IMG/VR virus record: IMGVR_UViG_3300045988_175036
Location: 52,290-116,289 of that record
Strand: one strand, 5' to 3'
DNA length: 64,000 bases
Origin: a virus
Shown here: positions 1 to 64,000 of the stretch, in pieces
Layout of the letters: each line of letters opens with the position of its first letter
Numbering within the stretch: the first letter of the stretch is position 1
Position numbers and translations under genes: made by a program
The notes under the pieces: model-generated
Seen by the model: the letters and a program-made list of their open reading frames with translations, nothing else
What the model was told of the DNA's origin: nothing
The model's database searches: none

Positions 1-217
1 AAAAGTTTTTCCCCAAGTCAATATGGGAAAATATTACTTTATTCCCATTCTGTAAAAAAATTTGAACATATTTACTATTCTCCTTATCAAAAGGACACCA
101 AATGATATCCTCTTTTGAGACATATTTTAATAAGGGGGTAATAGCGTTAGGTGGGGTATAGTATTCATCAGAAGCTTTATCCGTTTTTGCTGTTAAATAA
201 CCTTTATTTTGTCCCAT
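1..217 (-). CDS. Adenine DNA methyltransferase-like protein; N-terminal 72 aa only, gene runs off the left edge
   Basis: ATG at 217-215 after GGAGG, overlapping the upstream stop (TAATG). Hand translation MGQNKGYLTAKTDKASDEYYTPPNAITPLLKYVSKEDIIWCPFD. The DEYYTP...IWCPFD N-terminus resembles EcoRI-methylase-like adenine MTases. Not in the ORF track. Confidence 0.4.
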   Translation of the reverse strand, partial: MGQNKGYLTAKTDKASDEYYTPPNAITPLLKYVSKEDIIWCPFDKENSKYVQIFLQNGNKVIFSHIDLGKNF

Positions 218-636
218 TATACCTCCACGATTTTATAGTCGCATCCATCAATAGAACGGATATAATTTAAAACATCTTTATATTCTGGTTTTGTAAACCA
301 GTTATTGAGAAGATAGGTATATGTAACTTTCTTAGCTTTTAAAGCCCTTCCAATTTTTTGATATTGGAGAAGTTTGAAAGCACAAGTTTGTAATTTTTCA
401 TCAACTGAGCCGGCCACTTGTTGATATTTCTTCTCATAAATTTTTAGTTCTCCATTTACAAAATAAGCCTCATCTGGCAATAGCTTCTTAGAAATTAGTT
501 TTCTCCAATCAATCTTTTCTTGAGACAAATACTTATATAGATTATGCTTAGATAAATCTATGCCTTCTTTTTGAGCTTGACAGATTTCTTCCCAAACTAA
601 ACCACTAGAAGTATCTCTAATCATATTCTTCATCAA
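217..636 (-). CDS. hypothetical protein (139 aa)
   Basis: ORF track; start overlaps the stop of the upstream deaminase gene (633-636); no recognised motif. Confidence 0.5.
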   Translation of the reverse strand: MMKNMIRDTSSGLVWEEICQAQKEGIDLSKHNLYKYLSQEKIDWRKLISKKLLPDEAYFVNGELKIYEKKYQQVAGSVDEKLQTCAFKLLQYQKIGRALKAKKVTYTYLLNNWFTKPEYKDVLNYIRSIDGCDYKIVEV

Positions 637-1052
637 ATAATTTTCTCCTTTACATAATCTCCACTTTCATTCAAATAATAAACTGTCTTTATTCCTAGGT
701 CTCGTATCAGTCGCGCGCACGCCGCGCAGGGTCTGCTACAGCCTCTTTCTCCATTTTTGTGTTCTCTATAAACATAGATATTGACTTTATCCCATTCAAT
801 ATCTTTCCCAATAAGAGGAGAAAGTGCAGCGACCTCTGCGTGTTCTCGCGCGATTGAATTCTCGTAGTCATCAAAATTTCGATAAATATTATAACGGTGC
901 TGAAGAGGACGAGTCTTCTGACTATTACAAGCAGAAGAAAGAATCCTGTTGCCACTGACAACAACCGCGCCGACCTTTGTCTGCTTGAAATCAGATAAAT
1001 AACTGACTTCACGCGCGATATTGAAAAAGCGTTCTTCTTTGTGCGTCATCAA
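633..1052 (-). CDS. deoxycytidylate (dCMP) deaminase
   Basis: Zinc-binding signature HAEVAAL ... PCAACARLI of the cytidine/dCMP deaminase family. Confidence 0.85.
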   Translation of the reverse strand: MMTHKEERFFNIAREVSYLSDFKQTKVGAVVVSGNRILSSACNSQKTRPLQHRYNIYRNFDDYENSIAREHAEVAALSPLIGKDIEWDKVNIYVYREHKNGERGCSRPCAACARLIRDLGIKTVYYLNESGDYVKEKII

Positions 1053-1080
1053 ACTAGTCCCCTTTACTCTTTATAAAAAT

Positions 1081-1109
1081 ATTATATCAAAAATTTTAGT
1101 TTTTTTCAA
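1081..1109 (-). promoter_or_regulatory. sigma-A type promoter, conserved cassette
   Basis: Minus strand TTGAAA (1109-1104), 17 nt, TGaTATAAT (-10 at 1086-1081), followed by ATTTTTATAAAGAG. Confidence 0.6.
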
Positions 1110-1311
1110 ATTCTTGCTTTGCTTGTAGATAGCCATTTGTATATGCATCCTTCAATGCCTTTTGGACGTTAGTCCAGACACTAGGGAAAAGACGCATTAT
1201 GACATAGGAAAATTTTATTGGATAGTCAGTTGGATAGAGAAGCAAACTTTCTGAAAGTTTTGTAATCTTTTCTTTTGTTGTGGTGACTTCATTTATTTCT
1301 TTACTTTCCAT
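1096..1311 (-). CDS. hypothetical protein (71 aa)
   Basis: ORF track only. Confidence 0.4.
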   Translation of the reverse strand: MESKEINEVTTTKEKITKLSESLLLYPTDYPIKFSYVIMRLFPSVWTNVQKALKDAYTNGYLQAKQEFEKN

Positions 1312-1322
1312 ATTATTCCTCT

Positions 1323-3551
1323 TTAGTTACAGTGAGAGTAACCGCATTCCTTACAGATATCGCAGCCGCCGCTATGCTCCAAAACCGCGTCGCACTCTGG
1401 ACAACGCTCTCCGAACTTTTGTGATTTCTTTTTCTTTGGTTCCTCTAAATATCCCAATTCTTCTTGAACTTCTTTCCACATATCCATCAGTGCATTGCCT
1501 ATTGCCATTGGGCAACACGCGCCCTTAGATGTATCATGCTTTGTGGCTGTCCTAATAGCATAACTAGGACAAGCACCAGTTGAATTGAGCTGGTCTTGAA
1601 TATCATTTATGCTAACTCCAGCTCTACAGGCAAGAGAAACCATTCGAGATAATCCAACCATATAGTTGGAACATCCCCCCAAACTACCTTTTGTAAAGAA
1701 CACTTCAACTAAATCACCATAAACTGGTTCAAAGAACCCAAGAACATGAGTTGAGCCGCAACCATTGATTATTTTTCTTTTCTTTCCAATCAAGTCGTCC
1801 GCACACTTCATAATTTCTCCACGTTTTAATTCTTTATGAGAAATTTCTTCTTCTTTTTTATTTTCTGTAGTCAAAATGCCAAGGCGCTTACAACCATCTC
1901 TGAACATGGTAATACCTTTACACCCAGACGACCAAGCAAGTAGATACATATGTGCAATATCATCTTTAGTTGCAGAATTTGGCATATTTACTGTAGAACT
2001 AATTGCTGTATCAACATGTTTTTGCATTACAGCTTGTGTTAGCACTCTACTCTGCCAAGAGATATCAGCTGAACCGACAAAATAATCTGGTAGCTCTTTT
2101 GTATTATTTATCTCCATATATTCGCGTGCTGCTTTACAATAAACATCGTAGTAGGCATCTTCTCCATCTGTCATGCCTACTGTTCTTCTTGTATATTTTA
2201 GCGCAAATTCTGGCTCACAACCACCACTTTCTCCTAGTAGAGTAGCTAATGAACCAGTTGGAGCAATTGAAACTAAACTACAATTTCTTAAGCCATATTC
2301 TTTTAGTTTAGTTATTTCATCAGGACTAAAATGAAATTTTATGATATCACTATCAAAAATTTCTTCTTTGTATTTTGGATACGGACCGAACTCTTTTGCC
2401 AATTCGTTGCTTGCAAGGACCGCGCGTCTAAAGATAAGAGAAAAGACATCATCAGTAAATTCAATAGCCTCTGGCGAGCCATATCGGAAGCCGAGCTTCA
2501 TAAGGGCCGTTGCATAGCCAAAGATACCTAGGCCAATATTTCTATAGTTATAAGACATATCTCTTTGCTGTTGTAAAGGGTGTCTGTTATAATTTTCATC
2601 AATAAGTTTATCAAGAGTTTTAATACCAACATCAATTGCCGATAGTAAGTCCGCTGTATTGAGGTGAGCTTGTGGTGTATAAGGGTTTACAATAAATTCA
2701 GAAAGATTCAGGGAAGATAGACAGCAAGCGCCATGTTTGGGGAGCGGTTGCTCGCCACAAGGATTACAAGTCTCAATCTCATAATCTTCATCGAATTGCA
2801 TCAAATTATAATTTCTAAATTTGTTGGTAAAGAGGCAAGCGGGGTCAGCCCAATCATAACAATTATCAACTAGCATTTTGAAAATTTCGATTGGGGTAAC
2901 ATCATATTCTATTTCATGCCCGGAGTAGTTTCGCTTTTCGTGTAGTACTACAACTTCTCCAGTGTCATAATATTTCTCAACAGCTCGCATAAATTCGTCA
3001 TCAAGTTCAAGAGACAAATTGGCTTTTTCAATTTCCCCTTCTTTTGACTTTATTTTTATAAAAGTCTCTGCTTCTTTATGCCGTGCGTCAATAGAAAGCA
3101 TTAGCGCACCCTTGCGCGCACCTCCTTGTGAAGTTCCCGCTGTGACTTCATTGAAAATTTTCATAAAAGGAACAATTCCATCAGAATAGTATTCAGTTTT
3201 TATTGGAGTTCCCTTTGGGCGTAATTTTGTAAGAGAAATTCCTTGGCCGCCTTGTGCTTTGAAAGTAATGCCAATGTCTTTTGCGGCATCCATAATGTCG
3301 TAGTAATCATCTTCAATATACCCTCTTGAATAACAATTGAATAAACTGCCAGTATTATTAAGACCTCTATTTGCTAAAGTGCGCCCGCCCATCAAGAACT
3401 TTTTCTCGATAATTAGTTTTCGTAATTCATTATCTCCTGCACTTACTCTATCTAGCCATTCTTCAAAACTTTCATTATTGTGTCGATATTTACGTTGCCA
3501 GATGTCTTGCGCGAGTTGATTATTTTCTCCAAGCCAATCCTTTACGGTCAT
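1323..3551 (-). CDS. nrdJ: class II (adenosylcobalamin-dependent) ribonucleotide reductase
   Basis: Active-site TCNPCGEQPL. C-terminal Cys-rich zinc finger CPECD...CDICKECGYSHC, typical of class II RNRs. Start refined to ATG 3551 (GGAGG 7 nt upstream, ATGA overlap with the upstream stop). Confidence 0.85.
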   Translation of the reverse strand: MTVKDWLGENNQLAQDIWQRKYRHNNESFEEWLDRVSAGDNELRKLIIEKKFLMGGRTLANRGLNNTGSLFNCYSRGYIEDDYYDIMDAAKDIGITFKAQGGQGISLTKLRPKGTPIKTEYYSDGIVPFMKIFNEVTAGTSQGGARKGALMLSIDARHKEAETFIKIKSKEGEIEKANLSLELDDEFMRAVEKYYDTGEVVVLHEKRNYSGHEIEYDVTPIEIFKMLVDNCYDWADPACLFTNKFRNYNLMQFDEDYEIETCNPCGEQPLPKHGACCLSSLNLSEFIVNPYTPQAHLNTADLLSAIDVGIKTLDKLIDENYNRHPLQQQRDMSYNYRNIGLGIFGYATALMKLGFRYGSPEAIEFTDDVFSLIFRRAVLASNELAKEFGPYPKYKEEIFDSDIIKFHFSPDEITKLKEYGLRNCSLVSIAPTGSLATLLGESGGCEPEFALKYTRRTVGMTDGEDAYYDVYCKAAREYMEINNTKELPDYFVGSADISWQSRVLTQAVMQKHVDTAISSTVNMPNSATKDDIAHMYLLAWSSGCKGITMFRDGCKRLGILTTENKKEEEISHKELKRGEIMKCADDLIGKKRKIINGCGSTHVLGFFEPVYGDLVEVFFTKGSLGGCSNYMVGLSRMVSLACRAGVSINDIQDQLNSTGACPSYAIRTATKHDTSKGACCPMAIGNALMDMWKEVQEELGYLEEPKKKKSQKFGERCPECDAVLEHSGGCDICKECGYSHCN

Positions 3552-3742
3552 TCTTTTTCCTCCGTGTAACAATATTCACAATAGCCATTTATAAAATTGT
3601 GCTGACATTGTGCTTGAAGTTTTTTATTTTCTTCTAATAATTTAGCAACAGTATTATTTAGGGTGAATTTATTTGGTGTTACTAGCTGTTCAATAATACT
3701 ATTATTTTCATCTATTTTTTGTTTTATTTCTAAATTAGTCAT
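3548..3742 (-). CDS. hypothetical small Cys-containing protein (64 aa)
   Basis: ORF track; translationally coupled at both ends. Confidence 0.45.
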   Translation of the reverse strand: MTNLEIKQKIDENNSIIEQLVTPNKFTLNNTVAKLLEENKKLQAQCQHNFINGYCEYCYTEEKE

Positions 3743-4871
3743 TTATAAACATCTCCTTTTCATAATGGACAGAGATTGTCTCGTAGAACATCTTGAAAAG
3801 TTCATAATTCTTTTCACGAATATATATAAAGCTTTTCCGATTTTCCTCAAGGGAAGTCTTTGGAGAGAGAGATTTCTCTGTAAAAATTGGACCAGAATTA
3901 TACTGAGATTTTGCTTTTAGGTAATAATATAATGTGGTCAGTTTTCTATCTTGGCTTTTTTGAAAAAATTCATTCCAAAGTCGAAAAAGGTTTTCTAACT
4001 CTTGTGAAAATGGAGATTCTCTACCAAGAGTAAGTAGAAAATTTATCTTATGAGTAGATAAGTATAAACACTGTCTGTATACAATAGGTAGTGTTTCTAG
4101 GATTTGCTCATCACAAGATGTTGTGGAAAACGGATTATATATAATTTTCCGCGCAGTTCTAGCAGGAATATCATCACATAGTTCTTTTACCATTTTATCA
4201 GGCATCAGGTCTTCATATTGAACTTGGAAAATACCTGAAAGAGGTGGAAGACTAAGCCATTCATAGAGTTCTTCTTTTGTGCTTACAGTTGGCGGAAATT
4301 TCATCCCAATTGGCAACACGTGAATTTTTTCAGGATTATTTACACCAAAACGAGAATTAGATAACTCTTTCAGGAAACTAACGGCTCCTTCAACTTGTCC
4401 AAGGTTATAATCATGAAGAATAATACCTGATGTTTTTGGAAAAATCTGTGCTTTGAGTTGCTTTTCCACAAAGCTATCAATACCATGGCCTTCACGCGAA
4501 AGACGTCCATGTCCTGCGCGTAAAATCCTCTTAAAAGTAGCCTTATCTACTCCGAAGTAACTTTCATATTTTTCATACGGAGAAAAATCAGGGACAATAC
4601 TTTCAATTTCTTTTGAAAAAGGAACATAATTTTCTAATGATACCGCGCGACCACCATATCCTACATTAGGTAAAAAAAGTTCTTTTGGATACAATCTATC
4701 CTCGTAATCTTTTCTTACAAAAAAAGAATTATAGCGTTCTGGCTCCAAAGTAGGAGCCAAAAGCGTTATATCTCTTTTCTTCTTGTAGTAGGCAAGAAGC
4801 TTCGCACACTCAAGATTTGGCATTACATTCCAATAATGAAAAAAATCATAATCATGAATTCCAACTATCAT
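3735..4871 (-). CDS. hypothetical protein (378 aa)
   Basis: ORF track; overlaps its neighbours by a few nt; no motif recognised. Confidence 0.55.
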   Translation of the reverse strand: MIVGIHDYDFFHYWNVMPNLECAKLLAYYKKKRDITLLAPTLEPERYNSFFVRKDYEDRLYPKELFLPNVGYGGRAVSLENYVPFSKEIESIVPDFSPYEKYESYFGVDKATFKRILRAGHGRLSREGHGIDSFVEKQLKAQIFPKTSGIILHDYNLGQVEGAVSFLKELSNSRFGVNNPEKIHVLPIGMKFPPTVSTKEELYEWLSLPPLSGIFQVQYEDLMPDKMVKELCDDIPARTARKIIYNPFSTTSCDEQILETLPIVYRQCLYLSTHKINFLLTLGRESPFSQELENLFRLWNEFFQKSQDRKLTTLYYYLKAKSQYNSGPIFTEKSLSPKTSLEENRKSFIYIREKNYELFKMFYETISVHYEKEMFIND

Positions 4872-7800
4872 TCATCTAACTCCAACCTTGGGCGCATTTT
4901 TATTTTACCATCTGGATAAACTTCTTCAATCAATTCACAAAGATGGTAGGGGGTTGCTTTATATTTTTTCGCGCGGAAGCTATCACCATCACGAATTCCA
5001 CACACTACAATTTTGTTTCCACGTGCAAAAGTAGATTTTTCTTTGACGTGTTTCTTGCCATCCACACCTTTTTCAGAAATTTGGCGATCATAGATATTGA
5101 AGACTTCACCAAAAATCTTTACTGTAACAACCCCATCTGGCGTCAAAAGTGTCACTAATTTCTTCATCTTATCACGGTCAAGAACGGTTCCATAGATACG
5201 ATGAATTTTGAAGATTGGAACACGTTTACCCTTGATTTCAAAAACTCGCTCAATCTCTGGTTCTTCTGCTAAGTCAAAGAAGTTCGAGAAGCCATAATAT
5301 GTGTTATCGACATGTGCGAGTTCGTGTTCATGGAAATAACAAGAAACGCTGTCCATTTCCCATTTACTTATATTTCCAAGGCAATACTTATTCCACACAT
5401 CTTCTGTCAATCGACTATTTACAGAAGAAAGAAGTTTTTGATTATTCTCTTTGACGTAGGGACGAATTCTATCCATTACTTCATCATAGATTTTTTTCCA
5501 CGTGATTTGCTTTATGCCAAAGCCACTTTCCGCGCGAGCGTCCTCAACCAGCTTGTCGATTGAGAAGTTCTTATCAAAGAAAACCATCGCAATGTTATCT
5601 AAAAGGAATAAATCATCTACTTTGGATGTCTTTAGATATTTGTTGAAGTTGAAGACCCGGCGAACAAAATCGTATTCGCTTGGAATAAGTCCAAAATCAA
5701 TCAACATTTTCATATTTTGGAGAGTAATACGTTTCTTTGCGTCGCTAATAAGGTTGATATATTCGTGCATCACTTGTTCGCGTTGGCCGAAACTGTCGAA
5801 AGCGCCGCACTTTATGAGATTTACCATTTGAGGCTTGTTGATTTTTACTTTTGAGAGGAAGTCTGGGATTGAAGTGTAAGGACGATTTTCGATTATTTGT
5901 TTTACAATATCTTGACCGATTTTTGTAATACCATTCATACCAAAACGAATAATTGAATTTTCAACATCTGGAGAAAATGTAAAAGTGGATTTATTTATAT
6001 CTGGTGGAGCAACTGTAATTCCAGCTGCTTGCATTTTTCCAAGCGCCGCGGCAATTTTACCGTAATTACTTACTTTTACTTTTTTCTTCTTTTTAGTTGT
6101 TAAGACTTTATTGACTTCAGTATCATCTTCTTCATCTTCTTCATCGTCATCATCGAATTCTTCTATGCAATCAGTATATTTTTCTATTGTGAACGTGTCC
6201 TCTTCTTCATTTCCATCGTTATCATCACCCTGTTGTTCATTGCCACCACTGTCACTAATTAAGCAAGCACAATTCCAAAAAATAATTGGAAAGCGATAAG
6301 CCAAATTCATTTCTTGCAAAGCCACAAGAGAATATGAAAGGGTGTGCGCACGACAAAATGAGTAACCACGCTGAACACGAAGTAAAATGTCCCAGACATA
6401 ATGAACAAGTTTCATATCACATTTTTTTTCTTGAGCATTTTCAAAATAAGCCTTTTCACATTCGTCAAAAAGCTTACCTTGTTTTTTTGCAATTGCCTTA
6501 CGGCATTTGTCTGCAAAGGTCAGACTATTACCACCAAGTTGTTCTTCTTGTAGAAGCTGCATCATTCCTTCTTGACTTTCACAAATACCATCGGTAATAG
6601 CGTTGTGCGACATTAGCCAATCAATATTGACCTGACTTAGGCCATACGTGCACATCTCTCGTTCCCATTCTATGATATTGGAACGATATCTGGCCCACAT
6701 ATCAAGAGGTTGTTCTGCACCCTTTTCAGGAGCCATGAGACGAATAACTGAATTCAAAACCGCTAATTCACTGACACTTTTTGGATGCGTTAGCGCGATA
6801 CCATTGATACCACTTTGTTTTTCCATTTGAAAAAGACTGGTAATTTTATGCTCCCAAACCATTTGCCACATTTTTGGGGCGGTGCGCTCAAGATTATAAA
6901 TTCCAATGATTTTCTCATAGGTTTCTCGTAATGTTGCTTCTGGTTTTATATAGCCATATTCTACTAATAAATCTAACTCATTATGAATTTTATCAAGGGC
7001 TTCAATAGAGAGCATGTCAATTTTAATGAGTGATACATCCTCGCAATCATGTAACTCAAAAGCAGTAATAATCGTACCATCTGGCGCGCGCATTAGAGCC
7101 GTAGAATTAGTGAAAGGTTCATCAACAAAAATTACTCCGCCAGCATGTATTCCAACTCCACAAATCAGTCCTTCAATTTTAGAAGCTACTGCCCAAACTT
7201 CTGGATAATTTTCCGTCATTTCAAAAACAAATTGTTTGATTGGCTTGAAGTCCTTCTCTTCGTCACCATTCATGCATTGTGATAAAGACCGTAACTGGCC
7301 GCGGTCGGATGGAATTAGTCCAGCTAGATAAGAAGCAATATCAACCTCAATATTGAGGCCGCGACAGGCAGTTAGAATAGCAGACTTGGATTTTTCGGTT
7401 TTGAAGGTTGCCACATTAGACACTCTGTCTTCGCCATAAAAGTCTCGAAACTTTTGAAGGACTTGTGCACGCTTACTTCCTTCGATATCTGTATCACAGT
7501 CAAGAACCGAAGCTCGATCAGGGTTCAAAAAGCGCCAATGGAATACTTTCGTCTCTTCAAGAAGCGGGTTTATTTGAGTAATTCCAAGTACGTATAGTAG
7601 AATAAATCCTGCACCAGAACCCCGCCCTGGCCCAACAAGAGAACCAGCCTCCCAGCACAAATCAATATTTTTTTGAAGATTTAGATAATATGCAGACCAA
7701 TGAGCATTATTTTTGATAGAAGAACGCCAAGTATCATCGAGACACACATTTATTTCTTTATAAGCCTCATCCGTTTGAAGCCCGCGTCGAGATTTTATAC

Positions 7801-8866
7801 CATCAATAACTGCCCAAACAAGATGTCTATCACCAATATAATTAGAATTATAAAAAGTTTCAAGAAGTGGGATTTTATTTTTATAGAAAAGATATTCATC
7901 TTTATTTTGTGGATACTTGTACCACTCTAATTCTGGAATTCTTAGAGGTTTTAGTAGGCTATAATCTTCACAGGTTTCTCTAATCTTAAGGATATTTCTA
8001 TATGCTTTTTCTAATTGTTCCCTTGAAAAATATCCAAAATAACTTTCAAGTTCTTCCGTATTCATCATATACGTAGACACGTAAAAGTCATCAACTTCAC
8101 GGTCGCCATTTTGAGCATTTAGATATGCTTTATGGATAGTGCGGTCTTCTTTCTTTAGGTAATGACTATCAGTTGTAATAATATAGGGGATGTCTAATTC
8201 TTCTGAAAGTTCAAAGAGTCGTTGATTTACATAGACTTGATCTTTATTATGGCTTGGTTGCATTTCAAAGAAAAAATTACCATGTCCAAATAAGTTATCT
8301 AATTGACTAATCCAATTATAAATTTTTGGTAACAACTCTGGTTCAGTCTTCGCACGAAGGAGTTGAGTAGGAAGACAGCCACCCAAACACGCTGATGAAC
8401 CAATAATATGTCCTGGGTTAGCACCAATTATCTCAAATAAATCGCTATAATAAGTCGGAACACGTCTCATGCCTCGCGCCGTATAGCTACGAAGCCAAGC
8501 ACGCGTAGAAAGTTCACGGATTTGTTGGTGACCAATTGCATCTTTTGCAAGAAGAATAAAGTGATAATATTTGTCTTGACCTGCTTTATAATTAGAAGCA
8601 TTGAGGCCATTGCGGCAAAGATAAATCTCATTTCCTAGAATAAGCTTAAAATCAGGATTCTTTTCTTTTACCTTTCGATAATATTTCTCAGCGCGAACTG
8701 CGCCAGAGACGGTTTCATGGTCAGTAATGGCTACTACTTGATGTCCTAGTTCAATTGCATAATCAATCAAATCTTCAGTCTTAATGATACAGTCACGAAG
8801 ACGTTCATTTGACCAGTCAAGATGATTATGTAGAGAACCAGGGTACTTTAGTTTTCGTTCGTCCAT
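4868..8866 (-). CDS. dnaE: DNA polymerase III alpha subunit (DnaE-type, N-terminal PHP domain)
   Basis: PHP motifs (HNHLDWS, AITDHETVSG). 1332 aa with Pol III alpha core similarity throughout. Carries an acidic/Lys insertion (about 6068-6250). Confidence 0.9.
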   Translation of the reverse strand: MDERKLKYPGSLHNHLDWSNERLRDCIIKTEDLIDYAIELGHQVVAITDHETVSGAVRAEKYYRKVKEKNPDFKLILGNEIYLCRNGLNASNYKAGQDKYYHFILLAKDAIGHQQIRELSTRAWLRSYTARGMRRVPTYYSDLFEIIGANPGHIIGSSACLGGCLPTQLLRAKTEPELLPKIYNWISQLDNLFGHGNFFFEMQPSHNKDQVYVNQRLFELSEELDIPYIITTDSHYLKKEDRTIHKAYLNAQNGDREVDDFYVSTYMMNTEELESYFGYFSREQLEKAYRNILKIRETCEDYSLLKPLRIPELEWYKYPQNKDEYLFYKNKIPLLETFYNSNYIGDRHLVWAVIDGIKSRRGLQTDEAYKEINVCLDDTWRSSIKNNAHWSAYYLNLQKNIDLCWEAGSLVGPGRGSGAGFILLYVLGITQINPLLEETKVFHWRFLNPDRASVLDCDTDIEGSKRAQVLQKFRDFYGEDRVSNVATFKTEKSKSAILTACRGLNIEVDIASYLAGLIPSDRGQLRSLSQCMNGDEEKDFKPIKQFVFEMTENYPEVWAVASKIEGLICGVGIHAGGVIFVDEPFTNSTALMRAPDGTIITAFELHDCEDVSLIKIDMLSIEALDKIHNELDLLVEYGYIKPEATLRETYEKIIGIYNLERTAPKMWQMVWEHKITSLFQMEKQSGINGIALTHPKSVSELAVLNSVIRLMAPEKGAEQPLDMWARYRSNIIEWEREMCTYGLSQVNIDWLMSHNAITDGICESQEGMMQLLQEEQLGGNSLTFADKCRKAIAKKQGKLFDECEKAYFENAQEKKCDMKLVHYVWDILLRVQRGYSFCRAHTLSYSLVALQEMNLAYRFPIIFWNCACLISDSGGNEQQGDDNDGNEEEDTFTIEKYTDCIEEFDDDDEEDEEDDTEVNKVLTTKKKKKVKVSNYGKIAAALGKMQAAGITVAPPDINKSTFTFSPDVENSIIRFGMNGITKIGQDIVKQIIENRPYTSIPDFLSKVKINKPQMVNLIKCGAFDSFGQREQVMHEYINLISDAKKRITLQNMKMLIDFGLIPSEYDFVRRVFNFNKYLKTSKVDDLFLLDNIAMVFFDKNFSIDKLVEDARAESGFGIKQITWKKIYDEVMDRIRPYVKENNQKLLSSVNSRLTEDVWNKYCLGNISKWEMDSVSCYFHEHELAHVDNTYYGFSNFFDLAEEPEIERVFEIKGKRVPIFKIHRIYGTVLDRDKMKKLVTLLTPDGVVTVKIFGEVFNIYDRQISEKGVDGKKHVKEKSTFARGNKIVVCGIRDGDSFRAKKYKATPYHLCELIEEVYPDGKIKMRPRLELDE

Positions 8867-8880
8867 TCTCTTCCTCCTTT

Positions 8881-9174
8881 TTATTCGCCAATTATATGGA
8901 AAGTTTTATCTGGAAATACCTTCTTTATTCTAACCCTATCATCATGTTCGGCCACGTCAAAAAAGCTCCATCCCTTATGTAAGCTCATTATTCCTACAAT
9001 TCTCCATGGTTCTTCATCAATTAAATAATAAAGTTCGTCTATTTGAATTTTTTTATAGATATTTTCGTCTTCAAAAAGAATATAATTTTCAATTTCTTCT
9101 AAAGATTGAAGAGTATTAGGGAGTGAAGCAACTAATTCTTTTGTAAAATTTTCAATTTTATAAATTTTTATCAT
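8881..9174 (-). CDS. hypothetical protein (97 aa)
   Basis: ORF track only. Confidence 0.45.
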   Translation of the reverse strand: MIKIYKIENFTKELVASLPNTLQSLEEIENYILFEDENIYKKIQIDELYYLIDEEPWRIVGIMSLHKGWSFFDVAEHDDRVRIKKVFPDKTFHIIGE

Positions 9175-9964
9175 TTTCTTTCTCCCATTGTTCTTTTAGC
9201 CATTTGCGGAGTCTCCATGCAGGCAAATTTGGCGAAGCAACACATTGAAGTAAATTTTTATAATTACATTCTTTTAGCTTTTTTTCTAACCACTCTTTTA
9301 TATTATCGTCACATCTAAAAACTATTTCATTAGGACAGGTTTCACCTTCATCCAATAGCTTTATTGTCCCCCAAGCGGAAACACGGAAGTCCCAAGGATA
9401 ATTTAATATATCATCTGGGTGCTTATATTTACCAGTCCGAAAGATATGCCTGCATTCTAAAATTCCTGAAATGTCATAATTTTGTTTATGTCCATTCTTA
9501 CAATAATGATATATATTCAAGCAACAATGAATTTTTCTTCCGCTATAAGGTAAAATTCCTAAGTCTTCACTATATAATAGTTCAGTGTCTTTCATTGTTC
9601 TATTTTGATTTAATTGACTAATTGGCTGAATGAGTGAAATATATGGCGAATGAGTTAAAGAAGCCTTTATAAATTGAACAGAAAGTTTATTAGCTCTACC
9701 AAAAGGGGGGTTGCCAATCACAAGAGATTTTTCTTCATAAGGGAGTTTTATATCTCTATAATCAGCTTGAATAATATTTGGGCCTTCAGGCAAAATATCA
9801 TAAGCTAATGTGTTATTTGGCAAATAAGCCAGATATGCCCCAGCTCCTGCTGATGGCTCAATAATTCTGTCCCAATCTGTTCCAAGAATTTCAAAAGTTT
9901 TTTCAACGCAGTACTTGGCTATACTATTTTCAGTATAATATTTATCATTTGCAATTTTTCCCAT
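9158..9964 (-). CDS. N6-adenine DNA methyltransferase (gamma-type)
   Basis: SAM-binding motif I IIEPSAGAGAY and catalytic motif IV VIGNPPFGRA. Confidence 0.8.
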   Translation of the reverse strand: MGKIANDKYYTENSIAKYCVEKTFEILGTDWDRIIEPSAGAGAYLAYLPNNTLAYDILPEGPNIIQADYRDIKLPYEEKSLVIGNPPFGRANKLSVQFIKASLTHSPYISLIQPISQLNQNRTMKDTELLYSEDLGILPYSGRKIHCCLNIYHYCKNGHKQNYDISGILECRHIFRTGKYKHPDDILNYPWDFRVSAWGTIKLLDEGETCPNEIVFRCDDNIKEWLEKKLKECNYKNLLQCVASPNLPAWRLRKWLKEQWEKENDKNL

Positions 9965-9965
9965 A

Positions 9966-10481
9966 TCATACCTCTAAGAATTTATTTAGCTCGGAAAAAG
10001 TCATAAAACGGTATTTAGAAAAAGATTGTTTATTTTTCTTGGTTGAGCCAGAAATTGTATAACAGCTTTCTTCTATCCTAGAATGTTGTTTACTTTTAGA
10101 AAATAATTGTTCATTTATAATATCTCTACTAGGAATAAAAAATATCTCTTCTCCGCCATTTTCAGTATCATAATTAACGAAAAGAAAATATTCACACTCA
10201 TATGGATGACATTGATTATAAGTAATTGTTTTCAACGGCAGCCGAGCAGATTTGACCTCTACTCTACCATATTTTTCAGAAAACATATCATGACCAGCGG
10301 AGTTATCTTTTCTCAGAGCTGGAACTTGGCTAAGAATATACGGCTCGCTCCATTCTTCACCAAAGGCTTTATTGGATAAACTTTTTAAGTTTCCATAAGG
10401 ATTTAATTCTGAAATTCTTTTTTCACATTCTGCAATAATTTGTCTCAATTCTGAGACAGAAGTAATTTTTGATAAATCCAT
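9966..10481 (-). CDS. putative PD-(D/E)XK nuclease, possible restriction partner of the adjacent MTase
   Basis: GHDMFSEKYGRVEVKSAR fits D-x10-E-x-K. Its stop lies 1 nt from the MTase start. Confidence 0.4.
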   Translation of the reverse strand: MDLSKITSVSELRQIIAECEKRISELNPYGNLKSLSNKAFGEEWSEPYILSQVPALRKDNSAGHDMFSEKYGRVEVKSARLPLKTITYNQCHPYECEYFLFVNYDTENGGEEIFFIPSRDIINEQLFSKSKQHSRIEESCYTISGSTKKNKQSFSKYRFMTFSELNKFLEV

Positions 10482-10513
10482 AAGAAAATTTCCTTTCCAA
10501 TTTCTTTATTTCT

Positions 10514-10542
10514 ATTATATCACAATTTTCTCTAAAAAGCAA
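10514..10542 (-). promoter_or_regulatory. candidate sigma-A promoter
   Basis: Minus strand TTGCTT, 17 nt, TGaTATAAT, upstream of the nuclease/MTase genes. Confidence 0.45.
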
Positions 10543-12250
10543 ATCTACTATCTTCAATCTCCAAATCAGTTATGAAGATTTGAGGGGTTGTTTTACCTCC
10601 CCATTCGTTTAGATTTGGCTTGCCAACTAAAGTAATATCCATATCACCTGGAAAGTCTTTTAGCTCTCTAATCAAATCTTTCGCGCGGAACTTTACATAG
10701 GTAATTCCATTCTTCTCAATTCGTAAAGTGTCTAAATTCTTTCCAATAATTTTTACATTGTTCTGAGAAACATTCAAATTGGTAATTGCCATAACCGGTT
10801 CTTCATTTTGTTGTCCATAAACTTGCTCAATTGCGCAAAGCTCTTCAATGGCTTCTTCAATTTTTTGGTCGTCAGCGCGCATCACAAAATCTACGTCATA
10901 GTAATTTTCGCCGAAATCAATTTTTGAGAGTTCTTTATTGGCAATTTCATGGAAAGTAGAAAGATTGCGGTCAAGAATACTTACTCCAAGAGCTTGGTCG
11001 TGACCAAGCGTATACTCAAATAGTTTAGTACTAGCCATGAAATTTTTGAAAGATTTTAGTTCTGTATTTCCAGGCGCGCGAGCACTCCCTCGAATATATC
11101 CTTCATTATTGAGACGAGCTACGATTGTAGGGCGTTTATACTTCGATGCGATGCTCATTGCCAGAAGTCCATTCAGTTCTGCGGGAAATACATCATCATC
11201 CTCTAGCCGAATAAATAGAACTTGGTTAGATAATAAATCCTTCTTGAAAATTTTGGCTTCAAGTTTCTCAACCATCTGCTCTTTCATTTTATCTTGGTGA
11301 GACTTAGCGTTCACGCACTCGCGCGTGCTTTCAACACAAAGACGTTCTTTTGTGCCTTTCGCGCCTCGCTTATGACAATCAACCATTACCTCGGGCATTA
11401 CAAAAGATAGATATAAGCGTTCTTTCTCATCCATTGACCCAACTCTAATCATGGCATTGATTAGCGGCACAATATAGAAAGCGACTGTGATTGGAGTGAT
11501 TTTCCCGCCCATTGAATAGTCTTGCTTTTCAAGCAAAGTCCTAAACATTTTATTCTTGATATTTTTGAAGCCAGTTTGAACAAGATATTGATTTTCAACC
11601 TCTAACATTGACATCATATCTGCGACAATGCCTAAAGCACATAAATCAATGTATTCCCAAGCAAGGTCTTTTATAAAAAAGTCGTCAAGCGCGCGACACA
11701 GCTGCCAAGTGACACCAGCCCCACACAAGTCTTTATTCTTATAATTAGGCGAAGTTTGATTATTTACTAAAATCATATTTGAAGGAATAATTGTATTCTC
11801 TTCCTTGATATGGTGGTCCACGCACAATACCGGACAACTAAAACGGGAAATATATTCGCCGTCATTTGTGGCACTATCTGGCGCAATAATTATACTCCAA
11901 TCTTTATCTTCTAACTGTTCCATCAAATCAGAAAAGCCGTGCTGTTTTCCAGAATGAATAAAGTATTGAATTTCTTTTTCTGGATTTAGCCTTTTCAAAT
12001 ATTGATAGATAATGGCAGATGATGTCGCGCCATCAACGTCGCAATCAGCAATTAGTGCATATGGACGTACATCATTGATTGTTAGCTCTATCGCTTTCAC
12101 TGCTCTTTCAATATTTTCTAAGTCGCGCCAGCTTTGAAGGCAACTTTCGTCTGGATGACAAAACTCTTGAATGTCTTGGACTCCTCTCGCGCGAAGGAGG
12201 TTTTCTCCAAAATTTTCTTTTATTTCTGGATTTTTTAGTCGATATCTCAT
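10532..12250 (-). CDS. recJ: RecJ-like DHH-family single-strand DNA exonuclease
   Basis: DHH motifs: IADCDVDGATS, APDSATND, VCVDHH. Confidence 0.75.
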   Translation of the reverse strand: MRYRLKNPEIKENFGENLLRARGVQDIQEFCHPDESCLQSWRDLENIERAVKAIELTINDVRPYALIADCDVDGATSSAIIYQYLKRLNPEKEIQYFIHSGKQHGFSDLMEQLEDKDWSIIIAPDSATNDGEYISRFSCPVLCVDHHIKEENTIIPSNMILVNNQTSPNYKNKDLCGAGVTWQLCRALDDFFIKDLAWEYIDLCALGIVADMMSMLEVENQYLVQTGFKNIKNKMFRTLLEKQDYSMGGKITPITVAFYIVPLINAMIRVGSMDEKERLYLSFVMPEVMVDCHKRGAKGTKERLCVESTRECVNAKSHQDKMKEQMVEKLEAKIFKKDLLSNQVLFIRLEDDDVFPAELNGLLAMSIASKYKRPTIVARLNNEGYIRGSARAPGNTELKSFKNFMASTKLFEYTLGHDQALGVSILDRNLSTFHEIANKELSKIDFGENYYDVDFVMRADDQKIEEAIEELCAIEQVYGQQNEEPVMAITNLNVSQNNVKIIGKNLDTLRIEKNGITYVKFRAKDLIRELKDFPGDMDITLVGKPNLNEWGGKTTPQIFITDLEIEDSRFAF

Positions 12251-13305
12251 TACACTTTTACTCTCTCCTTTATCAGTTGACGAAAGATTTCTTCTCCTTC
12301 ATCAGCTGGGCTGTCTTTCTTTTTTGTTATATTTTTTCTGTCATAAACAAAAGAAAATCTACAATAATTTTTATATTTATTACAAATCTTCCAAAGTTTT
12401 TCAAAATATTCTGTGCTTCCTTCTTTTTCTTCGTTATCCAAACAAAGAATAATTTCTCTTGGGTGCGCGAACCGCATCAAAAGGTCAACTTGGTATTTAT
12501 TGAACTGACTGCCACAAATGGCCACCGCACAATTCGGTGTAGAAAAATTTTCAGAAAGAAGTACAGACTTTTCCGCTTCAAACACATAGCAAATGCCTCT
12601 TTCTTCAATATTTTTCCTATTCTGAAAAAGTCCATACAAATTGAAAGAGAGAGGATGAGAATACCAAGTATTTTCTACCTGAATTGGCATATATTTACCA
12701 ACATTTTCAACTTCCCATTCATCGAGCGCGCGCCCTCTAATTCCAACTAGTTTTCCATTTACATCAAAATGAGGAATAATAATTTTATTCTGAATTGGTG
12801 AATAAAGTATCCCATACTTATCCATTGTTTGTGCCGTAATTCCTTCTTCCAACCATTCAACTGGATAATAATGTTGAAAAGTTTCAAGAACCTTAGAAGA
12901 AAATTCTGGGAGTTCACGTCGGAGTTTTTGTCCGACATACTTGTCTTTATTACTTTTATATTTTGTTTTTAGCTCTTTTTCCTCAGCAAAGTAAGATTGG
13001 TTATAGCTTTGGATAAAACTATAAATATCTTGATACCAATCAAAGACTACTTCACGCGTCTCATACCAATGTTCAACAAATTGAAATATTGACATTGCAC
13101 CGCACGAACTATAGCAGTAAAAAAGATGGGTGTTCTTATAGTAATAAAGTTTCCAAGAAGCCTCGTCTACATTTAGATTGTGACAAGCTGTTTTACAAAG
13201 TAAAAAATCTCCTTTATCAATCCAAGGAACTTCTAACTTATCTAAAATTTTTTCAATATCCTCTGGTTCAAGATTTTCAATTATTTCTTTATAATTGATT
13301 GCCAT
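12250..13305 (-). CDS. dnaG: DNA primase (DnaG-like zinc finger plus Toprim)
   Basis: CHC2-like zinc finger (CKTACHN...FYCYSSCG). Toprim acidic residues (VFEAEKS, CLDNEEKEG). Confidence 0.7.
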   Translation of the reverse strand: MAINYKEIIENLEPEDIEKILDKLEVPWIDKGDFLLCKTACHNLNVDEASWKLYYYKNTHLFYCYSSCGAMSIFQFVEHWYETREVVFDWYQDIYSFIQSYNQSYFAEEKELKTKYKSNKDKYVGQKLRRELPEFSSKVLETFQHYYPVEWLEEGITAQTMDKYGILYSPIQNKIIIPHFDVNGKLVGIRGRALDEWEVENVGKYMPIQVENTWYSHPLSFNLYGLFQNRKNIEERGICYVFEAEKSVLLSENFSTPNCAVAICGSQFNKYQVDLLMRFAHPREIILCLDNEEKEGSTEYFEKLWKICNKYKNYCRFSFVYDRKNITKKKDSPADEGEEIFRQLIKERVKV

Positions 13306-14867
13306 CAGTTCTTTCCTTTCTTGTTGATTTCTTTTAAGAACTCTTCATCTTCTTTTGAAAGCTCCCAATTTACGAGGCCGCGCGCCTCATCTTCTGTGAG
13401 TTCTGGTATAGGCCGCATATAACGGTCTGTCACAAAAAGATCACGTTTGCGAAGCGTTCCAGCATTGAATTGACTCCAAATTCTAACCTGTGTCCATCGA
13501 CCAGAACGAACTTTGAAAACGTCTGTTACCATATCTGGAATAATACCTTGGTCAAGAACTCCATCTTGATTGAGAATTTCAATTTCATCTTTTGTTGGTC
13601 GTGCACAAATTACACCATTGTCTGCTTTGTTGATGGTTGCTCGACCGCCAGCAAGAGAAGCTTCGTTTCGTATATCAGTATTATCATCAGCTTTTGCATT
13701 GACTTGAGTTGAAGTAAAGACACAGACGTTTTGTTCAATTGCAAGGTCTTTGAGAGCAGTAGTCATAAGTAAAAGCAGTTCATCATTACGCAATGAGTGC
13801 CCACGAAATTCTTCAAGCAGTTTTGGAGAAATAAAGATATAATCATAAAATACATATCGACTTCCATAAAGGATTACCTGTTCACGCACCATATTTTTGA
13901 TTTGTTCAATTGATGGGTCGGGAATTCTCATCAACTTCAATGTCTTATAATGCTTGATAATCTTGCGCGCAGTCTCTATTCTCTCTAATTCGTCTTTTGA
14001 AAAATCTCCATAACGGAATCTACTTCTTTCAATTCCGGTCAAATATCCTAGAACCATTTGAATAATTTGTTCTGGCTTTTGCTCTGTCATTATGAAAAGA
14101 ACTGGTTCTGTATTACCTACTCTAATCCATTTTCTTTTATAGTCATCATAATAAAAAGGAAACGCTAATCGACAAGCATCAGCTACAGCCTGCGCGCTCT
14201 TGCCTCCACCACTTCCACTACTACGGATAGTTAGCGCACCAAGTTCCGCCCCATTTATGATATGAGAAAAAATATCTCCATTTACTGGAAGACCAATTCC
14301 TTCTGAAGCTCCGAAGCTATCAATCACATCATCTACTTCTTCTTCTAGGTTCCACGACTGTATTTCATCATTTTCGCTATAATTTTGTTCTAGCTTTAGA
14401 ATTTTAGACTTAACCTTTTGAAGGATTTTTTCAATTGTTAATTCTTCAAAGTTCTTGTTGACTTCAAAGGCTTCTGGCTTTGTTTCATCTTCAATAAAAA
14501 ACTCACTTGTGTCAACGCCCATTTTTTGAAGAGAATTCAATAAGCTAATCTTTTTTAGACGGCGATAATAAAGAAGAAAATTATCTTCGTCTGTATAGTA
14601 TTGCGCGTCTTGGAGGTATTCGATACCATGAGCCGTTTCAAAAGTAACGCGTGCAGACGCATTATTTTTTAGATAACCTTCAATATCAATAGGGGCAATA
14701 CGTGTCGCGCCGTTTCGGTAAAGACCGTCGATTGCGGCGAAAATATATTTATCAAGTTTTGTTTGAAAGTCATCCGGAGTTAGTATATATTTGTCTGTAT
14801 GACTAAGATATTGGGGCTTTGCCATAAGTGCGCCGAGAACTTGCAGCACTGTATTTTTATCTGTCAT
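13305..14867 (-). CDS. dnaB: DnaB-like replicative helicase
   Basis: DnaB-type N-terminal domain (VLQVLGALMAKPQYL). RecA-like core with Walker A SGSGGGKS. Confidence 0.75.
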   Translation of the reverse strand: MTDKNTVLQVLGALMAKPQYLSHTDKYILTPDDFQTKLDKYIFAAIDGLYRNGATRIAPIDIEGYLKNNASARVTFETAHGIEYLQDAQYYTDEDNFLLYYRRLKKISLLNSLQKMGVDTSEFFIEDETKPEAFEVNKNFEELTIEKILQKVKSKILKLEQNYSENDEIQSWNLEEEVDDVIDSFGASEGIGLPVNGDIFSHIINGAELGALTIRSSGSGGGKSAQAVADACRLAFPFYYDDYKRKWIRVGNTEPVLFIMTEQKPEQIIQMVLGYLTGIERSRFRYGDFSKDELERIETARKIIKHYKTLKLMRIPDPSIEQIKNMVREQVILYGSRYVFYDYIFISPKLLEEFRGHSLRNDELLLLMTTALKDLAIEQNVCVFTSTQVNAKADDNTDIRNEASLAGGRATINKADNGVICARPTKDEIEILNQDGVLDQGIIPDMVTDVFKVRSGRWTQVRIWSQFNAGTLRKRDLFVTDRYMRPIPELTEDEARGLVNWELSKEDEEFLKEINKKGKN

Positions 14868-15475
14868 TCAATGTCCTCCAAGTTCCACTTTGGTTTTGCT
14901 TGAGTCTTTTCTTTTTTGACTTTACGGAGAGGAGCTTTCGCGCGGAGCTCTTCACGTTTTTTGATTTCTTCTTCAATAGAAGCAACGATGCCACGATTTT
15001 CTTGTTCTTTGCGCGACCAGTATTCGGTAGATTTGGCGTAAACATATGGAATAATTCCAAGGCCGCCATAGCTTTTCTCCCTATCTCCACCTTGAATTTC
15101 ATAAAAATATTTCAAAGCAAAATAACATCCTTTATATGTTCCTTTTTTCTCTGATTTGATAAAGCTTTTGAAGAAAGCTTCGCATTTGAAAAAATCATAT
15201 TTGATTTTTAGGTCGTGCGCGAGATAGTCATAAATACGGTCGCGCCATTGGTCGTCCTCATTTAGATTCGCTTTCTTCCAATTATCATAACAGGTTTTAT
15301 GATAATAATAATTCTTTGCAGGCATCACATAAATGGTGTCTAATCCATCAAGTTGGGCATCAAAGTATTGCCCACATAGTCGGCATTTGACTTCGTGTTT
15401 CACTCTATCAACTCCAATTCTTTTCCTTTCTAATATTATATCATAAATTTCGTAAAAATACAAATTCAGAGGCAT
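14864..15475 (-). CDS. hypothetical Cys-containing protein (possible helicase-loader position)
   Basis: ORF track. The annotated start lies inside a 14-bp hairpin. An alternative GTG start at 15403 is preceded by GGAG. Confidence 0.45.
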   Translation of the reverse strand: MPLNLYFYEIYDIILERKRIGVDRVKHEVKCRLCGQYFDAQLDGLDTIYVMPAKNYYYHKTCYDNWKKANLNEDDQWRDRIYDYLAHDLKIKYDFFKCEAFFKSFIKSEKKGTYKGCYFALKYFYEIQGGDREKSYGGLGIIPYVYAKSTEYWSRKEQENRGIVASIEEEIKKREELRAKAPLRKVKKEKTQAKPKWNLEDIE

Positions 15476-15497
15476 AGTCTTACACTATGCCTCTGAA
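15465..15497 (-). terminator. perfect 14-bp stem / 5-nt loop hairpin (terminator, attenuator or processing site)
   Basis: TTCAGAGGCATAGT-cttac-ACTATGCCTCTGAA. On the minus strand it is followed by a T-rich stretch. Confidence 0.5.
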
Positions 15498-15508
15498 CAT
15501 ATATCTAT

Positions 15509-16411
15509 TTAGTTCATGCTGTCACGTAGATCGCGCAGGTCAAGAAGAGCTAAGTATAGAAGGTCTACTTGATCTTCAGTAACTTCCGAAAGCTTCATCT
15601 TTCGGCCAAAAATCATCTCAACCTTCTTTGACATTGTGCGAACAATATCCGTCTTATCCTCGTCCGTTTGTGCCTTATTTACAAGCGAAGTCCAAATTTC
15701 ACGAGCTTCGCTCATGGTGGCGTTGAAGTCGTGCTTTTCATTGGTAATAATTGGAGCATTGTCAACAACACGTGCGCCATTCTTTTCTTCCATATCAATT
15801 GCATCAGCCAAAGCTTTTTCAAACTCATGGAAGCCAAAGGGAATACGTGGCGATAAAAAACGGAAACGACTTCCTGCTGTAACCGTCGGAGTAGAGCGAG
15901 TTTGTATCCAGCGCTCACTTTCACCCTTCTCATTCCATGTCTGCGTGATAATCGCGATGACATCGACGAGGCTATTGACGATTTTTAAACAACGGTTATT
16001 AAGGTCAGGCTTCGCACTAATAAGCTTGCCCTCCTCGTCATAAGTCTCTTTCAAGTGACACGTCATAAGAAGGCCATACCGTATCATAGTAATTTTGCGG
16101 AGGGAATTTTCAAATTCTTTCGACAGTTGAGCATATCCCCCGCCATAGGGGATGTCCCCAATCTTAGATACTCCATTTTGCGCACAAACAAATTGTTCAC
16201 ACAAATCAAACAATATGCCAATAGTATCAATGCAAATCGTCTGATATAGTTCTTTTGCTTGCGGTTTTTCAAGCTGTCGAAGAACAAGTTTCCACTCGCT
16301 CCAAGTAGTAACTGGCTGAACCATCGCATTGCCTTGAGCGTTGGTTCCAATCTCAGTCGCTATGATGAGAGCTTTGTCGCTTTGGCAACAAAATTCTGTT
16401 TTACCTATCTT
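15509..16411 (-). CDS. AAA_24 / Sak4-like RecA-fold ATPase, exon 2
   Basis: Begins K-IGKTEF, the second half of a Walker A motif, directly after an in-frame TAA. The remainder resembles phage AAA_24 ATPases. Confidence 0.65.
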   Translation of the reverse strand, partial: KIGKTEFCCQSDKALIIATEIGTNAQGNAMVQPVTTWSEWKLVLRQLEKPQAKELYQTICIDTIGILFDLCEQFVCAQNGVSKIGDIPYGGGYAQLSKEFENSLRKITMIRYGLLMTCHLKETYDEEGKLISAKPDLNNRCLKIVNSLVDVIAIITQTWNEKGESERWIQTRSTPTVTAGSRFRFLSPRIPFGFHEFEKALADAIDMEEKNGARVVDNAPIITNEKHDFNATMSEAREIWTSLVNKAQTDEDKTDIVRTMSKKVEMIFGRKMKLSEVTEDQVDLLYLALLDLRDLRDSMN

Positions 16412-16663
16412 CAATTATGTTATCGTAAGGGCTTTTTATCCCTTACTTCTTATACTTCATTTCGTATAAGTTCAGCATATCTTTTCACCCGCTATTGTGC
16501 GGGGACGCGGCCTCTTGGATGGATTATATCTTTTCACCATCTATGCGTTGCGGCTGGGCTGACTTTACCAGTCCTTCGCCTCTGATTAGCGTCTCAGCTT
16601 TCCAGTTTTTCTCCGCGTTTCTCTATTGATTGTTACCAATCAACCGCCCCAGATTATGGTCGA
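16412..16663 (-). ncRNA. candidate group I-like self-splicing intron (252 nt, no ORF)
   Basis: GC-enriched and ORF-free. 5' exon ends in U, intron ends in G. P1 candidate CGCCU/GGGCG with a U.G pair; P10 candidate AUCU/AGAU. GNRA-capped hairpin UUGAUUG-GUAA-CAAUCAA plus several 5-7 bp stems. Confidence 0.55.
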
Positions 16664-16747
16664 AGGCGCGCCTGCCAAGAGCAGATATTTGCCACGAAGG
16701 TCCCTCGAAATAACATTTGGTTGTAAAGAAAGAATATCAATACCCAT
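16664..16747 (-). CDS. AAA_24 / Sak4-like ATPase, exon 1 (28 codons)
   Basis: ATG 16747 with an AGGGGG RBS. Encodes MGIDILSLQPNVISRDLRGKYLLLAGAP. Joined to exon 2 it gives the Walker A motif GAPKIGKT. Confidence 0.6.
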
Positions 16748-16764
16748 TCCCCTTACCCCCTAAA

Positions 16765-17685
16765 TTAGAAGCCTAGGTCGGCTCCAACATTAGAAAGGGA
16801 ACTAGTTTGCGCGGGAGCCTTATGAGCACTCTTCTTACCTGCATCTGCCTTCATCTGGTCAAGACGAGCCTTGCGCTCGCGCATTGCCTGGACAAGGTCA
16901 TCCATATCGTATGCGGCATCACCTTCAAACGGTTCCTGAGAACCAGCAATTACAACCAGCTCCTTCACAGAAGTGGTCTTCATACGCTCCTGCGGCTCAC
17001 CAAAACCAATCTGCTCAATAATCTTCTCAGTCGTAGAGGAGAAGTTGAGACGAACTGTTGCTTTAAAAGTCTTATCAGTCTCCCAATACTGCTCAATTGC
17101 TGCAACGACGTTGGGATTAGTGGCATGAAGCTTCATAATATCAACCTTGCCGCCATACTGCGGAACAATAGTAGTAATCTCAAGCTTCTTGGGGTCAAGT
17201 TCAACACCCTGCTCATCAACCATCGGCTTGATACTAGAAATAGCAAACATAATAGTAAATTCACAGGATGGCTTGAATTCGCCAGTCGCCTTATTTACAA
17301 AGGAAGCTTGGATACGAGGAGTAGACACAAAACGTCCTTCTTGAGTATAGAACTCATTCATCTTAAGGGTCGCGCCAGTGATACGAATACGATCAGCCTC
17401 TTCTCTACCAACGGCGGCAACGGACTTATACTCCTTCATCACAGTCTCAATACTCGTGTAAGCAGGATTTAGGGTCTTTCCATCCTTCTTATACTTCTGA
17501 GCATAAAGAGAAACTGGAATCTGATAAGTGACAGGTGCACCATTGACTTCCTTGTCAACTTCAACGGTAATCTCGCCGCCGACAGTATCAACCTTCTGTC
17601 CATTCTTCTCAAAAGAGCCATACTTTAGATTTGTCTCTAGTAGAATACCTTCAATCTTACCTCTATTTTCAGCTTGCTTTAGCAT
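16765..17685 (-). CDS. putative ssDNA-binding protein (306 aa)
   Basis: Position within the replication module; C-terminal tip ...GADLGF resembles SSB protein-interaction tails. No strong motif. Confidence 0.35.
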   Translation of the reverse strand: MLKQAENRGKIEGILLETNLKYGSFEKNGQKVDTVGGEITVEVDKEVNGAPVTYQIPVSLYAQKYKKDGKTLNPAYTSIETVMKEYKSVAAVGREEADRIRITGATLKMNEFYTQEGRFVSTPRIQASFVNKATGEFKPSCEFTIMFAISSIKPMVDEQGVELDPKKLEITTIVPQYGGKVDIMKLHATNPNVVAAIEQYWETDKTFKATVRLNFSSTTEKIIEQIGFGEPQERMKTTSVKELVVIAGSQEPFEGDAAYDMDDLVQAMRERKARLDQMKADAGKKSAHKAPAQTSSLSNVGADLGF

Positions 17686-17729
17686 TTATTTTTTTCTCCT
17701 TTTCAATTATTATATTTGGCTCTTCAAAT

Positions 17730-17753
17730 GGCGAGGCCAATAATAGCCTCGCC
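17730..17753 (-). terminator. GC-rich hairpin
   Basis: GGCGAGGC-caataata-GCCTCGCC in an intergenic gap; the following T-run is weak. Confidence 0.35.
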
Positions 17754-17767
17754 TATATGAATTCAAT

Positions 17768-18019
17768 TTACTCTGCGTCGTCAGAAGGGACGAAAGTCTT
17801 GCCAGCGTCAGTTAGAATGGCATATGCGACGGGCTTCTCGGCGCCCTCAACCTCTTCCTTCTCACGAACAACAAGATCCTTCTTAGTAAGGTCGAGAACG
17901 CTCGCGCCAATAGAACGAGCGGAACGACCAGTAGCGTTAGCTAGCTCCTCGATAGACACTTTACCGCCATTATTCTTTAGATACTCAAAAACAATTTGAC
18001 TCTTTTCAGTTAGCTTCAT
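17768..18019 (-). CDS. winged-helix DNA-binding protein (83 aa)
   Basis: wHTH-like pattern: VSIEELANATGRSARSIGASVLDLTKKDLV. Confidence 0.5.
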   Translation of the reverse strand: MKLTEKSQIVFEYLKNNGGKVSIEELANATGRSARSIGASVLDLTKKDLVVREKEEVEGAEKPVAYAILTDAGKTFVPSDDAE

Positions 18020-18125
18020 AATAACAATTTACTCCTTTTTTATTATAAAAATATATATTATAAATGAGCTTATGCCTCATTTATTCCATATCAAATAAGT
18101 TGTCACTCAACTCATTTCATAATAA

Positions 18126-18154
18126 TATTATACTCAAAATTCAAAAGAAAATCA
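18126..18154 (-). promoter_or_regulatory. sigma-A type promoter, conserved cassette
   Basis: Minus strand TTGATT, 17 nt, TATAAT, then ATTATTATGAAATGAG. Confidence 0.55.
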
Positions 18155-20512
18155 AGAATTCAATCCAACTAAATTCTGAATTTTTTCTTTATCTTTCAAT
18201 TTCATTACCTTCACGCCCATCGTTGCGCGCGATAATAAAGGAATTTCATTTATCTTTAGCCGAATTTGAGAAACATTAGAGACTACCAAAACTTCTTTGT
18301 CATCAATTAGCGGTAAGAAATCACAAAGTTTATCTGATTGCTGAATTGATTTTCCTTTTGTTGCGCGGCCGGTCAGCCCAAATTCTTCAATTGAAGTTCG
18401 TTTTGCTGAACCATCTTCAGAAATTGATAAAATCTCTTTAGTCTCTTTTGGAATAACTCGCGCGGAAACAACATAGTCTCCTTCATTGAGCTTCATTCCT
18501 ACAACGCCGCGCGTAACTCGTCCAATCGGACGGATATCAGAAGTGGAAATCATAATAAAGTTGCCAGAGTGGGACAAGACTCCAATATTTTCATCTCTTA
18601 AAATCAAAACAGAGACAATTGTATCATTTTCATCGAGTTTTATTGCCTGTGCACCATTACCTCTTTTTAGGTTATACTCAGACAAGGAAGATTTCTTCAA
18701 AATTCCATTCTTCGTAATAAAGACGATGTTAGAGGCTTGTTGTTCTTTCGATAAAATGACACTAGCACGCACCTGTTCATCTGACTGAAAAGACACAAAT
18801 GTATTGAGGTATTGCTTTTCACCAACTGAAAAATCGCCCATCTTCATTACATAAAAATGACCCTTATCAGTAAAGAACAGAATTTCATTTGTATTTTCTC
18901 CAACAAGCGTATCAACCACATATTCACCTTTATCAAGTTTGAACTTTTGGCCGACGCCGTTGCGCCGTTGAGAATAAAGAGTTGACGTTTCATTGACGAA
19001 AACCGCACCGTCATTTGTAAAGGAGAGAGCTAGTTGCTTACGTTCGATTGTTTCTTCTTCGTTCGAGATATTCAAAATTTTTGTGCGCCGCGCGTCACCA
19101 AATTTCTCAGCGACTTCGCGCAGTCCTCTTTCAATTTCTTTCTTCAAAAGATTTTCATCAGCAAGAATTGCTTCAATGCGTGCGAGTTCTTTTTCTAGTT
19201 CTGTCTTTTCACTCATCAACTTAGAAACATCAAGATGGGTGAGACGAGAGAGTTTTAGGTCAAGGATTGCTTTTGCTTGGGTTTCATCAATATCTAATAG
19301 CCGCTGAAGTCCAATCGACGCATTTTTTGTATCCGCAGCCTTTTTGATAGTCTCAACAACTTTATCAATCATTGAAATCGCTTTGATAAGTGCTTCAAGG
19401 ATATGAAGTCGCGCACGAATTTTGCGTCGATCAAACTGAAAACAATTTATATAAACAGTTTTCTCGTGGTCAAGGTGCGATTGGAATAGCGCACGCTGTC
19501 CCATCACAACAGGATAGAGGCCCTTATCAAGAACCGTCATATTGATGGCAAAGAAAGTTTCAAGAGAAGTATTCTTATAAAGATATTTCAAAACTCTCTC
19601 AGGAGAAGACCCTTTCGAGAGAAAAATTCTCAAGTCTGCGTGTTCACCGGTATAGTCAGCAAAATCACGAATACCACAGCTTTCATTTTCTTCAATTAGA
19701 TTTGCAAGTTCTTTACAGATGGTATTTGTAAAAGTTGAATACGGCATTTCTCTAACGATAAAACATCTATCTTTTGATTCCCATTCGATGCTCGCGCGCA
19801 CTTTACACGCGGAACCATTTCCAACTAAAAGACTTTTTCTAACTTCATCTTTATTTAGAAGTGTCGCGCCTGTTGGAAAGTCTGGGTAACAAAGAATTTC
19901 ATCATCTGGAATATTAGGGTTCCAAAGAAGCTTTATCATTGCTTCATTGGTTTCTCTAAGATTAAGTGGTGGCAAACTACTTGACATACCACTGCCAATC
20001 GAAATACAACCATTGACGCCATTCCAAAAACCTTTCGCGGGAAGTACTTTTGGGAATTTTCCTTCCATATCATAGGTGTCTTCCCATTCATCAATAATTC
20101 CTTTTTCCAAGTCTTTCAAAAGTTGATATGCAATTTCAGACCCGCGCAGTTCAACATAACGGTCAGCAGAGTGGTCATTCGGGTTCATCAAAGTACCATA
20201 GTTGCCATTAGCTTCTTGGAGGGGAACTCGATAAGCAAAAGGTTTAGCCATACGAATAAGTGTGCCATATGCAGAGGCAGGTCCATGTGTATAACTAAAG
20301 CTAGTAGCCTGTGCGACTGACTTTGCGGCCTTTTTGAAAGGCTTATCATAAGTGAGCTTTGCAAGGTATTGCGCATGAAGAAGCTTTCGCGCGCCCCACT
20401 TACAGCCATCGCGCGCGTCAGGTAGTGCGCGGCGTTGGAGGTTATAGCCAGCAAAATCGAGGAAATCTTCCTCAAAGACTTCTTGTGCATCTCTATCAAT
20501 AAAATCTTCCAC
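18152..20512 (-). CDS. type II DNA topoisomerase, A subunit (GyrA/ParC-like)
   Basis: 786 aa. N-terminal ...RRALPDARDG.K...RK... breakage-reunion domain followed by beta-pinwheel-like C-terminal repeats. Confidence 0.85.
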   Translation of the reverse strand: MEDFIDRDAQEVFEEDFLDFAGYNLQRRALPDARDGCKWGARKLLHAQYLAKLTYDKPFKKAAKSVAQATSFSYTHGPASAYGTLIRMAKPFAYRVPLQEANGNYGTLMNPNDHSADRYVELRGSEIAYQLLKDLEKGIIDEWEDTYDMEGKFPKVLPAKGFWNGVNGCISIGSGMSSSLPPLNLRETNEAMIKLLWNPNIPDDEILCYPDFPTGATLLNKDEVRKSLLVGNGSACKVRASIEWESKDRCFIVREMPYSTFTNTICKELANLIEENESCGIRDFADYTGEHADLRIFLSKGSSPERVLKYLYKNTSLETFFAINMTVLDKGLYPVVMGQRALFQSHLDHEKTVYINCFQFDRRKIRARLHILEALIKAISMIDKVVETIKKAADTKNASIGLQRLLDIDETQAKAILDLKLSRLTHLDVSKLMSEKTELEKELARIEAILADENLLKKEIERGLREVAEKFGDARRTKILNISNEEETIERKQLALSFTNDGAVFVNETSTLYSQRRNGVGQKFKLDKGEYVVDTLVGENTNEILFFTDKGHFYVMKMGDFSVGEKQYLNTFVSFQSDEQVRASVILSKEQQASNIVFITKNGILKKSSLSEYNLKRGNGAQAIKLDENDTIVSVLILRDENIGVLSHSGNFIMISTSDIRPIGRVTRGVVGMKLNEGDYVVSARVIPKETKEILSISEDGSAKRTSIEEFGLTGRATKGKSIQQSDKLCDFLPLIDDKEVLVVSNVSQIRLKINEIPLLSRATMGVKVMKLKDKEKIQNLVGLNS

Positions 20513-20523
20513 TATAATCCTCC

Positions 20524-22395
20524 TTATTCACAAATATTTGAAAAATCAACATTCTTCATAATAAATTGCTTTCTTTCTTCTACGTTTGGTCCCATCAGCA
20601 TATTCATCATCTCTGAATATCTTTCAAAGTCTTCAATTTGAACGCGTTCCCACCTGCGCTGGGCGCCAAAAACACTTTCTTTTGTTTCTTGAGGCGTATT
20701 CTCACCAATACCTTTTTTACGACTAATTTCTTTTGGCTTTCCATTTTTCTTTAGAAGCATATCTCTTTCTTCTTCACTAAACGCATAGAGGGTCTTATCT
20801 TTATATCGTAAAACAAAAAGGGGCATTTTCATTCTAAACAAACGCCCTTCTTTTATAAACTGAGGACACATATAGAAGAAAAGCGTTGTAATTAGATTTG
20901 AAATGGATGCACCATCAACGTCAGCGTCAGAAGCGCAAGCGACATATTGGTAACGAAGCTTTTTTGAGTTATAATTATTGAAGAAACCACAGCCTAGCGC
21001 AGAAAAAATTGCCTTGACTTCCTCATTCTGTAGAATTTTTTCTTGGTCATGCTTCAGAGCAGAAATGATTTTGCCTCGGATGGGAAGAAGGGCTACTCGA
21101 TCGATAGGTCGGCCTTGGGCGAGTGCGCCAAGAGCACTATCACCCTCTGTTATAGCTAAAATTGAGCCGTTCTCTGGCCCATGAATTTGGCAGTCCTTCA
21201 ATTTATCGGCAAGAATTGCACGTTTTTTCTTTTCGTTGTTGATTTCTTTTTCTGTCTCTAAGACTTGGCGGCGCGCACGTTCCGCAGCAGCATCGGCTTT
21301 TACTTCTTTCAAAAGTAAGTCCAAAATTTTCTGAAATTCATCAGAATGTTTTCGCTCAAAATCTTCAAGCATTTGGGTGGTCGCGCGCTGGCAGAGACCT
21401 CTAAGTTCAGGCGTATTTACCTTCGTCTTGGTTTGATTAGCAAAAGACGGATTTGGTACTTTACAGCTGACAGCATAAAGTAAACCTTTGCGTAAAGTAT
21501 CAGGAGAGCCTTCTCCTTTGATTTTCTTCTTGAAGAAGTTCGTCAAAGCTGTTTTTACGCCAGTTAGAGATGTTCCACCATTCGAATTTTCAAGTCCATT
21601 CGTAAAAGTAAAAGAAGTCTCAGCACGACTATCTGTCCATTCCATTACAATTTCAGTTTCAATTTGGTCTTCCTTTAGAATAATATGAAGTGGAGTCTTG
21701 TGAATTGTCTTCGCACCACTATTTTTGAGAAAATCAAGTAAACCATTTTTAGATTGGTACTCTATTTTTTCACCCGTCAAATCATTATTGAGAATGAAAA
21801 CAATTTGAGGATAAAGATATGACCAATCACGGCACATTTTTTTAATATCTTCAAATTTTATTGAAATTGGTTCAAGATGATATACTTCTTGAGATGGGAT
21901 GAAGGAAACAATTGTCCCATGATATTTTGAGTCAGTGGGAGAAATCATAAAACTTTCTTTGATACCTTTTTCTAGGCAGAGATAAGCCACTTGCCCATCA
22001 CGAGTACTCCACACTTCAAAGATATCACTAGTGAGAGCAGTGCCTTTTGCTCCAATACCGTTCAATCCGGCCACGTTCTGATAAACTTTATCAGAAAATT
22101 TACCGCCAGAATGGGGCATTGTATAAATAGCTTCAAGGGCTTCTGTGCCATCCTCACGCTTACCAAATGGCGCGCCACGTCCATTATCGCGGATTGTAAC
22201 TCGATTATTTTTAGAAAGAGTGACTTCAATTTCATTGCCATAGCCCATAGTCGCTTCGTCTATGGAATTCGTAATAATTTCACGGATACATTGAAGAACA
22301 CCTTGATTATCTTCACTACCCATATACATTGCCGCGCGCGAGCGTATTGCATCACGGAATGAGAGCGTTTCTATCGAATTAGCATCATAACTCAT
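20524..22395 (-). CDS. type II DNA topoisomerase, B subunit (GyrB/ParE-like ATPase plus Toprim)
   Basis: GHKL ATPase motifs (EIITNSIDEA, DNGRGAP, GLNGIGAKG). Toprim motifs (ITEGDSA, DADVDG). Confidence 0.85.
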   Translation of the reverse strand: MSYDANSIETLSFRDAIRSRAAMYMGSEDNQGVLQCIREIITNSIDEATMGYGNEIEVTLSKNNRVTIRDNGRGAPFGKREDGTEALEAIYTMPHSGGKFSDKVYQNVAGLNGIGAKGTALTSDIFEVWSTRDGQVAYLCLEKGIKESFMISPTDSKYHGTIVSFIPSQEVYHLEPISIKFEDIKKMCRDWSYLYPQIVFILNNDLTGEKIEYQSKNGLLDFLKNSGAKTIHKTPLHIILKEDQIETEIVMEWTDSRAETSFTFTNGLENSNGGTSLTGVKTALTNFFKKKIKGEGSPDTLRKGLLYAVSCKVPNPSFANQTKTKVNTPELRGLCQRATTQMLEDFERKHSDEFQKILDLLLKEVKADAAAERARRQVLETEKEINNEKKKRAILADKLKDCQIHGPENGSILAITEGDSALGALAQGRPIDRVALLPIRGKIISALKHDQEKILQNEEVKAIFSALGCGFFNNYNSKKLRYQYVACASDADVDGASISNLITTLFFYMCPQFIKEGRLFRMKMPLFVLRYKDKTLYAFSEEERDMLLKKNGKPKEISRKKGIGENTPQETKESVFGAQRRWERVQIEDFERYSEMMNMLMGPNVEERKQFIMKNVDFSNICE

Positions 22396-22589
22396 TTATC
22401 TTCCTCCAAAATTTGATATCCTTCAAATCTATCGTGATACATTGGATAATAGAATTTATCATCAAAGAAGTAACCAACAATTTTAAGTGGTGGGATAGTA
22501 TTTGGAAAGACGACTAAATCCAAGGGATATTTTTCTTTTGCTTCCTCTAGCGTAGCAAACTTTCTCATTTTATTCTCCTTTCTATCCAT
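22392..22589 (-). CDS. hypothetical protein (65 aa; likely starts at ATG 22568)
   Basis: ORF track; AAGGAG RBS precedes the second ATG. Confidence 0.45.
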   Translation of the reverse strand: MDRKENKMRKFATLEEAKEKYPLDLVVFPNTIPPLKIVGYFFDDKFYYPMYHDRFEGYQILEEDK

Positions 22590-22597
22590 TTTCTTTT

Positions 22598-22626
22598 AGT
22601 ATAACATAAAAAGAGGAAGAAATCAA
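22598..22626 (-). promoter_or_regulatory. leftward promoter of the replication operon
   Basis: Minus strand TTGATT (22626-22621), 17 nt, TATACT (22603-22598). Confidence 0.55.
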
Positions 22627-22650
22627 ATTTCTTCTATATTCATTATAAAT

Positions 22651-22670
22651 GCGCGCGTCGCGCCTGCGCG
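22651..22670. promoter_or_regulatory. GC-only 20-mer in the divergent control region
   Basis: GCGCGCGTCGCGCCTGCGCG embedded in AT-rich intergenic DNA between the two divergent promoters, next to a -10-like TATAAT on the minus strand. Confidence 0.35.
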
Positions 22671-22712
22671 TAATCTAAATTCATTCAAAAATCAAATTTC
22701 TATTTGAAAAAA

Positions 22713-22741
22713 TTTGAAAAAAGCCTGAAAAAGGACTATAA
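22713..22741 (+). promoter_or_regulatory. sigma-A type promoter, conserved cassette
   Basis: TTGAAA (22713-22718), 17 nt, TATAAT (22736-22741). Confidence 0.65.
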
Positions 22742-22771
22742 TATAGATAGAAACTAGAAAGAAGGTGAAAA

Positions 22772-22931
22772 TGTGAAAAAAGATATGATAATTCGTTTTA
22801 TGCTTGATGCAGAGTTAGACGCACGAATTCGCGAATATTGTGAAGAAAACGACATGAAGATTAGTTATTTTTTGAGAGTAGCCGCGCGCGAGTATATGAA
22901 AAATCATCCGACAGAAGAGGAGTGGACATGA
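22772..22931 (+). pseudogene. ribbon-helix-helix (CopG/Arc-like) regulator with the frame broken by +1 at 22859-22865
   Basis: GTG 22772: VKKDMIIRFMLDAELDARIREYCEENDMKI, then TAG. In the +1 frame from 22863: SYFLRVAAREYMKNHPTEEEWT, then TGA, with an ATGA overlap onto the next gene. Together these form a complete RHH fold. Confidence 0.5.
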
Positions 22932-23248
22932 AAGACTATCTTTTGATTGATAAAAAAGAATATTTGAGAATGAATGAAGTTCGAGAGCGTTTTGGAGATG
23001 ACTATGCTATGGACTTTGCCTTTGGACTTCTTGATAATGCTTTTGAAAAATCAGAAAAGCAAAAAAAAGAAAAAGAAAAAGTCTTTGAATGTTATAGCAT
23101 CGGCCTTTCAAACTTTCTAACTAAAAAGGGCTTCCAAATTATTGGAACTCGTCCTAACACAAAAAATCCAAATTGGGATGTTTGGCTTTTTGAACGGACG
23201 CCAGATATTGAACGCGCGCAGTCTGAGTATTCTCACCGCAAGAACTAA
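22928..23248 (+). CDS. hypothetical protein
   Basis: ORF track (22922 GTG). ATG 22928 has GAGGAG 6 nt upstream. Confidence 0.5.
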   Translation: MKDYLLIDKKEYLRMNEVRERFGDDYAMDFAFGLLDNAFEKSEKQKKEKEKVFECYSIGLSNFLTKKGFQIIGTRPNTKNPNWDVWLFERTPDIERAQSEYSHRKN

Positions 23249-23251
23249 GGG

Positions 23252-23938
23252 GTGAAGACTGTGAGTGTTCCAAATCAAAAAATTATTAGAATAGAAAAAG
23301 ATAAATATCAAAGTAGATTTCTTCAAATCGGAGATGAACAATGGAAAAAAGCTTTTCAGTCTATGAGGCCAACTGTATTTGGTTTGTATTTATACTTGGC
23401 TTCAAATAAAGATGGATATTTATTAGAGCTTAGCGCCGCGGCCGTCGAGCGAGAAATCGGCATAAAGAAAACTGCGTATCATACTGCTCTCAAAGATTTG
23501 GAAGAAAAAGGATATTTGAAGAAAGAGCAAGGAAACACTTATGCTTTTTCACCTTCGCCAAAGTTCGCAAACACGAACTCCGCAAATACGAACTCCGCAT
23601 TTGCGAACTTAGAAGTTCACAAATGCGAACTCCCGACTCCGCAAATGCGAACTTCCTACTCCGCAAATGCGAACTTAGAAGTTCGCGGGCGCGATATAGA
23701 AATAGATAATATAAATAAAATAAATAAAATAGATATTACAGATATTGAAAAGGAAAAATTGGAAGGGTTATTTGGAAAGGACGGTGCGCTTCTCAAAGGA
23801 GAAGGCTGGATTGATACTTATATCCCTAATTTTTACGACCTCGCGCGCGAAAAGCAAATCGAAGTGCTTTCTACTACTCCAATTTTTGATTTGGCAGTTT
23901 CTCAAGCAGAATATGTAGTTGATAAAATTTTGAATTAG
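23252..23938 (+). CDS. replication-initiator-like wHTH protein with the origin inside its linker-coding region
   Basis: N-terminal wHTH (FGLYLYLASNKDGYLLELSAAAVEREIGIKKTAYHTALKDLEEKGYL). The low-complexity linker is encoded by iterons plus an AT-rich tract. Confidence 0.55.
   Translation: MKTVSVPNQKIIRIEKDKYQSRFLQIGDEQWKKAFQSMRPTVFGLYLYLASNKDGYLLELSAAAVEREIGIKKTAYHTALKDLEEKGYLKKEQGNTYAFSPSPKFANTNSANTNSAFANLEVHKCELPTPQMRTSYSANANLEVRGRDIEIDNINKINKIDITDIEKEKLEGLFGKDGALLKGEGWIDTYIPNFYDLAREKQIEVLSTTPIFDLAVSQAEYVVDKILN
23566..23684 (+). repeat. iteron array, six direct 14-bp repeats, consensus CGCAAATGCGAACT
   Basis: Copies start at 23566, 23581, 23596, 23618, 23640 and 23662 (spacing 15, 15, 22, 22, 22). 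Two GAACTT-AG-AAGTTC inverted repeats lie at 23605-23618 and 23671-23684. Confidence 0.75.
23694..23760 (+). other. AT-rich tract (candidate DNA-unwinding element)
   Basis: ATATAGAAATAGATAATATAAATAAAATAAATAAAATAGATATTACAGATATTG, immediately after the iterons. Confidence 0.5.
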
Positions 23939-24000
23939 AATTTTATCCTAAGTGGCATAACATCATGATATGCCACACTACGAACTCGAAAGGAGCTAAA

Positions 24001-24234
24001 ATGGAAGATATTGAAAAGCGCGAACAGCTAATCAAAGGTTACGAAGGTCAGATTCGTTACCTTCAAAAGCGTATTCAAAAAAATGCAAACAATAAAGCAA
24101 AAAATCGACGAACAAAGCGTGATCCCGACAAAGATACTGCGCATTGTCACTTACTTATCGAAAAATGGCAAGAGCGCATTGACAAATGTAAAAATGGAGA
24201 ACCGCTTGATTTTCTAGGCAAATCTTTGCTCTAA
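24001..24234 (+). CDS. hypothetical basic protein
   Basis: ORF track frame; start refined to ATG 24001 after AGGAG. Confidence 0.45.
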   Translation: MEDIEKREQLIKGYEGQIRYLQKRIQKNANNKAKNRRTKRDPDKDTAHCHLLIEKWQERIDKCKNGEPLDFLGKSLL

Positions 24235-24246
24235 GGAGAAAAAAAT

Positions 24247-24606
24247 ATGACAAAATATGAAATTTACGATACAATCATTTCGCGCGCGATTATCAACCTA
24301 ATTAGTCTCGCGCGTCGGCATAACAACGAAATAATCCTCAAAAATTTTCATCCTCATAATATTATTCATCTTTTTATGTTTGAAATGGCGGCCATTGCTT
24401 CTAATAATTATGAACATGAGAAAATTACACTAAAACTAGAGATGCCATGGTATAGAAAAATTTTCGCGCCGAAACGTATTCGTTGCGTGCAGTCAGTTCG
24501 CGCAGTTGAAGATGGCATCAATATTCAAGAATTTCTTGATTTTACAAAGAGCGAATTTGAAGATATCTCATATGAAGAAATTTGGAAGGAGTATTACGCC
24601 CAATGA
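24247..24606 (+). CDS. hypothetical protein (119 aa)
   Basis: ORF track only. Confidence 0.5.
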   Translation: MTKYEIYDTIISRAIINLISLARRHNNEIILKNFHPHNIIHLFMFEMAAIASNNYEHEKITLKLEMPWYRKIFAPKRIRCVQSVRAVEDGINIQEFLDFTKSEFEDISYEEIWKEYYAQ

Positions 24607-25067
24607 ATTATTCAATTTACACGGATGGCGCGTGTTCTAATAATGGGAAAGAAAATGCAGCTGGAGGTTTTGCTTTTATTATTGTTGACAGCGAAGGCAT
24701 ACTCAGATATGAATTTGCCATGCCTGTAGAAAATGCTACTAATAATATTTGTGAACTTTCTGCTGTTTTTGGAGCTTGTAGCTTCTTCGATGCTTACACC
24801 CCCAAAGAGAACACCGCTATCATTTATAGTGATAGCGCCTACATTATCAATTGTATTACTCAAAAATGGTATAAGAAATGGCAAACTAATGGTTGGCGCA
24901 ACTCAAAGAAAGAACCAGTTGCAAATCGTGAACTTTGGGAACGTCTTATTCCCTATTTTGAAAATCCACGTTTTTCTTTTGAGAAGGTAAAGGGCCATTC
25001 TGGCAAAAAAGATTGGAATGACTATGTAGATAGACTTGCTGTGGAGGCGAAGAAAACAAAACTATGA
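24603..25067 (+). CDS. rnhA: ribonuclease HI
   Basis: YTDGACSNNG ... SDSAY ... KVKGHSG ... NDYVDRLA (DEDD catalytic pattern). ATGA overlap with the upstream stop. Confidence 0.85.
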   Translation: MNYSIYTDGACSNNGKENAAGGFAFIIVDSEGILRYEFAMPVENATNNICELSAVFGACSFFDAYTPKENTAIIYSDSAYIINCITQKWYKKWQTNGWRNSKKEPVANRELWERLIPYFENPRFSFEKVKGHSGKKDWNDYVDRLAVEAKKTKL

Positions 25068-26029
25068 TTACTATAGGTATTCCTGTCTATAAGGCACGCG
25101 ACACTCTTCCCTATTGCCTTGATGCTTTAGTAGCTCAAACGCGTAAAATGTTCCTAGTTACTTTGTGTCAAGACTGTGACGGAGAAGATTATAGCGATAT
25201 TATTGAGACATATCGTGCGCGCGGGCTTCATATTCGTCTAATTTCTACTCTTGAAAATAGCGGACCAGGCGTCGCGCGTCAAACAATTATTGACAATGAA
25301 ACCCAGAGTGACTACATTATGTTCTGTGATAGTGACGACATACTTCAACCTCGTGCAGTTGAACAACTTTATCGTGAAGCAAAGCGAAATAACGCTGATG
25401 TAGTCTGTGGCTCATTTATACATGAAGAGAATTTTGGGCCAGGGCCTTCTCTCCCAGTAGATAGAATTCCTTGTACTTGGCTGCATGCCAAAATATATCG
25501 TCTTGATTATTTGAGAAAAAATAATATCCGTTTTCTCCCTGAGCTTCGACTCAATGAAGACAGTTATTTCAATTTAGTAGCTTGTAACTGTACTGATAAG
25601 ATGTATAAATTAGACGAATATTTTTATATTTGGCGCTCAAACCCAAATTCGCTTACTCGTCAAGACAAAGGAACTTTTTTCCAACGCAGTAATGGTCAAT
25701 ACATCTATGGTCAGGTAAAGGGCTTGAAAAAAATTTATGAGATTAGAGGAGACATTCCTGCACCAGTTTTATGTCAGACTCTCATCAATATTTACAATGC
25801 TATGATGGAGCAAGTCTATCGTAAAGTTGATGACTATTCTTATTTAGATGAGCTTCTTTCTCTAAAACAGAATTCATTTATTCAAGATTTTCTAAAAGAT
25901 GGAAACAACTGGCCCTATTTCGTCAATAACGTGAAAGCTGCGTGCATCTATGATAATGAAGTTGTATACTTCTACAAGTTGCGTTTCGTTGATTTTATCA
26001 CTAACTATATAATGGAGGATAAAAAATGA
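25064..26029 (+). CDS. family 2 glycosyltransferase
   Basis: ITIGIPVYKARDTLPYCLDALVAQT and the DSDD motif of GT-A/GT2 enzymes. Confidence 0.8.
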   Translation: MITIGIPVYKARDTLPYCLDALVAQTRKMFLVTLCQDCDGEDYSDIIETYRARGLHIRLISTLENSGPGVARQTIIDNETQSDYIMFCDSDDILQPRAVEQLYREAKRNNADVVCGSFIHEENFGPGPSLPVDRIPCTWLHAKIYRLDYLRKNNIRFLPELRLNEDSYFNLVACNCTDKMYKLDEYFYIWRSNPNSLTRQDKGTFFQRSNGQYIYGQVKGLKKIYEIRGDIPAPVLCQTLINIYNAMMEQVYRKVDDYSYLDELLSLKQNSFIQDFLKDGNNWPYFVNNVKAACIYDNEVVYFYKLRFVDFITNYIMEDKK

Positions 26030-26625
26030 TTTATGTTGTAAATGGTGCTCCTCGCTCTGGTAAAGATACGTTTTGCTCAATGACCGCCAAATTTATGGGA
26101 GAAGGATATGTAAGAGTTTATTCTACTGTTGATTATGTAAAAATAATTGCGGCTACTGCATTCGGATGGAATGGAGAAAAGACGCCTCGCGCGCGTAAAT
26201 TTCTCAGTGACTTGAAGGACCTTTTGACCGAATGGAACGATATTCCCTTTAAAGACATTCAGAAAAAAGTATATGAAACAACAGAGGATTGGGATTATTA
26301 CGGAATCGATAGTAAAAGATGCGCAATTTTTATTATGTGTCGTGAACCAGAGGAAATAAAAAAAATTGTTGAACGACTGGATGCGCGAACGATTCTTGTA
26401 AGGCGGAACAGTGCTGAATGCGAAGAAGTTTCAAACCATGCTGATGCAGAGATTCTTGATTATAAATACGATATTGAAATTGAGAATAATGGTTCTTTGA
26501 AAGATTTGGCTTTTGAGGCTTTGAAGTTTGTTGAGGATGAAGACTTAATGTTCAGGCATTGGGTTACTTTTCATGTAAAAGATAGTGGTGAAGTTATTGA
26601 AGTAGAAAAGGAGCTAAACTTTTGA
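26026..26625 (+). CDS. P-loop kinase, dNMP-kinase-like
   Basis: N-terminal Walker A VVNGAPRSGKDTF, as in phage deoxynucleoside monophosphate kinases. Confidence 0.5.
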   Translation: MIYVVNGAPRSGKDTFCSMTAKFMGEGYVRVYSTVDYVKIIAATAFGWNGEKTPRARKFLSDLKDLLTEWNDIPFKDIQKKVYETTEDWDYYGIDSKRCAIFIMCREPEEIKKIVERLDARTILVRRNSAECEEVSNHADAEILDYKYDIEIENNGSLKDLAFEALKFVEDEDLMFRHWVTFHVKDSGEVIEVEKELNF

Positions 26626-26900
26626 CTAATCGAGAATTTTTGAAAAATTTTTCTGAGAAGGATTTTGTGAGATGGCTCGCCGGTTTTGAACTAGTTGAGA
26701 ACGCGCCATGGTTTCAGTGGTTGGATAAGGAATATTGTCAGAAATGCCCTCCAATTATAGGACGCTTGGAGGGTCACGACTACGACCAGTCGTTTGCACC
26801 ATGCGAGTTTGAAGTGGATGAGTGTCCCTATGGAGTGGCAGATTTGACAAATGAAGAGTTGATTGAAATGTGGCTAGATGCTAAAAGGGAAGAAATTTGA
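26622..26900 (+). CDS. hypothetical protein (92 aa)
   Basis: ORF track only. Confidence 0.5.
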   Translation: MTNREFLKNFSEKDFVRWLAGFELVENAPWFQWLDKEYCQKCPPIIGRLEGHDYDQSFAPCEFEVDECPYGVADLTNEELIEMWLDAKREEI

Positions 26901-26925
26901 ATTCTTCCCTTCTTTTTGATATAAT
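26897..26925 (+). promoter_or_regulatory. sigma-A type promoter
   Basis: TTGAAT, 17 nt, TGaTATAAT, then AAAAGAAAAAGGAAG. Confidence 0.6.
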
Positions 26926-26949
26926 AAAAGAAAAAGGAAGTGATAGAAT

Positions 26950-28005
26950 TTGGAGCTAAGCAAAACTCAAGAAGAAATTTTGGCGTCATCTGCTTCTGTT
27001 GTATTTGTTCAATCTTGTGCGAGTAGCGGGAAAACGAGATTATTGACTGAGAAAATTCGCCAATCTATCTCGCGTGCGAAAAAGCTGGTAGCTTTTACTT
27101 TTACAAACATGGCGGCAGCAGAAATTCGTAGTAGATTGAATGTTGAAAATAGTGATGTAATTTGGATCGGCACTATCCATTCTTACTGCGCGAGATGCTT
27201 GTTGCGCGCGGGAATTACAGAAGCAGGAAAGTATTTGAATAATGAAAATTTTGATGGTCTTTTTGACCTTGCGCGAAGCCATCCAAGGGCTTTTCCTTCT
27301 TTAGACATTTGCCTACTGGATGAAGCGCAGGATAGTAATGAAGATCAATTCAATTTTATTTTTTCAATTATCAAAAGTGCGGAATACTTTGTAGTTTATG
27401 ATGAGCGGCAGTCTATTTATCGATGGAATGGAAGTAGACCAGATCTTTTGAAATATTGGGCTTACGAACTAAACGCTTCTATTTATTCAATGGATGAAAA
27501 TTATCGTAATGGTAGCGATATTCTTGATTTTGCGCGGGATATTATTAGAAAAAATAAAATGAGTGATTTATCTATTCCGATGCGTGGAGTGCGTGGGAGG
27601 GTCATTGAAGTTCCTTTTTCTATCAAGTATCTTGTTGATGAAATCAAGTCCACTTCTAATTATGGCGATTGGATGGTGCTCGCGCGCACGAATGCGGAAG
27701 TAGATAATATTTTTGATAAGTTGACTGATGCTGGAATTCCATGCGATACATTCAAGCAAGGTGACCTGTCAAAAGATGAGCTAAGCGAAAAAATGAAAGC
27801 AGATACTGTGAAGGTTCTTACCATTCACTCAAGCAAAGGACTTGAGACACGCTATGTAGCTGTATATGATAGCCGGATGTGGAACGAAGAAGAAGTCTGT
27901 ATTTCTTATGTTGCGGCGACTCGCGCGCGTGATCGCCTAATTTGGTTTACTAAACCAGTTGTAAAAAAGAAACCTCGAAGAAACTCAATGACGAGTTGGG
28001 AGTAA
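26950..28005 (+). CDS. UvrD/Rep-family helicase (compact, 351 aa)
   Basis: Walker A CASSGKT, Walker B LLDEAQD, and the C-terminal motifs TIHSSKGLE and YVAATRARDRL. Confidence 0.75.
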   Translation: MELSKTQEEILASSASVVFVQSCASSGKTRLLTEKIRQSISRAKKLVAFTFTNMAAAEIRSRLNVENSDVIWIGTIHSYCARCLLRAGITEAGKYLNNENFDGLFDLARSHPRAFPSLDICLLDEAQDSNEDQFNFIFSIIKSAEYFVVYDERQSIYRWNGSRPDLLKYWAYELNASIYSMDENYRNGSDILDFARDIIRKNKMSDLSIPMRGVRGRVIEVPFSIKYLVDEIKSTSNYGDWMVLARTNAEVDNIFDKLTDAGIPCDTFKQGDLSKDELSEKMKADTVKVLTIHSSKGLETRYVAVYDSRMWNEEEVCISYVAATRARDRLIWFTKPVVKKKPRRNSMTSWE

Positions 28006-28007
28006 AT

Positions 28008-28934
28008 ATGGAAAAAATATCAGCATTACTTTTTATGGTTTCTGCTGTTGTTTTTCTAATTCTTTTCATTGGACAAAAAAAGAAAATAAAGCAAAAAAAT
28101 TATGAAATTGAGCAACTAAAAGAAAAGAATAAAAAAGATGCTGAAAATTTTTGGAAAGACTTGGATGTGGCAGAACAAAAAGTTTATGAAGATAATCACA
28201 AAAAGAGAAATGAGCGACTTCAGCAATTGAATGAAATTATTGCTAAGCAAGAAACTTTTCAAGTGAATAGAAAATCTTCAATTGAAGAAGAAATCCAAGA
28301 ACTCCGTTTACAAAAGCTTCAGCAGCTTCAAAATCAGCTTATCATAGATAAAGCGCAAATTGACCAAGATAAAAGAGATTATGAATTAGAACTTGAAAAG
28401 GTGAAGTGCGAACTTTCTCAATTTCAAGCAAAGCGCCAAGCAGTGAATGAAGCGATTCGGCGCGAGCGTGAAGTTGAGGAAAAAGAGGATTTCTATCGCA
28501 TTTGTCTTTTGCCAGAAGAAATTGAAGATATAGAAGTCTTGAAAAGTTTGGCACCAAGGCTTCGGCATCGTGAAATAGTTCCAAAACTAATGTGGGATAC
28601 AATGGTTTCGCGTGCGACGAAGGAAATGATAAAGCGAGTAACAGGTGGCCGCGCAGTTGGTGGTATTTACAAAATTACCTATATTCCAACTGGTGAATCT
28701 TATATTGGGAAAACGACTGATTTTGGAACACGTTGGCAATCACACGTCCAAACCGCGCTTGGTATGGAGAAAGTTGCTCGTTCAACTCTTCATGTACATA
28801 TGGCTTCTCATGGAATTCAAAACTATACTTTTGAAATTTTGGAAGAGGTTGCGCGCGAAAAGCAAACAGAAAGAGAAAAATTTTATATTGAGCTTTATGG
28901 GACGCAAAAACAGTTGAATATGAGGATTGGTTGA
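28008..28934 (+). CDS. N-terminal transmembrane (TM) helix, long coiled coil, C-terminal GIY-YIG nuclease domain
   Basis: Hydrophobic N-terminus ISALLFMVSAVVFLILFI, about 150 aa rich in E/K/Q heptads, then GGIYKITYIPTGESYIGKTTDFGTRWQSH. Confidence 0.65.
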   Translation: MEKISALLFMVSAVVFLILFIGQKKKIKQKNYEIEQLKEKNKKDAENFWKDLDVAEQKVYEDNHKKRNERLQQLNEIIAKQETFQVNRKSSIEEEIQELRLQKLQQLQNQLIIDKAQIDQDKRDYELELEKVKCELSQFQAKRQAVNEAIRREREVEEKEDFYRICLLPEEIEDIEVLKSLAPRLRHREIVPKLMWDTMVSRATKEMIKRVTGGRAVGGIYKITYIPTGESYIGKTTDFGTRWQSHVQTALGMEKVARSTLHVHMASHGIQNYTFEILEEVAREKQTEREKFYIELYGTQKQLNMRIG

Positions 28935-29245
28935 TGGATTTCAAAGTATTAGTAATTACAGATAAACCTGATTATTGGTTTGATTATTTTCGAGAAGGGC
29001 TGCATGACTTTTGTATTATTTCAGGCTCTAGCAGGAATATAAAAGCAAAGAATGGTTTCTTTTCAGCTAAAATTTGTAGAAATTATAATGATGGAATGAG
29101 AGGGTATGACCCAGATAAAATTATTTTTGATAAAGATGTTTCAGTTGAAGATTTTTGCTCAATTAGCGCTTTACTTGCTCATAGGAAAAGAATAGCGTTT
29201 ACAAAAAATTCCACTAGACAGTCAGTGTATGTTGAGGAGTTTTGA
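28931..29245 (+). CDS. hypothetical protein (104 aa)
   Basis: ORF track only. Confidence 0.5.
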   Translation: MMDFKVLVITDKPDYWFDYFREGLHDFCIISGSSRNIKAKNGFFSAKICRNYNDGMRGYDPDKIIFDKDVSVEDFCSISALLAHRKRIAFTKNSTRQSVYVEEF

Positions 29246-29246
29246 T

Positions 29247-29489
29247 ATGAGTAATGAATATAAAGATTATTATGAAGGAATAAAAAGCGTAAATGATGAT
29301 ATTTATGGTCAACTAATAGAAGGCGATGTTTGTCTTAATATGGAAGATTTAGCATACTTTTTACCTGAACTTAATACCTATGGAATTCATCAACTCCGAA
29401 TTGACCAGATTGATAAAGAATATTTTGTAATTGATGTTGACGATAAAACAAGGTGGGAGTGGAACAATAATGAAGAAAATTCTATGTGA
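29247..29489 (+). CDS. hypothetical protein
   Basis: ORF track frame; ATG 29247 after GAGGAG. Confidence 0.45.
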   Translation: MSNEYKDYYEGIKSVNDDIYGQLIEGDVCLNMEDLAYFLPELNTYGIHQLRIDQIDKEYFVIDVDDKTRWEWNNNEENSM

Positions 29490-29700
29490 TTTGTGTAAAA
29501 GAGACATCAAAGAAGAGAAAGATATATGGTATATCCAAATTCCTTTTTATCAAAAAGATGGCGTTTATGTAAATGGTAAGCTTATTGGTGAATTTGGTTC
29601 TTACTTAGGCTATAAGATAATTGAGCTTTGTCCAACTTGTGCGGATTCCTTCGCACGATGTATCGAAGAGCAAATGAAGGAATTAGGAATGGAAATTTGA
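29470..29700 (+). CDS. zinc-ribbon protein
   Basis: CDLC ... CPTC pairs; ATG 29470 after GGAG. Confidence 0.45.
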   Translation: MKKILCDLCKRDIKEEKDIWYIQIPFYQKDGVYVNGKLIGEFGSYLGYKIIELCPTCADSFARCIEEQMKELGMEI

Positions 29701-29724
29701 TTTCTATCTTTTTTCTGATATAAT
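29697..29724 (+). promoter_or_regulatory. sigma-A type promoter
   Basis: TTGATT, 16 nt, TGaTATAAT, then AAAAGAAAAAGAAAGG. Near-duplicate of the 26897 promoter. Confidence 0.6.
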
Positions 29725-29750
29725 AAAAGAAAAAGAAAGGAAGATTTGGA

Positions 29751-30842
29751 ATGAGTTTTATAATTGATGGCGTTGATTTTGAAAATCTTGAAGCTGAGAA
29801 GTATTGGAGTTTTACTTCTTCCTATACGCCTGAAAGAAAGAAACGAGAAGCAATCAACATGGTTTATTCTGGAGATTATCTTGGGGCGCGGAAGATGGAC
29901 GGAGCGTATTATCGAGCTATAATCTCTGAGGATGGCGAACTTCGTCTACAAGGCCGATCTAAGTCCGTAAAGGGAGGATACCTAAACAAAATTGATTGGG
30001 TTCCTCATTTGAAGTCTTTCTTTGAGGCTCTTCCGCGAGGAACCTGTTTACTTGGCGAAGTCTACTTCCCAAAGAATGAAGGTTCTTATAACACAACTAC
30101 AATTATGGGCTGTCTTGCGCCTAAAGCAGTCGCGCGCCAAGAAACAGGAGAAAAACTTCACTATTATGTTTTTGATATTTGGGCTTATGACGGAGAAAGC
30201 TATTTGAATAAGACAGCAGAAGAGCGTTTTACAATGATTCAGAATCTTCCCAAGTCAGATTATGTTGAGTTTGCTCAATACTATGAAGGCGCTGAGTTGT
30301 GGCAGAAATATCAAGAAATTTTGGCTGAAGGTGGAGAAGGTGTTGTTATTACTCGACGTGATTCTAAACCACAACCCGGTAAACGCAGCGTGCGGAAGAC
30401 TCTTAAACTGAAGAAAGAACTTCAAGAAACACTTGATGTCTTTATCTATGGTGGAAATCCTCCGACCCGTCTTTATTCTGGAAAAGAAATCGAAAACTGG
30501 CAGTATTGGCAAAATACTGTTACGCATGAACTTATGTGCGGCGACCATTATAAGGAATATTTTGAGGGTGATACAATTGAACCTGTCACAAAAATGTATT
30601 ATATGCGTGGTGCTGGTAGTCTAAAGATTGGCGCGTATAAGGATGGAAAACCGGTTCAGATTGGTAGTTTGAGTGGTTTAGATGATGAGATTTTGTTGAA
30701 TTGGAAGGACTATATTGGGAAGGTCGCAGAGGTTACTTGTATGGAGGTTCTGCCTACAGGAGGATTGCGCCATAGTCGTTTCTTAGGTTGGCGCGTCGAT
30801 AAGGTTCCTCGCGATTGCCAGTGGGAGACAATTTTTGGTTGA
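29751..30842 (+). CDS. ATP-dependent DNA ligase
   Basis: Motif I RKMDG, III LLGEVYF, IIIa YYVFDIW, IV EGVVIT, V LKLKK, VI LRHSRFLGWRVDK. Confidence 0.85.
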   Translation: MSFIIDGVDFENLEAEKYWSFTSSYTPERKKREAINMVYSGDYLGARKMDGAYYRAIISEDGELRLQGRSKSVKGGYLNKIDWVPHLKSFFEALPRGTCLLGEVYFPKNEGSYNTTTIMGCLAPKAVARQETGEKLHYYVFDIWAYDGESYLNKTAEERFTMIQNLPKSDYVEFAQYYEGAELWQKYQEILAEGGEGVVITRRDSKPQPGKRSVRKTLKLKKELQETLDVFIYGGNPPTRLYSGKEIENWQYWQNTVTHELMCGDHYKEYFEGDTIEPVTKMYYMRGAGSLKIGAYKDGKPVQIGSLSGLDDEILLNWKDYIGKVAEVTCMEVLPTGGLRHSRFLGWRVDKVPRDCQWETIFG

Positions 30843-31240
30843 GTAAATTTGAAGAAAAAATCGCGCGTATCCTTACAGATGCGCGCGTCCCTTTTATAAG
30901 GGAAAAGACTTTCAAAGACCTCAAGCATGGCTATCTTCGTTTTGATTTCTATCTCCCTCAAAAAGAGGTTTGCTATGAACTAGATGGGTTCCAGCACTTT
31001 GAGTATACAAAATTTTTCCACAAAAAGCGAAGTGATTTTACAAAGGCACAAGAGCGCGACCGTATAAAAAATTCTTACTGTCTCGCGCATAAGATATCTC
31101 TTTATCGGATTCCTTATTGGGAAATAGATAATGTTCATTGCGTAGACGACTTATTTCAAGAGAAGTTTCTTGTCCATTCAAAATATCATAATGACGACAT
31201 CTATCGAGAGTATCGCAAAAGAATGAAGGAATCTAAATAA
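30839..31240 (+). CDS. DUF559/Vsr-like endonuclease-fold protein
   Basis: LRFDFYLP...CYELDGFQH...RDRIKN pattern. Candidate TTG start at 30839 overlaps the ligase stop. Confidence 0.5.
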   Translation: MSKFEEKIARILTDARVPFIREKTFKDLKHGYLRFDFYLPQKEVCYELDGFQHFEYTKFFHKKRSDFTKAQERDRIKNSYCLAHKISLYRIPYWEIDNVHCVDDLFQEKFLVHSKYHNDDIYREYRKRMKESK

Positions 31241-31254
31241 TTTTCGACTTCTCT

Positions 31255-31743
31255 TTGGGAAGAAATAAGCGGGAGGAGTTCCAATTGAATTTTTCTAGTA
31301 TTGCCAGCGCAATTGGTGGGTTCCTTGTTCTAATTTATTTAGTGTGGCAAGTTGTTGTAAAATTCTGCGGAGAAAAAGAATGGTTTAGTAAACGTCGAAA
31401 AGAGCGTCAAAAACAAAAGGAAGAAGAAAATAAAAAGCAGTTCAAAGAGACTATCAAAGAAGTAATTGAGCCAATGCTTTTGGAACTAAAAGAAAGAGAC
31501 AACGAACAAGATAGAAAATTGACTTGTCTTATTCATTCTTCTAATGATATGATGCGCGCGGAAATAGTAAAAATTTATTATCGTTATCTTCCACATAAGA
31601 AAATGCTTCAACACAGCCGCGAGCTCTTGAATAAGCTATTTCATGATTATCACGACCAAGGTGGTAATAGTTTCATTGAAGATATGTATAATGAAATGAA
31701 AACTTGGCCAGTTGTTAATAATGACAAAGATTTGAGGGAATAA
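31255..31743 (+). CDS. membrane-anchored hypothetical protein
   Basis: ORF track; N-terminal TM segment IASAIGGFLVLIYLVWQVVV. Confidence 0.5.
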   Translation: MGRNKREEFQLNFSSIASAIGGFLVLIYLVWQVVVKFCGEKEWFSKRRKERQKQKEEENKKQFKETIKEVIEPMLLELKERDNEQDRKLTCLIHSSNDMMRAEIVKIYYRYLPHKKMLQHSRELLNKLFHDYHDQGGNSFIEDMYNEMKTWPVVNNDKDLRE

Positions 31744-31744
31744 A

Positions 31745-31777
31745 AAGAAAGGACACATCGAAAGACGTGTCCTTTTC
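31745..31777. terminator. bidirectional intrinsic terminator between convergent genes
   Basis: GGACAC-N10-GTGTCC flanked by an A-run and a T-run. Confidence 0.55.
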
Positions 31778-31780
31778 TAC

Positions 31781-32065
31781 TTATTTACCTTTTACGCGCT
31801 CAATGATTTCAGCCACTGCGCTGGAACCTGACATTAGGACTAGGCCAGTCATAATTTTACCTGCTATAGTCGTCGCTTTGACAAGACCGCACGCGAGAAT
31901 GAGGTCAAGATTGAAGGAGAAGACTAGCGCGAAAGCAAATATTGCGGAAACACCAATAGTAATCCATTTGCTGAAAGAGAATTTGCCCCAAATTTCGTCT
32001 TTTCCTCTTTGAATCAAATACCACATAACACTAGAAAGCGCAATAATAAGTGTTAAAACATTCAT
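31781..32065 (-). CDS. holin-like small membrane protein
   Basis: Three hydrophobic segments with a charged C-terminus. ATG 32065 has GGAGG 8 nt upstream. Confidence 0.45.
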   Translation of the reverse strand: MNVLTLIIALSSVMWYLIQRGKDEIWGKFSFSKWITIGVSAIFAFALVFSFNLDLILACGLVKATTIAGKIMTGLVLMSGSSAVAEIIERVKGK

Positions 32066-32066
32066 T

Positions 32067-32702
32067 TTATTTTCCTCCATTTTTCCAAGTATATCCACCA
32101 GCCGTTAGACGTTTTCCACGGCAGACTTCGCTAATATGATTATACCAAATCCCAGTAGCTAATTGTGCGTCTTTATATGAAGTATATGAAGCTATAAAAT
32201 TTCCTTGTAAGTCATACTGCTCTACAATATGCTTTTGTTTTGCAGTGCGAATAGCATAGCCTCTTTTCTTAATATCTTCTTCTGAAAGTTTTAATTCTTG
32301 TTTTATATAAAAAGAAATTGTTTCTATAGTTGAATTGGTTAATTTTCGAATATCTCTAATACAATATCCGTTTTGATATAAATCAATTATAGTTGAAATT
32401 TCTTTTTGGGTTAGGAAGCGAGTTCCTTCGCCGCCTCTAGTTGAATTATAACCTTCTTCATAAGAATTATAAAAATCAATCCAATAAATTTCTCGTTCAT
32501 TGATAATATCATTAGAACATTCTTCAATTGATTCAATAGAAAAGTTTTTTACTCCATATTTTCTAAAGGCCCGATAGATTTTGAAATCTTTATCTTTAAT
32601 ACTATTAAGATGTTCTTTCCATCGTTCTTCAATAGTTCTGGTTGTTTTTCCAACGTAAACTTTATCATTTATAGTATTTGTAATTTTATAAATAAATCCC
32701 AT
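32067..32702 (-). CDS. GIY-YIG homing endonuclease (free-standing)
   Basis: GFIYKITNTINDKVYVGKTTRTIEERWKEH plus a C-terminal DNA-binding-like region. Opposite orientation to the flanking genes. Confidence 0.8.
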   Translation of the reverse strand: MGFIYKITNTINDKVYVGKTTRTIEERWKEHLNSIKDKDFKIYRAFRKYGVKNFSIESIEECSNDIINEREIYWIDFYNSYEEGYNSTRGGEGTRFLTQKEISTIIDLYQNGYCIRDIRKLTNSTIETISFYIKQELKLSEEDIKKRGYAIRTAKQKHIVEQYDLQGNFIASYTSYKDAQLATGIWYNHISEVCRGKRLTAGGYTWKNGGK

Positions 32703-32830
32703 AAGTCCTCCACCTTATAATAAATGATGACGCTTATCCTGGAGGGGATATTGCTCCATAAGTAGCTAATTTATGGCTCCCGTCATATTTCTAAAGAAAA
32801 GAGGTCTCACATATTCCATAATCCATAAAT

Positions 32831-32859
32831 TTGAAACTTTTGAAAAATTTTGATATAAT
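32831..32859 (+). promoter_or_regulatory. sigma-A type promoter, conserved cassette
   Basis: TTGAAA, 17 nt, TGaTATAAT, then ATTTATAGAAAATAAAGGAGG. Confidence 0.7.
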
Positions 32860-32888
32860 ATTTATAGAAAATAAAGGAGGCAGAAAGA

Positions 32889-33179
32889 ATGGCTCGTGTA
32901 ACACAAGAGGATATAATTCATATCAATGATGTTTATTATAAGTGTCGAACTTATGCAGAAACTGCGCGGCAGACTGGTTTTTCTGCCTCTACAGTAAAAA
33001 AGTATGTTATTTCAGGTTATGAGCCAGCAGAGACAGTCAAAGTAGAAAAATTTGATAGACCTTTGCCTAAGTTTGACCCAATGATTTTTGTTCAAAAAGA
33101 GGATTGGGCTTCATTCTGTGAATATACGGTAGAAGAGGCTGCGCGCATTGAAGAGCTTTGGAAGGAGATGGCGTTATAA
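32889..33179 (+). CDS. HTH protein (96 aa)
   Basis: YAETARQTGFSASTVKKYV helix-turn-helix. Confidence 0.5.
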   Translation: MARVTQEDIIHINDVYYKCRTYAETARQTGFSASTVKKYVISGYEPAETVKVEKFDRPLPKFDPMIFVQKEDWASFCEYTVEEAARIEELWKEMAL

Positions 33180-33550
33180 TGGAGAAGTATTTTTATCTTG
33201 AGGAAAGCCCCTATCTTCCTACTTACTGTATGCTTTATACCAATATTGAGAAGATGCCTTTTCCAAATGGAATTAGAGGCTCTTATTCAATGATGGCTGC
33301 GCGGGTTCTTGGATTAGATTATGCAGACTTCTTGAGGTTTGCGCGCGACATCCTTGAAGCAAAGATTATGGGTAAAGGTGAATGCTATCCTCGTGCATAT
33401 TTTAGAAAAACTCCTGAAGTCCTTCAGATGGTAAAGCTATTGAATAAGCGGATGGAATTGATTATGGATATGCGCGCGAAGCCATACAATTTAGAAAAAA
33501 GAATTGATGGGTCAATCATAAAGGAGAATTTTGATGTATCTAACAGTTGA
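33179..33550 (+). CDS. hypothetical protein
   Basis: ORF track frame; TAATG overlap at 33177-33181. Confidence 0.5.
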   Translation: MEKYFYLEESPYLPTYCMLYTNIEKMPFPNGIRGSYSMMAARVLGLDYADFLRFARDILEAKIMGKGECYPRAYFRKTPEVLQMVKLLNKRMELIMDMRAKPYNLEKRIDGSIIKENFDVSNS

Positions 33551-34448
33551 GTTGCTACGAAAATATGGTGCGCATCAAGATAAAATCCAAGAATTTGTTG
33601 GAAGATTTCCAAATGGTGTTGAAGCACTAGACTTTCTTGAAGAAATTGGCCCTGAAGCGATTGCTGGTAATTATAGTCCATGGCTTGAGGCATTATACTG
33701 GGGTTACCGAATGCTACCCTGGACCACCAAAGAAAAAGAGAAATACTGTGAAGTTTTGAATATTGATAGTTCTTCTAGCGTCTATGAAAGTTATGATGTA
33801 GAAGAAAGTGAAAAAGTTATTCATTCTGATCACATTTATTTGAGCGGAAACATTGATAACTGTAGTAATATTAGAAATAGTAATTACGTTGCTTCTAGTG
33901 CTACAGTTGAAGGAAGTGACGGTGTCCTAAAGTCAGAATATATTGTGAATAGTAGTCTAGTTGATACTGGAATGGACATTCAAAGTTCAAAAGAAATTTA
34001 TAAAGCATCACATGTGAAGAAAAGTCAGAAGTGCGCGCGAGTCGATAGTATTGAGAATTGCGTCGGAATTTTCAGTTCTTCTGGATGTGAAGAGGTCTAT
34101 TACTCTTCTTTTATGAAGAATTGTCATCATTGTCTTTTCTGTGATGATATTGAGGATGCTTCTTTTAGAATCTTCAACCAACCAGTGCCTGAGAAGGATT
34201 TCTTCGTAATTCTTTCGATGGTTGAGAGCTATTTTGATAACAAGCTTGAACCTTTGATTGAAACTACAGTAAATGACGAATTTTATTTTGGCCTTGATTG
34301 GCATGTTTCGACGCACTTTACAAAGATTTACAGAAGCCTGTCGCAGGAGGTTTTCAATCAACTTTATAGACTACCTGGTTATAATGACTGGCTGATGTAT
34401 CAGATTACATTGAATACTCTGAGTTTTCGAGATTTGAAAAATAGCTAA
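33534..34448 (+). CDS. hypothetical protein with a repetitive S/N/C-rich central region
   Basis: ORF track; AAGGAG 7 nt before ATG 33534. Confidence 0.5.
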   Translation: MYLTVELLRKYGAHQDKIQEFVGRFPNGVEALDFLEEIGPEAIAGNYSPWLEALYWGYRMLPWTTKEKEKYCEVLNIDSSSSVYESYDVEESEKVIHSDHIYLSGNIDNCSNIRNSNYVASSATVEGSDGVLKSEYIVNSSLVDTGMDIQSSKEIYKASHVKKSQKCARVDSIENCVGIFSSSGCEEVYYSSFMKNCHHCLFCDDIEDASFRIFNQPVPEKDFFVILSMVESYFDNKLEPLIETTVNDEFYFGLDWHVSTHFTKIYRSLSQEVFNQLYRLPGYNDWLMYQITLNTLSFRDLKNS

Positions 34449-34462
34449 ATTTCGAGTATAAT
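34434..34462 (+). promoter_or_regulatory. sigma-A type promoter, conserved cassette (drives the RNA island)
   Basis: TTGAAA, 17 nt, TATAAT, then ATTTATACAAAATGG. Confidence 0.65.
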
Positions 34463-34496
34463 ATTTATACAAAATGGTTGAGGAAAGGAAAAAGAA

Positions 34497-34631
34497 ATGA
34501 CTTATCATTGGAAGACAGAAGTAGCAATTCTTGAAAATCGCATCCATCTTCTTGAACAGCGTGGAGATAACGTGCCAATTGTCTCAAAGTTGAAGCGACG
34601 ACTAAGAAAGCTATTATCTAGCTCTTATTGA
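34497..34631 (+). CDS. small ORF (44 aa, basic C-terminus), not in the ORF track
   Basis: AGGAAAGGAAAAAGAA then ATG. Encodes MTYHWKTEVAILENRIHLLEQRGDNVPIVSKLKRRLRKLLSSSY. Confidence 0.35.
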   Translation: MTYHWKTEVAILENRIHLLEQRGDNVPIVSKLKRRLRKLLSSSY

Positions 34632-34957
34632 GCTATTTGGCGCACGACAGAAACTTACCGTGAATGTCTGAAGTGGCCTCAGTTGGGAAGGCTTACCAGC
34701 TTTATAAAAACCGAGCAATCAAGACAAAGTATTAGCTACACTTTGAGGAAGCAAAGAGGTGGGCGGGAGTCGGCTCTCCCGTAGCTAGAAACCGATTACA
34801 GGGTTAAGCGCAAGACGCTTAGGCCAAGCTATGATGTCATATTTCCGGGGCAATTTCGGTAGTATGACGGAGCTTTTGTCAAGGGTTAGGAGATTTCCAC
34901 AGATTGCCTAGGGGTCTACCTCGTAGGAGACTACCGAAAGAAAATCTCCATCTTTAT
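34632..34957 (+). ncRNA. ORF-free GC-enriched structured spacer A
   Basis: Hairpins GGGAG-tcgg-CTCCC and TAAGCG-caaga-CGCTTA. Long-range pair TCGGTAGT (34856) with ACTACCGA (34931). Downstream of the 34434 promoter. Confidence 0.4.
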
Positions 34958-35052
34958 CCTGCCTTAGCACAACGGTAGTGCAACCGGTTTATGCCCGGCA
35001 TACGGCTCCAGATTAGGGCGCGATCTCGGTTCGAATCCGAGGGGCAGGACCA
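34958..35052 (+). tRNA. atypical 95-nt tRNA-like gene; anticodon loop UUUAUGC (UAU, Ile-type) with a 25-nt extra arm and encoded CCA
   Basis: Acceptor CCTGCCT/GGGCAGG, D arm GCAC-AACGGTA-GTGC, anticodon stem CCGG/CCGG, T arm CTCGG-TTCGAAT-CCGAG. The extra region does not fit class I or class II rules. Confidence 0.5.
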
Positions 35053-35255
35053 AAGGTATCCAAACTACCTTAATCGTTTGGTGAGGACTCAAGTTACTAA
35101 AGTTAGGTCAGCTTGACATCCAACAGAGACGACCTACACAGGTGAGACAGGTGAGAATGACGGCTTAGTCCTTTCTTGAATAAACAGAACCTGACCCGTT
35201 TTGGCGCCAAGGGTGAACGCTGCTTGAAGGTAAAGAAAGGCAATAAATTTTATAT
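35053..35255 (+). ncRNA. ORF-free structured spacer B
   Basis: No ORF; GC-enriched; lies between two tRNA(-like) genes. Confidence 0.35.
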
Positions 35256-35332
35256 GGGAGCATAGCTCAGTTGGTTAGAGCGCATGACTGTTAATCATGA
35301 TGTCGAAGGTTCAAGTCCTTCTGTTCCCGCCA
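35256..35332 (+). tRNA. tRNA-Asn (GUU)
   Basis: GGGAGCA TA GCTC AGTTGGTTA GAGC G CATGA CTGTTAA TCATG ATGTC GAAGG TTCAAGT CCTTC TGTTCCC G CCA. Confidence 0.9.
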
Positions 35333-35617
35333 AATGATGGCGAGTAGTGCGAATAGAAAAGATAAGAACGAAATAGTACCTTTTATGGTGGATAAACCTA
35401 TTATTCACTTATTGAATCTATTGGAGTCACGCACGGCTCCGCTTGCTATCATTACCAACGGATAAAACTTGTTGTGAGCAAACTTACAAGTTACCTTTTT
35501 GACCTCACAAACAACTATGCAAGCATATCTTACGCGCAAACTAGATATGACTCCCTCTGGGAGAAAGGTGATTGCGCGGCCGGTTAGCGCTCCTGTCTAA
35601 GTTCAAAGCGCGTTATA
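35333..35617 (+). ncRNA. ORF-free structured spacer C
   Basis: No ORF; GC-enriched; lies between tRNA genes. Confidence 0.35.
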
Positions 35618-35684
35618 TCCCCTTTTAGTGTAATGGTTAGCACAGCAATTGAGGGCAAGAGTGGTTCGATCCCACAGAGGGGAG
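35618..35684 (+). tRNA. degenerate tRNA-like element lacking an anticodon arm (67 nt, no CCA)
   Basis: Acceptor TCCCCTT/GAGGGGA, D arm GTGT-AATGGTTA-GCAC, T arm GTGG-TTCGATC-CCAC. Only about 16 nt (containing CAATTG) sit where 23 are expected. Confidence 0.3.
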
Positions 35685-35764
35685 TCAAAGATAAAATTAT
35701 CTTTTCTACACGGAGAAACTATTGATTCCGAAAACTATCCAATACAAATTGAAAGGAAATTTTT

Positions 35765-36025
35765 ATGGAAAAGATTTTTGAACTCTGTAAAGAGCGTGAT
35801 ATCAGGTGTTATTTCAGTTATTGGAAGCTCGACGATTCTATTCATTTTGCTTTCACTAGAACATTTGCTGGCCAAGATTGTAAATTTATACAGGTCGTTC
35901 CGATCAAGGATATTAATAATAATTCTCATGTTATCGGACAGTACATTGCAGAACTTATTGAAGACAAGCTGTCGGATGAGAATTGTAGAAAAATGATTCT
36001 CGACAGAATTGAAAAGCTTCTTTGA
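35765..36025 (+). CDS. hypothetical protein (86 aa) inside the RNA island
   Basis: ORF track; AT-rich like the other coding DNA; AAAGGA RBS. Confidence 0.4.
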   Translation: MEKIFELCKERDIRCYFSYWKLDDSIHFAFTRTFAGQDCKFIQVVPIKDINNNSHVIGQYIAELIEDKLSDENCRKMILDRIEKLL

Positions 36026-36097
36026 AATCTATTTTTATAATAAGAAAAATAGGTACACTACTTCTTTTATGTTTCGTAGTAGCTGGATTTATAAATA

Positions 36098-36175
36098 TCC
36101 TCTATTGGTGTAATGGTAGCACACTTCCCGTCAAGGAAGAGGGGTCGGTTCGATTCGATATCCTGCATAGAGGAC
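36098..36175 (+). tRNA. degenerate tRNA-like element
   Basis: Perfect acceptor TCCTCTA/TAGAGGA and D arm GTG-TAATGGTAG-CAC. Anticodon stem CTTCC/GGAAG has a 6-nt loop CGTCAA. The T arm is disrupted (GTCGG-TTCGATT-CGATATCCTGCA). Confidence 0.3.
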
Positions 36176-36361
36176 GGCTTGACACAGCCGGAGTGTTATC
36201 TCTGGCATACGGATTAGCGTATGCAAAGCATTTGTCTTCGGATGGTAAAATGCGAGAGAAGTCATCCCCTTGAACTTCTCACTACATACATCCCCAGCGG
36301 TTGTTATGCTGAGACCGATGGCGCGACGGTCGTTTATAATATCGCGCCATTTGTCTAAAAT
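36176..36361 (+). ncRNA. ORF-free structured spacer D
   Basis: Hairpins GCATACG-gattag-CGTATGC (36205-36224) and ATGGCGCGA-N15-TCGCGCCAT (36318-36350). 36185-36217 resembles 34981-35016. Confidence 0.35.
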
Positions 36362-36397
36362 GCGGGTGTAGTATAATGGTTATTATGTCTGCCTTCC

Positions 36398-36861
36398 TTC
36401 TAAACTTAATGCGTTAGATATATATGGAGCAATTATCAACTCAATTTAAAGGCGATGTGACTGAACTTTTAGTTAGTGCATATTTACTAAAATTAGGTTA
36501 TGTAGTATCTAAACCTTTAACCCAAGATAGTAAATATGATTTAATTGTAGATATTAACCATAAGTTAATTCGTATTCAGGTTAAAACTGCAAGACTAAAT
36601 GATCGGACCATTGGCAAAAGTATTAAGTTTAATTGTAGAAGTACCACAAACAATGTAAGAGAATGCAAACAGCGATATTATTCGCCAGAAGATGTAGATT
36701 ATTTTGCAACATATTGGGATAATGTAGTATATTTAATCCCAGTTACTGAATGTAGTGCTGAGAAAATTTTATGGATAGATAAGCCTACATATAAAAACAG
36801 TTGTTTTGCAAATGATTATCTGGCAGAGGAGGTATTACAACGCATTTAAGCATTGGAAGGG
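36398..36861 (+). mobile_element. homing-endonuclease cassette / atypical tRNA intron
   Basis: The ORF fills 426 of 464 nt. The ends form a helix: 36405-36415 with 36839-36850, and 36393-36397 with 36855-36859. Confidence 0.6.
36424..36849 (+). CDS. PD-(D/E)XK homing endonuclease, I-Ssp6803I-like
   Basis: FKGDVTELLVSAYLLKLGYVVSKPLTQDSKYDLIVDINHKLIRIQVKTAR matches the intron-associated PD-(D/E)XK endonuclease family pattern. Confidence 0.7.
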   Translation: MEQLSTQFKGDVTELLVSAYLLKLGYVVSKPLTQDSKYDLIVDINHKLIRIQVKTARLNDRTIGKSIKFNCRSTTNNVRECKQRYYSPEDVDYFATYWDNVVYLIPVTECSAEKILWIDKPTYKNSCFANDYLAEEVLQRI

Positions 36862-36984
36862 AAGCAGAAGATGGGGCTTCGATTGCCCTCACTCGCTCCA
36901 CCGCCCCATGGGAAGTTTGCCTCCAATAAGTCTCATGACCACTACTAGATTGCACTAGTTGACTGAATAAAGGTGGTTTTATAT

Positions 36985-37061
36985 GCACTTGTAGCTCAGT
37001 TGGTAGTAGCAATTGCCTTTTAAGCAATGGGTCGGGCATTCGAGTTGCCCCAAGTGCACCA
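36985..37061 (+). tRNA. tRNA-Lys (UUU)
   Basis: GCACTTG TA GCTC AGTTGGTA GTAGC..., anticodon arm CAATTGC CTTTTAA GCAATGG, T arm GGGCA TTCGAGT TGCCC, then CAAGTGC A CCA. Confidence 0.9.
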
Positions 37062-37141
37062 CTTTATTTGGAATCAATAGCTTGTCCACCTTTGGGCGAC
37101 CCGTAATAGCCGGACATTTGAAAATTTCTTCTCGTAAATGT

Positions 37142-37170
37142 TTGAAATTTTTCTGATTTTTTGATATAAT
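37142..37170 (+). promoter_or_regulatory. sigma-A type promoter, conserved cassette
   Basis: TTGAAA, 17 nt, TGaTATAAT, then ATTTACAGAAAGTGAGGG. Confidence 0.65.
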
Positions 37171-37196
37171 ATTTACAGAAAGTGAGGGAAACGAAA

Positions 37197-37373
37197 ATGG
37201 AAACTGAAACTCCGTGGAAGCCCGAAGTAAAGAAAATGTCTCCCGAACAACTTGAGAAGTGGACGGCGCTCCGTAAAAAGTGTCAAGTCTTTCCTTCTCG
37301 AAAACCATATTCGCGCAAAATCAAACATAAAAATCGAGAAAAAGAAAAAGAAAAAGAAGAAAACGAAATTTGA
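37197..37373 (+). CDS. small, highly basic protein (58 aa)
   Basis: ORF track frame; ATG 37197 after GAGGGA. Encodes METETPWKPEVKKMSPEQLEKW...KEKEKEENEI. Confidence 0.35.
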   Translation: METETPWKPEVKKMSPEQLEKWTALRKKCQVFPSRKPYSRKIKHKNREKEKEKEENEI

Positions 37374-37398
37374 AAAACTTCTAAAATTTTGGTATAAT
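37370..37398 (+). promoter_or_regulatory. sigma-A type promoter, conserved cassette (drives 1.6 kb of non-coding RNA)
   Basis: TTGAAA, 17 nt, TGgTATAAT, then ATTTATACAAGATGAGAG. Confidence 0.65.
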
Positions 37399-37489
37399 AT
37401 TTATACAAGATGAGAGAGAGAGGAACTGGTCTTTTCCTTTCTACCAGTTCCTCTCTCAGAAAGTCCTAATGTGGCTTACTTGAAAACTA

Positions 37490-37563
37490 TCCGATGTAGT
37501 TCAACTGGTTAGAACACCGCATTGATAAAGCGGAGCTGTCGGTTTGAGATCCGGCCTTCGGGT
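37490..37563 (+). tRNA. tRNA-Ile (GAU)-like, irregular
   Basis: D arm GTTC-AACTGGTTA-GAAC and anticodon loop TTGATAA. There is an A.A pair at 31:39, an 8-nt T-loop (GTCGG-TTTGAGAT-CCGGC), a U.U mismatch in the acceptor stem, and no CCA. Confidence 0.45.
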
Positions 37564-37959
37564 AGTTGGTAAGCAGTCCCAAGCCTGCATAAACACAGAG
37601 GGAGACTAATAGCGGTATTACAGTGGCCAATGTAATATCCAAAATTTCGAGACAGGCAAGTCTTCAGGCAGTAGATGTCTGATAAAACAACGACGGCGAA
37701 GGAGTCGCGACCTTCGGAGGAGCCGAGATAAACCTACGGGGAACCGCCATCGGAGAAAAGGAATTTATTAGTCAAATCAGTTTCGTGGTTCTGGGACTCA
37801 AAACCACCTCGCGCAGTTCTTACGGCGCAATATAAATAGGATGGGCGCTATCTGACATGGCGTGACGTTCAGAAGTTTCGATGCGTGGGCTTACCTATAA
37901 AACTCATGCTGGGTCTTTGGAGCCTTTTACCTCCTGTGTGAAACAAAAGGCTCGTATAT
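37564..37959 (+). ncRNA. ORF-free structured spacer G (about 395 nt)
   Basis: Hairpins ATTACA-N8-TGTAAT, CGAAGG-N8-CCTTCG, GTGGTT-N11-AACCAC and GAGCCTTTT-N17-AAAAGGCTC (37918-37952). Confidence 0.4.
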
Positions 37960-38045
37960 GCAAGTGTGGTGGAAATGGCATACACATCTGATTCAAGCTC
38001 AGATGCCCACTGGGATTAAGGGTTCGACTCCCTTCACTTGTACCA
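37960..38045 (+). tRNA. tRNA-Leu (CAA), class II
   Basis: GCAAGTG ... TCTGA TTCAAGC TCAGA, 14-nt variable arm TGCCCACTGGGATT, T arm AAGGG TTCGACT CCCTT, then CACTTGT A CCA. Confidence 0.85.
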
Positions 38046-38966
38046 GAAATTCGTGTCCCGCTAAGCTCTATAATGATTGTGGCGAGGCTAAGGCGTTGGC
38101 AGATAAGGGGCAACCGCACGAATTAGAATATTGCGCAGGTCGTCTAACAGTAGGACGCCAGACTCATTATCTGGAGACAACGTGCAACTCGTTCGTGCGC
38201 AACCATTCGCTTTGGCGAAACTCTCGTAGAGGATGGATTTTACGGTTCAACTACCACCGGCTTCCGAGCCCGACCGCTATGGCTGACAACGAAGATATGT
38301 GGCTTTGTCATTTGCCGAGAGTATAATAAATAAAAACGAAAGCAAACCGTTTATTTGTTCCTTGAAAATAAAATATCTTAGAACTCGATGACAAACATTC
38401 TGTGACTAGGAATGTCGAGGCGTTTTGAAAAGGGCGGCAGACAACGAACAAGGATACTTGTGGATACTGACCGGTGCGCGTGACGTGAGTTGCGTGCCAG
38501 AGAGGATGGACTCCCAACCCTAAGAGGCGGCATCGAGATTAACGCGAGTAAAGGTAGGACGCGCGTCGCTGGCGTAATAGAGGCTTTCAAGATAATTGAG
38601 AGCTGAATCCTAATCTCCCTTAGTTGGTGACTGTGGGTAAATCATTTGATTAGGAAATAACCACAAGCCAGTTTGTTGTGAAGCGAAGAAATTCGTGTAT
38701 AAGACGTGTATGTGGCCTCTGAGTAGCCAAAGACAAGCACAATAATGATTATTGATAATAAAAATCAAGAACTTGCTGAATGGCTGGTGAAAGGTTCTGG
38801 TAATCAATCCAGAAGAGACTACGCGCACGAAGGTGCGGCTATGGGAAGTATGCGCGGGACGCTGCGTATGCTCAGCCCCATGGTGCTCTTGACTGAATAT
38901 ACTTGAAGTTAGTTTTCGGTAGGTTGAAGAACCCATAGATATTTTATTTTCAGGGAACAAATCCCT
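38046..38966 (+). ncRNA. large ORF-free structured region H (about 920 nt), candidate giant ncRNA(s)
   Basis: GC-enriched; only short overlapping track ORFs on both strands. Long-range pair 38048-38055 with 38117-38124. GAAATTCGTGT is repeated at 38046 and 38688. Ends at the 38967 terminator. Confidence 0.45.
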
Positions 38967-38994
38967 TTTGACGGAAAGGAACGTCAAAATTTTG
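38967..38994 (+). terminator. intrinsic terminator closing the RNA island
   Basis: TTTGACG-gaaaggaa-CGTCAAA followed by ATTTT. Confidence 0.5.
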
Positions 38995-39016
38995 AAATGA
39001 TAGGAGAGGAACTATT

Positions 39017-39307
39017 ATGGCAAGATTTTATAGCGATATTACAAACAAGCTCTACGATAGCATGGATGACCTTGAAGAGGCTGAAAAGAAGATTATCGCA
39101 AAACAAGAAGAGAAAAGAGTGGCAGAACAGAAGCGTGCAGACGAGCGCAAAGTTCGCGCACAGGAAATTGATGAACTGCAAAAGACTTATGTAGAGGCAC
39201 GAAAGGCGTATACAGAAGCTCTTGAGAAATTCTGTAATGATTACGGAACTTTTCACACCTCCATTTCTTCTGATAATCTTTTCGATTTTCTTTGGAGTTG
39301 GATGTAA
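39017..39307 (+). CDS. coiled-coil protein (96 aa)
   Basis: ORF track; AGGAGAGG RBS; E/K-rich helix. Confidence 0.55.
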   Translation: MARFYSDITNKLYDSMDDLEEAEKKIIAKQEEKRVAEQKRADERKVRAQEIDELQKTYVEARKAYTEALEKFCNDYGTFHTSISSDNLFDFLWSWM

Positions 39308-39312
39308 TAGGA

Positions 39313-39341
39313 ACGCGCCCTTGACTGGGCGCTTTCTTTTT
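39313..39341 (+). terminator. intrinsic terminator
   Basis: GCGCCC-ttgact-GGGCGC followed by TTTCTTTTT. Confidence 0.65.
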
Positions 39342-39371
39342 ATCAAAATAGAAATATAAAGGAGAAAACGA

Positions 39372-39572
39372 ATGACGCTTTATTTCGACAATGGATATGA
39401 GCCGAGGCGGCCTATTGGTCATCCTAGCACTAAGGAAAGTGCGTATCAACTGGTTTACAAGTTTTTAGAGGAGCACAACTATAAGGCCCCCTATACAAGA
39501 GAATGGACAAATGACATCAATGAGACTTGGATTGATGTTGGAAGCCACACAGAATTCTTTATTTGGTGCTAA
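39372..39572 (+). CDS. hypothetical protein (66 aa)
   Basis: ORF track; AAAGGAG RBS. Confidence 0.5.
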   Translation: MTLYFDNGYEPRRPIGHPSTKESAYQLVYKFLEEHNYKAPYTREWTNDINETWIDVGSHTEFFIWC

Positions 39573-39644
39573 TTTATCAAGATTATTTGGCGCGCGACTA
39601 CTTAGGGATAGAAAGAAAAATATATCCCAGAAAAGGAGAATAGA

Positions 39645-40283
39645 ATGAAGAAAAATGAAGATATCGGACTACTACCGCTAGTCCAAATTCCAGAAAGCGC
39701 GAATTATTCACTTCCCGACGATAATCTCCTGTCGTTCTACAATGATTTGGAAGAACGATTACTTTGGGTAACAGATGGAATTGATAGCTGTTCCTTGAAT
39801 ATTATTCATTATATTTTGAAGTGGAATCGTGAAGATAAGGGGATTGAGCTTTCCGCGCGAAAGCCTATTCGTCTTCTCATTTTTAGCCCCGGTGGAGAGC
39901 TTGATGTTTTTACTGCCATCGGCAATATTATTCGCCTTTCAAAAACTCCTGTTATTGGTATCAATATTTCGTGCGCTTATAGTGCCGCGGCGATGATACT
40001 TTTAATGTGTCATAAGAGATATGCTTTGAGCAGTGATGTTTCTGTTCTTTTCCATCAAGGAAGTTGTTCCGGCATTCAGGGAACTTATGATCAGATTGCT
40101 AATTTTATGAAAGAATATGATGAGCAAGTTTCTCGTCTTTCTCAGGTTATTCTCGATAGAACTTCATTTACAAAAGAAGAAGTAGATGAAAAGATGAAGA
40201 GCGATTGGTATGTATCCGCGCGCGAAGGCGTTGAACGCGGCGTATATGATGGTATTATTTCTTCTATCGATGAATTGATTTGA
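39645..40283 (+). CDS. ClpP-like (S14) serine protease
   Basis: IFSPGGELDVFTAIGNII ... CAYSAAAMILL ... LFHQGS (Ser/His of the ClpP family). Confidence 0.8.
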   Translation: MKKNEDIGLLPLVQIPESANYSLPDDNLLSFYNDLEERLLWVTDGIDSCSLNIIHYILKWNREDKGIELSARKPIRLLIFSPGGELDVFTAIGNIIRLSKTPVIGINISCAYSAAAMILLMCHKRYALSSDVSVLFHQGSCSGIQGTYDQIANFMKEYDEQVSRLSQVILDRTSFTKEEVDEKMKSDWYVSAREGVERGVYDGIISSIDELI

Positions 40284-40293
40284 GGAGGACTTT

Positions 40294-41112
40294 ATGGATT
40301 ATACTGGCATTAGGGATTTGAAGCTAAATTCAGAGGAATTAGCTCAATTTTATCAAGGTGACTATCCAATTCGAGACTTATTAGAGAATCAATATGTTTT
40401 TATCAGAGACGAAACTGATAAGATAGCTGATAAGTTCTTTTGGCGCGCGGGGCACTTAGAAAGAGTTCCGTTTCTTACAATCAAAAATGATTTCTGTGGC
40501 ACTATTAAGCCGCGCAATCCATATCAAGAATGCGCGATACATATGTTGAATGATAGAAAAGCGCCAGTAAAAGTTTTTACGTCTGTTTATGGTGGAGGCA
40601 AAGACTTCTTGATGTCCGCGCAGGCTCTCTCTCTAATCGAAAAAGGAGTTTTTGAAAAGCTCGTTTATATTCGTCCAAATGTTTCATTAGGAGATATCCC
40701 AGATATTGGATATTTGAAGGGCGATGAGTTTGCGAAATTGAGCTGGACACTGGCTCCACTTTGGGATAAGTTTGGTGGTCGAGAAACGGTTGAAGAAATG
40801 TGCCAAAATAACCAGATTGAACTTGTTCCATTACCGCATATTCGTGGTCGCTCATTCAATAATGCACTTGTTTATGTAAGTGAGGCGCAAAACATTACAA
40901 GAGAAATCGCACGCCTTATCATTTCTCGTATTGGTGAGAACAGCGAAATTTGGTATAATGGAGATTATCGCCAGGTTGATAGACGAATGTATGATGCAGA
41001 TAACGGTTTGCGCGCGACTATTGACAGTTTGGCAGGTAATTCTCTTTTTGAAATGGTTTATTCTCCTGTTACAGAGCGCTCCATGGTTGCACGATTGGCG
41101 GAAATAATTTGA
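40294..41112 (+). CDS. PhoH-like protein with a degenerate Walker A
   Basis: KPRNPYQECAI...; VYGGGKD replaces GxxGTGKT; then LGYLKGDEFAK, PLPHIRGRSF, VSEAQN and GDYRQVD. Confidence 0.7.
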   Translation: MDYTGIRDLKLNSEELAQFYQGDYPIRDLLENQYVFIRDETDKIADKFFWRAGHLERVPFLTIKNDFCGTIKPRNPYQECAIHMLNDRKAPVKVFTSVYGGGKDFLMSAQALSLIEKGVFEKLVYIRPNVSLGDIPDIGYLKGDEFAKLSWTLAPLWDKFGGRETVEEMCQNNQIELVPLPHIRGRSFNNALVYVSEAQNITREIARLIISRIGENSEIWYNGDYRQVDRRMYDADNGLRATIDSLAGNSLFEMVYSPVTERSMVARLAEII

Positions 41113-41156
41113 AAATCAGCACCGGCTTCCTGCGGCGCTGTCTATATATATCGTAG

Positions 41157-41185
41157 GGAGAGGGCGTGAGTCCTCTCCTTATTTT
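41157..41185 (+). terminator. intrinsic terminator
   Basis: GGAGAGG-gcgtgagt-CCTCTCC followed by TTATTTTA. Confidence 0.6.
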
Positions 41186-41199
41186 ATGGAGTGAGATAA

Positions 41200-42882
41200 A
41201 TGGCATATCAATCTGTCTATTGGAAAAAATATGATAGGTCAAAGATGTTTTCTCAAATGGATGTCTTTTATAATTATCTTGGAGAAGACCCCGCGCGGCC
41301 TTCACTGGCAGTTTTGAAAGGAATGGCAGAAGACAGTTTCAATCGCCACTTGAATCAGATAAGAGAAATCTCAAAAAATGTTGAACCTTACAGGCGTATT
41401 GCTGAGACAGAAAAGGAAAAGGAATTAGCTCTTTTGCGCGAGGTATTTGGGCAAGACCTTCATATAAATCTTCAAGACCAAAATGATGTAAAGTCGTTGA
41501 TTGAGGCATTGAACAGTGTTTTGAATATAAAAGATGTATATAATAGGAATGTTCGAACTTTGGAGCTTTCTAAGGGTGGTATGAAAAGCGTTGTATCTTT
41601 CTTCCCAACCTATTTTCTCCAAGTTTGGAATGAACAGTGGGAAGACATCTATTTAGCGACTTGTGACATGTTCGCGCGAGGAAAAATTACATTGGAAGAT
41701 GCCTTGAAAAAAGAGGTCAATAAAAGAATTGATAATATGACAATTGAAGCAATAGAGAGAATGTTGTCCGCGCGAGCTGAGATGAAGGATATGCGCGAAG
41801 ACGATAAATATAATAAAGCTTACCAAGAATTACTTGACGCAATTAGGGCTCTTCCAAGGTATAGAAATGAAATCATCGAAAGAATTCGTTCAATTTATCA
41901 GCTAGACAAGCTAAGCGACAGTATTACAGAGCAAATCAAAGGGGAAGGGCATATAACAAAGAAACAAATAGAAAAGAAACTAAAAAATTCTGCTAAAAAA
42001 CCAGTTGAAATTCAATCAGCTTCGCGCGGAGGATTGACTTTAGAGGCTATTGAGAAAATGGTTTTCAATATGATTGGAGACAAAATAGAAGCCAATGGTG
42101 GAATGGCTAGAACCATTCATACTGGTAAGATTGGTAATATGAAAGCAGATAATATTATGACAATCGGTCTTGCTCCTTCCATCATTGATGAATGGATTGA
42201 TGACATTATGGAGATTTCTGGTTCATCGCGTGCAGATAATATAGAAAGAATTCGACGTCTTGGAGAATTGACACAAAATGCAGATAAAGGTTTTATAATC
42301 TATTCTAGTGATAAAAATTATACTTTGAATCAAAGGTTTCGTGAGCAATTTGGTTTTTCTGCCGGATCGGCACTGTCCGCTCAATCATTCTATGATGTCA
42401 CGCGCAATGTAAATAAGAACGCGCGCACTTTTACTGGTTTATTGGTCAATACAATTGGCGGAGCTATAATGGATACCGAAGGAACACGTGACCGCTTAGC
42501 AGAGATTATTGCAGAGGACATTGCTGTAATGCTTTTTGATGATTATCAGACAATTGGTGATTTTAGAGGGAAAGTAGGAGCTAGTGCTATTCATATAATG
42601 AATTTAGGTAATATAATGATACCACTTTCCGTCTTTTTGACGATGTTTGCTAATGCAGTCGAGCAAGCGGAGAGTGAACCTTCTGATTTTGTGAAGGTCG
42701 CAATTATGACACCTGAAATTGAATTCAAAACATATTCAGAGCAACTGGAATGGCAGGCTAGGAATGAGGCGACTTCTAGTGAAGCTTGGAGCTTCCAGCG
42801 GGAGCAAACTTTACAAAAGATTCGTATTTCGGTTCGTTTCTTCCGAGAATTCCGTTCTTTCATCACCACGCTCGGTCAATAA
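41200..42882 (+). CDS. hypothetical protein (560 aa)
   Basis: ORF track; GGAG RBS; no motif recognised. Confidence 0.55.
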   Translation: MAYQSVYWKKYDRSKMFSQMDVFYNYLGEDPARPSLAVLKGMAEDSFNRHLNQIREISKNVEPYRRIAETEKEKELALLREVFGQDLHINLQDQNDVKSLIEALNSVLNIKDVYNRNVRTLELSKGGMKSVVSFFPTYFLQVWNEQWEDIYLATCDMFARGKITLEDALKKEVNKRIDNMTIEAIERMLSARAEMKDMREDDKYNKAYQELLDAIRALPRYRNEIIERIRSIYQLDKLSDSITEQIKGEGHITKKQIEKKLKNSAKKPVEIQSASRGGLTLEAIEKMVFNMIGDKIEANGGMARTIHTGKIGNMKADNIMTIGLAPSIIDEWIDDIMEISGSSRADNIERIRRLGELTQNADKGFIIYSSDKNYTLNQRFREQFGFSAGSALSAQSFYDVTRNVNKNARTFTGLLVNTIGGAIMDTEGTRDRLAEIIAEDIAVMLFDDYQTIGDFRGKVGASAIHIMNLGNIMIPLSVFLTMFANAVEQAESEPSDFVKVAIMTPEIEFKTYSEQLEWQARNEATSSEAWSFQREQTLQKIRISVRFFREFRSFITTLGQ

Positions 42883-42883
42883 T

Positions 42884-42912
42884 TTGAAAATCAAAAAAAA
42901 TTATGATATACT
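42884..42912 (+). promoter_or_regulatory. sigma-A type promoter, conserved cassette
   Basis: TTGAAA, 17 nt, TGaTATACT, then ATTTATAGAAAGTAG. Confidence 0.65.
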
Positions 42913-42944
42913 ATTTATAGAAAGTAGAAAGGAAAGAGAATATC

Positions 42945-43598
42945 ATGAAGCCTTCTTTTGAATTGGTTGCCTCTATTATTGATGAGCTTATTGAAGATAC
43001 TGATTATGGTAACATTTATGATTATGTTTTCGACGGTGCTAGTGATATTAGTTGTTGGCTTTACGAGGTAGAGAACTATACTCATTTTGAGATGGCACAC
43101 GGTTATACAAAAATTGTCATTGAAAGCGATAGATTAGGTGATTGGGTTTTGAAAATTCCCATCATCAGGAAAAGAAAAGATTTTTGCGCAATCGAGGTTG
43201 CTAATTATAAAGCCGCCTGTGAGGCTGGACTTGAGAGATTTTTTGCTCCTACTTTTTTCTTTGCTGAAATTTCAAATATTCCAGTTTATATTCAGAAAAA
43301 AGTTTATTGCTGCGAAGGCGATGTTAGTGATAACTTCTATGATTGGACTGCACGACAGATGGAAGAAAGTCGCTACGAGTATGATACCGATGATGAATTT
43401 GATGATGCCGTTTATGAAGAGGCTTCTAATCTAACCACCCAGAGTTCTTTGCGCGCGATGTTTGAAGAAACAAATGACCTTGAAGACATTGATAAGCTTT
43501 ATTGTTTTTGTAATAAATTTCATATCAACGACCTTCATTCTGGAAATTACGGTTTTGATAACGGCCGCGCGGTTATTATAGATTTCTCTGGTTTCTAA
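42945..43598 (+). CDS. protein-kinase-like fold protein (217 aa, ends just after a DFG-like motif)
   Basis: WVLKIP (VAIK-like Lys), HINDLHSGNYG (HxDLHxxN catalytic loop), IIDFSGF (DFG-like). Confidence 0.4.
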   Translation: MKPSFELVASIIDELIEDTDYGNIYDYVFDGASDISCWLYEVENYTHFEMAHGYTKIVIESDRLGDWVLKIPIIRKRKDFCAIEVANYKAACEAGLERFFAPTFFFAEISNIPVYIQKKVYCCEGDVSDNFYDWTARQMEESRYEYDTDDEFDDAVYEEASNLTTQSSLRAMFEETNDLEDIDKLYCFCNKFHINDLHSGNYGFDNGRAVIIDFSGF

Positions 43599-43668
43599 TT
43601 TTTAGAGAACACTAAAGAAAAACCCACTTTAGAATAAGGTCTATTGATTTCGTCGAAAAGGAGGAAAA

Positions 43669-44223
43669 ATGAAAGTAAGAAAAGTGATTATTGCTTTGAT
43701 ACTTTCTTTTCTTCTCTTCTCTAATACAAGCGCGCACTGCCTCAAAGAGATTGAGATAACAGCACGCGCGCAAATAGCAATTACACAATGTGAACTACTA
43801 AAAATTTCAAATAAAGTTATTTTGGATGCATTCCAAATTCCAAGCGTCCCTGCCAATGGCGAAATGCCAAAAAGTGGGGAAGAAATAGAGAAAGAAGAAA
43901 ATGAAATTGAAATTCTAGCAAAATTACTGTTTTGTGAAGCGGGCGCGACTTCCTGGGATTGTCAAGTTTACGTTTGTTCTGCCATTCTAAATCTATCAGA
44001 ATATACTGGACGTTCAATTTGGGATATTGCGCATGATATCAATACTATGGCGGTTGCGCCGTATGTTGATTATGCCAGTCCACTCCCTACGCAGTATGAT
44101 ATAATTGAATATGTGATGGAAGAAGGAAAGATTGAAGGAGTAATGTTCTTTAGAACAAGTTATTATCATCCTTTTGGAACACCAATTTGTTCTATTGATA
44201 ATGTTTATTTTTCTTCTCCATAA
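43669..44223 (+). CDS. secreted SleB/CwlJ-like cell-wall hydrolase
   Basis: Signal peptide, then LLFCEAGATSWDCQVYVCSAILNL, resembling the Hydrolase_2 core. Confidence 0.5.
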   Translation: MKVRKVIIALILSFLLFSNTSAHCLKEIEITARAQIAITQCELLKISNKVILDAFQIPSVPANGEMPKSGEEIEKEENEIEILAKLLFCEAGATSWDCQVYVCSAILNLSEYTGRSIWDIAHDINTMAVAPYVDYASPLPTQYDIIEYVMEEGKIEGVMFFRTSYYHPFGTPICSIDNVYFSSP

Positions 44224-44232
44224 GGAGGGATA

Positions 44233-44982
44233 ATGAATCAAATTATTTTGCCTCATGGTAATGGCGCGCCAGGTATTTCAAATTTGCCAGAGTATGGTCT
44301 TGGCGTAGATACAAAAAATTTTTTGCTTTACTATAGAAAAAATAATGAAATAGTGCCAATCAACGCGCCTGCGCAAATTTTTGTCTCAGGAAGTGAACCA
44401 ACTGGCGATAAAGATATGATTTGGTTTGACGATAGCGCACAAGAAGAAATTTACTTTATGAAAATAAAGAGGAAGGGAGCTTCAGAATGGTTTACTCCGC
44501 TAACTGATTTGGTTAGTGGGACTTCTGGAATTTTGAGAATAAACAAAGGTGGAACTGGTAGGAGTTCTTGGACTCAAGGCCAGATAGTTTATTCTCCTAA
44601 TGGAAGTTCTCTTGGTCAAATTCCAAATGAAGCTGGTGCGCTATATTGTGATGGTTCAAAGCCGCCTAAGTTTGGAACTTTGCCTATTATAAGAGGAGGC
44701 ACTGGTGCGACTTCTAAAAGTGGCGCGCAGAAAAATCTAGGAATTCAATATGGCACAGCCAGTATTACAACCAAAACCTCTGGTTCTAATTCTACTGTTA
44801 GTGTAACTTTTCCAACTGCATTTTCATCTGTACCGAAAGTTATTGTCAGCCAAGTATTCAATGATAAAAATATTGTGATACTAAAAGACAATATTAGTGC
44901 TACAGGTTTTACTGCTATTCTTGAAAGTAGTTTTTCTAGTGTAGTAACTAGGAAATTTGATTGGTTAGCAATCTCAACATAA
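44233..44982 (+). CDS. tail-fibre-like protein with a C-terminal H-type-lectin-like domain
   Basis: GGTG repeats (INKGGTGRSS, IRGGTGATS). C-terminus VTFPTAFSSVPKVIVSQVF...ATGFTAILES. Confidence 0.5.
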   Translation: MNQIILPHGNGAPGISNLPEYGLGVDTKNFLLYYRKNNEIVPINAPAQIFVSGSEPTGDKDMIWFDDSAQEEIYFMKIKRKGASEWFTPLTDLVSGTSGILRINKGGTGRSSWTQGQIVYSPNGSSLGQIPNEAGALYCDGSKPPKFGTLPIIRGGTGATSKSGAQKNLGIQYGTASITTKTSGSNSTVSVTFPTAFSSVPKVIVSQVFNDKNIVILKDNISATGFTAILESSFSSVVTRKFDWLAIST

Positions 44983-45030
44983 GTTCGAAAGGAGGCGAGA
45001 AAAATTTCTACTTCAACTACGCCCTCTAAT

Positions 45031-46020
45031 TTGGTAATAAACAAATTTCCAAATAGAGAAGTTTATGAAAAGATAAAAGAAAAGGGGAGTCTTGGCGCGG
45101 ATGACGTAAATGTCTTGGAGGATTATCCTGGACTGGAATGGAAGAGAGAATATTCTTCTACTGCAACTTATGTCAAAGGTGATATTGTCTATTACGAGAA
45201 TATGCTCTATGTAATGGCTAGTGCAAGTGTAATTGGCGCAATTCCAGGAATCGATAATGATTGGATAGATTTTGCTAAGCGCTCTGTTACTAGTTCTGAT
45301 GTTACAAACGCTCTTGGTTTTACTCCAGCGGATAGCACAAAAGTATTGCCTTTGAGTGGTGGCACTTTGACAGGCAATTTGACTGGCAAGTATATTATTG
45401 GAACTTGGCTTCAAGCTACTGACGCAGGTCACTTAGCTACCACGCCGACAAAAATTCCAGTTTTTGATGACAAAGGATGGATTTATTATAGAACTCCAGC
45501 AGAGATTCTAAAAGACATTGGAGCAAGTTCTGGCTATACGCTGACCGAGGCCGATAAGACGGAGATTGCGGGGAAAGTCGTAGCCGATGGGACAGAATTC
45601 ACGCTTTCAGACTTTCCGACCGCGCTCAAAAATCCGAATGCGCTGACATTTACGGGAGCGGCGACGGGGACTTACGATGGCTCTGCGGCTCTGACGGTTA
45701 ACATTCCGGCGGGCGGGTCTTCCGGATCCGGCGGAGCACTCAAGGCGATGAGCGCCGTGGCGGGGTACATCGGCATCCCCGCGGCGGAGCTGCCGGAAAA
45801 CGGCGTGGTGTGGATGTGCTTTGGCTCCGGCGACAGCACGGAGCTGTATACCGGCACGGTGACGATCCAGGATGCCTGGATCGCAGTTAACGATATGCTT
45901 GTGATCACAAACGGGACAGTAAACCCGCTCAATCAGGTATCGTGGGTCAGCGATGGCCTCGCGATATACGGACTGTCGACAAATGACTACCGGGGCGTGT
46001 ACATGGTCACAGGCGGATAG
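45031..46020 (+). CDS. tail fibre protein, chimeric (AT-rich N-terminal half, high-GC C-terminal half)
   Basis: LSGGTLTGNLTG ... YRTPAEILKDIGA fibre motifs. Composition switches at about 45535. Confidence 0.6.
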   Translation: MVINKFPNREVYEKIKEKGSLGADDVNVLEDYPGLEWKREYSSTATYVKGDIVYYENMLYVMASASVIGAIPGIDNDWIDFAKRSVTSSDVTNALGFTPADSTKVLPLSGGTLTGNLTGKYIIGTWLQATDAGHLATTPTKIPVFDDKGWIYYRTPAEILKDIGASSGYTLTEADKTEIAGKVVADGTEFTLSDFPTALKNPNALTFTGAATGTYDGSAALTVNIPAGGSSGSGGALKAMSAVAGYIGIPAAELPENGVVWMCFGSGDSTELYTGTVTIQDAWIAVNDMLVITNGTVNPLNQVSWVSDGLAIYGLSTNDYRGVYMVTGG

Positions 46021-46028
46021 GAGGGCAT

Positions 46029-46118
46029 ATGGGCATCACAAAACTCAAGGATATTGATGCGAGCGGGCTGAGCGAGCTGGTGGGACTCTACGTTGAGGTG
46101 GTAAGCGATGGCGACTAA
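46029..46118 (+). CDS. small ORF (29 aa), not in the ORF track
   Basis: AGGAGGG 5 nt before the ATG. Encodes MGITKLKDIDASGLSELVGLYVEVVSDGD. Overlaps the next start. Confidence 0.3.
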   Translation: MGITKLKDIDASGLSELVGLYVEVVSDGD

Positions 46119-47907
46119 GGTACTTGTAAGAAATGGAAAATTTGCTACATATGGTGACAAGGTTGTGGAGGTGGAGGCGACCGGCGCAGCTATTTCCGGT
46201 AGTCCTATTGTGGACAATAACTTAGAAAACACTGTACAGTATCGCCAGATGAATGCGGCGGCGGCGTTTATCGCCAATGTGGACTACACCGAAAACGCTA
46301 ACGATTACTCCGTTACGAAGGTCACGCCATATTACTCGGCTACGACGGCCTACAGTAAGGAAGAACCGGATGGGTTGAAGATCAAAGTTCCGTCCAACAC
46401 CGCACTCACGGTTGCACAGGGCGGTAAGACCAGAAGCGACGCGATTTCCGGAGCTGGCGTGATCTACAACATGGAGCCGCTGAAGGCCGGTACATTTTCC
46501 TTCGGCGGCAAAACCTATAAGATTGTGCCAGAGGGTGGAGTGCGTATGATCTACACACCCAGTGTGTGGAACGTCCGTGACCTCGGCGGCTGGGCTTGCA
46601 CCGGTGGCCGCGTGAAGTACGGAAAGATATTCAGAGGCGGACATTTTGGCAATATTTCCGCCGTTGACAAGGCAATGATTGTAGACTGGCTCGGCGTTGC
46701 AACGGATATTGACCTGCGTAACAACGGCGAAACTGGCGGCATTACTGCATCCCCGCTTGGCGGCAGAGTGGAGTATTATCACCAGTCGCTGGATTTTTAC
46801 GCCAACGCAGTCAGCACCAGCACAGCCTCAGTCCGGACGGTAGCAGTCCTAAAAAAGGTTATGGCTTGCGTGGCCGCAAACAAGCCATGCTATTTCCACT
46901 GCATGAGTGGCGCAGACCGAACGGGAACAATCGCCTACCTTCTGCTTTCGCTGCTGGGTGTATCGCAGAGCGACAAGGATAAGGACTACGAGTTGACGGC
47001 TTTTTCGGATGAAGCAGACGGAAAGCGGTTCAGGAACAGCAATTACAACGTCACCAATGGAAATGGGTGGTATCCGCTCATCAAATATTTCCGTGACACA
47101 TACGCTGGCGAAAATGACAATGAAAAGGTTGTGGCGTGGGCGGTCGCCAATGGGATTGCATCTGCGGAAATCAACGCTTTTCGTGCGGCCATGATTTCCG
47201 GGGACGCTGGCGAAGTCGTTGTGCCGCCGCAGGAGTACACTGTCACAAACATCCTGACCGGCTGCACCAGCAGCAATGCAGCAACGACCGTCACGGAGGG
47301 TGACAGCTACTATGCAATCATCACCGCCAGCAGCGGATATACAATGTCCGGCGCGACAGTTCATGTCAAGATGGGTGGCACGGATGTGACGGCGCTGTAC
47401 TATGCAGATGGCATTATCAACATACCGGATGTCAGCGAGAATATTGAGATTACCATCACGGCGGCGGTGTATGTGCCAACTTATACCAACGTACTGCCGA
47501 CAGCCGTAGACCCGAGCACTAAGAGCGGCGTATGGGACGGGAAAGGCTATCGCAATGGCGCATATGCGTCCTCGGCAAAGCCGTACTATGGCACAGATGC
47601 AGCTTACTGGTGTACTGGCGCTATTGCGCTACAGCCGTCTGATGTCATCTATGTCAAGGGTGCAACGCTCGAAGGCAGCGGACATGCACGCTTAGGTGCT
47701 TTTTCGGGCGCTGCTGGCGGTTGCTATTTCTGCAAGGAGTACGCAGCGTTGTCCGGTCTAGCCATGGTGACAAAGCTGGGCGACAAATACTACAAGATAG
47801 TGCTCGATCACAGCTATGCAAACTATACCAACATTGGCTACATCATGTTCTCAGCTCAAGGCACGGGCGATGGCGTTGTGGTGACAAAGAACGAGGTAAT
47901 TGAATAA
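46108..47907 (+). CDS. fibre-associated protein with a Y_phosphatase3-type CX5R tyrosine-phosphatase-like domain
   Basis: VWNVRDLGG, IDLRNNGE and YFHCMSGADRTGT (Cys codon at 46900-46902). Ig-like and beta-rich C-terminal half. Confidence 0.75.
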   Translation: MATKVLVRNGKFATYGDKVVEVEATGAAISGSPIVDNNLENTVQYRQMNAAAAFIANVDYTENANDYSVTKVTPYYSATTAYSKEEPDGLKIKVPSNTALTVAQGGKTRSDAISGAGVIYNMEPLKAGTFSFGGKTYKIVPEGGVRMIYTPSVWNVRDLGGWACTGGRVKYGKIFRGGHFGNISAVDKAMIVDWLGVATDIDLRNNGETGGITASPLGGRVEYYHQSLDFYANAVSTSTASVRTVAVLKKVMACVAANKPCYFHCMSGADRTGTIAYLLLSLLGVSQSDKDKDYELTAFSDEADGKRFRNSNYNVTNGNGWYPLIKYFRDTYAGENDNEKVVAWAVANGIASAEINAFRAAMISGDAGEVVVPPQEYTVTNILTGCTSSNAATTVTEGDSYYAIITASSGYTMSGATVHVKMGGTDVTALYYADGIINIPDVSENIEITITAAVYVPTYTNVLPTAVDPSTKSGVWDGKGYRNGAYASSAKPYYGTDAAYWCTGAIALQPSDVIYVKGATLEGSGHARLGAFSGAAGGCYFCKEYAALSGLAMVTKLGDKYYKIVLDHSYANYTNIGYIMFSAQGTGDGVVVTKNEVIE

Positions 47908-47938
47908 GAAGAAGCGATCATAATCTATTTTTCAAAAT

Positions 47939-47967
47939 TTGAAAAATTCTCAAAACCATGCTATACT
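47939..47967 (+). promoter_or_regulatory. sigma-A type promoter, conserved cassette
   Basis: TTGAAA, 17 nt, TGcTATACT, then ATCTATAGAAAATAAAAG. Confidence 0.65.
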
Positions 47968-47996
47968 ATCTATAGAAAATAAAAGAAGAAAGGAGT

Positions 47997-48764
47997 GTGA
48001 AAAACTTGGCAAAAGCTAGTGACATTATAAAACTCGCAAAAACTTACGTCGGAACAAAAGAGTCTCCCGCAAATTCTAACAATGTAGTGTTCAATACTCA
48101 CTACTATGGCCGCGAAGTATATGATGGCCTGTGGGGCTGCTCATTTCCTTGGTGCGCTACGTTTGTTTGGGACATTTTCCGAATGGCTGGAGCTTCTAGT
48201 CTTTTTTATTATGGAAAGAAAACTGCCAGTTGCTTCGCTATCCAATCATGGGGTCAGCAACAAAAGCTCCAAGTCGGTCGAGATGGTGGCCAATGCGGTG
48301 ACATCGTTCTTTTTGACTGGAATGCTAATGCCCAACCTGACCATGTTGGGCTTATTATTTCTCATAATGACGATGGTTCTTATCAAACGATTGAAGGCAA
48401 TACTTCGGTTACTAGTAATTCAAACGGTGGCGAAGTCCAAATTAGAACTCGCCCCAAGTCTTGTATTATGATGATTATTCGACCGAAATATGAACCAGAG
48501 ACTTCTAATCCGACCCCAACACCAGTAAAGGAGGAAAAAGTAAACGTGGAACTACCAGTCCTAAAGAAAGGCAGCAGCAATAAGTCTGTTCACGCCGCGA
48601 TGGTTCTAATGAAGGAAAAGGGATATTATCCATATACAATTCCTGCTTGGGATAACCTATTTGGCGCGAAGATGGAAGAGGGTGTAAAGAGGATGCAGAG
48701 GGAGCATAATCTTGGCGTTGATGGCATCATCGGCGCGAATTCCTGGAACTTCCTTCTAAAGTAA
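47997..48764 (+). CDS. endolysin: CHAP domain plus C-terminal PG_binding_1
   Basis: CSFPWCATFVWDIF and DHVGLII (CHAP Cys/His); GVDGIIGANSWNFLL. TTG 48006 is better spaced from the AGGAG than GTG 47997. Confidence 0.8.
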   Translation: MKNLAKASDIIKLAKTYVGTKESPANSNNVVFNTHYYGREVYDGLWGCSFPWCATFVWDIFRMAGASSLFYYGKKTASCFAIQSWGQQQKLQVGRDGGQCGDIVLFDWNANAQPDHVGLIISHNDDGSYQTIEGNTSVTSNSNGGEVQIRTRPKSCIMMIIRPKYEPETSNPTPTPVKEEKVNVELPVLKKGSSNKSVHAAMVLMKEKGYYPYTIPAWDNLFGAKMEEGVKRMQREHNLGVDGIIGANSWNFLLK

Positions 48765-48775
48765 ATATAAAAGAG

Positions 48776-48810
48776 CCCCGAAGACTTTAGTTGTCTTCGG
48801 GGTTTATTTT
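48776..48810. terminator. bidirectional intrinsic terminator at the convergence point
   Basis: CCCCGAAGAC-tttagtt-GTCTTCGGGG followed by TTTATTTT. Confidence 0.75.
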
Positions 48811-49050
48811 GTTCCATAGCTCTTCCATTTTTTCTGCACAGCAATAATCAACCCAAAACCAATGGAAGATTAGCTCAATTACGTGTTCTGTGTCAGGAAA
48901 ATTTTCAGCGACTCGACGCACCATTTGATCTGCGAATTCCTCTATTGGAGTATCATAGAGATTTAGATGGGTTTCGTTTGCTACGCACTCTATCCAAAGG
49001 TAGAAAGAATAAATGTCTTGGATAATGGAGAAAAATTGGTCTTTTTTCAT
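48787..49050 (-). CDS. hypothetical protein
   Basis: ORF track frame; ATG 49050 after GAGGA. Confidence 0.45.
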   Translation of the reverse strand: MKKDQFFSIIQDIYSFYLWIECVANETHLNLYDTPIEEFADQMVRRVAENFPDTEHVIELIFHWFWVDYCCAEKMEELWNKINPEDN

Positions 49051-49084
49051 TCGTTTTCCTCGGTAGAAGAAGTTTGAGTTGCCA

Positions 49085-49558
49085 TTATATCGCATCAGCC
49101 TCTGTCCAAGTTTTTATTGTAATTGTCGCGCCGCCTCCGCTAGAGGAACCGGGCGCAGTATAGAGTAAACCATTTGCGTCTACTCCAACAGATTGTGTCA
49201 TTGCGCTAGTTTTTACAACTGGTTTTACTCCTCCTAGAACAGATGCAGATGCTGTTGGGAGAGTATAGTCCGCTGGAACTTTTGTTATTTGGTCAAGGAT
49301 AGATTTATTAGAGTGAGAGTGGCGCGCTGTTGTATTTGCATTGACATCGGTTGTTGTGGGTACAGTGATTGTTTTTTCTTCACTACCGTCATAGGTTGTA
49401 GTAGCCGCGCCTTGAATTACTTTCATAGAGTAGGGATTTTTTAGAGAGGTCGGTATTTGAGTGTTCTCTAGTCCGATAATTGCGTCTTGAATCTCGTTGA
49501 GATTTTGCGCGGTTATTGCTGTCTCGCGTGAGACATATGTTCGTTTTTTAAGTGCCAT
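49085..49558 (-). CDS. tail-fibre-like protein
   Basis: LKNPYSMKVIQGAATTTYDGS parallels LKNPNALTFTGAATGTYDGS in the 45031 gene. Gly/Ser-rich C-terminus. Confidence 0.5.
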   Translation of the reverse strand: MALKKRTYVSRETAITAQNLNEIQDAIIGLENTQIPTSLKNPYSMKVIQGAATTTYDGSEEKTITVPTTTDVNANTTARHSHSNKSILDQITKVPADYTLPTASASVLGGVKPVVKTSAMTQSVGVDANGLLYTAPGSSSGGGATITIKTWTEADAI

Positions 49559-49629
49559 TTTAGATAAAATCACCTCACAGATAATTTCTCTCTTTTGGAA
49601 GTAGAAAATTATCTGTGAGGCTTGACATT

Positions 49630-51918
49630 TTAGGCTTCGGTGACTTCAGTTGCGGTTAGAGCACCAGTATCATCAACTGTTATTTTGAATTTTTTAGTGG
49701 AATTAGGCGTTGAGGAGGAGATTAGGATTCCATCATAGACGTGCGCAGCAGTGATATAGTTACTATCATTTTCAAGCTTAGATATTTTTGAGGGTGTATG
49801 GTCATCAACATATTTCTTAGTAGCAGGATGGTAGTCTGCCGTCGGGGTGAAAGCTGCCGTGTTGGTAGTTGTGAGAACATCGACTGCTTTCCAAGAAATT
49901 GGTTTGTGATTATTCCATGCTTGGACTGATAAAATAGAACCAGTTTTTATGTCACTGTCATTGAGTACATTAAAAATGCCATCACAATCAAAGGACTGGA
50001 ACTCCCAGTCTCCTTTAAAGGAGTTATCAACGAGCATAGCGCTTAGTTTGGCTACTATAAGATTATCAGCAGTATACCCAGAAGTTGAGAATACTAAATT
50101 ATATTTGTCGTTATACTCATTATAATGCCAGTTAATAAGGATTAGTCCGTATACATTATTTACAACCCTCAGACCTTGATTAGCCGCATCATATATTTCT
50201 TTTGCTGTTTTATTGGATGTCCAGTGATTTGGTCCGCTAGTAAAATCGACAAGGAACAATTTAGTATTCAAATTAATTTCTTTATCCATCACCACAGTGT
50301 CTGCTGCGCCGTTTTGACCTTGAGTAATTTTAAGGCGCTTGTAGATGCTGTTAGAGACAGTTGAGAAATAAAATGATACAATGTCAGATGAGTCCTTTTC
50401 AAAAGATTCATAGTGGTATGTTTCGTCGTTATAGAATAGAGGACAGATGAATTGAGCTTTAGACGGTTCCTTTGTAGCAAGAAAACCACCGAATAATTCA
50501 ACAGCATTTGGCGGGCTACATAGAAGCGTTCCATTGTTAGATTTAGTAATTAACACAGATTTAATGATTGCTTGTGGGATTTCTCCACTCTCCACGTAAG
50601 TAAAATCGATACCAGATGAACTGGCTTTATATTTTATATCAACATAGCTAATAACTGGTACTAAACCACTGCCAAATCCGTCAGGCGCTGTATTTATATC
50701 AACGACCATAGGACTTGCGATAATCCACGTCATTTGAACGTTTGCAATTTCTCCGCTATCGTTTCTGTCTACTACTAAACCATTTGGAGATAGCAGTGAT
50801 TCATCTAAGTTTATAGAATAGTCATTTGGATTCTCGCTTTTTGCGAGAGCTGCTTTGACCTCGTCCCAGGTTCGATCAGTGGACCAGGTTTTGGTATCTT
50901 GGTTGTAAGTTGGGGTGATGATAAAGAGAGAATTGCCACCACCTTCAAAAGTCCAGGCGATGGGGGACGGAGTTACGCTTCGCATATTCCATGTAAAATT
51001 GCCTTTCTTACCATCTGCTGTGGAAACTAGGTATTTAAAAACCGGATAATTGTTATCATGATAATATCCTATATACGTTACAATTACAGGATAACTAGTG
51101 GCAGTAAAACCTAAAGTGGCTTCTATGGTGCTATTAGAAGATGCGAATATCATAGTATTTCCTTTAGACCTGGTAATATCCCCCGCTAATGTATTTTTAT
51201 CTATGATGTTATTATTGACGTTTCCATTAATTTCTCTACGTATAAAAGGCTTATTTGAATCACGATCAATGACGATATAGTTAACTGTGTCTCCATCTGG
51301 CGTGTTGCTAAGACTATCGGCCTTAATACCACCAACTGTTTCATTGGTAGCTACAGGAATAAAGTCTGAAGGTAATGGCACTGCAACTTTAATTATAATA
51401 TACCAATCATCATTTTTAAATGTAATGGTATTTCCAGTTTTATTTTCGATTTTAATATCAAATTTACTGGAACCAGAAGAAAAATAAATTCGCGGAGTCA
51501 ACTTCAGTCCATTGTCTGCTGTTATAGGTTTGCAAGTATAAGGATTCGTGCTATTAGTAAATGCTAATAAATATTTTTTACCTTCAAAGTACATCACTAA
51601 ACAATTTTCTCTACTTTTTTCAAGTAAGAGTTGACCGGTTATGCCTTCAGAATAAGTAAATATACGATACGTCACTTCGTCATCTTTATAAGTAGAAGTG
51701 GTGCCTTCTCCAGGTTTAGAAGTAGAAGTAGCTGCTACTTCCTCTCTGTAATAACCGACCCTATTTTTGATATAATCCTTCGCGGTTTCATCATTCTGAT
51801 CCCAATCTGCTTGAACTTGACTCTCTTCAACCGCTGTATCTACTAAGCCCTCTAATACTGCTCTATTAGTATTATGTGGCGTCTCCATTACATAGTCTAT
51901 AACATCTTGCTTTGACAT
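49630..51918 (-). CDS. large virion/tail-fibre-like structural protein (762 aa)
   Basis: N-terminal ADWDQNDETAKDYIKNR motif, common in Firmicute phage fibre proteins. AGAGGTG RBS. Confidence 0.55.
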   Translation of the reverse strand: MSKQDVIDYVMETPHNTNRAVLEGLVDTAVEESQVQADWDQNDETAKDYIKNRVGYYREEVAATSTSKPGEGTTSTYKDDEVTYRIFTYSEGITGQLLLEKSRENCLVMYFEGKKYLLAFTNSTNPYTCKPITADNGLKLTPRIYFSSGSSKFDIKIENKTGNTITFKNDDWYIIIKVAVPLPSDFIPVATNETVGGIKADSLSNTPDGDTVNYIVIDRDSNKPFIRREINGNVNNNIIDKNTLAGDITRSKGNTMIFASSNSTIEATLGFTATSYPVIVTYIGYYHDNNYPVFKYLVSTADGKKGNFTWNMRSVTPSPIAWTFEGGGNSLFIITPTYNQDTKTWSTDRTWDEVKAALAKSENPNDYSINLDESLLSPNGLVVDRNDSGEIANVQMTWIIASPMVVDINTAPDGFGSGLVPVISYVDIKYKASSSGIDFTYVESGEIPQAIIKSVLITKSNNGTLLCSPPNAVELFGGFLATKEPSKAQFICPLFYNDETYHYESFEKDSSDIVSFYFSTVSNSIYKRLKITQGQNGAADTVVMDKEINLNTKLFLVDFTSGPNHWTSNKTAKEIYDAANQGLRVVNNVYGLILINWHYNEYNDKYNLVFSTSGYTADNLIVAKLSAMLVDNSFKGDWEFQSFDCDGIFNVLNDSDIKTGSILSVQAWNNHKPISWKAVDVLTTTNTAAFTPTADYHPATKKYVDDHTPSKISKLENDSNYITAAHVYDGILISSSTPNSTKKFKITVDDTGALTATEVTEA

Positions 51919-51987
51919 TTATTTCACCTCTTAAAAATAATATCTCTACTATAGTAGGTGGGATTCCTATCTAGTAACTTGACTAAT

Positions 51988-52016
51988 TTGAAAAACAACC
52001 AAAAATCTGATATAAT
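51988..52016 (+). promoter_or_regulatory. sigma-A type promoter, conserved cassette
   Basis: TTGAAA, 17 nt, TGaTATAAT, then ATTTATAGAAAATGAAGGAGG. Confidence 0.7.
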
Positions 52017-52043
52017 ATTTATAGAAAATGAAGGAGGAAAACG

Positions 52044-52301
52044 ATGAGTATCTTCAAGAAAATTTCTCAAAAATTGGAGTATGCGAAGATGAAGAATGCA
52101 ACAATTACCCCGAAGGGAATTTGCTTCCGTGAGTATTGTCAAAAAATCCGTGACCATAAATGGACACCTGCCGATACTATTGAGGCATATGAAGAGGAGA
52201 TTAGCATCGTGCGCGACCTCCTTGAACAGGGGAAATATGTAATTTGTCGAGAGGACGTGGCGGATTATCTGTTCCAGCTGCTTTTGGAAGTAAAGGAGTA
52301 A
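52044..52301 (+). CDS. hypothetical protein (85 aa)
   Basis: ORF track; GGAGG RBS. Confidence 0.55.
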   Translation: MSIFKKISQKLEYAKMKNATITPKGICFREYCQKIRDHKWTPADTIEAYEEEISIVRDLLEQGKYVICREDVADYLFQLLLEVKE

Positions 52302-52310
52302 TAAGATAAG

Positions 52311-52562
52311 ATGAGATACAAGAATTATGAACTAAGAAAAACAGAAGATCATGAGTGGGAAATTGTTCAATGGTTTCCTAATAATCTAGTTGAGAGCTGC
52401 ATTGTTGTAATGATTCTTAGATGGGATACACGAAGTGGTTCTTTGAAGATTGACCCAATAACCTCTCGCATTATTCCAACGTACAGTGTAAGAAATTTTG
52501 ATAAATGGCTTGATATCTGTCTAAAGTTTATTGAGCTTTCTGAGGAGGATGAGGAGAAATGA
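52311..52562 (+). CDS. hypothetical protein (83 aa)
   Basis: ORF track only. Confidence 0.5.
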   Translation: MRYKNYELRKTEDHEWEIVQWFPNNLVESCIVVMILRWDTRSGSLKIDPITSRIIPTYSVRNFDKWLDICLKFIELSEEDEEK

Positions 52563-52735
52563 AGTTGAAGATACTAATTTTTGGAATTCTTGGGTATCTT
52601 GGCGCAATTTTTGGTTGGAATGCATGGGCTTCTATCAATAATTATCCGCATTGGCTTATTTATATTGTTGAGTTCACGATGCTTGGCGTTTATATGTTTG
52701 CCTGCTGGAAAGGAGATAAGAGCGATGACGACTAA
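52559..52735 (+). CDS. small two-TM membrane protein (58 aa), not in the ORF track
   Basis: ATGA overlap with the upstream stop. Encodes MKLKILIFGILGYLGAIFGWNAWASINNYPHWLIYIVEFTMLGVYMFACWKGDKSDDD. Confidence 0.5.
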   Translation: MKLKILIFGILGYLGAIFGWNAWASINNYPHWLIYIVEFTMLGVYMFACWKGDKSDDD

Positions 52736-52931
52736 GGAAATTTGTGCGAACCTTGATAAAATTATCGATAGCGTTCCGGACACTGATATTCAGAGAATCG
52801 CGCGTGAAGCTCTTACTAGACTGCGCCATCAAGAAGAGGAGTTACACACAATGCGAGAAGTGTCGATCGCGCACAAAGAGCTGATTGGCGCGCTCTATCA
52901 TCAAATTGATACAATTGAAAGGGGAATTTGA
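52725..52931 (+). CDS. hypothetical protein (68 aa)
   Basis: Internal ATG of track ORF 52581-52931, preceded by AAGGAG. The upstream part of the track ORF overlaps the 52559 gene out of frame. Confidence 0.5.
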   Translation: MTTKEICANLDKIIDSVPDTDIQRIAREALTRLRHQEEELHTMREVSIAHKELIGALYHQIDTIERGI

Positions 52932-52932
52932 T

Positions 52933-53184
52933 ATGAAGCCTAATACTTTCGTTCTTGATCGCAACAAGTTCAAGACTAAGGAAGAATTCAATACCACCAT
53001 TGGCAATGCTATTCGTATGTTCACGGATGCAGACTATCAAGTAAAGGCGTACTGGGATGATATTGGCGTCGGTATTTTTGTAATTGAGTATGACCACGCG
53101 AAACCCGAATTCGGCATTACTCTTGAGTGGCATGATGAAATGGAAGATAGAGTTATGAATGACAGGGAAGAGGATTACGACTAA
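52933..53184 (+). CDS. hypothetical protein (83 aa)
   Basis: ORF track frame; start at ATG 52933. Confidence 0.5.
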   Translation: MKPNTFVLDRNKFKTKEEFNTTIGNAIRMFTDADYQVKAYWDDIGVGIFVIEYDHAKPEFGITLEWHDEMEDRVMNDREEDYD

Positions 53185-53185
53185 T

Positions 53186-53214
53186 TTGAATTTCTAGTAA
53201 AATTATGGTATAAT
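53186..53214 (+). promoter_or_regulatory. sigma-A type promoter, conserved cassette
   Basis: TTGAAT, 17 nt, TGgTATAAT, then TTTATTAGAAAATGAG. Confidence 0.65.
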
Positions 53215-53249
53215 TTTATTAGAAAATGAGATAAGAAAGGATTGATACT

Positions 53250-53504
53250 ATGGCTGGTTATCGTAGAACGTCGAAGTATTCAGTGGAGGACACTCAGAAA
53301 TGGACAATTGAAGCAATGCTTACTCTTTCCGAAGAAAAACGCGCAATGACATGCGAAGAGTTGCGCACGACTAATATCCAGCTAGTATCAGTCACTCCGC
53401 AGAAGCTCGCGCGATGTCTTAGTTCTCTTTGCGATTTAGGAACGATTCGTAAGGAAAAGGGCAAGGACGGCCGTATGCGTTATTGGTTCGTGGAGGCAAT
53501 GTAA
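53250..53504 (+). CDS. winged-helix protein (84 aa)
   Basis: LARCLSSLCDLGTIRKEKGKDGRMRYWF. Confidence 0.5.
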   Translation: MAGYRRTSKYSVEDTQKWTIEAMLTLSEEKRAMTCEELRTTNIQLVSVTPQKLARCLSSLCDLGTIRKEKGKDGRMRYWFVEAM

Positions 53505-53728
53505 TGGAGACAAAAGAGGTAGTCAAAAAGATTCTTGAGGAAAGTAGTTGTCAATCTTCTAAGTCGATTAGCGCGATGGCAATGCGCAAATTCAGAATTG
53601 AGGTAACTCCGGCGCAAGTTTCTGGTGTACTGCGCGCGATGATAGCGCGCGGAGAAGCTGCTTGTTCTAGTAATGGTAGTGGCCAGAGAGTATATTGGCT
53701 CGTAAAACATGAATGGGAGGAGAAATAA
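53504..53728 (+). CDS. winged-helix protein (74 aa)
   Basis: TAATG overlap with the upstream stop; AQVSGVLRAMIARGEA...GQRVYWL. Confidence 0.5.
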   Translation: METKEVVKKILEESSCQSSKSISAMAMRKFRIEVTPAQVSGVLRAMIARGEAACSSNGSGQRVYWLVKHEWEEK

Positions 53729-53729
53729 A

Positions 53730-53981
53730 ATGGTTCGTTTCAAAGTTGTTCTTGGATGGTGGGAAGATCCACTCGATGGCGGCAAGTCTACTTATACGGA
53801 AAAGACTTTCAAGGGAGTAGCTTCTGGCCCCTCTGCCACGGAAGCTCTCGCCCAGATTGAAGAGTATTACGGTGCCGACGAAATTCAAAACGTCACACTC
53901 GAATACACTGACGATATGGATACTCCCATTTATGATGTAACGAATGAAGAAGAAGAGGCTTGGCTAACAAAGGAGGATTAA
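53730..53981 (+). CDS. hypothetical protein (83 aa)
   Basis: ORF track frame; GGAGGAG RBS. Confidence 0.5.
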   Translation: MVRFKVVLGWWEDPLDGGKSTYTEKTFKGVASGPSATEALAQIEEYYGADEIQNVTLEYTDDMDTPIYDVTNEEEEAWLTKED

Positions 53982-53982
53982 T

Positions 53983-54432
53983 ATGAGCATTGATTATACC
54001 TTTTATATGAAGACAGCTAACAAAGAGTTTTATCCGATTGCTTCTTTTGGTGGCGGTTCTATGGTTGGCGAAGCTTTGAACATCCAGTTCAGAAGCAGTA
54101 ACTTTTGCAATAGACGAGTACTTCATGAAGAGGAGCTGCGCCAGATGGTTGCTGAGAGAAACAATCGCGCGCGCGAACATAAAGCAATGATTCGTAAGTA
54201 TCAGAAACGACAGGAAGAAATTGGCAGTTGGACGAATTCTACAGATGAAAAATATAGTCTGATTACTGAACTCGATGACATGATTGATGAGGAAAAGTGT
54301 GATATGGACTACTGCACGCGCAGTGCGGATTTCTTTGAATTCCTTTTGGATTTTATTGATATGGCGAAATACGCTAGTCCGGATGACCCTAAGATTGATC
54401 CTGAAGACTATATCTATTGGGAGATGACCTGA
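53983..54432 (+). CDS. hypothetical protein (149 aa)
   Basis: ORF track; AAGGAGG RBS. Confidence 0.55.
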   Translation: MSIDYTFYMKTANKEFYPIASFGGGSMVGEALNIQFRSSNFCNRRVLHEEELRQMVAERNNRAREHKAMIRKYQKRQEEIGSWTNSTDEKYSLITELDDMIDEEKCDMDYCTRSADFFEFLLDFIDMAKYASPDDPKIDPEDYIYWEMT

Positions 54433-54821
54433 TGGGGAAGCCCATTACACATCTAACTTGGGCGCTTTTTACTAGTTGGCGCCCATCAGTTTTCTTCGAA
54501 GACCTCTATATTTGGTTTAGAAGACTTATTTTTCTTCTTCGACATGGATATTGCCCGCAGGCTAGATTTGAAATGTTTGAGTGGCATCGTCAGGTAATGA
54601 ATGAACTTCTTACCCACTTTCGAAATAATCATTCTGGCGTTCCTTATCTTATTGATGAAGAAGACAATCAAAAAAATGAAGAGACATGGAATAATATTAT
54701 TGACCAGATGTCATTAGCACTTAGGGAAATGGGTGACAATGTTGACTACCGTGCGCGCGAACATGCCAAGAAGAGATTTTTCCGCCTTTTCTCTGAATAT
54801 TACTTCTACCTGTGGGACTAA
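54432..54821 (+). CDS. hypothetical protein (129 aa)
   Basis: ORF track frame; TGATG overlap with the upstream stop. Confidence 0.5.
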   Translation: MGKPITHLTWALFTSWRPSVFFEDLYIWFRRLIFLLRHGYCPQARFEMFEWHRQVMNELLTHFRNNHSGVPYLIDEEDNQKNEETWNNIIDQMSLALREMGDNVDYRAREHAKKRFFRLFSEYYFYLWD

Positions 54822-54851
54822 GCTCTCACAGGTCTTTTTTACGTTACAAAT

Positions 54852-54880
54852 TTGAATTTTGGCCATAAAAATGGTATAAT
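54852..54880 (+). promoter_or_regulatory. sigma-A type promoter, conserved cassette
   Basis: TTGAAT, 17 nt, TGgTATAAT, then ATCTATACAAGATAAGG. Confidence 0.65.
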
Positions 54881-54912
54881 ATCTATACAAGATAAGGAAA
54901 GGAAAAGAAAAA

Positions 54913-55110
54913 ATGGTAGTTTCATTCAAGACTAATTCGGATATTACGCTGGAGAATCATGACTTCTCCAAGAGGCAGTGGCGTAAAATTTGTAAGGCAC
55001 TCGGCGCACAAGATGATGATAATGTTCTATGGATTGAAATTCCAGCAAATACTGTGGAGTTGGTTTGTAAGCCTACCAAAAGCGAATTGGAAGAGTGGAA
55101 CAGACGATAA
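54913..55110 (+). CDS. hypothetical protein (65 aa)
   Basis: ORF track only. Confidence 0.45.
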   Translation: MVVSFKTNSDITLENHDFSKRQWRKICKALGAQDDDNVLWIEIPANTVELVCKPTKSELEEWNRR

Positions 55111-55184
55111 TTACACTTAGAAAAGCTGAAGAACGAATTAAGCGAACCGCAGTATAGACTGATATTTTGAAAGGAGAAGAAGGT

Positions 55185-56000
55185 ATGCCTGTAAATGATG
55201 AACTTGGTAAAAGAATGAAAGAGTTTTATGAATCGGTTCCTAAGACTCGACTTGTGCGGAAAACCCCCGTTGCAATTCGTATCGATGGTAAGGCTTTTCA
55301 TACATTCACACGTGGTTTCGAGAAGCCGTTTGATAGGGTTTTAATGAAGGCAATGCAAGAGACAATGAGATATTTGTGTAAGAATATTCAGGGTTGTGTA
55401 TTCGGCTATACACAGAGTGACGAAATTACGCTTATTCTTATTGATTATCAGAAGCTTGACTCTGATGCTTGGTTTGGCTATGAAGTTCAAAAGATTTGCA
55501 GCATCTCCGCATCGATGGCAACTATGGCGTTCAATAGATATTTTAAAGAACTAATTGAGGATTGCTGTATGACTGATCCGAGAGCATCTTTCGAAACTAG
55601 AAATGTATATATCGATGCTTGCGAACGTGGGGCAATGTTTGATGCTCGTTGCTTCAATATCCCAAAGGAAGAAGTCTGCAATCTGATCTATTGGCGCCAG
55701 CTCGATGCAATCCGTAATTCTATTCAGATGGTCGGTCAAGCATTTTTCTCGTCGAAGGAACTTCATGGCAAGTCCTGCAATAAGATTCTGGACATGCTTC
55801 ACGAGGAGAAGAATGTCAATTGGCATAATTTCCCGATTGCCTGTCAGAGAGGGGTTGCTTGCTTGAAAATTGCTCAAAGAGTTAATATTGCCGGAACTAT
55901 GGACACTATCTCGACTTGGGATATTGATTTTAATATACCAATTCTTAAAGGCGATGACCGTAAGTATGTTGATGATTTGATTTATGTAAAGGAGGATTAA
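55185..56000 (+). CDS. Thg1-like protein (tRNA-His guanylyltransferase / 3'-5' polymerase family)
   Basis: VAIRIDGKAFHTFTRGFEKPFD and GYTQSDEITLIL contain the catalytic Asp and Asp-Glu residues of the Thg1/TLP family. ATG 55185 follows AAGGAG. Confidence 0.75.
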   Translation: MPVNDELGKRMKEFYESVPKTRLVRKTPVAIRIDGKAFHTFTRGFEKPFDRVLMKAMQETMRYLCKNIQGCVFGYTQSDEITLILIDYQKLDSDAWFGYEVQKICSISASMATMAFNRYFKELIEDCCMTDPRASFETRNVYIDACERGAMFDARCFNIPKEEVCNLIYWRQLDAIRNSIQMVGQAFFSSKELHGKSCNKILDMLHEEKNVNWHNFPIACQRGVACLKIAQRVNIAGTMDTISTWDIDFNIPILKGDDRKYVDDLIYVKED

Positions 56001-56005
56001 ATGAG

Positions 56006-56215
56006 ATGAAAAAGTATTCTTATTTCGATGTTCCTACACAGGTACAGTTTTGGGATTATACCTACGGGCGTCATCGTAGTGGTATTGCCTATCGAGATGA
56101 AATTATCTGCGGGTGTTGCGGAGGTGTCTTCAGAATTAGCGAAATCTATGAGCTTGCGCCGGATGCGCTCCTAGGAGACCCTATCATTGTCTATGATGAT
56201 TGGGTAGCTTTTTAG
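56006..56215 (+). CDS. hypothetical protein (69 aa)
   Basis: ORF track only. Confidence 0.45.
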   Translation: MKKYSYFDVPTQVQFWDYTYGRHRSGIAYRDEIICGCCGGVFRISEIYELAPDALLGDPIIVYDDWVAF

Positions 56216-56243
56216 CTCTGCGATTTTTGGGAGGAATAATAAA

Positions 56244-56519
56244 ATGGGAATGAATAAAGTAGAACTTACAAATGTGGTAGAAGTGACTTATTGCAAGGAT
56301 ACAGATAGAAATAATGCTTGTAATACTTTGCTAACTGCTATGGTTTATGTGCCTGAAGATTCTTTACCTCCTATGAGTGAAGAAGAAAAGAAATATGGCC
56401 GTCTTCTTGATGTGTACTTTAAGAAAGCTTCCAAGATTCTGGAAAATGAAATTGGGCCAATCCATATTTATCCAATTCACAGTTTCCGTTTTATGGGAGA
56501 CATGACTGTAGTGTATTAA
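56244..56519 (+). CDS. hypothetical protein (91 aa)
   Basis: ORF track; GGGAGG RBS. Confidence 0.5.
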   Translation: MGMNKVELTNVVEVTYCKDTDRNNACNTLLTAMVYVPEDSLPPMSEEEKKYGRLLDVYFKKASKILENEIGPIHIYPIHSFRFMGDMTVVY

Positions 56520-56543
56520 GAGAATTATTCAGGAGGTTAAATA

Positions 56544-56888
56544 ATGGGTACCACTGGTAAATTCTTTAATAAATGTGAAGAGACTGATAGAAAAGGAGAA
56601 AATATGATTGAACTGACTCATTATGATGATGGAAAGAAAAGCTTTCAATCTCATGAGGTAAGCATTAAGGAAAAGTGCTTTTATAATGCGGAGTATGATG
56701 TAACAAGTCATAATGTTTTCTCTTTGATTGGATATGGCGAAACAAAAGAAGAAGCCCTGGAAGATTACAAGAAGAAATTCGGTTATGTTATGGATGAGTT
56801 ACGAGCTTTTGAACGGATGCTATTTGAAACCGACGTGCTGGAAAACAGCATGGTTGAAGTAGACGCTGGAGGAAATGAAATCAAATAA
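56544..56888 (+). CDS. hypothetical protein (114 aa)
   Basis: ORF track; CAGGAGG RBS. Confidence 0.5.
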   Translation: MGTTGKFFNKCEETDRKGENMIELTHYDDGKKSFQSHEVSIKEKCFYNAEYDVTSHNVFSLIGYGETKEEALEDYKKKFGYVMDELRAFERMLFETDVLENSMVEVDAGGNEIK

Positions 56889-56967
56889 GAGTTTATAAAA
56901 CTCACAGAAAACAACTACGGTGCAACATAATTCGGAAGCTTAGAGAGGTATATGAGGAGGTAGAACA

Positions 56968-57336
56968 ATGGATGTAGTAAAGTTTATTGAGGAACGCAAC
57001 AGAATGTGCAGGAGTTTTGATACTGAATGTTATGGGTGTCCTGCTTCTAATTGCGAGGGTGAGTTGTTATATTGCGCAGTTGGTCAAGACTCAACAGTGG
57101 ATGCTAAAGCTCAGATTGCTATTGTCGAGAAGTGGTCTGCTGCGCACCCGCACAAGACGAGGCAAAGTGTGTTTTTGGAACGGTGGCCTGAAGCGGAAGT
57201 TGACGAGAATGGAATTTTGACACTGTGTCCGGCACCTATTTCCTCTACTCACAGGAACAAATATGGCGGATGCGCAAATTATGGTGCAAAATGCACTGAC
57301 TGTTGTCGTGAGTTTTGGTTACATGAGGTAGAGTAA
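56968..57336 (+). CDS. Cys-rich hypothetical protein (122 aa)
   Basis: ORF track; GAGGAGG RBS. Confidence 0.5.
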   Translation: MDVVKFIEERNRMCRSFDTECYGCPASNCEGELLYCAVGQDSTVDAKAQIAIVEKWSAAHPHKTRQSVFLERWPEAEVDENGILTLCPAPISSTHRNKYGGCANYGAKCTDCCREFWLHEVE

Positions 57337-57662
57337 TGACAGAATATATCAAACGAGAAGAACTGATGGAATTCCCTATCCGTCGTAATCATTATGACAG
57401 AAAGAACGGCAATAAGCATTTTATAAACGGCATTGAAACGGTGCTGGAATACGCCGAGAACTTACCAGCCGCTGAGGTTGCGCCGGTGGCGCATGGACGG
57501 TGGATTAAAGACAATGATAGTTTTCAGACAGACGATTATTATTGTTGCTATTTTGATTATACTTGTAGTGAGTGTGGCGAGATCGTCAATAATAGATATA
57601 AATTGCCAAATTATTGCCCCGATTGTGGGGCGAAGATGGATGGAAAAACGGGAGATAAATGA
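57336..57662 (+). CDS. zinc-ribbon protein (108 aa)
   Basis: CSECG ... CPDCG. Confidence 0.5.
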   Translation: MTEYIKREELMEFPIRRNHYDRKNGNKHFINGIETVLEYAENLPAAEVAPVAHGRWIKDNDSFQTDDYYCCYFDYTCSECGEIVNNRYKLPNYCPDCGAKMDGKTGDK

Positions 57663-58051
57663 TGATTACACTTAGAGAAGTTGAGGAACGAATTGAGCGC
57701 GGTGATACACCGGAGATTATCCGAGAATTCCTTGAGGAGGCCGCGCGCAGTGGTGAAATGTTTGATAGTGAGTTGGTCCGTTTTATTTGTACTGGTTTTG
57801 GTGGTGAGGATTATGGTGAAAATATTGACTATTTCTACCAAGACTTTGATGACAGTTCGCGCTGGTCGATTATTCGCACAGAAATTGTCCGTTTCAACTC
57901 AGACCAATACTACTCTTTTTGGTCTGAAGACGGTTTGACTGAGATGCAAGAAAATGAATGGTATGACCAGAAACCGCTGATTGCTCGACAGAAGAAAATT
58001 GAAAAGCTGATTTGGGTAGAGGAGAAAATTGAGAATGACGCTAATTCCTGA
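57659..58051 (+). CDS. hypothetical protein (130 aa)
   Basis: ORF track only. Confidence 0.5.
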   Translation: MMITLREVEERIERGDTPEIIREFLEEAARSGEMFDSELVRFICTGFGGEDYGENIDYFYQDFDDSSRWSIIRTEIVRFNSDQYYSFWSEDGLTEMQENEWYDQKPLIARQKKIEKLIWVEEKIENDANS

Positions 58052-58229
58052 AGTGAAGCGATATGCGCAAAAGTGTTATTTTTGTGGTAGAATCCATGAT
58101 AATGAAAATCCTGTGGCTTTTGAACTCGATATCAATGAAACAAGAATTCCAAAGGAAGAAGCAAAGTTTTTGAGGAAGTCGGTTTATTGCTGTAAGGAGT
58201 GCTTACAGAAGGAGTGGATGGCGACGTAA
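58035..58229 (+). CDS. small Cys-containing protein
   Basis: ORF track frame; start at ATG 58035; CYFCG ... CCKEC. Confidence 0.45.
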   Translation: MTLIPEVKRYAQKCYFCGRIHDNENPVAFELDINETRIPKEEAKFLRKSVYCCKECLQKEWMAT

Positions 58230-58543
58230 TGGAGATTTTGAATACGTTTGAATATGTAGAAAAAAATCCAGGATGGCAAATCGCAATTCTCGTTGTCCTT
58301 GGAATTGTGCTTATTTTCTTTGAAGTATTTTTTGCTTGTCAAGAACAGTGGTGTAGAAGTTGGGCTTGCGCGTTTGGAGCATTTATTTTCTTTGGACTCG
58401 CTTTGTATCCGACAAAGAGAGTAGAAACTCGATATGAGTGCGCGATTGATGATACGGCTTCTTTTATAGAAATTATGGAAAATTACGATGTTGTTGGTCG
58501 GCGCGGAGACTTGTGGATTTTGGAGGACAAAGCAGATGAGTAA
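58229..58543 (+). CDS. two-TM membrane protein (104 aa)
   Basis: TAATG overlap with the upstream stop; hydrophobic segments WQIAILVVLGIVLIFFEVFF and ACAFGAFIFFGLALY. Confidence 0.5.
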   Translation: MEILNTFEYVEKNPGWQIAILVVLGIVLIFFEVFFACQEQWCRSWACAFGAFIFFGLALYPTKRVETRYECAIDDTASFIEIMENYDVVGRRGDLWILEDKADE

Positions 58544-58772
58544 TGTTCGCTTTAATATTTACCTACAAAGAGAAAATCTTCACTTTGGTGTCAAAGATGG
58601 TATTACCTTGGATGAGCTTGCTTCTGTTCTTTCTTCTTTCTTTGAAAGTGAAGAGAATTGGCATAAAATGAAAGAGTGCTGGCTTGAAAATGGGAAGTCT
58701 AAGGACTTTCGGTGTTTGATGAAGGAAGCTCTACTTGGAGCTTATGACACTTTCTGTATCGAAATAATTTGA
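58536..58772 (+). CDS. hypothetical protein (78 aa)
   Basis: ORF track frame; start at ATG 58536. Confidence 0.45.
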   Translation: MSNVRFNIYLQRENLHFGVKDGITLDELASVLSSFFESEENWHKMKECWLENGKSKDFRCLMKEALLGAYDTFCIEII

Positions 58773-58784
58773 AAGAGAACTACT

Positions 58785-58943
58785 ATGAGAAAAATTACTA
58801 TTGACGTCGATGAGTGGATCAAGGATGCAGAGAAAGGAAAGTATAAAATCAATACATCTGCTTATGCAAAGGGTTGTAATGATGTTTTAGACTATTATAT
58901 TCAAAAACTCAAAGAGGAAGCAAATAAGTTGGAACTTATTTAG
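58785..58943 (+). CDS. small ORF (52 aa), not in the ORF track
   Basis: Fills the gap between neighbouring genes. Encodes MRKITIDVDEWIKDAEKGKYKINTSAYAKGCNDVLDYYIQKLKEEANKLELI. Confidence 0.35.
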   Translation: MRKITIDVDEWIKDAEKGKYKINTSAYAKGCNDVLDYYIQKLKEEANKLELI

Positions 58944-59011
58944 AGAAAAGACTTAATGGTCTCTATTTTTGAAAGGACAAATTAAATTTGTGTGGTGAAG
59001 AAAATTTGAAG

Positions 59012-59293
59012 ATGAATATTTATAGAATTTGGGCTGATGATTGGCTTGGCTATGATACCTATGATAGCGCTATTGTTGTAGCTAAGGACGAAGAGTCTGC
59101 GCGACATATTCATCCGCAAGGAGCGGCGCGTGGGTGGAATAAGCAGACTAATCGTTATGATAAATTGTGGTATGAGAGTGATGAGACTCTTGATAATTGG
59201 ACAATGCCAGAAAGGGTAAGTGTTAGACTAGTTGGGACAACAGACTTATTTCCAGAGGGAACAGTTCTGTGCGCGAGTTATAATGCGGGGTAA
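59012..59293 (+). CDS. hypothetical protein (93 aa)
   Basis: ORF track frame; start at ATG 59012. Confidence 0.45.
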   Translation: MNIYRIWADDWLGYDTYDSAIVVAKDEESARHIHPQGAARGWNKQTNRYDKLWYESDETLDNWTMPERVSVRLVGTTDLFPEGTVLCASYNAG

Positions 59294-59298
59294 TTGAA

Positions 59299-59493
59299 AT
59301 GATTTGGATGTATTGTCCGAAGTGTGGCGCGCCGATGAGAAGTGTAACGACTGGTTGGATTTGCACGGAACTCGGTTGCGGATGTAAACTTGATGTATAT
59401 GGAAATCCGTATACTAATACAATCTATTCTGTGGATTATAGTTATGAAGTAGATGAAAGTAACCAAGGTCAAAAGGATATTGTTTTAGAATAA
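59299..59493 (+). CDS. zinc-ribbon protein (64 aa)
   Basis: CPKCGAPM ... CTELGCGC. Confidence 0.45.
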   Translation: MIWMYCPKCGAPMRSVTTGWICTELGCGCKLDVYGNPYTNTIYSVDYSYEVDESNQGQKDIVLE

Positions 59494-59522
59494 AAGAAAA
59501 GTAATAGAAAGGATTTTTGAAA

Positions 59523-59993
59523 ATGAAAAAGTTTATTTGTGTTCTTGTTTGTTTGCTGATGATTATGAGCTGCGCTTACGGGTGCGCGCGGCCATCGATT
59601 GAGACTGCGCCGGAGACAATTGTTTCTGAGCCAGAGACGTCCGCGCCCACTGAAATCGAGGCGACGGTCTCGCGCGAAGATGAATTAGTTGAACTGGAAG
59701 AAACGTTCATCGACAGTTTTGGTGAAGATAATGTTTCTTTCTGGTGGTCTGATGAAGGCGATGCATATTTCATCACTATTTGGTGCGATTTTACTTTTGA
59801 TGAATTTTATGAGTTTGATATGAATAGTGAAACTCGTGATAATCTTGATTTTCTTTGCTTGATGGGCAATTCTGTTACAAACGTTGACACTTTTCTTACA
59901 CTTTATAGTAAAGCAGAGGGCGTCATTTATGCTTCTTATAATGGCGCAGATTTTACAAGAGAAGCTCTTATTTCTCAGGGAGCAAACAACTGA
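59523..59993 (+). CDS. putative lipoprotein
   Basis: Signal peptide with lipobox-like residues: FICVLVCLLMIMSCAYGC. Confidence 0.5.
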   Translation: MKKFICVLVCLLMIMSCAYGCARPSIETAPETIVSEPETSAPTEIEATVSREDELVELEETFIDSFGEDNVSFWWSDEGDAYFITIWCDFTFDEFYEFDMNSETRDNLDFLCLMGNSVTNVDTFLTLYSKAEGVIYASYNGADFTREALISQGANN

Positions 59994-60103
59994 TGAACTG
60001 GTGGCAAGCTATTCTTTGCGGAGTTGGCGTTCTCGCAGTGGGAACGCTAATTCTCTATTTGACTTGGGCCATCTATGGCTGGATTACAAAAGGAGATAAG
60101 TAA
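59993..60103 (+). CDS. small single-TM ORF (36 aa), not in the ORF track
   Basis: TGATG overlap upstream and TAAATG junction downstream. Encodes MNWWQAILCGVGVLAVGTLILYLTWAIYGWITKGDK. Confidence 0.4.
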   Translation: MNWWQAILCGVGVLAVGTLILYLTWAIYGWITKGDK

Positions 60104-60658
60104 ATGGCAATTCGTTATATTAGTGACCTTCATTTCGGTCATTCTAACATTATTCGCTTTGATATGCGTCCCTTTGAATCAACAGAAGAAATGGACAGAG
60201 AGCTAGTAAAAAGATGGAATGATGTTGTTGATAAAGATGACCAGGTTTATGTGTTGGGTGATATGTTTTGGAAGAAAGCAGACGAAGCTATTCCTATTCT
60301 CAAAGAACTAAAAGGCAATAAGTTTCTTGTGCGCGGGAACCATGATAGAATTGGAGACCGAAATTTCGACAAGTGCTTCGCGCGCATCACAGATTATACA
60401 GAAGTAAAGGATGAAGGGCGCCATGTAATTCTTTGCCACTACCCAATTTTTGCCTTCAAGAACCACTATTATGATGGTTGGTATCATCTTTATGGGCATG
60501 TTCATAATACATGGGAGGAAAAAATTTGTGATGACGTTCGCGCGCGAATGAATGAGTGGGGAATTCGTTGTGAGATGAGAAATGCTGGCTGTATGATGCC
60601 ATATATGGACTATGCGCCCAGAACACTGGATGAAATTTTTGGAGCTGAGGAAACGTAA
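60104..60658 (+). CDS. calcineurin-like metallophosphoesterase
   Basis: ISDLHFGH, VLGDMF, VRGNHD and GHVH motifs. Confidence 0.75.
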   Translation: MAIRYISDLHFGHSNIIRFDMRPFESTEEMDRELVKRWNDVVDKDDQVYVLGDMFWKKADEAIPILKELKGNKFLVRGNHDRIGDRNFDKCFARITDYTEVKDEGRHVILCHYPIFAFKNHYYDGWYHLYGHVHNTWEEKICDDVRARMNEWGIRCEMRNAGCMMPYMDYAPRTLDEIFGAEET

Positions 60659-60685
60659 AGTGACCTCAGCTTCACTTTTATTTTA
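60641..60685 (+). terminator. intrinsic terminator
   Basis: AGCTGAGG-N13-CCTCAGCT followed by a T-rich tail. Confidence 0.5.
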
Positions 60686-60693
60686 TATGACAG

Positions 60694-60722
60694 ATTTGAA
60701 AAATAACCGGAAATCTGGTATA
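60694..60722 (+). promoter_or_regulatory. sigma-A type promoter, conserved cassette
   Basis: TTGAAA, 17 nt, TGgTATAAT, then ATATATACAAGATGAG. Confidence 0.65.
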
Positions 60723-60760
60723 ATATATATACAAGATGAGAAAAGAAAGGAAGAAATAAT

Positions 60761-60976
60761 ATGACTAGAAAGCGTTACATCAAAAAAGCTCGTTATCTTC
60801 TTTGGCGTTTGCTTCAGCTTCCGTGTAATCAGAAGAATTCAAAGAAGGATTTTTATTGGAGCCAGTGGCAAAAAGACGTACCGACGCCTTCTGAAATGAG
60901 ATGCTCTTATGATGAAGCGTGGGCGAAAGTTTTGGAAAGTATTAGAGCCATTGAGGGAATGGAGGATTTCGAATGA
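60761..60976 (+). CDS. hypothetical protein (71 aa)
   Basis: ORF track only. Confidence 0.45.
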   Translation: MTRKRYIKKARYLLWRLLQLPCNQKNSKKDFYWSQWQKDVPTPSEMRCSYDEAWAKVLESIRAIEGMEDFE

Positions 60977-61257
60977 AACTTTGGATTGATGATACCCATC
61001 CCGCGCCGACCGGTTTTGTTCGGGTCAAGACAGCCAACGCGGCCAAAGCAGCGATTAGATGTTATGAGAGGGCGTTTTCTGGTGAGGATACAATTGTGAT
61101 TAGTATTGGTGATGACGTTGAAATTTTGAAGTGGCTTGAAGAGACGAAGTTTGTTGACACCGGTTATTTCTTCCATTTTCATTCGAAGAATACCATTGGG
61201 GCAAAGATTATTGAGAAAAATGGTTGGCGAGAAATTCATAGCTTGGAGGTAATTTAG
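60973..61257 (+). CDS. hypothetical protein (94 aa)
   Basis: ORF track; ATGA overlap with the upstream stop. Confidence 0.5.
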   Translation: MKLWIDDTHPAPTGFVRVKTANAAKAAIRCYERAFSGEDTIVISIGDDVEILKWLEETKFVDTGYFFHFHSKNTIGAKIIEKNGWREIHSLEVI

Positions 61258-61258
61258 A

Positions 61259-61537
61259 ATGGCGCGATATCTTGTGATGAAGAGAGATAATGACATCGGG
61301 GTAGTAAAGGAAGAACAAAGCCAGATTGTTTCGTTATCTTTTGGCGACTTTATTGAAGAGCTGGCATCTCCTCACTATGAGCGATATGGTGTTAGGTCTA
61401 TTGACTACTGGGATATTGATGAGGAAAGCGACGATGTTGAGGCCTTTGAAAGGCTTTGGAACTTTTGCGGTTATTCGATTGATGATTTCGTTGGACTTTT
61501 TAGTTCATATGATTCGTATGATGGAGTTGATATCTAA
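61259..61537 (+). CDS. hypothetical protein (92 aa)
   Basis: ORF track only. Confidence 0.5.
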   Translation: MARYLVMKRDNDIGVVKEEQSQIVSLSFGDFIEELASPHYERYGVRSIDYWDIDEESDDVEAFERLWNFCGYSIDDFVGLFSSYDSYDGVDI

Positions 61538-61839
61538 TGGGCAGAGTCTTGATTCTTCAAATTGATGATGAGTATTGTGTTTATCTTGAAAGTCGTTATT
61601 ATAATAGGAAAAGATTTGATAGTCTGCGCGAGTTCTTTTCGACTATGATGTTCGCGCACGTTGAAGAATTTGAAGCGCGCACTCTAAACTATATGTTTGT
61701 GAAAGATAATAAGGAAAGAGTTGTCTTTGAAAAAATTTTCGGTGATGAACTGATGTCGGCGCAAGAGCTGAGCGAAGGTTTGAGTCTGCTTTGGGATTCA
61801 AAAGATGCCGACGAAGGTTTTGGTGATATTTTTGATTGA
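61537..61839 (+). CDS. hypothetical protein (100 aa)
   Basis: ORF track only. Confidence 0.5.
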   Translation: MGRVLILQIDDEYCVYLESRYYNRKRFDSLREFFSTMMFAHVEEFEARTLNYMFVKDNKERVVFEKIFGDELMSAQELSEGLSLLWDSKDADEGFGDIFD

Positions 61840-61856
61840 AAAAGGAGAGAAAGAAA

Positions 61857-62066
61857 ATGAAGGTTTATATGATTGGTCAGTACCAGTTTGATGGAAGTGA
61901 GCCCTCTTATCGTTGTTTCTATGAAGAGTCTGACGCTAAGAGTTGTGCGCGCGAACTGATTGAGGAGAGCGAAGATGATGAGGAAGCTATGGAAGTAACG
62001 TGGGACGATTTTCTTGATCGATGGGATTGTTGGGTTTGCTTTATGGAAGTATTGGAGGTAGAGTAA
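61857..62066 (+). CDS. acidic hypothetical protein (69 aa)
   Basis: ORF track frame; ATG 61857 after AAGGAG. Confidence 0.45.
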   Translation: MKVYMIGQYQFDGSEPSYRCFYEESDAKSCARELIEESEDDEEAMEVTWDDFLDRWDCWVCFMEVLEVE

Positions 62067-62067
62067 A

Positions 62068-62550
62068 ATGGAAAATTATCTTGTGCCGAATGGACAGAAA
62101 ATTGAGCTGACACCGGAACAGTATCAAGAGGTTTGTAATGCGGTTTCGCCGAAGAAGTCTCCTTTTGGTAGAAAAGAAAGGAATGAAATTTATTACTATA
62201 TTGACGATGATGGTTTTGTACACTCTGATAAAGAACAAGGATGGCCTGCTGATACCTTACGCTACGGAAATGCTAATTATTGCTCGGATAGGAAGTTGAT
62301 GAAGAAGCGTTCGAATTATGAGGCACTAGAACGAGTTCTTTGGCGCTTTTCAGAAGAGAACGGCGGCGCAGGCGTTTGCTCTATTTGTTATGATAGCCAA
62401 ACGGGAGATTGGAAAACTATTGTGAAAACGGGAAATATTTCTATGTTTGGTCCGACTTTCTGTTGTAAGAAAGTCGCATCGCGCGCAATTGAAGTGGCTA
62501 AGGAATGGCTTTCGGAGAATTACTTTGCGCCTGAGGACGTATTCTTTTGA
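62068..62550 (+). CDS. hypothetical protein (160 aa)
   Basis: ORF track only. Confidence 0.5.
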   Translation: MENYLVPNGQKIELTPEQYQEVCNAVSPKKSPFGRKERNEIYYYIDDDGFVHSDKEQGWPADTLRYGNANYCSDRKLMKKRSNYEALERVLWRFSEENGGAGVCSICYDSQTGDWKTIVKTGNISMFGPTFCCKKVASRAIEVAKEWLSENYFAPEDVFF

Positions 62551-62639
62551 GATTGGCTGGCAAAACCCCTATATAAAATTTTACTAGAAAGGAGTGACAT
62601 AAAATAGATAAGATTGAAGGACTTGAAAATAAAGTTTGG

Positions 62640-63068
62640 ATGGACGCCGCAAAACGATTATCTCTATCGGCTTTTGAAATTTATCTTTATCTTGTGTCTA
62701 ATAATGGGAATATACAAAAATTATCGCCAAAAGATATTGAGAATAGTTTAGGAATAAAGAGGGCAACTTATTATGAAGCGCTTGGAAAGCTAGAAGAAGT
62801 AGGTTATTTATATAGAGAGAATGGCGTTTTGAAGTTTCGTACCTTACTTCTTGAAAAAGAAAAAGCAATTTCTATAACAGAAGAAGAAGCTAAGATTTTT
62901 GGAAAACTGAGCTTGTGGGGCATTAGAGTTTGGGCTTTTTCTCATTTCAATCATGGTGTTGTCTCGCCTCAAGAAGTTCTTGATTGGTATGAAATTACTA
63001 CTGATTGCCGTAAGAATGTTCGCGCGGGCATTCAAGATTTAGAAAATAATGGACTGATTGAGAGGTAG
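62640..63068 (+). CDS. wHTH protein, paralog of the 23252 initiator N-terminal domain
   Basis: LSAFEIYLYLVSNNGNIQKLSPKDIENSLGIKRATYYEALGKLEEVGYLYRE aligns with FGLYLYLASNKDGYLLELSAAAVEREIGIKKTAYHTALKDLEEKGYLKKE. Confidence 0.55.
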   Translation: MDAAKRLSLSAFEIYLYLVSNNGNIQKLSPKDIENSLGIKRATYYEALGKLEEVGYLYRENGVLKFRTLLLEKEKAISITEEEAKIFGKLSLWGIRVWAFSHFNHGVVSPQEVLDWYEITTDCRKNVRAGIQDLENNGLIER

Positions 63069-63088
63069 AATTTCTACCTCTCTTTTAT
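63061..63088 (+). terminator. intrinsic terminator
   Basis: GAGGTAGA-att-TCTACCTC followed by TCTTTTATT. Confidence 0.65.
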
Positions 63089-63112
63089 TATAAAACTGTA
63101 AAAACCATTCTC

Positions 63113-63222
63113 CCTGATTTTTAAAAGTCAGTCTGACTGACTTTTATGATGCGATTACAAAAGTCAGTCTGACTGATTTTTAAAAGTCAGTCCGCATGGT
63201 TTTTAAAAGTCAGTCAGACTGA
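63113..63222. repeat. array of AAAAGTCAGTC half-sites arranged as 23-bp palindromes
   Basis: Perfect palindrome AAAAGTCAGTCTGACTGACTTTT at 63122-63144. A 1-mismatch copy at 63158-63180, a half-site at 63181-63191, and an inverted copy at 63204-63222. Confidence 0.8.
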
Positions 63223-63254
63223 CGAGAAAAATAAAAGAAATAAATAAAATAAAT

Positions 63255-63301
63255 AAAAAAAGAACGAAAAAGAAAAAAAAGAAAGGAGCGCAAAGCGCTC
63301 C
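63255..63301 (-). terminator. intrinsic terminator (minus strand)
   Basis: GGAGCGC-aaa-GCGCTCC, followed on the minus strand by a long T-rich run. Confidence 0.6.
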
Positions 63302-63302
63302 C

Positions 63303-63662
63303 TCAAGAAGGATAGGGAATAAAATCATAATGAACCTTTGAACTTTCACGCAACTTGAGATAGCCAGTAGCAACCAGTAGATTGAAAGCAGTTTGATAAG
63401 CAGTTTTCTTTACCCCTAATGTAGCAGAAAGTTCTTCTGGACTCAATCCTATTGTATATCCGTCTTCATTTTTAAAAAAATATTCCCAAAGGAGACCGCA
63501 TAATGGGTTTCCTGTACGCTTGACTACAAGACAAACGTCAGCCCAATAAGCTATAATCATAGAGCCTCCCGCGCCGTCAATTCGTCCATTTTTCATTTTC
63601 TTATGATTAGTGACTCGGCGCTGGTTTGGGTAAAAATTCTGATTCTGATTCTGATTTGGCAT
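63303..63662 (-). CDS. wHTH protein, third paralog of the same family
   Basis: LLWEYFFKNEDGYTIGLSPEELSATLGVKKTAYQTAFNLLVATGYLKLRE. N-terminal Q/N repeat. Confidence 0.55.
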   Translation of the reverse strand: MPNQNQNQNFYPNQRRVTNHKKMKNGRIDGAGGSMIIAYWADVCLVVKRTGNPLCGLLWEYFFKNEDGYTIGLSPEELSATLGVKKTAYQTAFNLLVATGYLKLRESSKVHYDFIPYPS

Positions 63663-63672
63663 TTGAATTACC

Positions 63673-63846
63673 TCATTTTTTCTTTTGAGAGTATTCGCGC
63701 ATTGTTTCTCTCAATTCAAAAGTATCTTCAAATATCCAGTTAGAAAATGTTGGGCGAGAAATGTCTTGGATAACTTTGAGTATTTTGAAGTCGCGTGCGG
63801 TCAAATACTCAGCAAGGCGTTTACTATAGATGCGTATGGTTTTCAT
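63673..63846 (-). CDS. small DUF5659-like protein (57 aa), not in the ORF track
   Basis: GGAGG RBS. Encodes MKTIRIYSKRLAEYLTARDFKILKVIQDISRPTFSNWIFEDTFELRETMREYSQKKK. Confidence 0.5.
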   Translation of the reverse strand: MKTIRIYSKRLAEYLTARDFKILKVIQDISRPTFSNWIFEDTFELRETMREYSQKKK

Positions 63847-63876
63847 TCTAACCTCCGATATTTATTTTCTATTTTT

Positions 63877-63905
63877 ATTATACTTTTTTTTAGTTGGAAA
63901 TTCAA
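63877..63905 (-). promoter_or_regulatory. sigma-A type promoter, conserved cassette
   Basis: Minus strand TTGAAT, 17 nt, TATAAT, then AAAAATAGAAAATAAATATCGGAGG. Confidence 0.6.
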
Positions 63906-64000
63906 GTTTCGCAAAATTCTTTTTGCTCAATCATCATTGCCAACCAATCCCTAAATTGAGCATAGCTCATGGCGCGCGCGACCTCGTTTTCTATTACAAC
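63902..64000 (-). CDS. C-terminal end of a gene entering from the right edge
   Basis: Open minus-strand frame ...VVIENEVARAMSYAQFRDWLAMMIEQKEFCET, ending in a stop. The frame cannot be confirmed from the window alone. Confidence 0.3.
   Translation of the reverse strand, partial: VVIENEVARAMSYAQFRDWLAMMIEQKEFCET

Follow-up and report, generated by a model that had tools for sequence, protein, structure and literature searches.

A tRNA-Gly gene split after its anticodon

Can a phage tRNA gene whose anticodon loop is occupied by a homing endonuclease gene still give rise to a tRNA, and by which route? This question is raised by a locus in the window, i.e. the whole 64-kb stretch of phage DNA analyzed here. 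An earlier note, made from the sequence alone, had proposed that two segments separated by 464 nt join into a tRNA-Gly(UCC). ARAGORN run on the joined sequence (36362-36397 plus 36862-36900) indeed returned a canonical 75-nt tRNA-Gly(UCC), with a 7-bp acceptor stem containing one G.U pair, an anticodon stem TCTGC/GCAGA, a loop CUUCC-AA, a T arm, discriminator U73 and an encoded CCA. The split gene was missed by both ARAGORN in default mode and Rfam.

The boundaries of the insert were fixed by comparison with syntenic relatives carrying an uninterrupted tRNA-Gly gene and 94-99% identical to the window. Alignments of L117, L118, L120, L132, L137, L119 and L129 with the window break exactly between 36397 and 36862, positions that are contiguous in the subject sequences, and the site shows neither sliding ambiguity nor target duplication. 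The intronless alleles thus place the 464 nt precisely between C36 and A37, where the earlier note had put them (Table 1). In intron mode, ARAGORN placed the junction after nt 34, which would give a tRNA-Pro(UGG). This reading is ruled out by the intronless alleles, and also by U73 together with G1:C72, C2:G71 and G3:C70.

Table 1. Features of the split tRNA-Gly gene and its insert (window coordinates).
Feature	Position	Strand	Evidence
tRNA-Gly(UCC) 5' exon, nt 1-36; last nt is anticodon C36	36362-36397	+	ARAGORN on joined exons; intronless relatives
Anticodon stem 5' strand TCTGC, nt 27-31	36388-36392	+	ARAGORN; family covariation with 36864-36868
P1 helix 5' strand: U33, anticodon U34-C36, intron i1-i6; 5' junction inside (36397/36398)	36394-36403	+	MFE and duplex folds, covariation
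Insertion (intron), 464 nt, between tRNA nt 36 and 37	36398-36861	+	Alignment breakpoints against intronless relatives
Conserved 5' motif AAAC; A36404 unpaired in 1x2 internal loop, C36405 opens P2	36402-36405	+	Class alignment; duplex fold
P2 helix 5' strand, within the untranslated leader of the ORF	36405-36415	+	MFE and duplex folds
Homing endonuclease ORF, 141 aa, PD-(D/E)XK, I-Ssp6803I family; stop TAA 36847-36849	36424-36849	+	ORF list, PF11645, 2OST, PHROG 5018
P2 helix 3' strand: last ORF codons including stop; T36847 bulged	36839-36850	+	MFE and duplex folds
Conserved 3' motif GCATTG, immediately downstream of TAA; C36851 and A36852 unpaired in loop	36850-36855	+	Class alignment; duplex fold
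P1 helix 3' strand: intron j9-j1, then A37; 3' junction inside (36861/36862)	36853-36862	+	MFE and duplex folds, covariation
tRNA-Gly 3' exon, A37 to U73 plus encoded CCA (36898-36900)	36862-36900	+	ARAGORN; intronless relatives
Anticodon stem 3' strand GCAGA, nt 39-43	36864-36868	+	ARAGORN; family covariation

The insert is an endonuclease gene without a detectable ribozyme

The insert consists almost entirely of one ORF, with non-coding flanks of 26 nt (5') and 12 nt (3'), i.e. 38 nt, as counted before. Its proposed relation to I-Ssp6803I is borne out by a match to PF11645 (PDDEXK_5; E 1.3e-23, 84 bits against a cut-off of 26.1) and another to PDB 2OST (E 8e-10; listed title "Putative endonuclease"), which we take to be I-Ssp6803I itself. 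The product was also assigned to PHROG 5018, and the catalytic D...QxK residues are present, D39, Q52, V53 and K54 being invariant in 20 homologues. All ORFs of the family are intact or contain in-frame TAG codons only. When about 700 kb were searched for mini-introns of 12-419 nt with this architecture but no ORF, a single candidate emerged, a 23-nt match in L123 that is probably spurious. The presumed target of the endonuclease is the sequence of the intronless tRNA gene, TCTGCCTTCCAAGCAGA.

The note had argued that a conventional ribozyme core of about 200 nt cannot be accommodated here, and the searches agree. With the Rfam group I model (Intron_gpI), the window had no match at the gathering threshold, and relaxing this to E<=10 for 36250-37000 revealed none either; 20 related loci were likewise negative, as were six related loci searched at E<=1. 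Group II introns are six-domain RNAs with a domain V and usually encode a reverse transcriptase; no group II match was found in the intron, the ORF of which encodes a 141-aa nuclease. A plastid group II-D1 match on the opposite strand of L006 scored 26 bits (E 0.55), below the gathering score of 140, and was noise. Thus, the covariance searches with both sets of models yielded nothing significant overlapping the ORF. Synonymous diversity was flat along the ORF (normalised entropy, 7-codon window means of 0.45-0.70, 71 sequences), and no constrained stretch of ribozyme size was detected in these sequences.

The junction nucleotides point the same way. C36 is the final nucleotide of the 5' exon in every Gly intron, and across the family this exon ends in C (Gly) or U, whereas the last intron nucleotide can be G, T, A or C; therefore neither the exon-U.G rule nor the terminal-G rule of group I introns applies. 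Moreover, the end of the 5' exon pairs with the 3' end of the intron and not with an internal guide near the intron 5' end. Lax-threshold Rfam scans, junction nucleotides and flat synonymous diversity together rule out a conventional group I or group II intron.

The intron ends form a helix that follows the anticodon

The pairing that the note had drawn between the insertion ends, P2, was recovered in both MFE and duplex folds, with a z-score of -2.9 for the MFE fold. The feature is not a product of chance, given this z-score and the recurrence of the architecture in 94 resolved related copies (see below). In the predicted transcript, the cloverleaf can persist while the anticodon stem is extended into a rod of about 26 bp. 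U33 pairs with A37, and the anticodon with the three nucleotides at the 3' end of the intron (GGG in the window); these are followed by P1 (6-7 bp, i1-7 with j4-10), a 1x2 internal loop (AAAC/GCAUUG), and P2. The two junctions face each other in the helix, with a dyad through nt 35 and a 3-nt 3' stagger. Long-range pairings over more than 500 nt were mostly between halves of neighboring tRNAs and were discarded.

The conserved register (36394-36403 with 36853-36862) was defined by covariation in the family. In this register 93% of helix cells are paired, against 58.7% in shuffles (reached in 0/500) and 29-46% in slid registers; double, compensatory changes occur in 15 of the 16 helix pairs, and they maintain the rod in every tRNA class. 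The anticodon takes part: 34:j1 is paired in 60/70 sequences, 35:j2 in 70/70 and 36:j3 in 67/70, each through several types of pair. By class, the intron ends in GGR with anticodon UCC, in ACA or AUA with UGU, and in AGC with GCU and GUU. Mean duplex energies of the intron ends were -18.0 kcal/mol for cognate pairs, -6.5 for non-cognate pairs and -6.2 for shuffled partners. P2 covaries as well, with partners such as CTCAGT/ACTGAG, CCTTAGT/ACTAAGG, CTTATAC/GTATAAG and CTTCGCAA/TTGTGAAG elsewhere in the family, and the AAAC motif can be recognized in the Gly, Thr, Asn and Ser classes alike. An intron end that follows the anticodon counts for a role at the RNA level, because a pure DNA-level parasite would not need such pairing.

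The earlier note had further paired CTTCC of the anticodon loop (36393-36397) with GGAAG (36855-36859), leaving the 3' junction in a 4-nt bulge, and had likened this geometry to a bulge-helix-bulge (BHB). The pairing itself can form in the window, but it is not the register of the family: it holds for 5/5 pairs in Gly and a mean of 4.2 of 5 in Thr, but does not hold in the Ser, Asn, Pro and Lys classes. The BHB likeness is not supported, since the bulged register is confined to Gly and Thr and the pairing that covaries is a continuous helix free of bulges. Covariation in at least seven tRNA species places both junctions inside this helix, 3 bp apart.

A mobile family in phage tRNA genes

Two points absent from the earlier note are that the element is polymorphic and that it belongs to a large family. 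The 464-nt insert is present or absent among near-identical phages; the same insert was found in L001, L034-L036 and L141-L150, and among the close IMG/VR relatives one is intron-bearing and 5-7 are intronless. The endonuclease family comprises 167 homologous proteins and 113 loci; related copies, over 100 in all, come from phage contigs of gut and rumen and from the cultured Enterococcus phage EFP01. In EFP01 (KY549443) the intron, at 105242-105704, interrupts a tRNA-Asn gene that is uninterrupted in 29 other Schiekvirus records (intron-bearing records, 1/31); phage iF6 is intronless. An assembly artefact or a one-off event is ruled out: the same allele occurs in many independent assemblies, the identical endonuclease protein being present in 84 blocks of the assembly collection, and a relative resides in a cultured phage.

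Ninety-four copies could be resolved, each an ORF-only insert between nt 36 and 37, in genes for tRNA-Thr, Gly, Ser, Asn, Ala, Pro or Lys. The inserts are about 437-492 nt long, except for two copies of about 657 nt. With the junction set at 36/37, every body with a long variable arm reads Ser-GCU and the Pro tRNAs have G37; anticodon, U33, purine 37 and body type are mutually consistent in 94/94. Endonuclease clades follow the tRNA species (nearest neighbors agree in 64/71), and within a single tRNA class the endonucleases have diverged down to 46-54% identity. Several phages carry two or three such introns within one tRNA array. Intron-bearing phages include the record IMGVR_UViG_3300045988_176959.

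The endonuclease gene thus sits at its presumed target, which is uninterrupted in relatives, and this is the signature of homing. In L037, an intron 95.6% identical to that of the window lies in a different tRNA-Gly body, without homology in the flanks; the two tRNAs have little in common beyond an identical anticodon arm, and an intronless version of the L037 gene exists in L153. These comparisons indicate lateral transfer of the cassette into an unrelated tRNA-Gly gene.

The tRNA parts of intron-bearing alleles also vary. Paired substitutions (G19:C56 to A19:U56, and G52:C62 to A52:U62) preserve the tRNA fold. On the other hand, 4 of the 16 near-identical intron-bearing alleles have A37 changed to C, which is expected to harm a tRNA; the only match in a search for an intronless tRNA-Gly allele with C37 was an unrelated sequence. 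A similar ORF-only insert, encoding an HNH endonuclease and lacking the anticodon pairing, occurs in tRNA-Lys (L037, L153 and L154). A ROOL RNA lies near the split tRNA in both the window and EFP01, but it was rejected as a linked factor: it is kept in intronless relatives, and in 20 other loci none was found within 2 kb. A full-text literature search turned up no account of phage tRNA introns made up of an ORF only. The family is widespread and apparently undescribed.

Comparison with known systems

I-Ssp6803I cleaves its target tRNA gene to either side of the anticodon and leaves 3-nt 3' extensions, a geometry identical to that of the two RNA junctions in the phage tRNA-Gly. Its intron, in the tRNA-fMet gene of Synechocystis PCC 6803, presumably also lies at 36/37, just 3' of the anticodon, and the roughly 200 nt remaining beside its ORF form a self-splicing ribozyme. 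This group I intron is 655 nt long, with a 150-aa ORF (PMC1995217). It shares with the phage intron a PF11645 endonuclease, a tRNA host gene and mobility as judged by presence and absence. However, the phage intron has 464 nt, a 141-aa ORF and only 38 nt of flank; it lacks a group I signature, a terminal G and the exon-final U rule, and its exon end pairs with the intron 3' end.

Archaeal and eukaryal BHB introns resemble the phage intron in other respects: they have no ribozyme, the anticodon pairs with the intron (as in protein-spliced pre-tRNAs generally), pseudo-two-fold RNA surrounds the two cleavage sites, the tRNA body holds the exons, and an endonuclease ORF can fill the intron. Indeed, homing endonuclease genes are known from archaeal BHB introns, and LAGLIDADG enzymes such as I-DmoI are encoded in some BHB introns of tRNA or rRNA. 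The BHB motif consists of two 3-nt bulges that contain the splice sites, separated by a 4-bp helix, and the canonical position in tRNA is 37/38. The phage intron, the splicing of which is putative, differs in having no bulges, 3 bp between the sites, position 36/37, a bacteriophage host and another endonuclease family.

Intervening sequences of 23S rRNA are likewise bacterial inserts without a ribozyme, whose ends form a long helix. They are excised by a host double-strand RNase, RNase III, the fragments are not re-ligated, and they have no ORF. By contrast, the phage insert carries an ORF, its junctions are staggered by 3 nt rather than 2 nt, and a tRNA nicked beside its anticodon would not decode. 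Finally, T4 SegB is a free-standing phage endonuclease of a tRNA array that cleaves within tRNA genes and promotes its own inheritance (PMC8421152). It lies between genes and leaves the tRNA uninterrupted, whereas the phage ORF is inside an anticodon loop, with structured and covarying ends.

Proposed splicing route and alternatives

Two explanations of the locus are live, namely enzyme-dependent splicing and a tRNA gene inactivated by the invasion. We put at about one in two the probability that the insert is a mobile, ribozyme-free tRNA intron removed by a protein endonuclease and a ligase. At the DNA level, the endonuclease would attack the anticodon arm of intronless tRNA genes, and repair of the cut would copy the cassette in. 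At the RNA level, a dimeric protein endonuclease would cleave both strands of the pseudo-symmetric helix without any participation of a ribozyme, the tRNA body would keep the two exons together, and an RNA ligase would seal nt 36 to nt 37, giving a functional tRNA-Gly. The released product would be the endonuclease mRNA, closed by P1/P2. The expected exon-exon junction is TGTCTGCCTTCC joined to AAGCAGAAG, and that of a circular intron GGAAGGG joined to TTCTAAAC; for the tRNA-Asn of EFP01 they would be CTGTT joined to AACCAGT, in a 73-nt tRNA, and GAAAGC joined to TTTTCT. With slightly lower probability, gut Firmicutes phages harbor a large family of such introns, processed by protein-only cutting and ligation on a dyad-symmetric helix in which the anticodon is paired with the intron 3' end. 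This would be the first case of protein-dependent tRNA splicing in the bacterial world, and the cutter may be the intron's own PD-(D/E)XK nuclease.

The cutter could be this nuclease, an enzyme of the RNase III type, or some other enzyme encoded by host or phage. The intron's own endonuclease may cut RNA with the 3-nt staggered geometry that it would use on DNA; on the other hand, A-form RNA is not an expected substrate of a DNA-specific PD-(D/E)XK enzyme. Nor is a PD-(D/E)XK protein likely to be a general splicing enzyme, given the HNH cassette in tRNA-Lys. Inserts excised by RNase III have stems of about 20 bp or more, and the predicted rod has about 26 bp; the junction stagger of 3 nt, however, does not fit RNase III, which leaves 2 nt. 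No RNA ligase, RtcB or candidate RNA endonuclease was found in the 64-kb window, and neither an EndA-type endonuclease nor an RtcB-type ligase was among the 41 window proteins scanned with Pfam (the phage genome is about 117 kb). The window does encode a Thg1-like enzyme, an RNase H, PhoH and a ligase (29751-30842), which was ruled out as an RNA ligase because it is an ATP-dependent DNA ligase. Protein-based tRNA splicing is not known from bacteria.

An archaeal-type intron, cut at a BHB by an EndA-like enzyme and joined by RtcB, would account for the anticodon-intron pairing and for an endonuclease gene within the intron, and the alternative register of the Gly and Thr sequences does put the 3' junction in a 4-nt bulge. 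We nevertheless consider it very improbable: the conserved structure has no bulges and the wrong spacing and position, the alternative register makes the cuts asymmetric even in Gly and Thr, no EndA homologue was seen among the scanned window proteins, and bacteria are not known to have one. Self-splicing after all is improbable too, albeit less so. It would call for a group I-like core hidden in the coding sequence, or for a new small ribozyme made of the rod and its AAAC/GCAUUG loop. Such a core would be in keeping with the group I setting of the only characterized relative of the endonuclease (PMC1995217), and the new ribozyme with the short conserved motif adjoining the helix; the whole region also folds better than shuffles. 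However, the Rfam searches, the 38 nt of non-coding RNA, the flat synonymous diversity, the junction nucleotides and the pairing of the exon end with the intron 3' end all argue against catalysis by the insert, and the AAAC/GCAUUG motif is missing in some subfamilies (L023, L025 and EFP01).

The other live explanation, which is a serious possibility although not the one we favor, is that no splicing takes place. The cassette would have inactivated a dispensable phage tRNA gene and would spread by homing in spite of its cost; both tRNA halves, like the P1/P2 rod, would persist because they serve the endonuclease. The cloverleaf would let RNase P and RNase Z free the transcript from the tRNA array, and the closed rod would protect the mRNA, like an engineered tRNA scaffold, and may tune translation; intact exons and helix could serve nothing but the processing and stability of the endonuclease mRNA, which counts against protein splicing. 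So does the A37 to C variant, found in intron-bearing alleles only. An inactivated tRNA would also fit the lack of a splicing enzyme candidate in the window, the minority status of the intron in Schiekvirus and among close relatives, an HNH cassette at the same place without anticodon pairing, the failure to find ORF-less derivatives, which selection on the ORF alone would predict, and a P2 that pairs the leader with the stop-codon region. Yet a scaffold needs neither a near-perfect pairing of anticodon and intron end, re-established for at least nine anticodons, nor a dyad-symmetric placement of both junctions. Anticodon, U33, purine 37 and body type have moreover remained consistent in 94 copies despite the divergence of the endonucleases, several phages have two or three interrupted tRNAs per array, and the identical intron-bearing allele is widespread in the collection. 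The tRNA-Gly is otherwise strictly conserved among intronless relatives, so that its loss should be costly.

Significance

To our knowledge, protein-dependent tRNA splicing is regarded as an archaeal and eukaryotic trait. Here, cassettes consisting almost wholly of an endonuclease ORF, with no detectable ribozyme, interrupt more than 100 phage tRNA genes, always at the same position, and compensatory changes have preserved the RNA helix around both junctions in seven or more tRNA species. If these tRNAs are spliced, infected bacteria contain an unrecognised RNA cut-and-join activity, which would bear on the roles of bacterial RtcB and phage RNA ligases and on the origin of protein-spliced introns. 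If they are not, the family offers a clean natural case of a selfish nuclease that exploits a tRNA as a scaffold for its own expression and destroys the tRNA in doing so. Whether splicing occurs can be tested directly in the cultured phage EFP01. Either way, standard tRNA annotation misses such genes, so that phage tRNA repertoires are undercounted.

Gene organization and insertion site

The tRNA array is surrounded by window genes for Pol III alpha, DnaB, gyrase A/B, ribonucleotide reductase, RecJ, RNase H, an ATP-dependent DNA ligase, PhoH and a Thg1-like enzyme. Its split tRNA-Gly was missed by ARAGORN in default mode and by Rfam. When the two segments were joined, ARAGORN returned a canonical 75-nt tRNA-Gly(UCC) with G1:C72, C2:G71, G3:C70, U73 and an encoded CCA. 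Scanning for exact occurrences of the joined anticodon arm picked out 26 viral contigs. Seven of these (L117, L118, L119, L120, L129, L132 and L137; L numbers designate related loci or contigs) share synteny with the window; identity in aligned segments is 80-99% (91-99% for five). Their alignments break at 36397 and restart at 36862, the subject itself being continuous; therefore the limits of the insert, between C36 and A37, are exact, without sliding ambiguity or target duplication. Most of the 13 intronless alleles compared are identical to the two window exons. They confirm the split tRNA-Gly(UCC) and define the insertion site, as the earlier note had proposed, and they overrule the junction after nt 34 (Pro-UGG) called by ARAGORN in intron mode.

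In the assembly collection, the identical protein is recorded for 84 blocks, on contigs of up to 122 kb (24 contigs read, at least 10 places listed). In L037, an intron copy 95.6% identical to that of the window resides in a different tRNA-Gly(UCC) body; the likeness ends within the tRNA, but the anticodon arm is identical. The same type of body is uninterrupted in L153. Since the insert is polymorphic at an exact site and was transferred between tRNA-Gly bodies sharing an anticodon arm, it bears the signatures of a homing element that would target this arm. A homing endonuclease cassette that occupies a polymorphic site is thus well supported at the DNA level.

Coordinates of the features discussed (window positions unless a locus is named)
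Feature	Position	Remarks
GIY-YIG endonuclease ORFs (two)	26950-28934; 32067-32702	regions; ORF 27996-28934 directly follows a UvrD-type helicase ORF, overlapping its end, and may be another endonuclease insertion
drum RNA	34826-34953	57 bits; adjoins tRNA-Ile
tRNA array	34958-38201	large phage; holds split tRNA-Gly
tRNA called Ile(UAU)	34958-35052	unusually long, 95 nt; similar tRNA at L009 3196-3290
tRNA-Ile to tRNA-Asn interval	35053-35245	no alignment to any relative
Spacer (1 kb)	35333-36361	no Rfam match; sole ORF 35765-36025, 86 aa, no family match
Segment upstream of tRNA-Gly (~208 nt)	36066-36273	missing from L117 and L120, present in L118
tRNA-Gly(UCC) exons	36362-36397; 36862-36900
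Insert	36398-36861	464 nt
Endonuclease ORF	36424-36849	141 aa
P1, helix spanning both junctions	36394-36403 with 36853-36862	U33:A37, U34.G, C35:G, C36:G, then six intron-intron pairs
1x2 internal loop	A36404 versus C36851 and A36852	inside conserved motifs AAAC and GCATTG
P2, ORF leader with ORF end	36405-36415 with 36839-36850	includes stop codon
tRNA	38133-38201	Rfam, 43.7 bits; no ARAGORN call
ROOL RNA	38360-38953	286 bits; 1.5 kb downstream of split tRNA
Thg1-like tRNA-His guanylyltransferase gene	55167-56000	Pfam E 2.5e-31, PHROG 4717; tRNA 5'-end enzyme
EFP01 split tRNA-Asn(GUU)	L140 2432-2967	KY549443.1 105242-105777
EFP01 ROOL RNA	L140 3430-4016	265 bits; ~460 nt downstream of split tRNA-Asn
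Split tRNA-Lys(UUU)	L037 757-1434; L153 465-1142; L154 524-1201	split at 36/37 or 37/38
Short ORF-less tRNA insertions	L004 1654-1802; L014 1092-1211; L021 901-1036	72, 36 and 49 nt; ARAGORN intron mode
Twister-P1-like match	L012 1566-1616	flanking array; 41 bits, E 6e-6, below gathering score
RAGATH-33 RNA	L003 1182-1310	flanking array; 127 bits
tmRNA, phage-borne	L023 1205-1552	flanking array; 81 bits

The endonuclease and its family

The insert contains one ORF, flanked by non-coding stretches of only 26 nt (5') and 12 nt (3'), exactly as the earlier note had described. Its assignment to the I-Ssp6803I-type PD-(D/E)XK enzymes held, with matches to PF11645 PDDEXK_5 (E 1.3e-23) and to PDB 2OST (E 8e-10), which we take to be I-Ssp6803I itself. 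In 20 homologues D39, Q52 and K54, the presumed catalytic residues, do not vary.

Homologues of the protein number 167 (identity 52-100% among the 120 listed), and locus searches gave 28 viral loci, 5 in genomes and 80 in metagenomes, from the human gut and the rumen. Anticodon stems were located and each joined sequence was passed to ARAGORN, whereby 94 copies could be resolved as insertions into the anticodon loop of a tRNA. At 36/37 they interrupt Thr-UGU (37), Gly-UCC (25), Ser-GCU (12), Gly-GCC (5), Asn-GUU (3), Ala-UGC (3), Pro-UGG (2), Lys-UUU and a few others. The junction rule was checked on the 12 Ser-GCU tRNAs, all of long mature length (74-92 nt, 11 of them 85-92), which fits a long variable arm, on the Pro tRNAs, both of which have G37, and on the tRNA-Asn of the cultured phage EFP01 (see below), each an independent check. 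Inserts are 437-492 nt long, two more being ~657 nt with a 205-aa ORF, and in every copy the ORF takes up almost the whole insert. Clades of the endonuclease track tRNA species (nearest neighbours, 64/71), endonucleases diverge down to 46-54% identity inside one tRNA class, and some contigs carry two or three inserts in one array. Short ORF-less insertions called in three loci, among them one of 72 nt in tRNA-Lys whose ends are complementary (ATCGCA/TGCGAT), differ from this family in architecture and may be false calls.

Endonuclease ORFs are intact across the related loci. In-frame TAG codons occur in L021, L030, L041, L047, L048, L052, L053, L059, L075, L088, L099, L101, L108 and L111, seven of them aligning with Gln, and TGA takes their place in L077 and L096. 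As frameshifts are absent from these stop-containing ORFs, the phages concerned probably reassign the stop codon, a case of recoding and not of decay.

A conserved RNA helix enclosing the two junctions

In the predicted minimum free energy fold, the anticodon stem is prolonged into a rod, with C32 and A38 opposed and unpaired between this stem and P1. The pairing of the insertion ends noted earlier reappears in this fold as P2. Pairs were counted in 70 non-redundant family members in ungapped register (i and j number intron nucleotides from the 5' end and back from the 3' end, respectively). Position 35 pairs with j2 in 70/70 (CG 32, GC 16, GU 18, UA 3, UG 1), 36 with j3 in 67/70, i1 with j4 in 69/70 and i3 with j6 in 70/70. 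With 55 distinct constructs, pairing holds in 93.0% of cells, against 58.7% in shuffles (0/500), and in 15/16 pairs both partners have changed. The covariation score reaches 0.89, against 0.23, and registers slid by 1-3 nt are 29-46% paired. Mean end pairing reaches -18.0 kcal/mol for cognate ends, versus -6.5 with the ends of other tRNA classes and -6.2 when shuffled. Covariation is also visible in P2 (CTCAGT/ACTGAG, CCTTAGT/ACTAAGG and CTTATAC/GTATAAG, for example).

Both junctions are predicted to lie inside one helix, on opposite strands, with a dyad through nt 35, so placed that the anticodon is left as a 3-nt 3' overhang. The dyad falls in the middle of a ~17-bp segment that runs from the tRNA core to the conserved internal loop. 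I-Ssp6803I reportedly cleaves tRNA-fMet DNA to either side of the anticodon, leaving 3-nt 3' extensions, the same geometry as at the RNA junctions here. Renewed pairing for each anticodon, together with the symmetry of the structure, points to a function at the RNA level that centres on the junctions.

Splicing or gene inactivation

Protein-dependent excision seems to us the best reading, with a probability of about one half. A dimeric endonuclease would excise the insert while the tRNA body keeps the exons together, and ligation would then join them. Several hints point this way: no ORF-less derivatives were found in ~700 kb searched, the ORFs stay intact with TAGs probably recoded, and intron-bearing alleles have undergone compensatory changes that keep the tRNA fold (G19:C56 to A19:U56, with an intermediate in L036; G52:C62 to A52:U62 in L149).

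Its main rival, which we consider possible, is that the tRNA is dead and that cloverleaf and rod serve only the endonuclease mRNA, in its processing, stability or translation control. This would fit the 64-kb window, where no candidate RNA ligase, RtcB or RNA endonuclease was found. It would also fit four of 16 near-identical intron-bearing alleles (L142, L146, L148 and L149), which combine A37 to C with j1 G to A and are otherwise identical (GGGAA to GGACA at the 3' junction, equivalent to window 36861-36862); IMG/VR yielded no intronless allele carrying C37. The split tRNA-Lys(UUU) fits it too. There, a ~601-nt insert is almost all ORF (178 aa, HNH_3, E 3e-7) and its ends pair (ATGTAATT/AATTACAT), with an internal loop opposite the anticodon. 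It is a second endonuclease family making ribozyme-free tRNA inserts, and because this HNH insert resembles ours, any splicing activity is probably not that of the PD-(D/E)XK protein alone. The 3-nt stagger of the junctions does not match RNase III.

A hidden or new ribozyme is unlikely. No Rfam group I or II match was obtained in the window or in 20 related loci at gathering threshold, in six loci at E<=1, or in 36250-37000 at E<=10. Synonymous diversity is uniform over 71 codon-aligned ORFs (mean 0.58, 7-codon window means 0.45-0.70), with no constrained stretch of ribozyme size. The exon-final nucleotide is C in Gly classes, the intron-final one is G, T, A or C, and the exon end pairs with the 3' end of the intron, not with an internal guide sequence. 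The claim that no conventional ribozyme is present thus stands. A true bulge-helix-bulge system, to which the earlier note had likened the junctions, is very improbable, the defining motif being absent. The bulged pairing behind that likeness, anticodon-loop CTTCC (32-36) with j3-j7, was recovered in the Gly and Thr classes but not in the others.

Relation to known introns

The insert belongs to a known kind, homing-endonuclease introns in tRNA anticodon loops, and differs from it in form. Its closest relative, the Synechocystis tRNA-fMet group I intron, presumably occupies the same 36/37 site. The two have nuclease family and kind of host gene in common, but the Synechocystis intron (655 nt, with a 150-aa ORF; PMC1995217) has a ribozyme, whereas none is detectable in the phage insert. 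The nearest functional analogues are archaeal protein-spliced introns with homing endonucleases, which, unlike the phage insert, are defined by the bulge-helix-bulge motif. In a full-text literature search, ribozyme-free tRNA introns of phages or bacteria were nowhere described.

A cultured member is available. Enterococcus phage EFP01 (L140) has a 463-nt PD-(D/E)XK insert exactly between U36 and A37 of tRNA-Asn(GUU), with phage iF6 as reference; 29 other Schiekvirus records have the tRNA uninterrupted. In its GenBank record the tRNA is unannotated and the ORF labelled hypothetical. Like the window, it carries a ROOL RNA nearby. This shows no specific tie between ROOL and the split tRNA, because intronless relatives also align over that region and none of 20 other loci has ROOL within 2 kb.

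EFP01 offers an immediate route to experimental test. There is a substantial chance that the phage insert represents a new splicing route.

Follow-up and report, generated by a model that had tools for sequence, protein, structure and literature searches.

The stretch analysed here, to which we refer as the window, is 64,000 nt of phage-like DNA that encodes a DnaE-like polymerase, topoisomerase II subunits, RecJ, DnaB, ClpP and PhoH. Between 34826 and 38953 one strand carries a drum RNA, six tRNAs and a ROOL RNA, the last of which closes the array. The block of concern, 38046-38966, starts immediately after a tRNA-Leu(CAA) with an encoded CCA, whose 3' end ARAGORN places at 38045, and its G+C content is 45.8%, against 38.7% for the whole window. 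It holds only ORFs that overlap each other on both strands, and the preliminary description was right to see no credible CDS in it; the next credible CDS start is at 39017, with a AGGAGAGGAA ribosome-binding site ahead of it. The features of this region are collected in Table 1.

Table 1. Features of the 3' part of the array, in window coordinates
Feature	Position	Strand	Remarks
Putative phage promoter, TTGAAA-N17-TATAAT with TG extension	37370-37398	+	11/12 consensus matches with TG
tRNA-Leu(CAA), encoded CCA	37960-38045	+	ARAGORN; Rfam tRNA 50.8 bits; 5' boundary of the block
Module A, 87-nt spacer	38046-38132	+	Stem AATTCGTG (38048-38055) / CACGAATT (38117-38124)
tRNA(CAU), 69 nt, without encoded CCA	38133-38201	+	Rfam tRNA 43.7 bits, gathering score 29
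Hairpin UUCGC-UUUG-GCGAA	38206-38219	+	Directly 3' of tRNA(CAU); seen in folding
Module C, conserved structured element (~105 nt)	38220-38322	+	Compensatory helix changes across two clades
AT-rich tail of module C	38323-38359	+	Conserved AACGAAAGCAAACCG at 38335-38349 and weak hairpin
ROOL RNA, full length	38360-38953	+	Rfam RF03087, 594 nt
Two tandem hairpins and UUUU	38953-38993	+	GGGA-ACAAA-UCCC; UUUUGACG-GAAAGGAA-CGUCAAAA

When all of the window was scanned against Rfam 15 with gathering thresholds applied, the ROOL model RF03087 aligned to 38360-38953 of the plus strand with 285.9 bits (gathering score 99.1, E = 1.6e-64) over its entire model (1-574 of 574); a search with permissive filters gave the same result. 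The covariance-model search that the preliminary description had recommended thus returned a full-length match, and its guess from size that the ~600-nt part of the block fell in the range of ROOL- and GOLLD-type RNAs was well placed, this part being itself a ROOL RNA. Since a routine Rfam scan finds a standard full-length ROOL here, what we have is another member of a known family: the block is a real finding, yet an ordinary one. Helix P1, which closes the RNA, pairs GAAAAUAAAAUAUCU (38364-38378) with AGAUAUUUUAUUUUC (38937-38951) over 15 bp without a mismatch, and the AT-rich linker at ~38732-38775, placed by the model in its large unpaired loop, differs in length and sequence even between close relatives. 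Present in the window are the ROOL sequence blocks GGAUAC, AAUAGA, UAUAAG, AGUAGCC, CUGAAUG, GUGAAAG, GUAAUCAAUCC, GCUCAG and CGAAG. GGAUA, AAUAG, UAUAAG, AGUAGC, CUCAG and CGAAG vary little or not at all in our ROOL alignment and are kept in the window copy; CUGAAUG, GUGAAA and GUAAnCAAUCC served to fetch the comparison set, so that their presence is not independent evidence. The hairpin at 38583-38602 is longer in the clade of the window than in most ROOLs. The published ROOL consensus includes three pseudoknots; the output of the Rfam model consists of nested pairs only.

For comparison within the clade, relatives were fetched with the ClpP-like protein encoded at 39645-40283, which yielded 10 close IMG/VR loci on contigs of ~90-121 kb; one further related locus is a 9-kb fragment. 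A full-length ROOL occupies the same place in all 10 relatives (272-285 bits), and it is fixed upstream of the ClpP-like gene throughout the clade. Identity to the window copy is 87-99% for ROOL, against 45-91% for the 315 nt upstream. Measured against the most distant member of the clade (L005; loci are referred to by such numbers throughout), the ROOL pairs show 7 double-compensatory changes, 9 that preserve a wobble pair and 3 from mismatch to pair, with 2 breaks. A pattern search with the conserved ROOL motifs reached 38 viral loci, and each of the 28 that lie outside the close relatives has a ROOL, 27 of them full-length (276-350 bits) and one cut by the end of its contig. To evaluate covariation, 37 phage ROOLs were aligned by sequence only with MAFFT, and the Rfam-derived structure was projected onto the alignment from the row of the window. 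In this alignment, with the structure so taken, 72.9% of the paired cells can pair, against 39-49% when partners are slid by 1-3 columns; changes on both sides are seen at 123 of the 156 pairs; and the covariation score reaches 0.407, whereas the slid controls stay at or below 0.183. The observed values are attained in none of 500 shuffles. Conservation among the relatives and covariation among the 37 ROOLs are both strong, so that a lack of them, which the preliminary description named as what would speak against its own idea, is not observed. ROOL evolves under base-pairing selection while its 5' flank gets reshuffled. Among GenBank phages, blastn at 'distant' sensitivity with 37900-39050 as query matched the tRNA-Leu part alone, so that at this sensitivity no isolate phage with the ROOL region of the window is found there.

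These comparisons bear on two less favourable readings of the ROOL copy. One might suppose that it has lost its function and persists in the tRNA array as a decaying remnant. Its 286 bits place it at the low end of the range spanned by the 28 other phage ROOLs (276-350 bits), and 26 of the 156 model pairs are non-canonical in the covariance-model alignment. However, several of these mismatches are register artefacts within P1, which is truly a perfect 15-bp helix; the model is covered in full; the 7 double-compensatory and 9 wobble-preserving changes relative to L005 stand against only 2 breaks; and ROOL is far better conserved than its flank. We therefore consider decay extremely improbable. 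The other reading is that the block encodes small proteins, for which candidate ORFs do exist: one of 125 aa at 38610-38987 on the minus strand, one of 53 aa at 38745-38906 on the plus strand and one of 122 aa at 37958-38326 on the plus strand. The last spans two tRNA genes. Frameshifts or early stops interrupt the first in 9 of 10 relatives and the second in 7 of 10, and in both the substitutions are spread evenly over the codon positions, without a third-position bias. With both ROOL-internal ORFs interrupted in most relatives and devoid of such a bias, coding is excluded for them, and the ROOL model and covariation account for the conservation of the region; we give the small-protein reading practically no probability.

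The 315 nt upstream of ROOL present a very different picture. They are a mosaic of module A, tRNA(CAU), a hairpin, module C and its AT-rich tail, and sister phages with a ROOL 87-99% identical to that of the window have these modules swapped or missing. Module A is found at 98-100% identity in L001, L002, L013 and L053 only; its site is filled by unrelated sequence in L005, L006, L008 and L009, and in L003, L004 and L007 by sequence that, by eye, resembles the end of a CDS. It has no Rfam match (E <= 10), it is no more stable in folding than its shuffles (MFE z = -0.88), and with near-identical copies as its only relatives we found nothing that supports a function. The long-range pair to which the preliminary description drew attention is the stem of this module; the two strands are present at the positions claimed, but such a pair is at chance level. 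Four 8-bp inverted repeats within 100 nt occur in the block where 1.06 are expected, four being reached in 5% of the shuffles, and one of the four is a ROOL stem. Much the same holds for the recurring 11-mer, GAAATTCGTGT, which does lie at 38046-38056 and again at 38688-38698, but 8% of dinucleotide-shuffled blocks contain an exact direct repeat of this length. Its second copy falls in a conserved GAAA-tetraloop hairpin of ROOL.

The tRNA(CAU) is of the elongator Met or Ile2 type and was overlooked in the preliminary description. ARAGORN makes no call for the window copy, and it calls the homologues in L001, L002, L005, L007, L009 and L013 tRNA-Met(cat). The T-loop of the window copy is atypical, UGCAACU, with a G at position 55 where the canonical sequence is U54 U55 C56; the L009 homologue, with UUCAACU, is called. 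The window copy of this tRNA may be impaired. Two variants of the tRNA occur, with anticodon stems CCAGA/UCUGG and GAAGG/CCUUC, and the T stem covaries as well. The pairing of the small hairpin that follows it at 38206-38219 is also kept through sequence change, as UUUGC/GCAAA in L068 and as AUAUCGC/GCGAUAU or CUUUG/CAAAG in a second, more distant clade, to which we return below.

With this layout at hand, let us consider the view that the whole 920 nt constitute one giant mature non-coding RNA, in which the 5' 315 nt would form an extra domain of ROOL. All the parts are on the same strand, and between them lies neither a strong terminator nor a consensus promoter, from which a common precursor is likely. 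A common mature RNA is another matter. The 5' part holds a tRNA; modules A and C are missing or replaced in sister phages that keep ROOL at 87-99% identity; module C is found without ROOL in the second clade; and P1 of ROOL itself closes the RNA at 38364/38951. A single mature RNA is very improbable on this evidence. The giant non-coding RNA of the preliminary description is thus upheld in so far as the block consists of non-coding structured RNA, and given up in so far as its 5' 315 nt are a mosaic exchanged among sister phages. The proposed split into RNAs of ~320 and ~600 nt is likewise half right: a boundary does lie near 38360, but the ~320-nt part is not one RNA. The AT-rich hairpin with a T-run that was taken to mark this split does lie within ~10 nt of the ROOL start, but it is weak and not terminator-like; folded over ~38325-38358 it gives -4.7 kcal/mol (z = -1.2), and it is absent from our terminator-like calls.

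Among the parts of this mosaic, module C is the only possibly new element in the block. Its outer helix P1 pairs ACUCUCG (38220-38226) with CGAGAGU (38316-38322), and within it P2 pairs CCAC (38254-38257) with GUGG (38299-38302); the conserved strands are AGGAUGGAUUUUACGGUUCAACUA (38230-38253) and GUCAUUU, and the 24-nt strand AGGAUGGAUUUUnCGGUUnAACUA is nearly invariant across both clades in which the module occurs. The second of these clades comprises the distant phages L011/L054, L055, L056 and L073, where a homologue 72% identical follows a tRNA and a hairpin, with no ROOL downstream; the ClpP-like protein of this clade, known for L011, is 42% identical to that of the window. There P1 reads AGAGUGC/GCACUCU, with 5 of its 7 pairs changed on both sides, and P2 reads CUAC/GUAG or CUCC/GGAG. 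The sequence block of the AT-rich tail is kept in both clades, the stem of its hairpin not in the second.

Module C has no match in Rfam. RNAalifold, run on its MAFFT alignment, did not recover the outer helix, the clades being shifted against each other by one column, and the element was re-parsed by anchors. A profile search with nhmmer found no more copies in the collected loci, and a metagenome-wide scan with the module C pattern returned the same two clades together with a few weak partial profile matches, mostly due to chance; as the scan gave no further clades, the power of the covariation analysis is low. The covariation of module C therefore suggests a conserved structure and, there being only two deep lineages, is not conclusive. 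We also considered, and rejected, module C as a peptide gene (MDFTVQL...): the only short ORF common to its copies carries base changes at first codon positions, the two differences within the conserved stretch being of this kind, and the AGG abuts the ATG. Perhaps module C, together with the upstream hairpin and the AACGAAAGCAAACCG tail, represents an undescribed class of structured RNA that lies directly 3' of a tRNA within tRNA arrays of Bacillota phages from gut and rumen, and could act as a processing element, or one that defines the 5' end, for the next RNA. We put this forward tentatively and regard it as rather doubtful. If true, the RNA after module C would be ROOL in the clade of the window and a different conserved RNA in the clade of L011, L055 and L056.

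As to how ROOL is expressed, the motif at 37370-37398 is one of ~10 copies in the window of the strong sigma-70-type promoter pattern ATTTGAAA-N14-TGrTATAATATTTATA, and between it and ROOL no such motif occurs. Judged by sequence, this nearest upstream phage promoter likely starts the transcript that carries ROOL. We have also weighed whether ROOL might instead be an independent transcription unit, started from the TATAAT at 38322-38327 and not processed from a tRNA precursor. This box, accompanied by an A-rich stretch, is ~35 nt upstream of ROOL, and it is kept in most copies of module C. However, no -35 hexamer is present at 16-18 nt and there is no TG extension, in contrast to the ~10 promoters of the window; the box reads TCTAAT in L055; four sister phages keep ROOL without module C; and tRNAs directly abut ROOL in other phages. 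A separate ROOL promoter is unlikely in our estimate. For its departure from the promoter family of the window in lacking both -35 and TG, a promoter within module C was dropped as the main explanation.

Transcription from the promoter at 37370-37398 would give a primary transcript of ~1.6 kb, in which a strong 5' hairpin would be followed by tRNA-Ile(GAU), a twister-like motif, ~320 nt of conserved RNA and tRNA-Leu(CAA), and then by module A, tRNA(CAU), the hairpin, module C and ROOL. The twister-like motif at 37566-37642 has the core GCAGUCCCAAGCCUGCAUAAA...GAGGG, and it scores below the gathering score in both twister models to which it was compared, with 22.8 bits against 39.9 for type P3 (E = 0.018 in 281 nt) and 27.4 bits against 67.2 for type P1, the latter over the 3' half only. 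The precursor would be cut by tRNA-processing enzymes. The preliminary description had RNase Z/P release the RNA at tRNA-Leu, which for RNase Z is unlikely: this enzyme is inhibited by a 3' CCA, and tRNA-Leu encodes one. Cleavage is therefore more plausible at tRNA(CAU), which encodes no CCA, and a cut by RNase Z at the 3' end of this tRNA would free a segment made of module C and ROOL.

At the other end, transcription would halt, at least partly, at the hairpins at 38953-38989. The hairpins at 38953-38965 and 38966-38989 fold together with -14.2 kcal/mol (z = -2.2), and the second keeps its pairing through changes in L002 and L005. The intrinsic terminator that the preliminary description placed here is plausible with its two hairpins and UUUU, but it is weak: it has 3 G-C pairs and 4 U's, fails our T-run rule on the plus strand and appears among the terminator-like calls of the minus strand only. 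We regard the hairpins at 38953-38993 as a probable, weak transcription end, and with a weak terminator ~25 nt before the ribosome-binding site of the next gene, read-through is likely. Taken as a whole, the block is in our judgement very probably the 3' end of a phage tRNA/non-coding-RNA operon, of which the ROOL at 38360-38953 on the plus strand is the last gene.

This arrangement agrees with what is known of the family. ROOL RNAs average 581 nt and are located near tRNAs and in prophages, and both ROOL and GOLLD, found near tRNAs and often prophage-borne, may be co-transcribed with them (PMC5737381). Around the 37 ROOL loci collected here, all tRNAs called by ARAGORN are on the strand of ROOL; a tRNA abuts each end of ROOL in L034, L036 and L046, tRNAs stand 19-20 nt away in L023 and L032, and matches to tmRNA and skipping-rope occur at other ROOL loci. 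Compared with ROOL as described (RF03087; Weinberg et al., 2017, PMC5737381; Kretsch et al., 2025, PMC12286853), the window copy measures 594 nt against a mean of 581 and shares the long closing helix, the conserved blocks, the variable linker, the phage location and the tRNAs on the same strand. The differences are minor: the window copy ends its array, no tRNA following it; module C stands ahead of it; and the hairpin at 38583-38602 is longer in its clade. The window ROOL differs from the family in no defining feature. GOLLD resembles it in being a large ornate RNA of phages and prophages, in its association with tRNA arrays and in forming RNA-only cages (PMC12286853), but is unrelated to ROOL in sequence and fold and is longer, many members exceeding 800 nt; searches for GOLLD came back empty, both across the window at the gathering threshold and within 34400-39100 at E <= 5.

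The array as such is akin to other phage tRNA arrays with interspersed small RNAs (drum, skipping-rope, tmRNA-like). Drum RNA has been described with a terminator after it (Weinberg et al., PMC5737381); that of the window differs in lying 4 nt before a tRNA. For the spacer modules A and C no counterpart has been described. We note that the array also holds, in the region of 36362-36901, a tRNA-Gly split by an endonuclease gene.

The polymerase of the window shares 38% identity with YorL of SPbeta-like Bacillus phages, and the clade of ~100-120 kb phage contigs to which the window belongs probably infects Bacillota. Contigs in which module C adjoins the start of ROOL come from human-gut metagenomes. 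A scan of genome collections found ROOLs in metagenome-assembled genomes of gut Bacillota (Erysipelotrichaceae, Faecalibacillus, Anaerovoracaceae, Acutalibacteraceae, Hominifimenecus), none of them, in that scan, close enough to the ROOL of the window to name its host.

As for the RNA itself, cryo-EM of ROOL revealed an octameric hollow nanocage of D4 symmetry and 280 Å, with a disordered internal linker (PMC12286853), and whether a ROOL assembles as a hexamer or an octamer depends on its sequence (PMC12990946). By homology with these solved structures, the ~590-nt RNA of the window would fold with its 15-bp P1 joining both ends and would self-assemble into a hollow, dihedral cage of six or eight subunits that encloses the AT-rich linker (~38732-38775). 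In the literature searched, 2025 onwards included, no function of ROOL is reported; a published hypothesis holds that the cage may encapsulate or sequester tRNAs, ribosomal parts or other cargo during infection.

ROOL is among the few natural RNAs that build protein-free cages, and the locus studied here leaves that picture unchanged. What it adds is a well-defined case from a gut phage, in which ROOL is the terminal member of a unit that runs from a likely promoter to a probable terminator hairpin and contains tRNAs. In this clade selection clearly acts on the structure of ROOL even as the neighbouring elements are exchanged, and some ten natural sequence variants of ROOL are at hand. The smaller elements of the array, such as module C, the twister-like motif and the split tRNA-Gly, could be mined further. 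Lastly, an operon of this compactness would lend itself well to studies of whether tRNA-processing enzymes release ROOL and whether ROOL affects the use of tRNAs by the phage.

A phage promoter consensus, ATTTGAAA-N14-TGrTATAATATTTATA, recurs in the window. Downstream of its copy at 37370 comes a hairpin of 15 bp that is very stable (37414-37457; -27.4 kcal/mol, z -3.6). Further upstream, the drum RNA (RF02958, 56.9 bits against a threshold of 43) ends only 4 nt before a tRNA-Ile(UAU) that is unusual, being 95 nt long with an extra arm of 22 nt, and the same arrangement is repeated in eight relatives. Unlike the published description of drum, in which the RNA is followed by a terminator (PMC5737381), the drum of the window appears to be co-transcribed with tRNAs, starting from the promoter at 34434-34462.

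Positions of the features discussed, in the window unless a related locus is named
Feature	Position	Strand	Remark
Promoter copies	32831, 34434, 37142, 37370, 51988, 53186, 54852, 60696	+	
Promoter copies	1109, 63905	-	
Drum RNA, then tRNA-Ile(UAU)	34826-35052		
tRNA-Gly(UCC), interrupted	36362-36901		insertion in anticodon loop
58-aa ORF, METETPWKPEV...KEKEKEENEI	37198-37373		small, very basic, with ribosome-binding site
Twister-ribozyme-like motif	37566-37642		immediately 3' of tRNA-Ile(GAU)
Segment of ~320 nt	37643-37959		from twister-like motif to tRNA-Leu
tRNA-like gene	L043 661-734	-	Rfam tRNA, 51 bits
ROOL RNA of L043	495-1088	-	
Conserved ~110-nt segment	L011 7270-7400; equivalents in L055, L056, L073		after module C

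The anticodon loop of tRNA-Gly(UCC) is broken by ~465 nt (36398-36862), nearly all of which is taken up by the ORF of a 141-aa PD-(D/E)XK endonuclease (36424-36849; Pfam PF11645, 1.3e-23). A search for a group I intron gave no match at E<=5, and the gene is intact, without the insertion, in relatives L001, L002 and L009. The insertion looks like a presence-absence polymorphism of a homing endonuclease or an intron. Within the tRNA array, the 58-aa ORF lies between two promoters; it is conserved at the DNA level among relatives.

In L043, another locus with the cage-forming RNA ROOL, the tRNA-like gene, with a 4-base anticodon, gtag, according to ARAGORN, sits in the variable linker of ROOL, that is, the part disordered inside the cage. 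The two structure papers speak of embedded tRNAs only in the case of GOLLD (PMC12286853, PMC12990946).

Distant phages of a second clade carry module C, the conserved element that precedes ROOL in the window, and the segment 3' of it reads GGAGGAUUGGUAAUUAUGAAAGUAGU...GAGGAUACGCCAAUUGGCUAAUCCUC...GUUGUAAAACUGCC there; this segment may represent either a structured RNA or an ORF of 15 codons.

The motif next to tRNA-Ile(GAU) contains the twister core GCAGUCCCAAGCCUGCAUAAA...GAGGG and scores below the Rfam thresholds with both twister models, at 22.8 bits for type P3 (threshold 39.9) and 27.4 bits, in its 3' half, for type P1 (threshold 67.2). The segment that follows it is enriched in G+C (about 47-50%), shows no credible ORF and no Rfam match, and falls inside a gap (37565-37959) for which most relatives show 88-98% conservation. 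We consider this segment a candidate for a further structured RNA.
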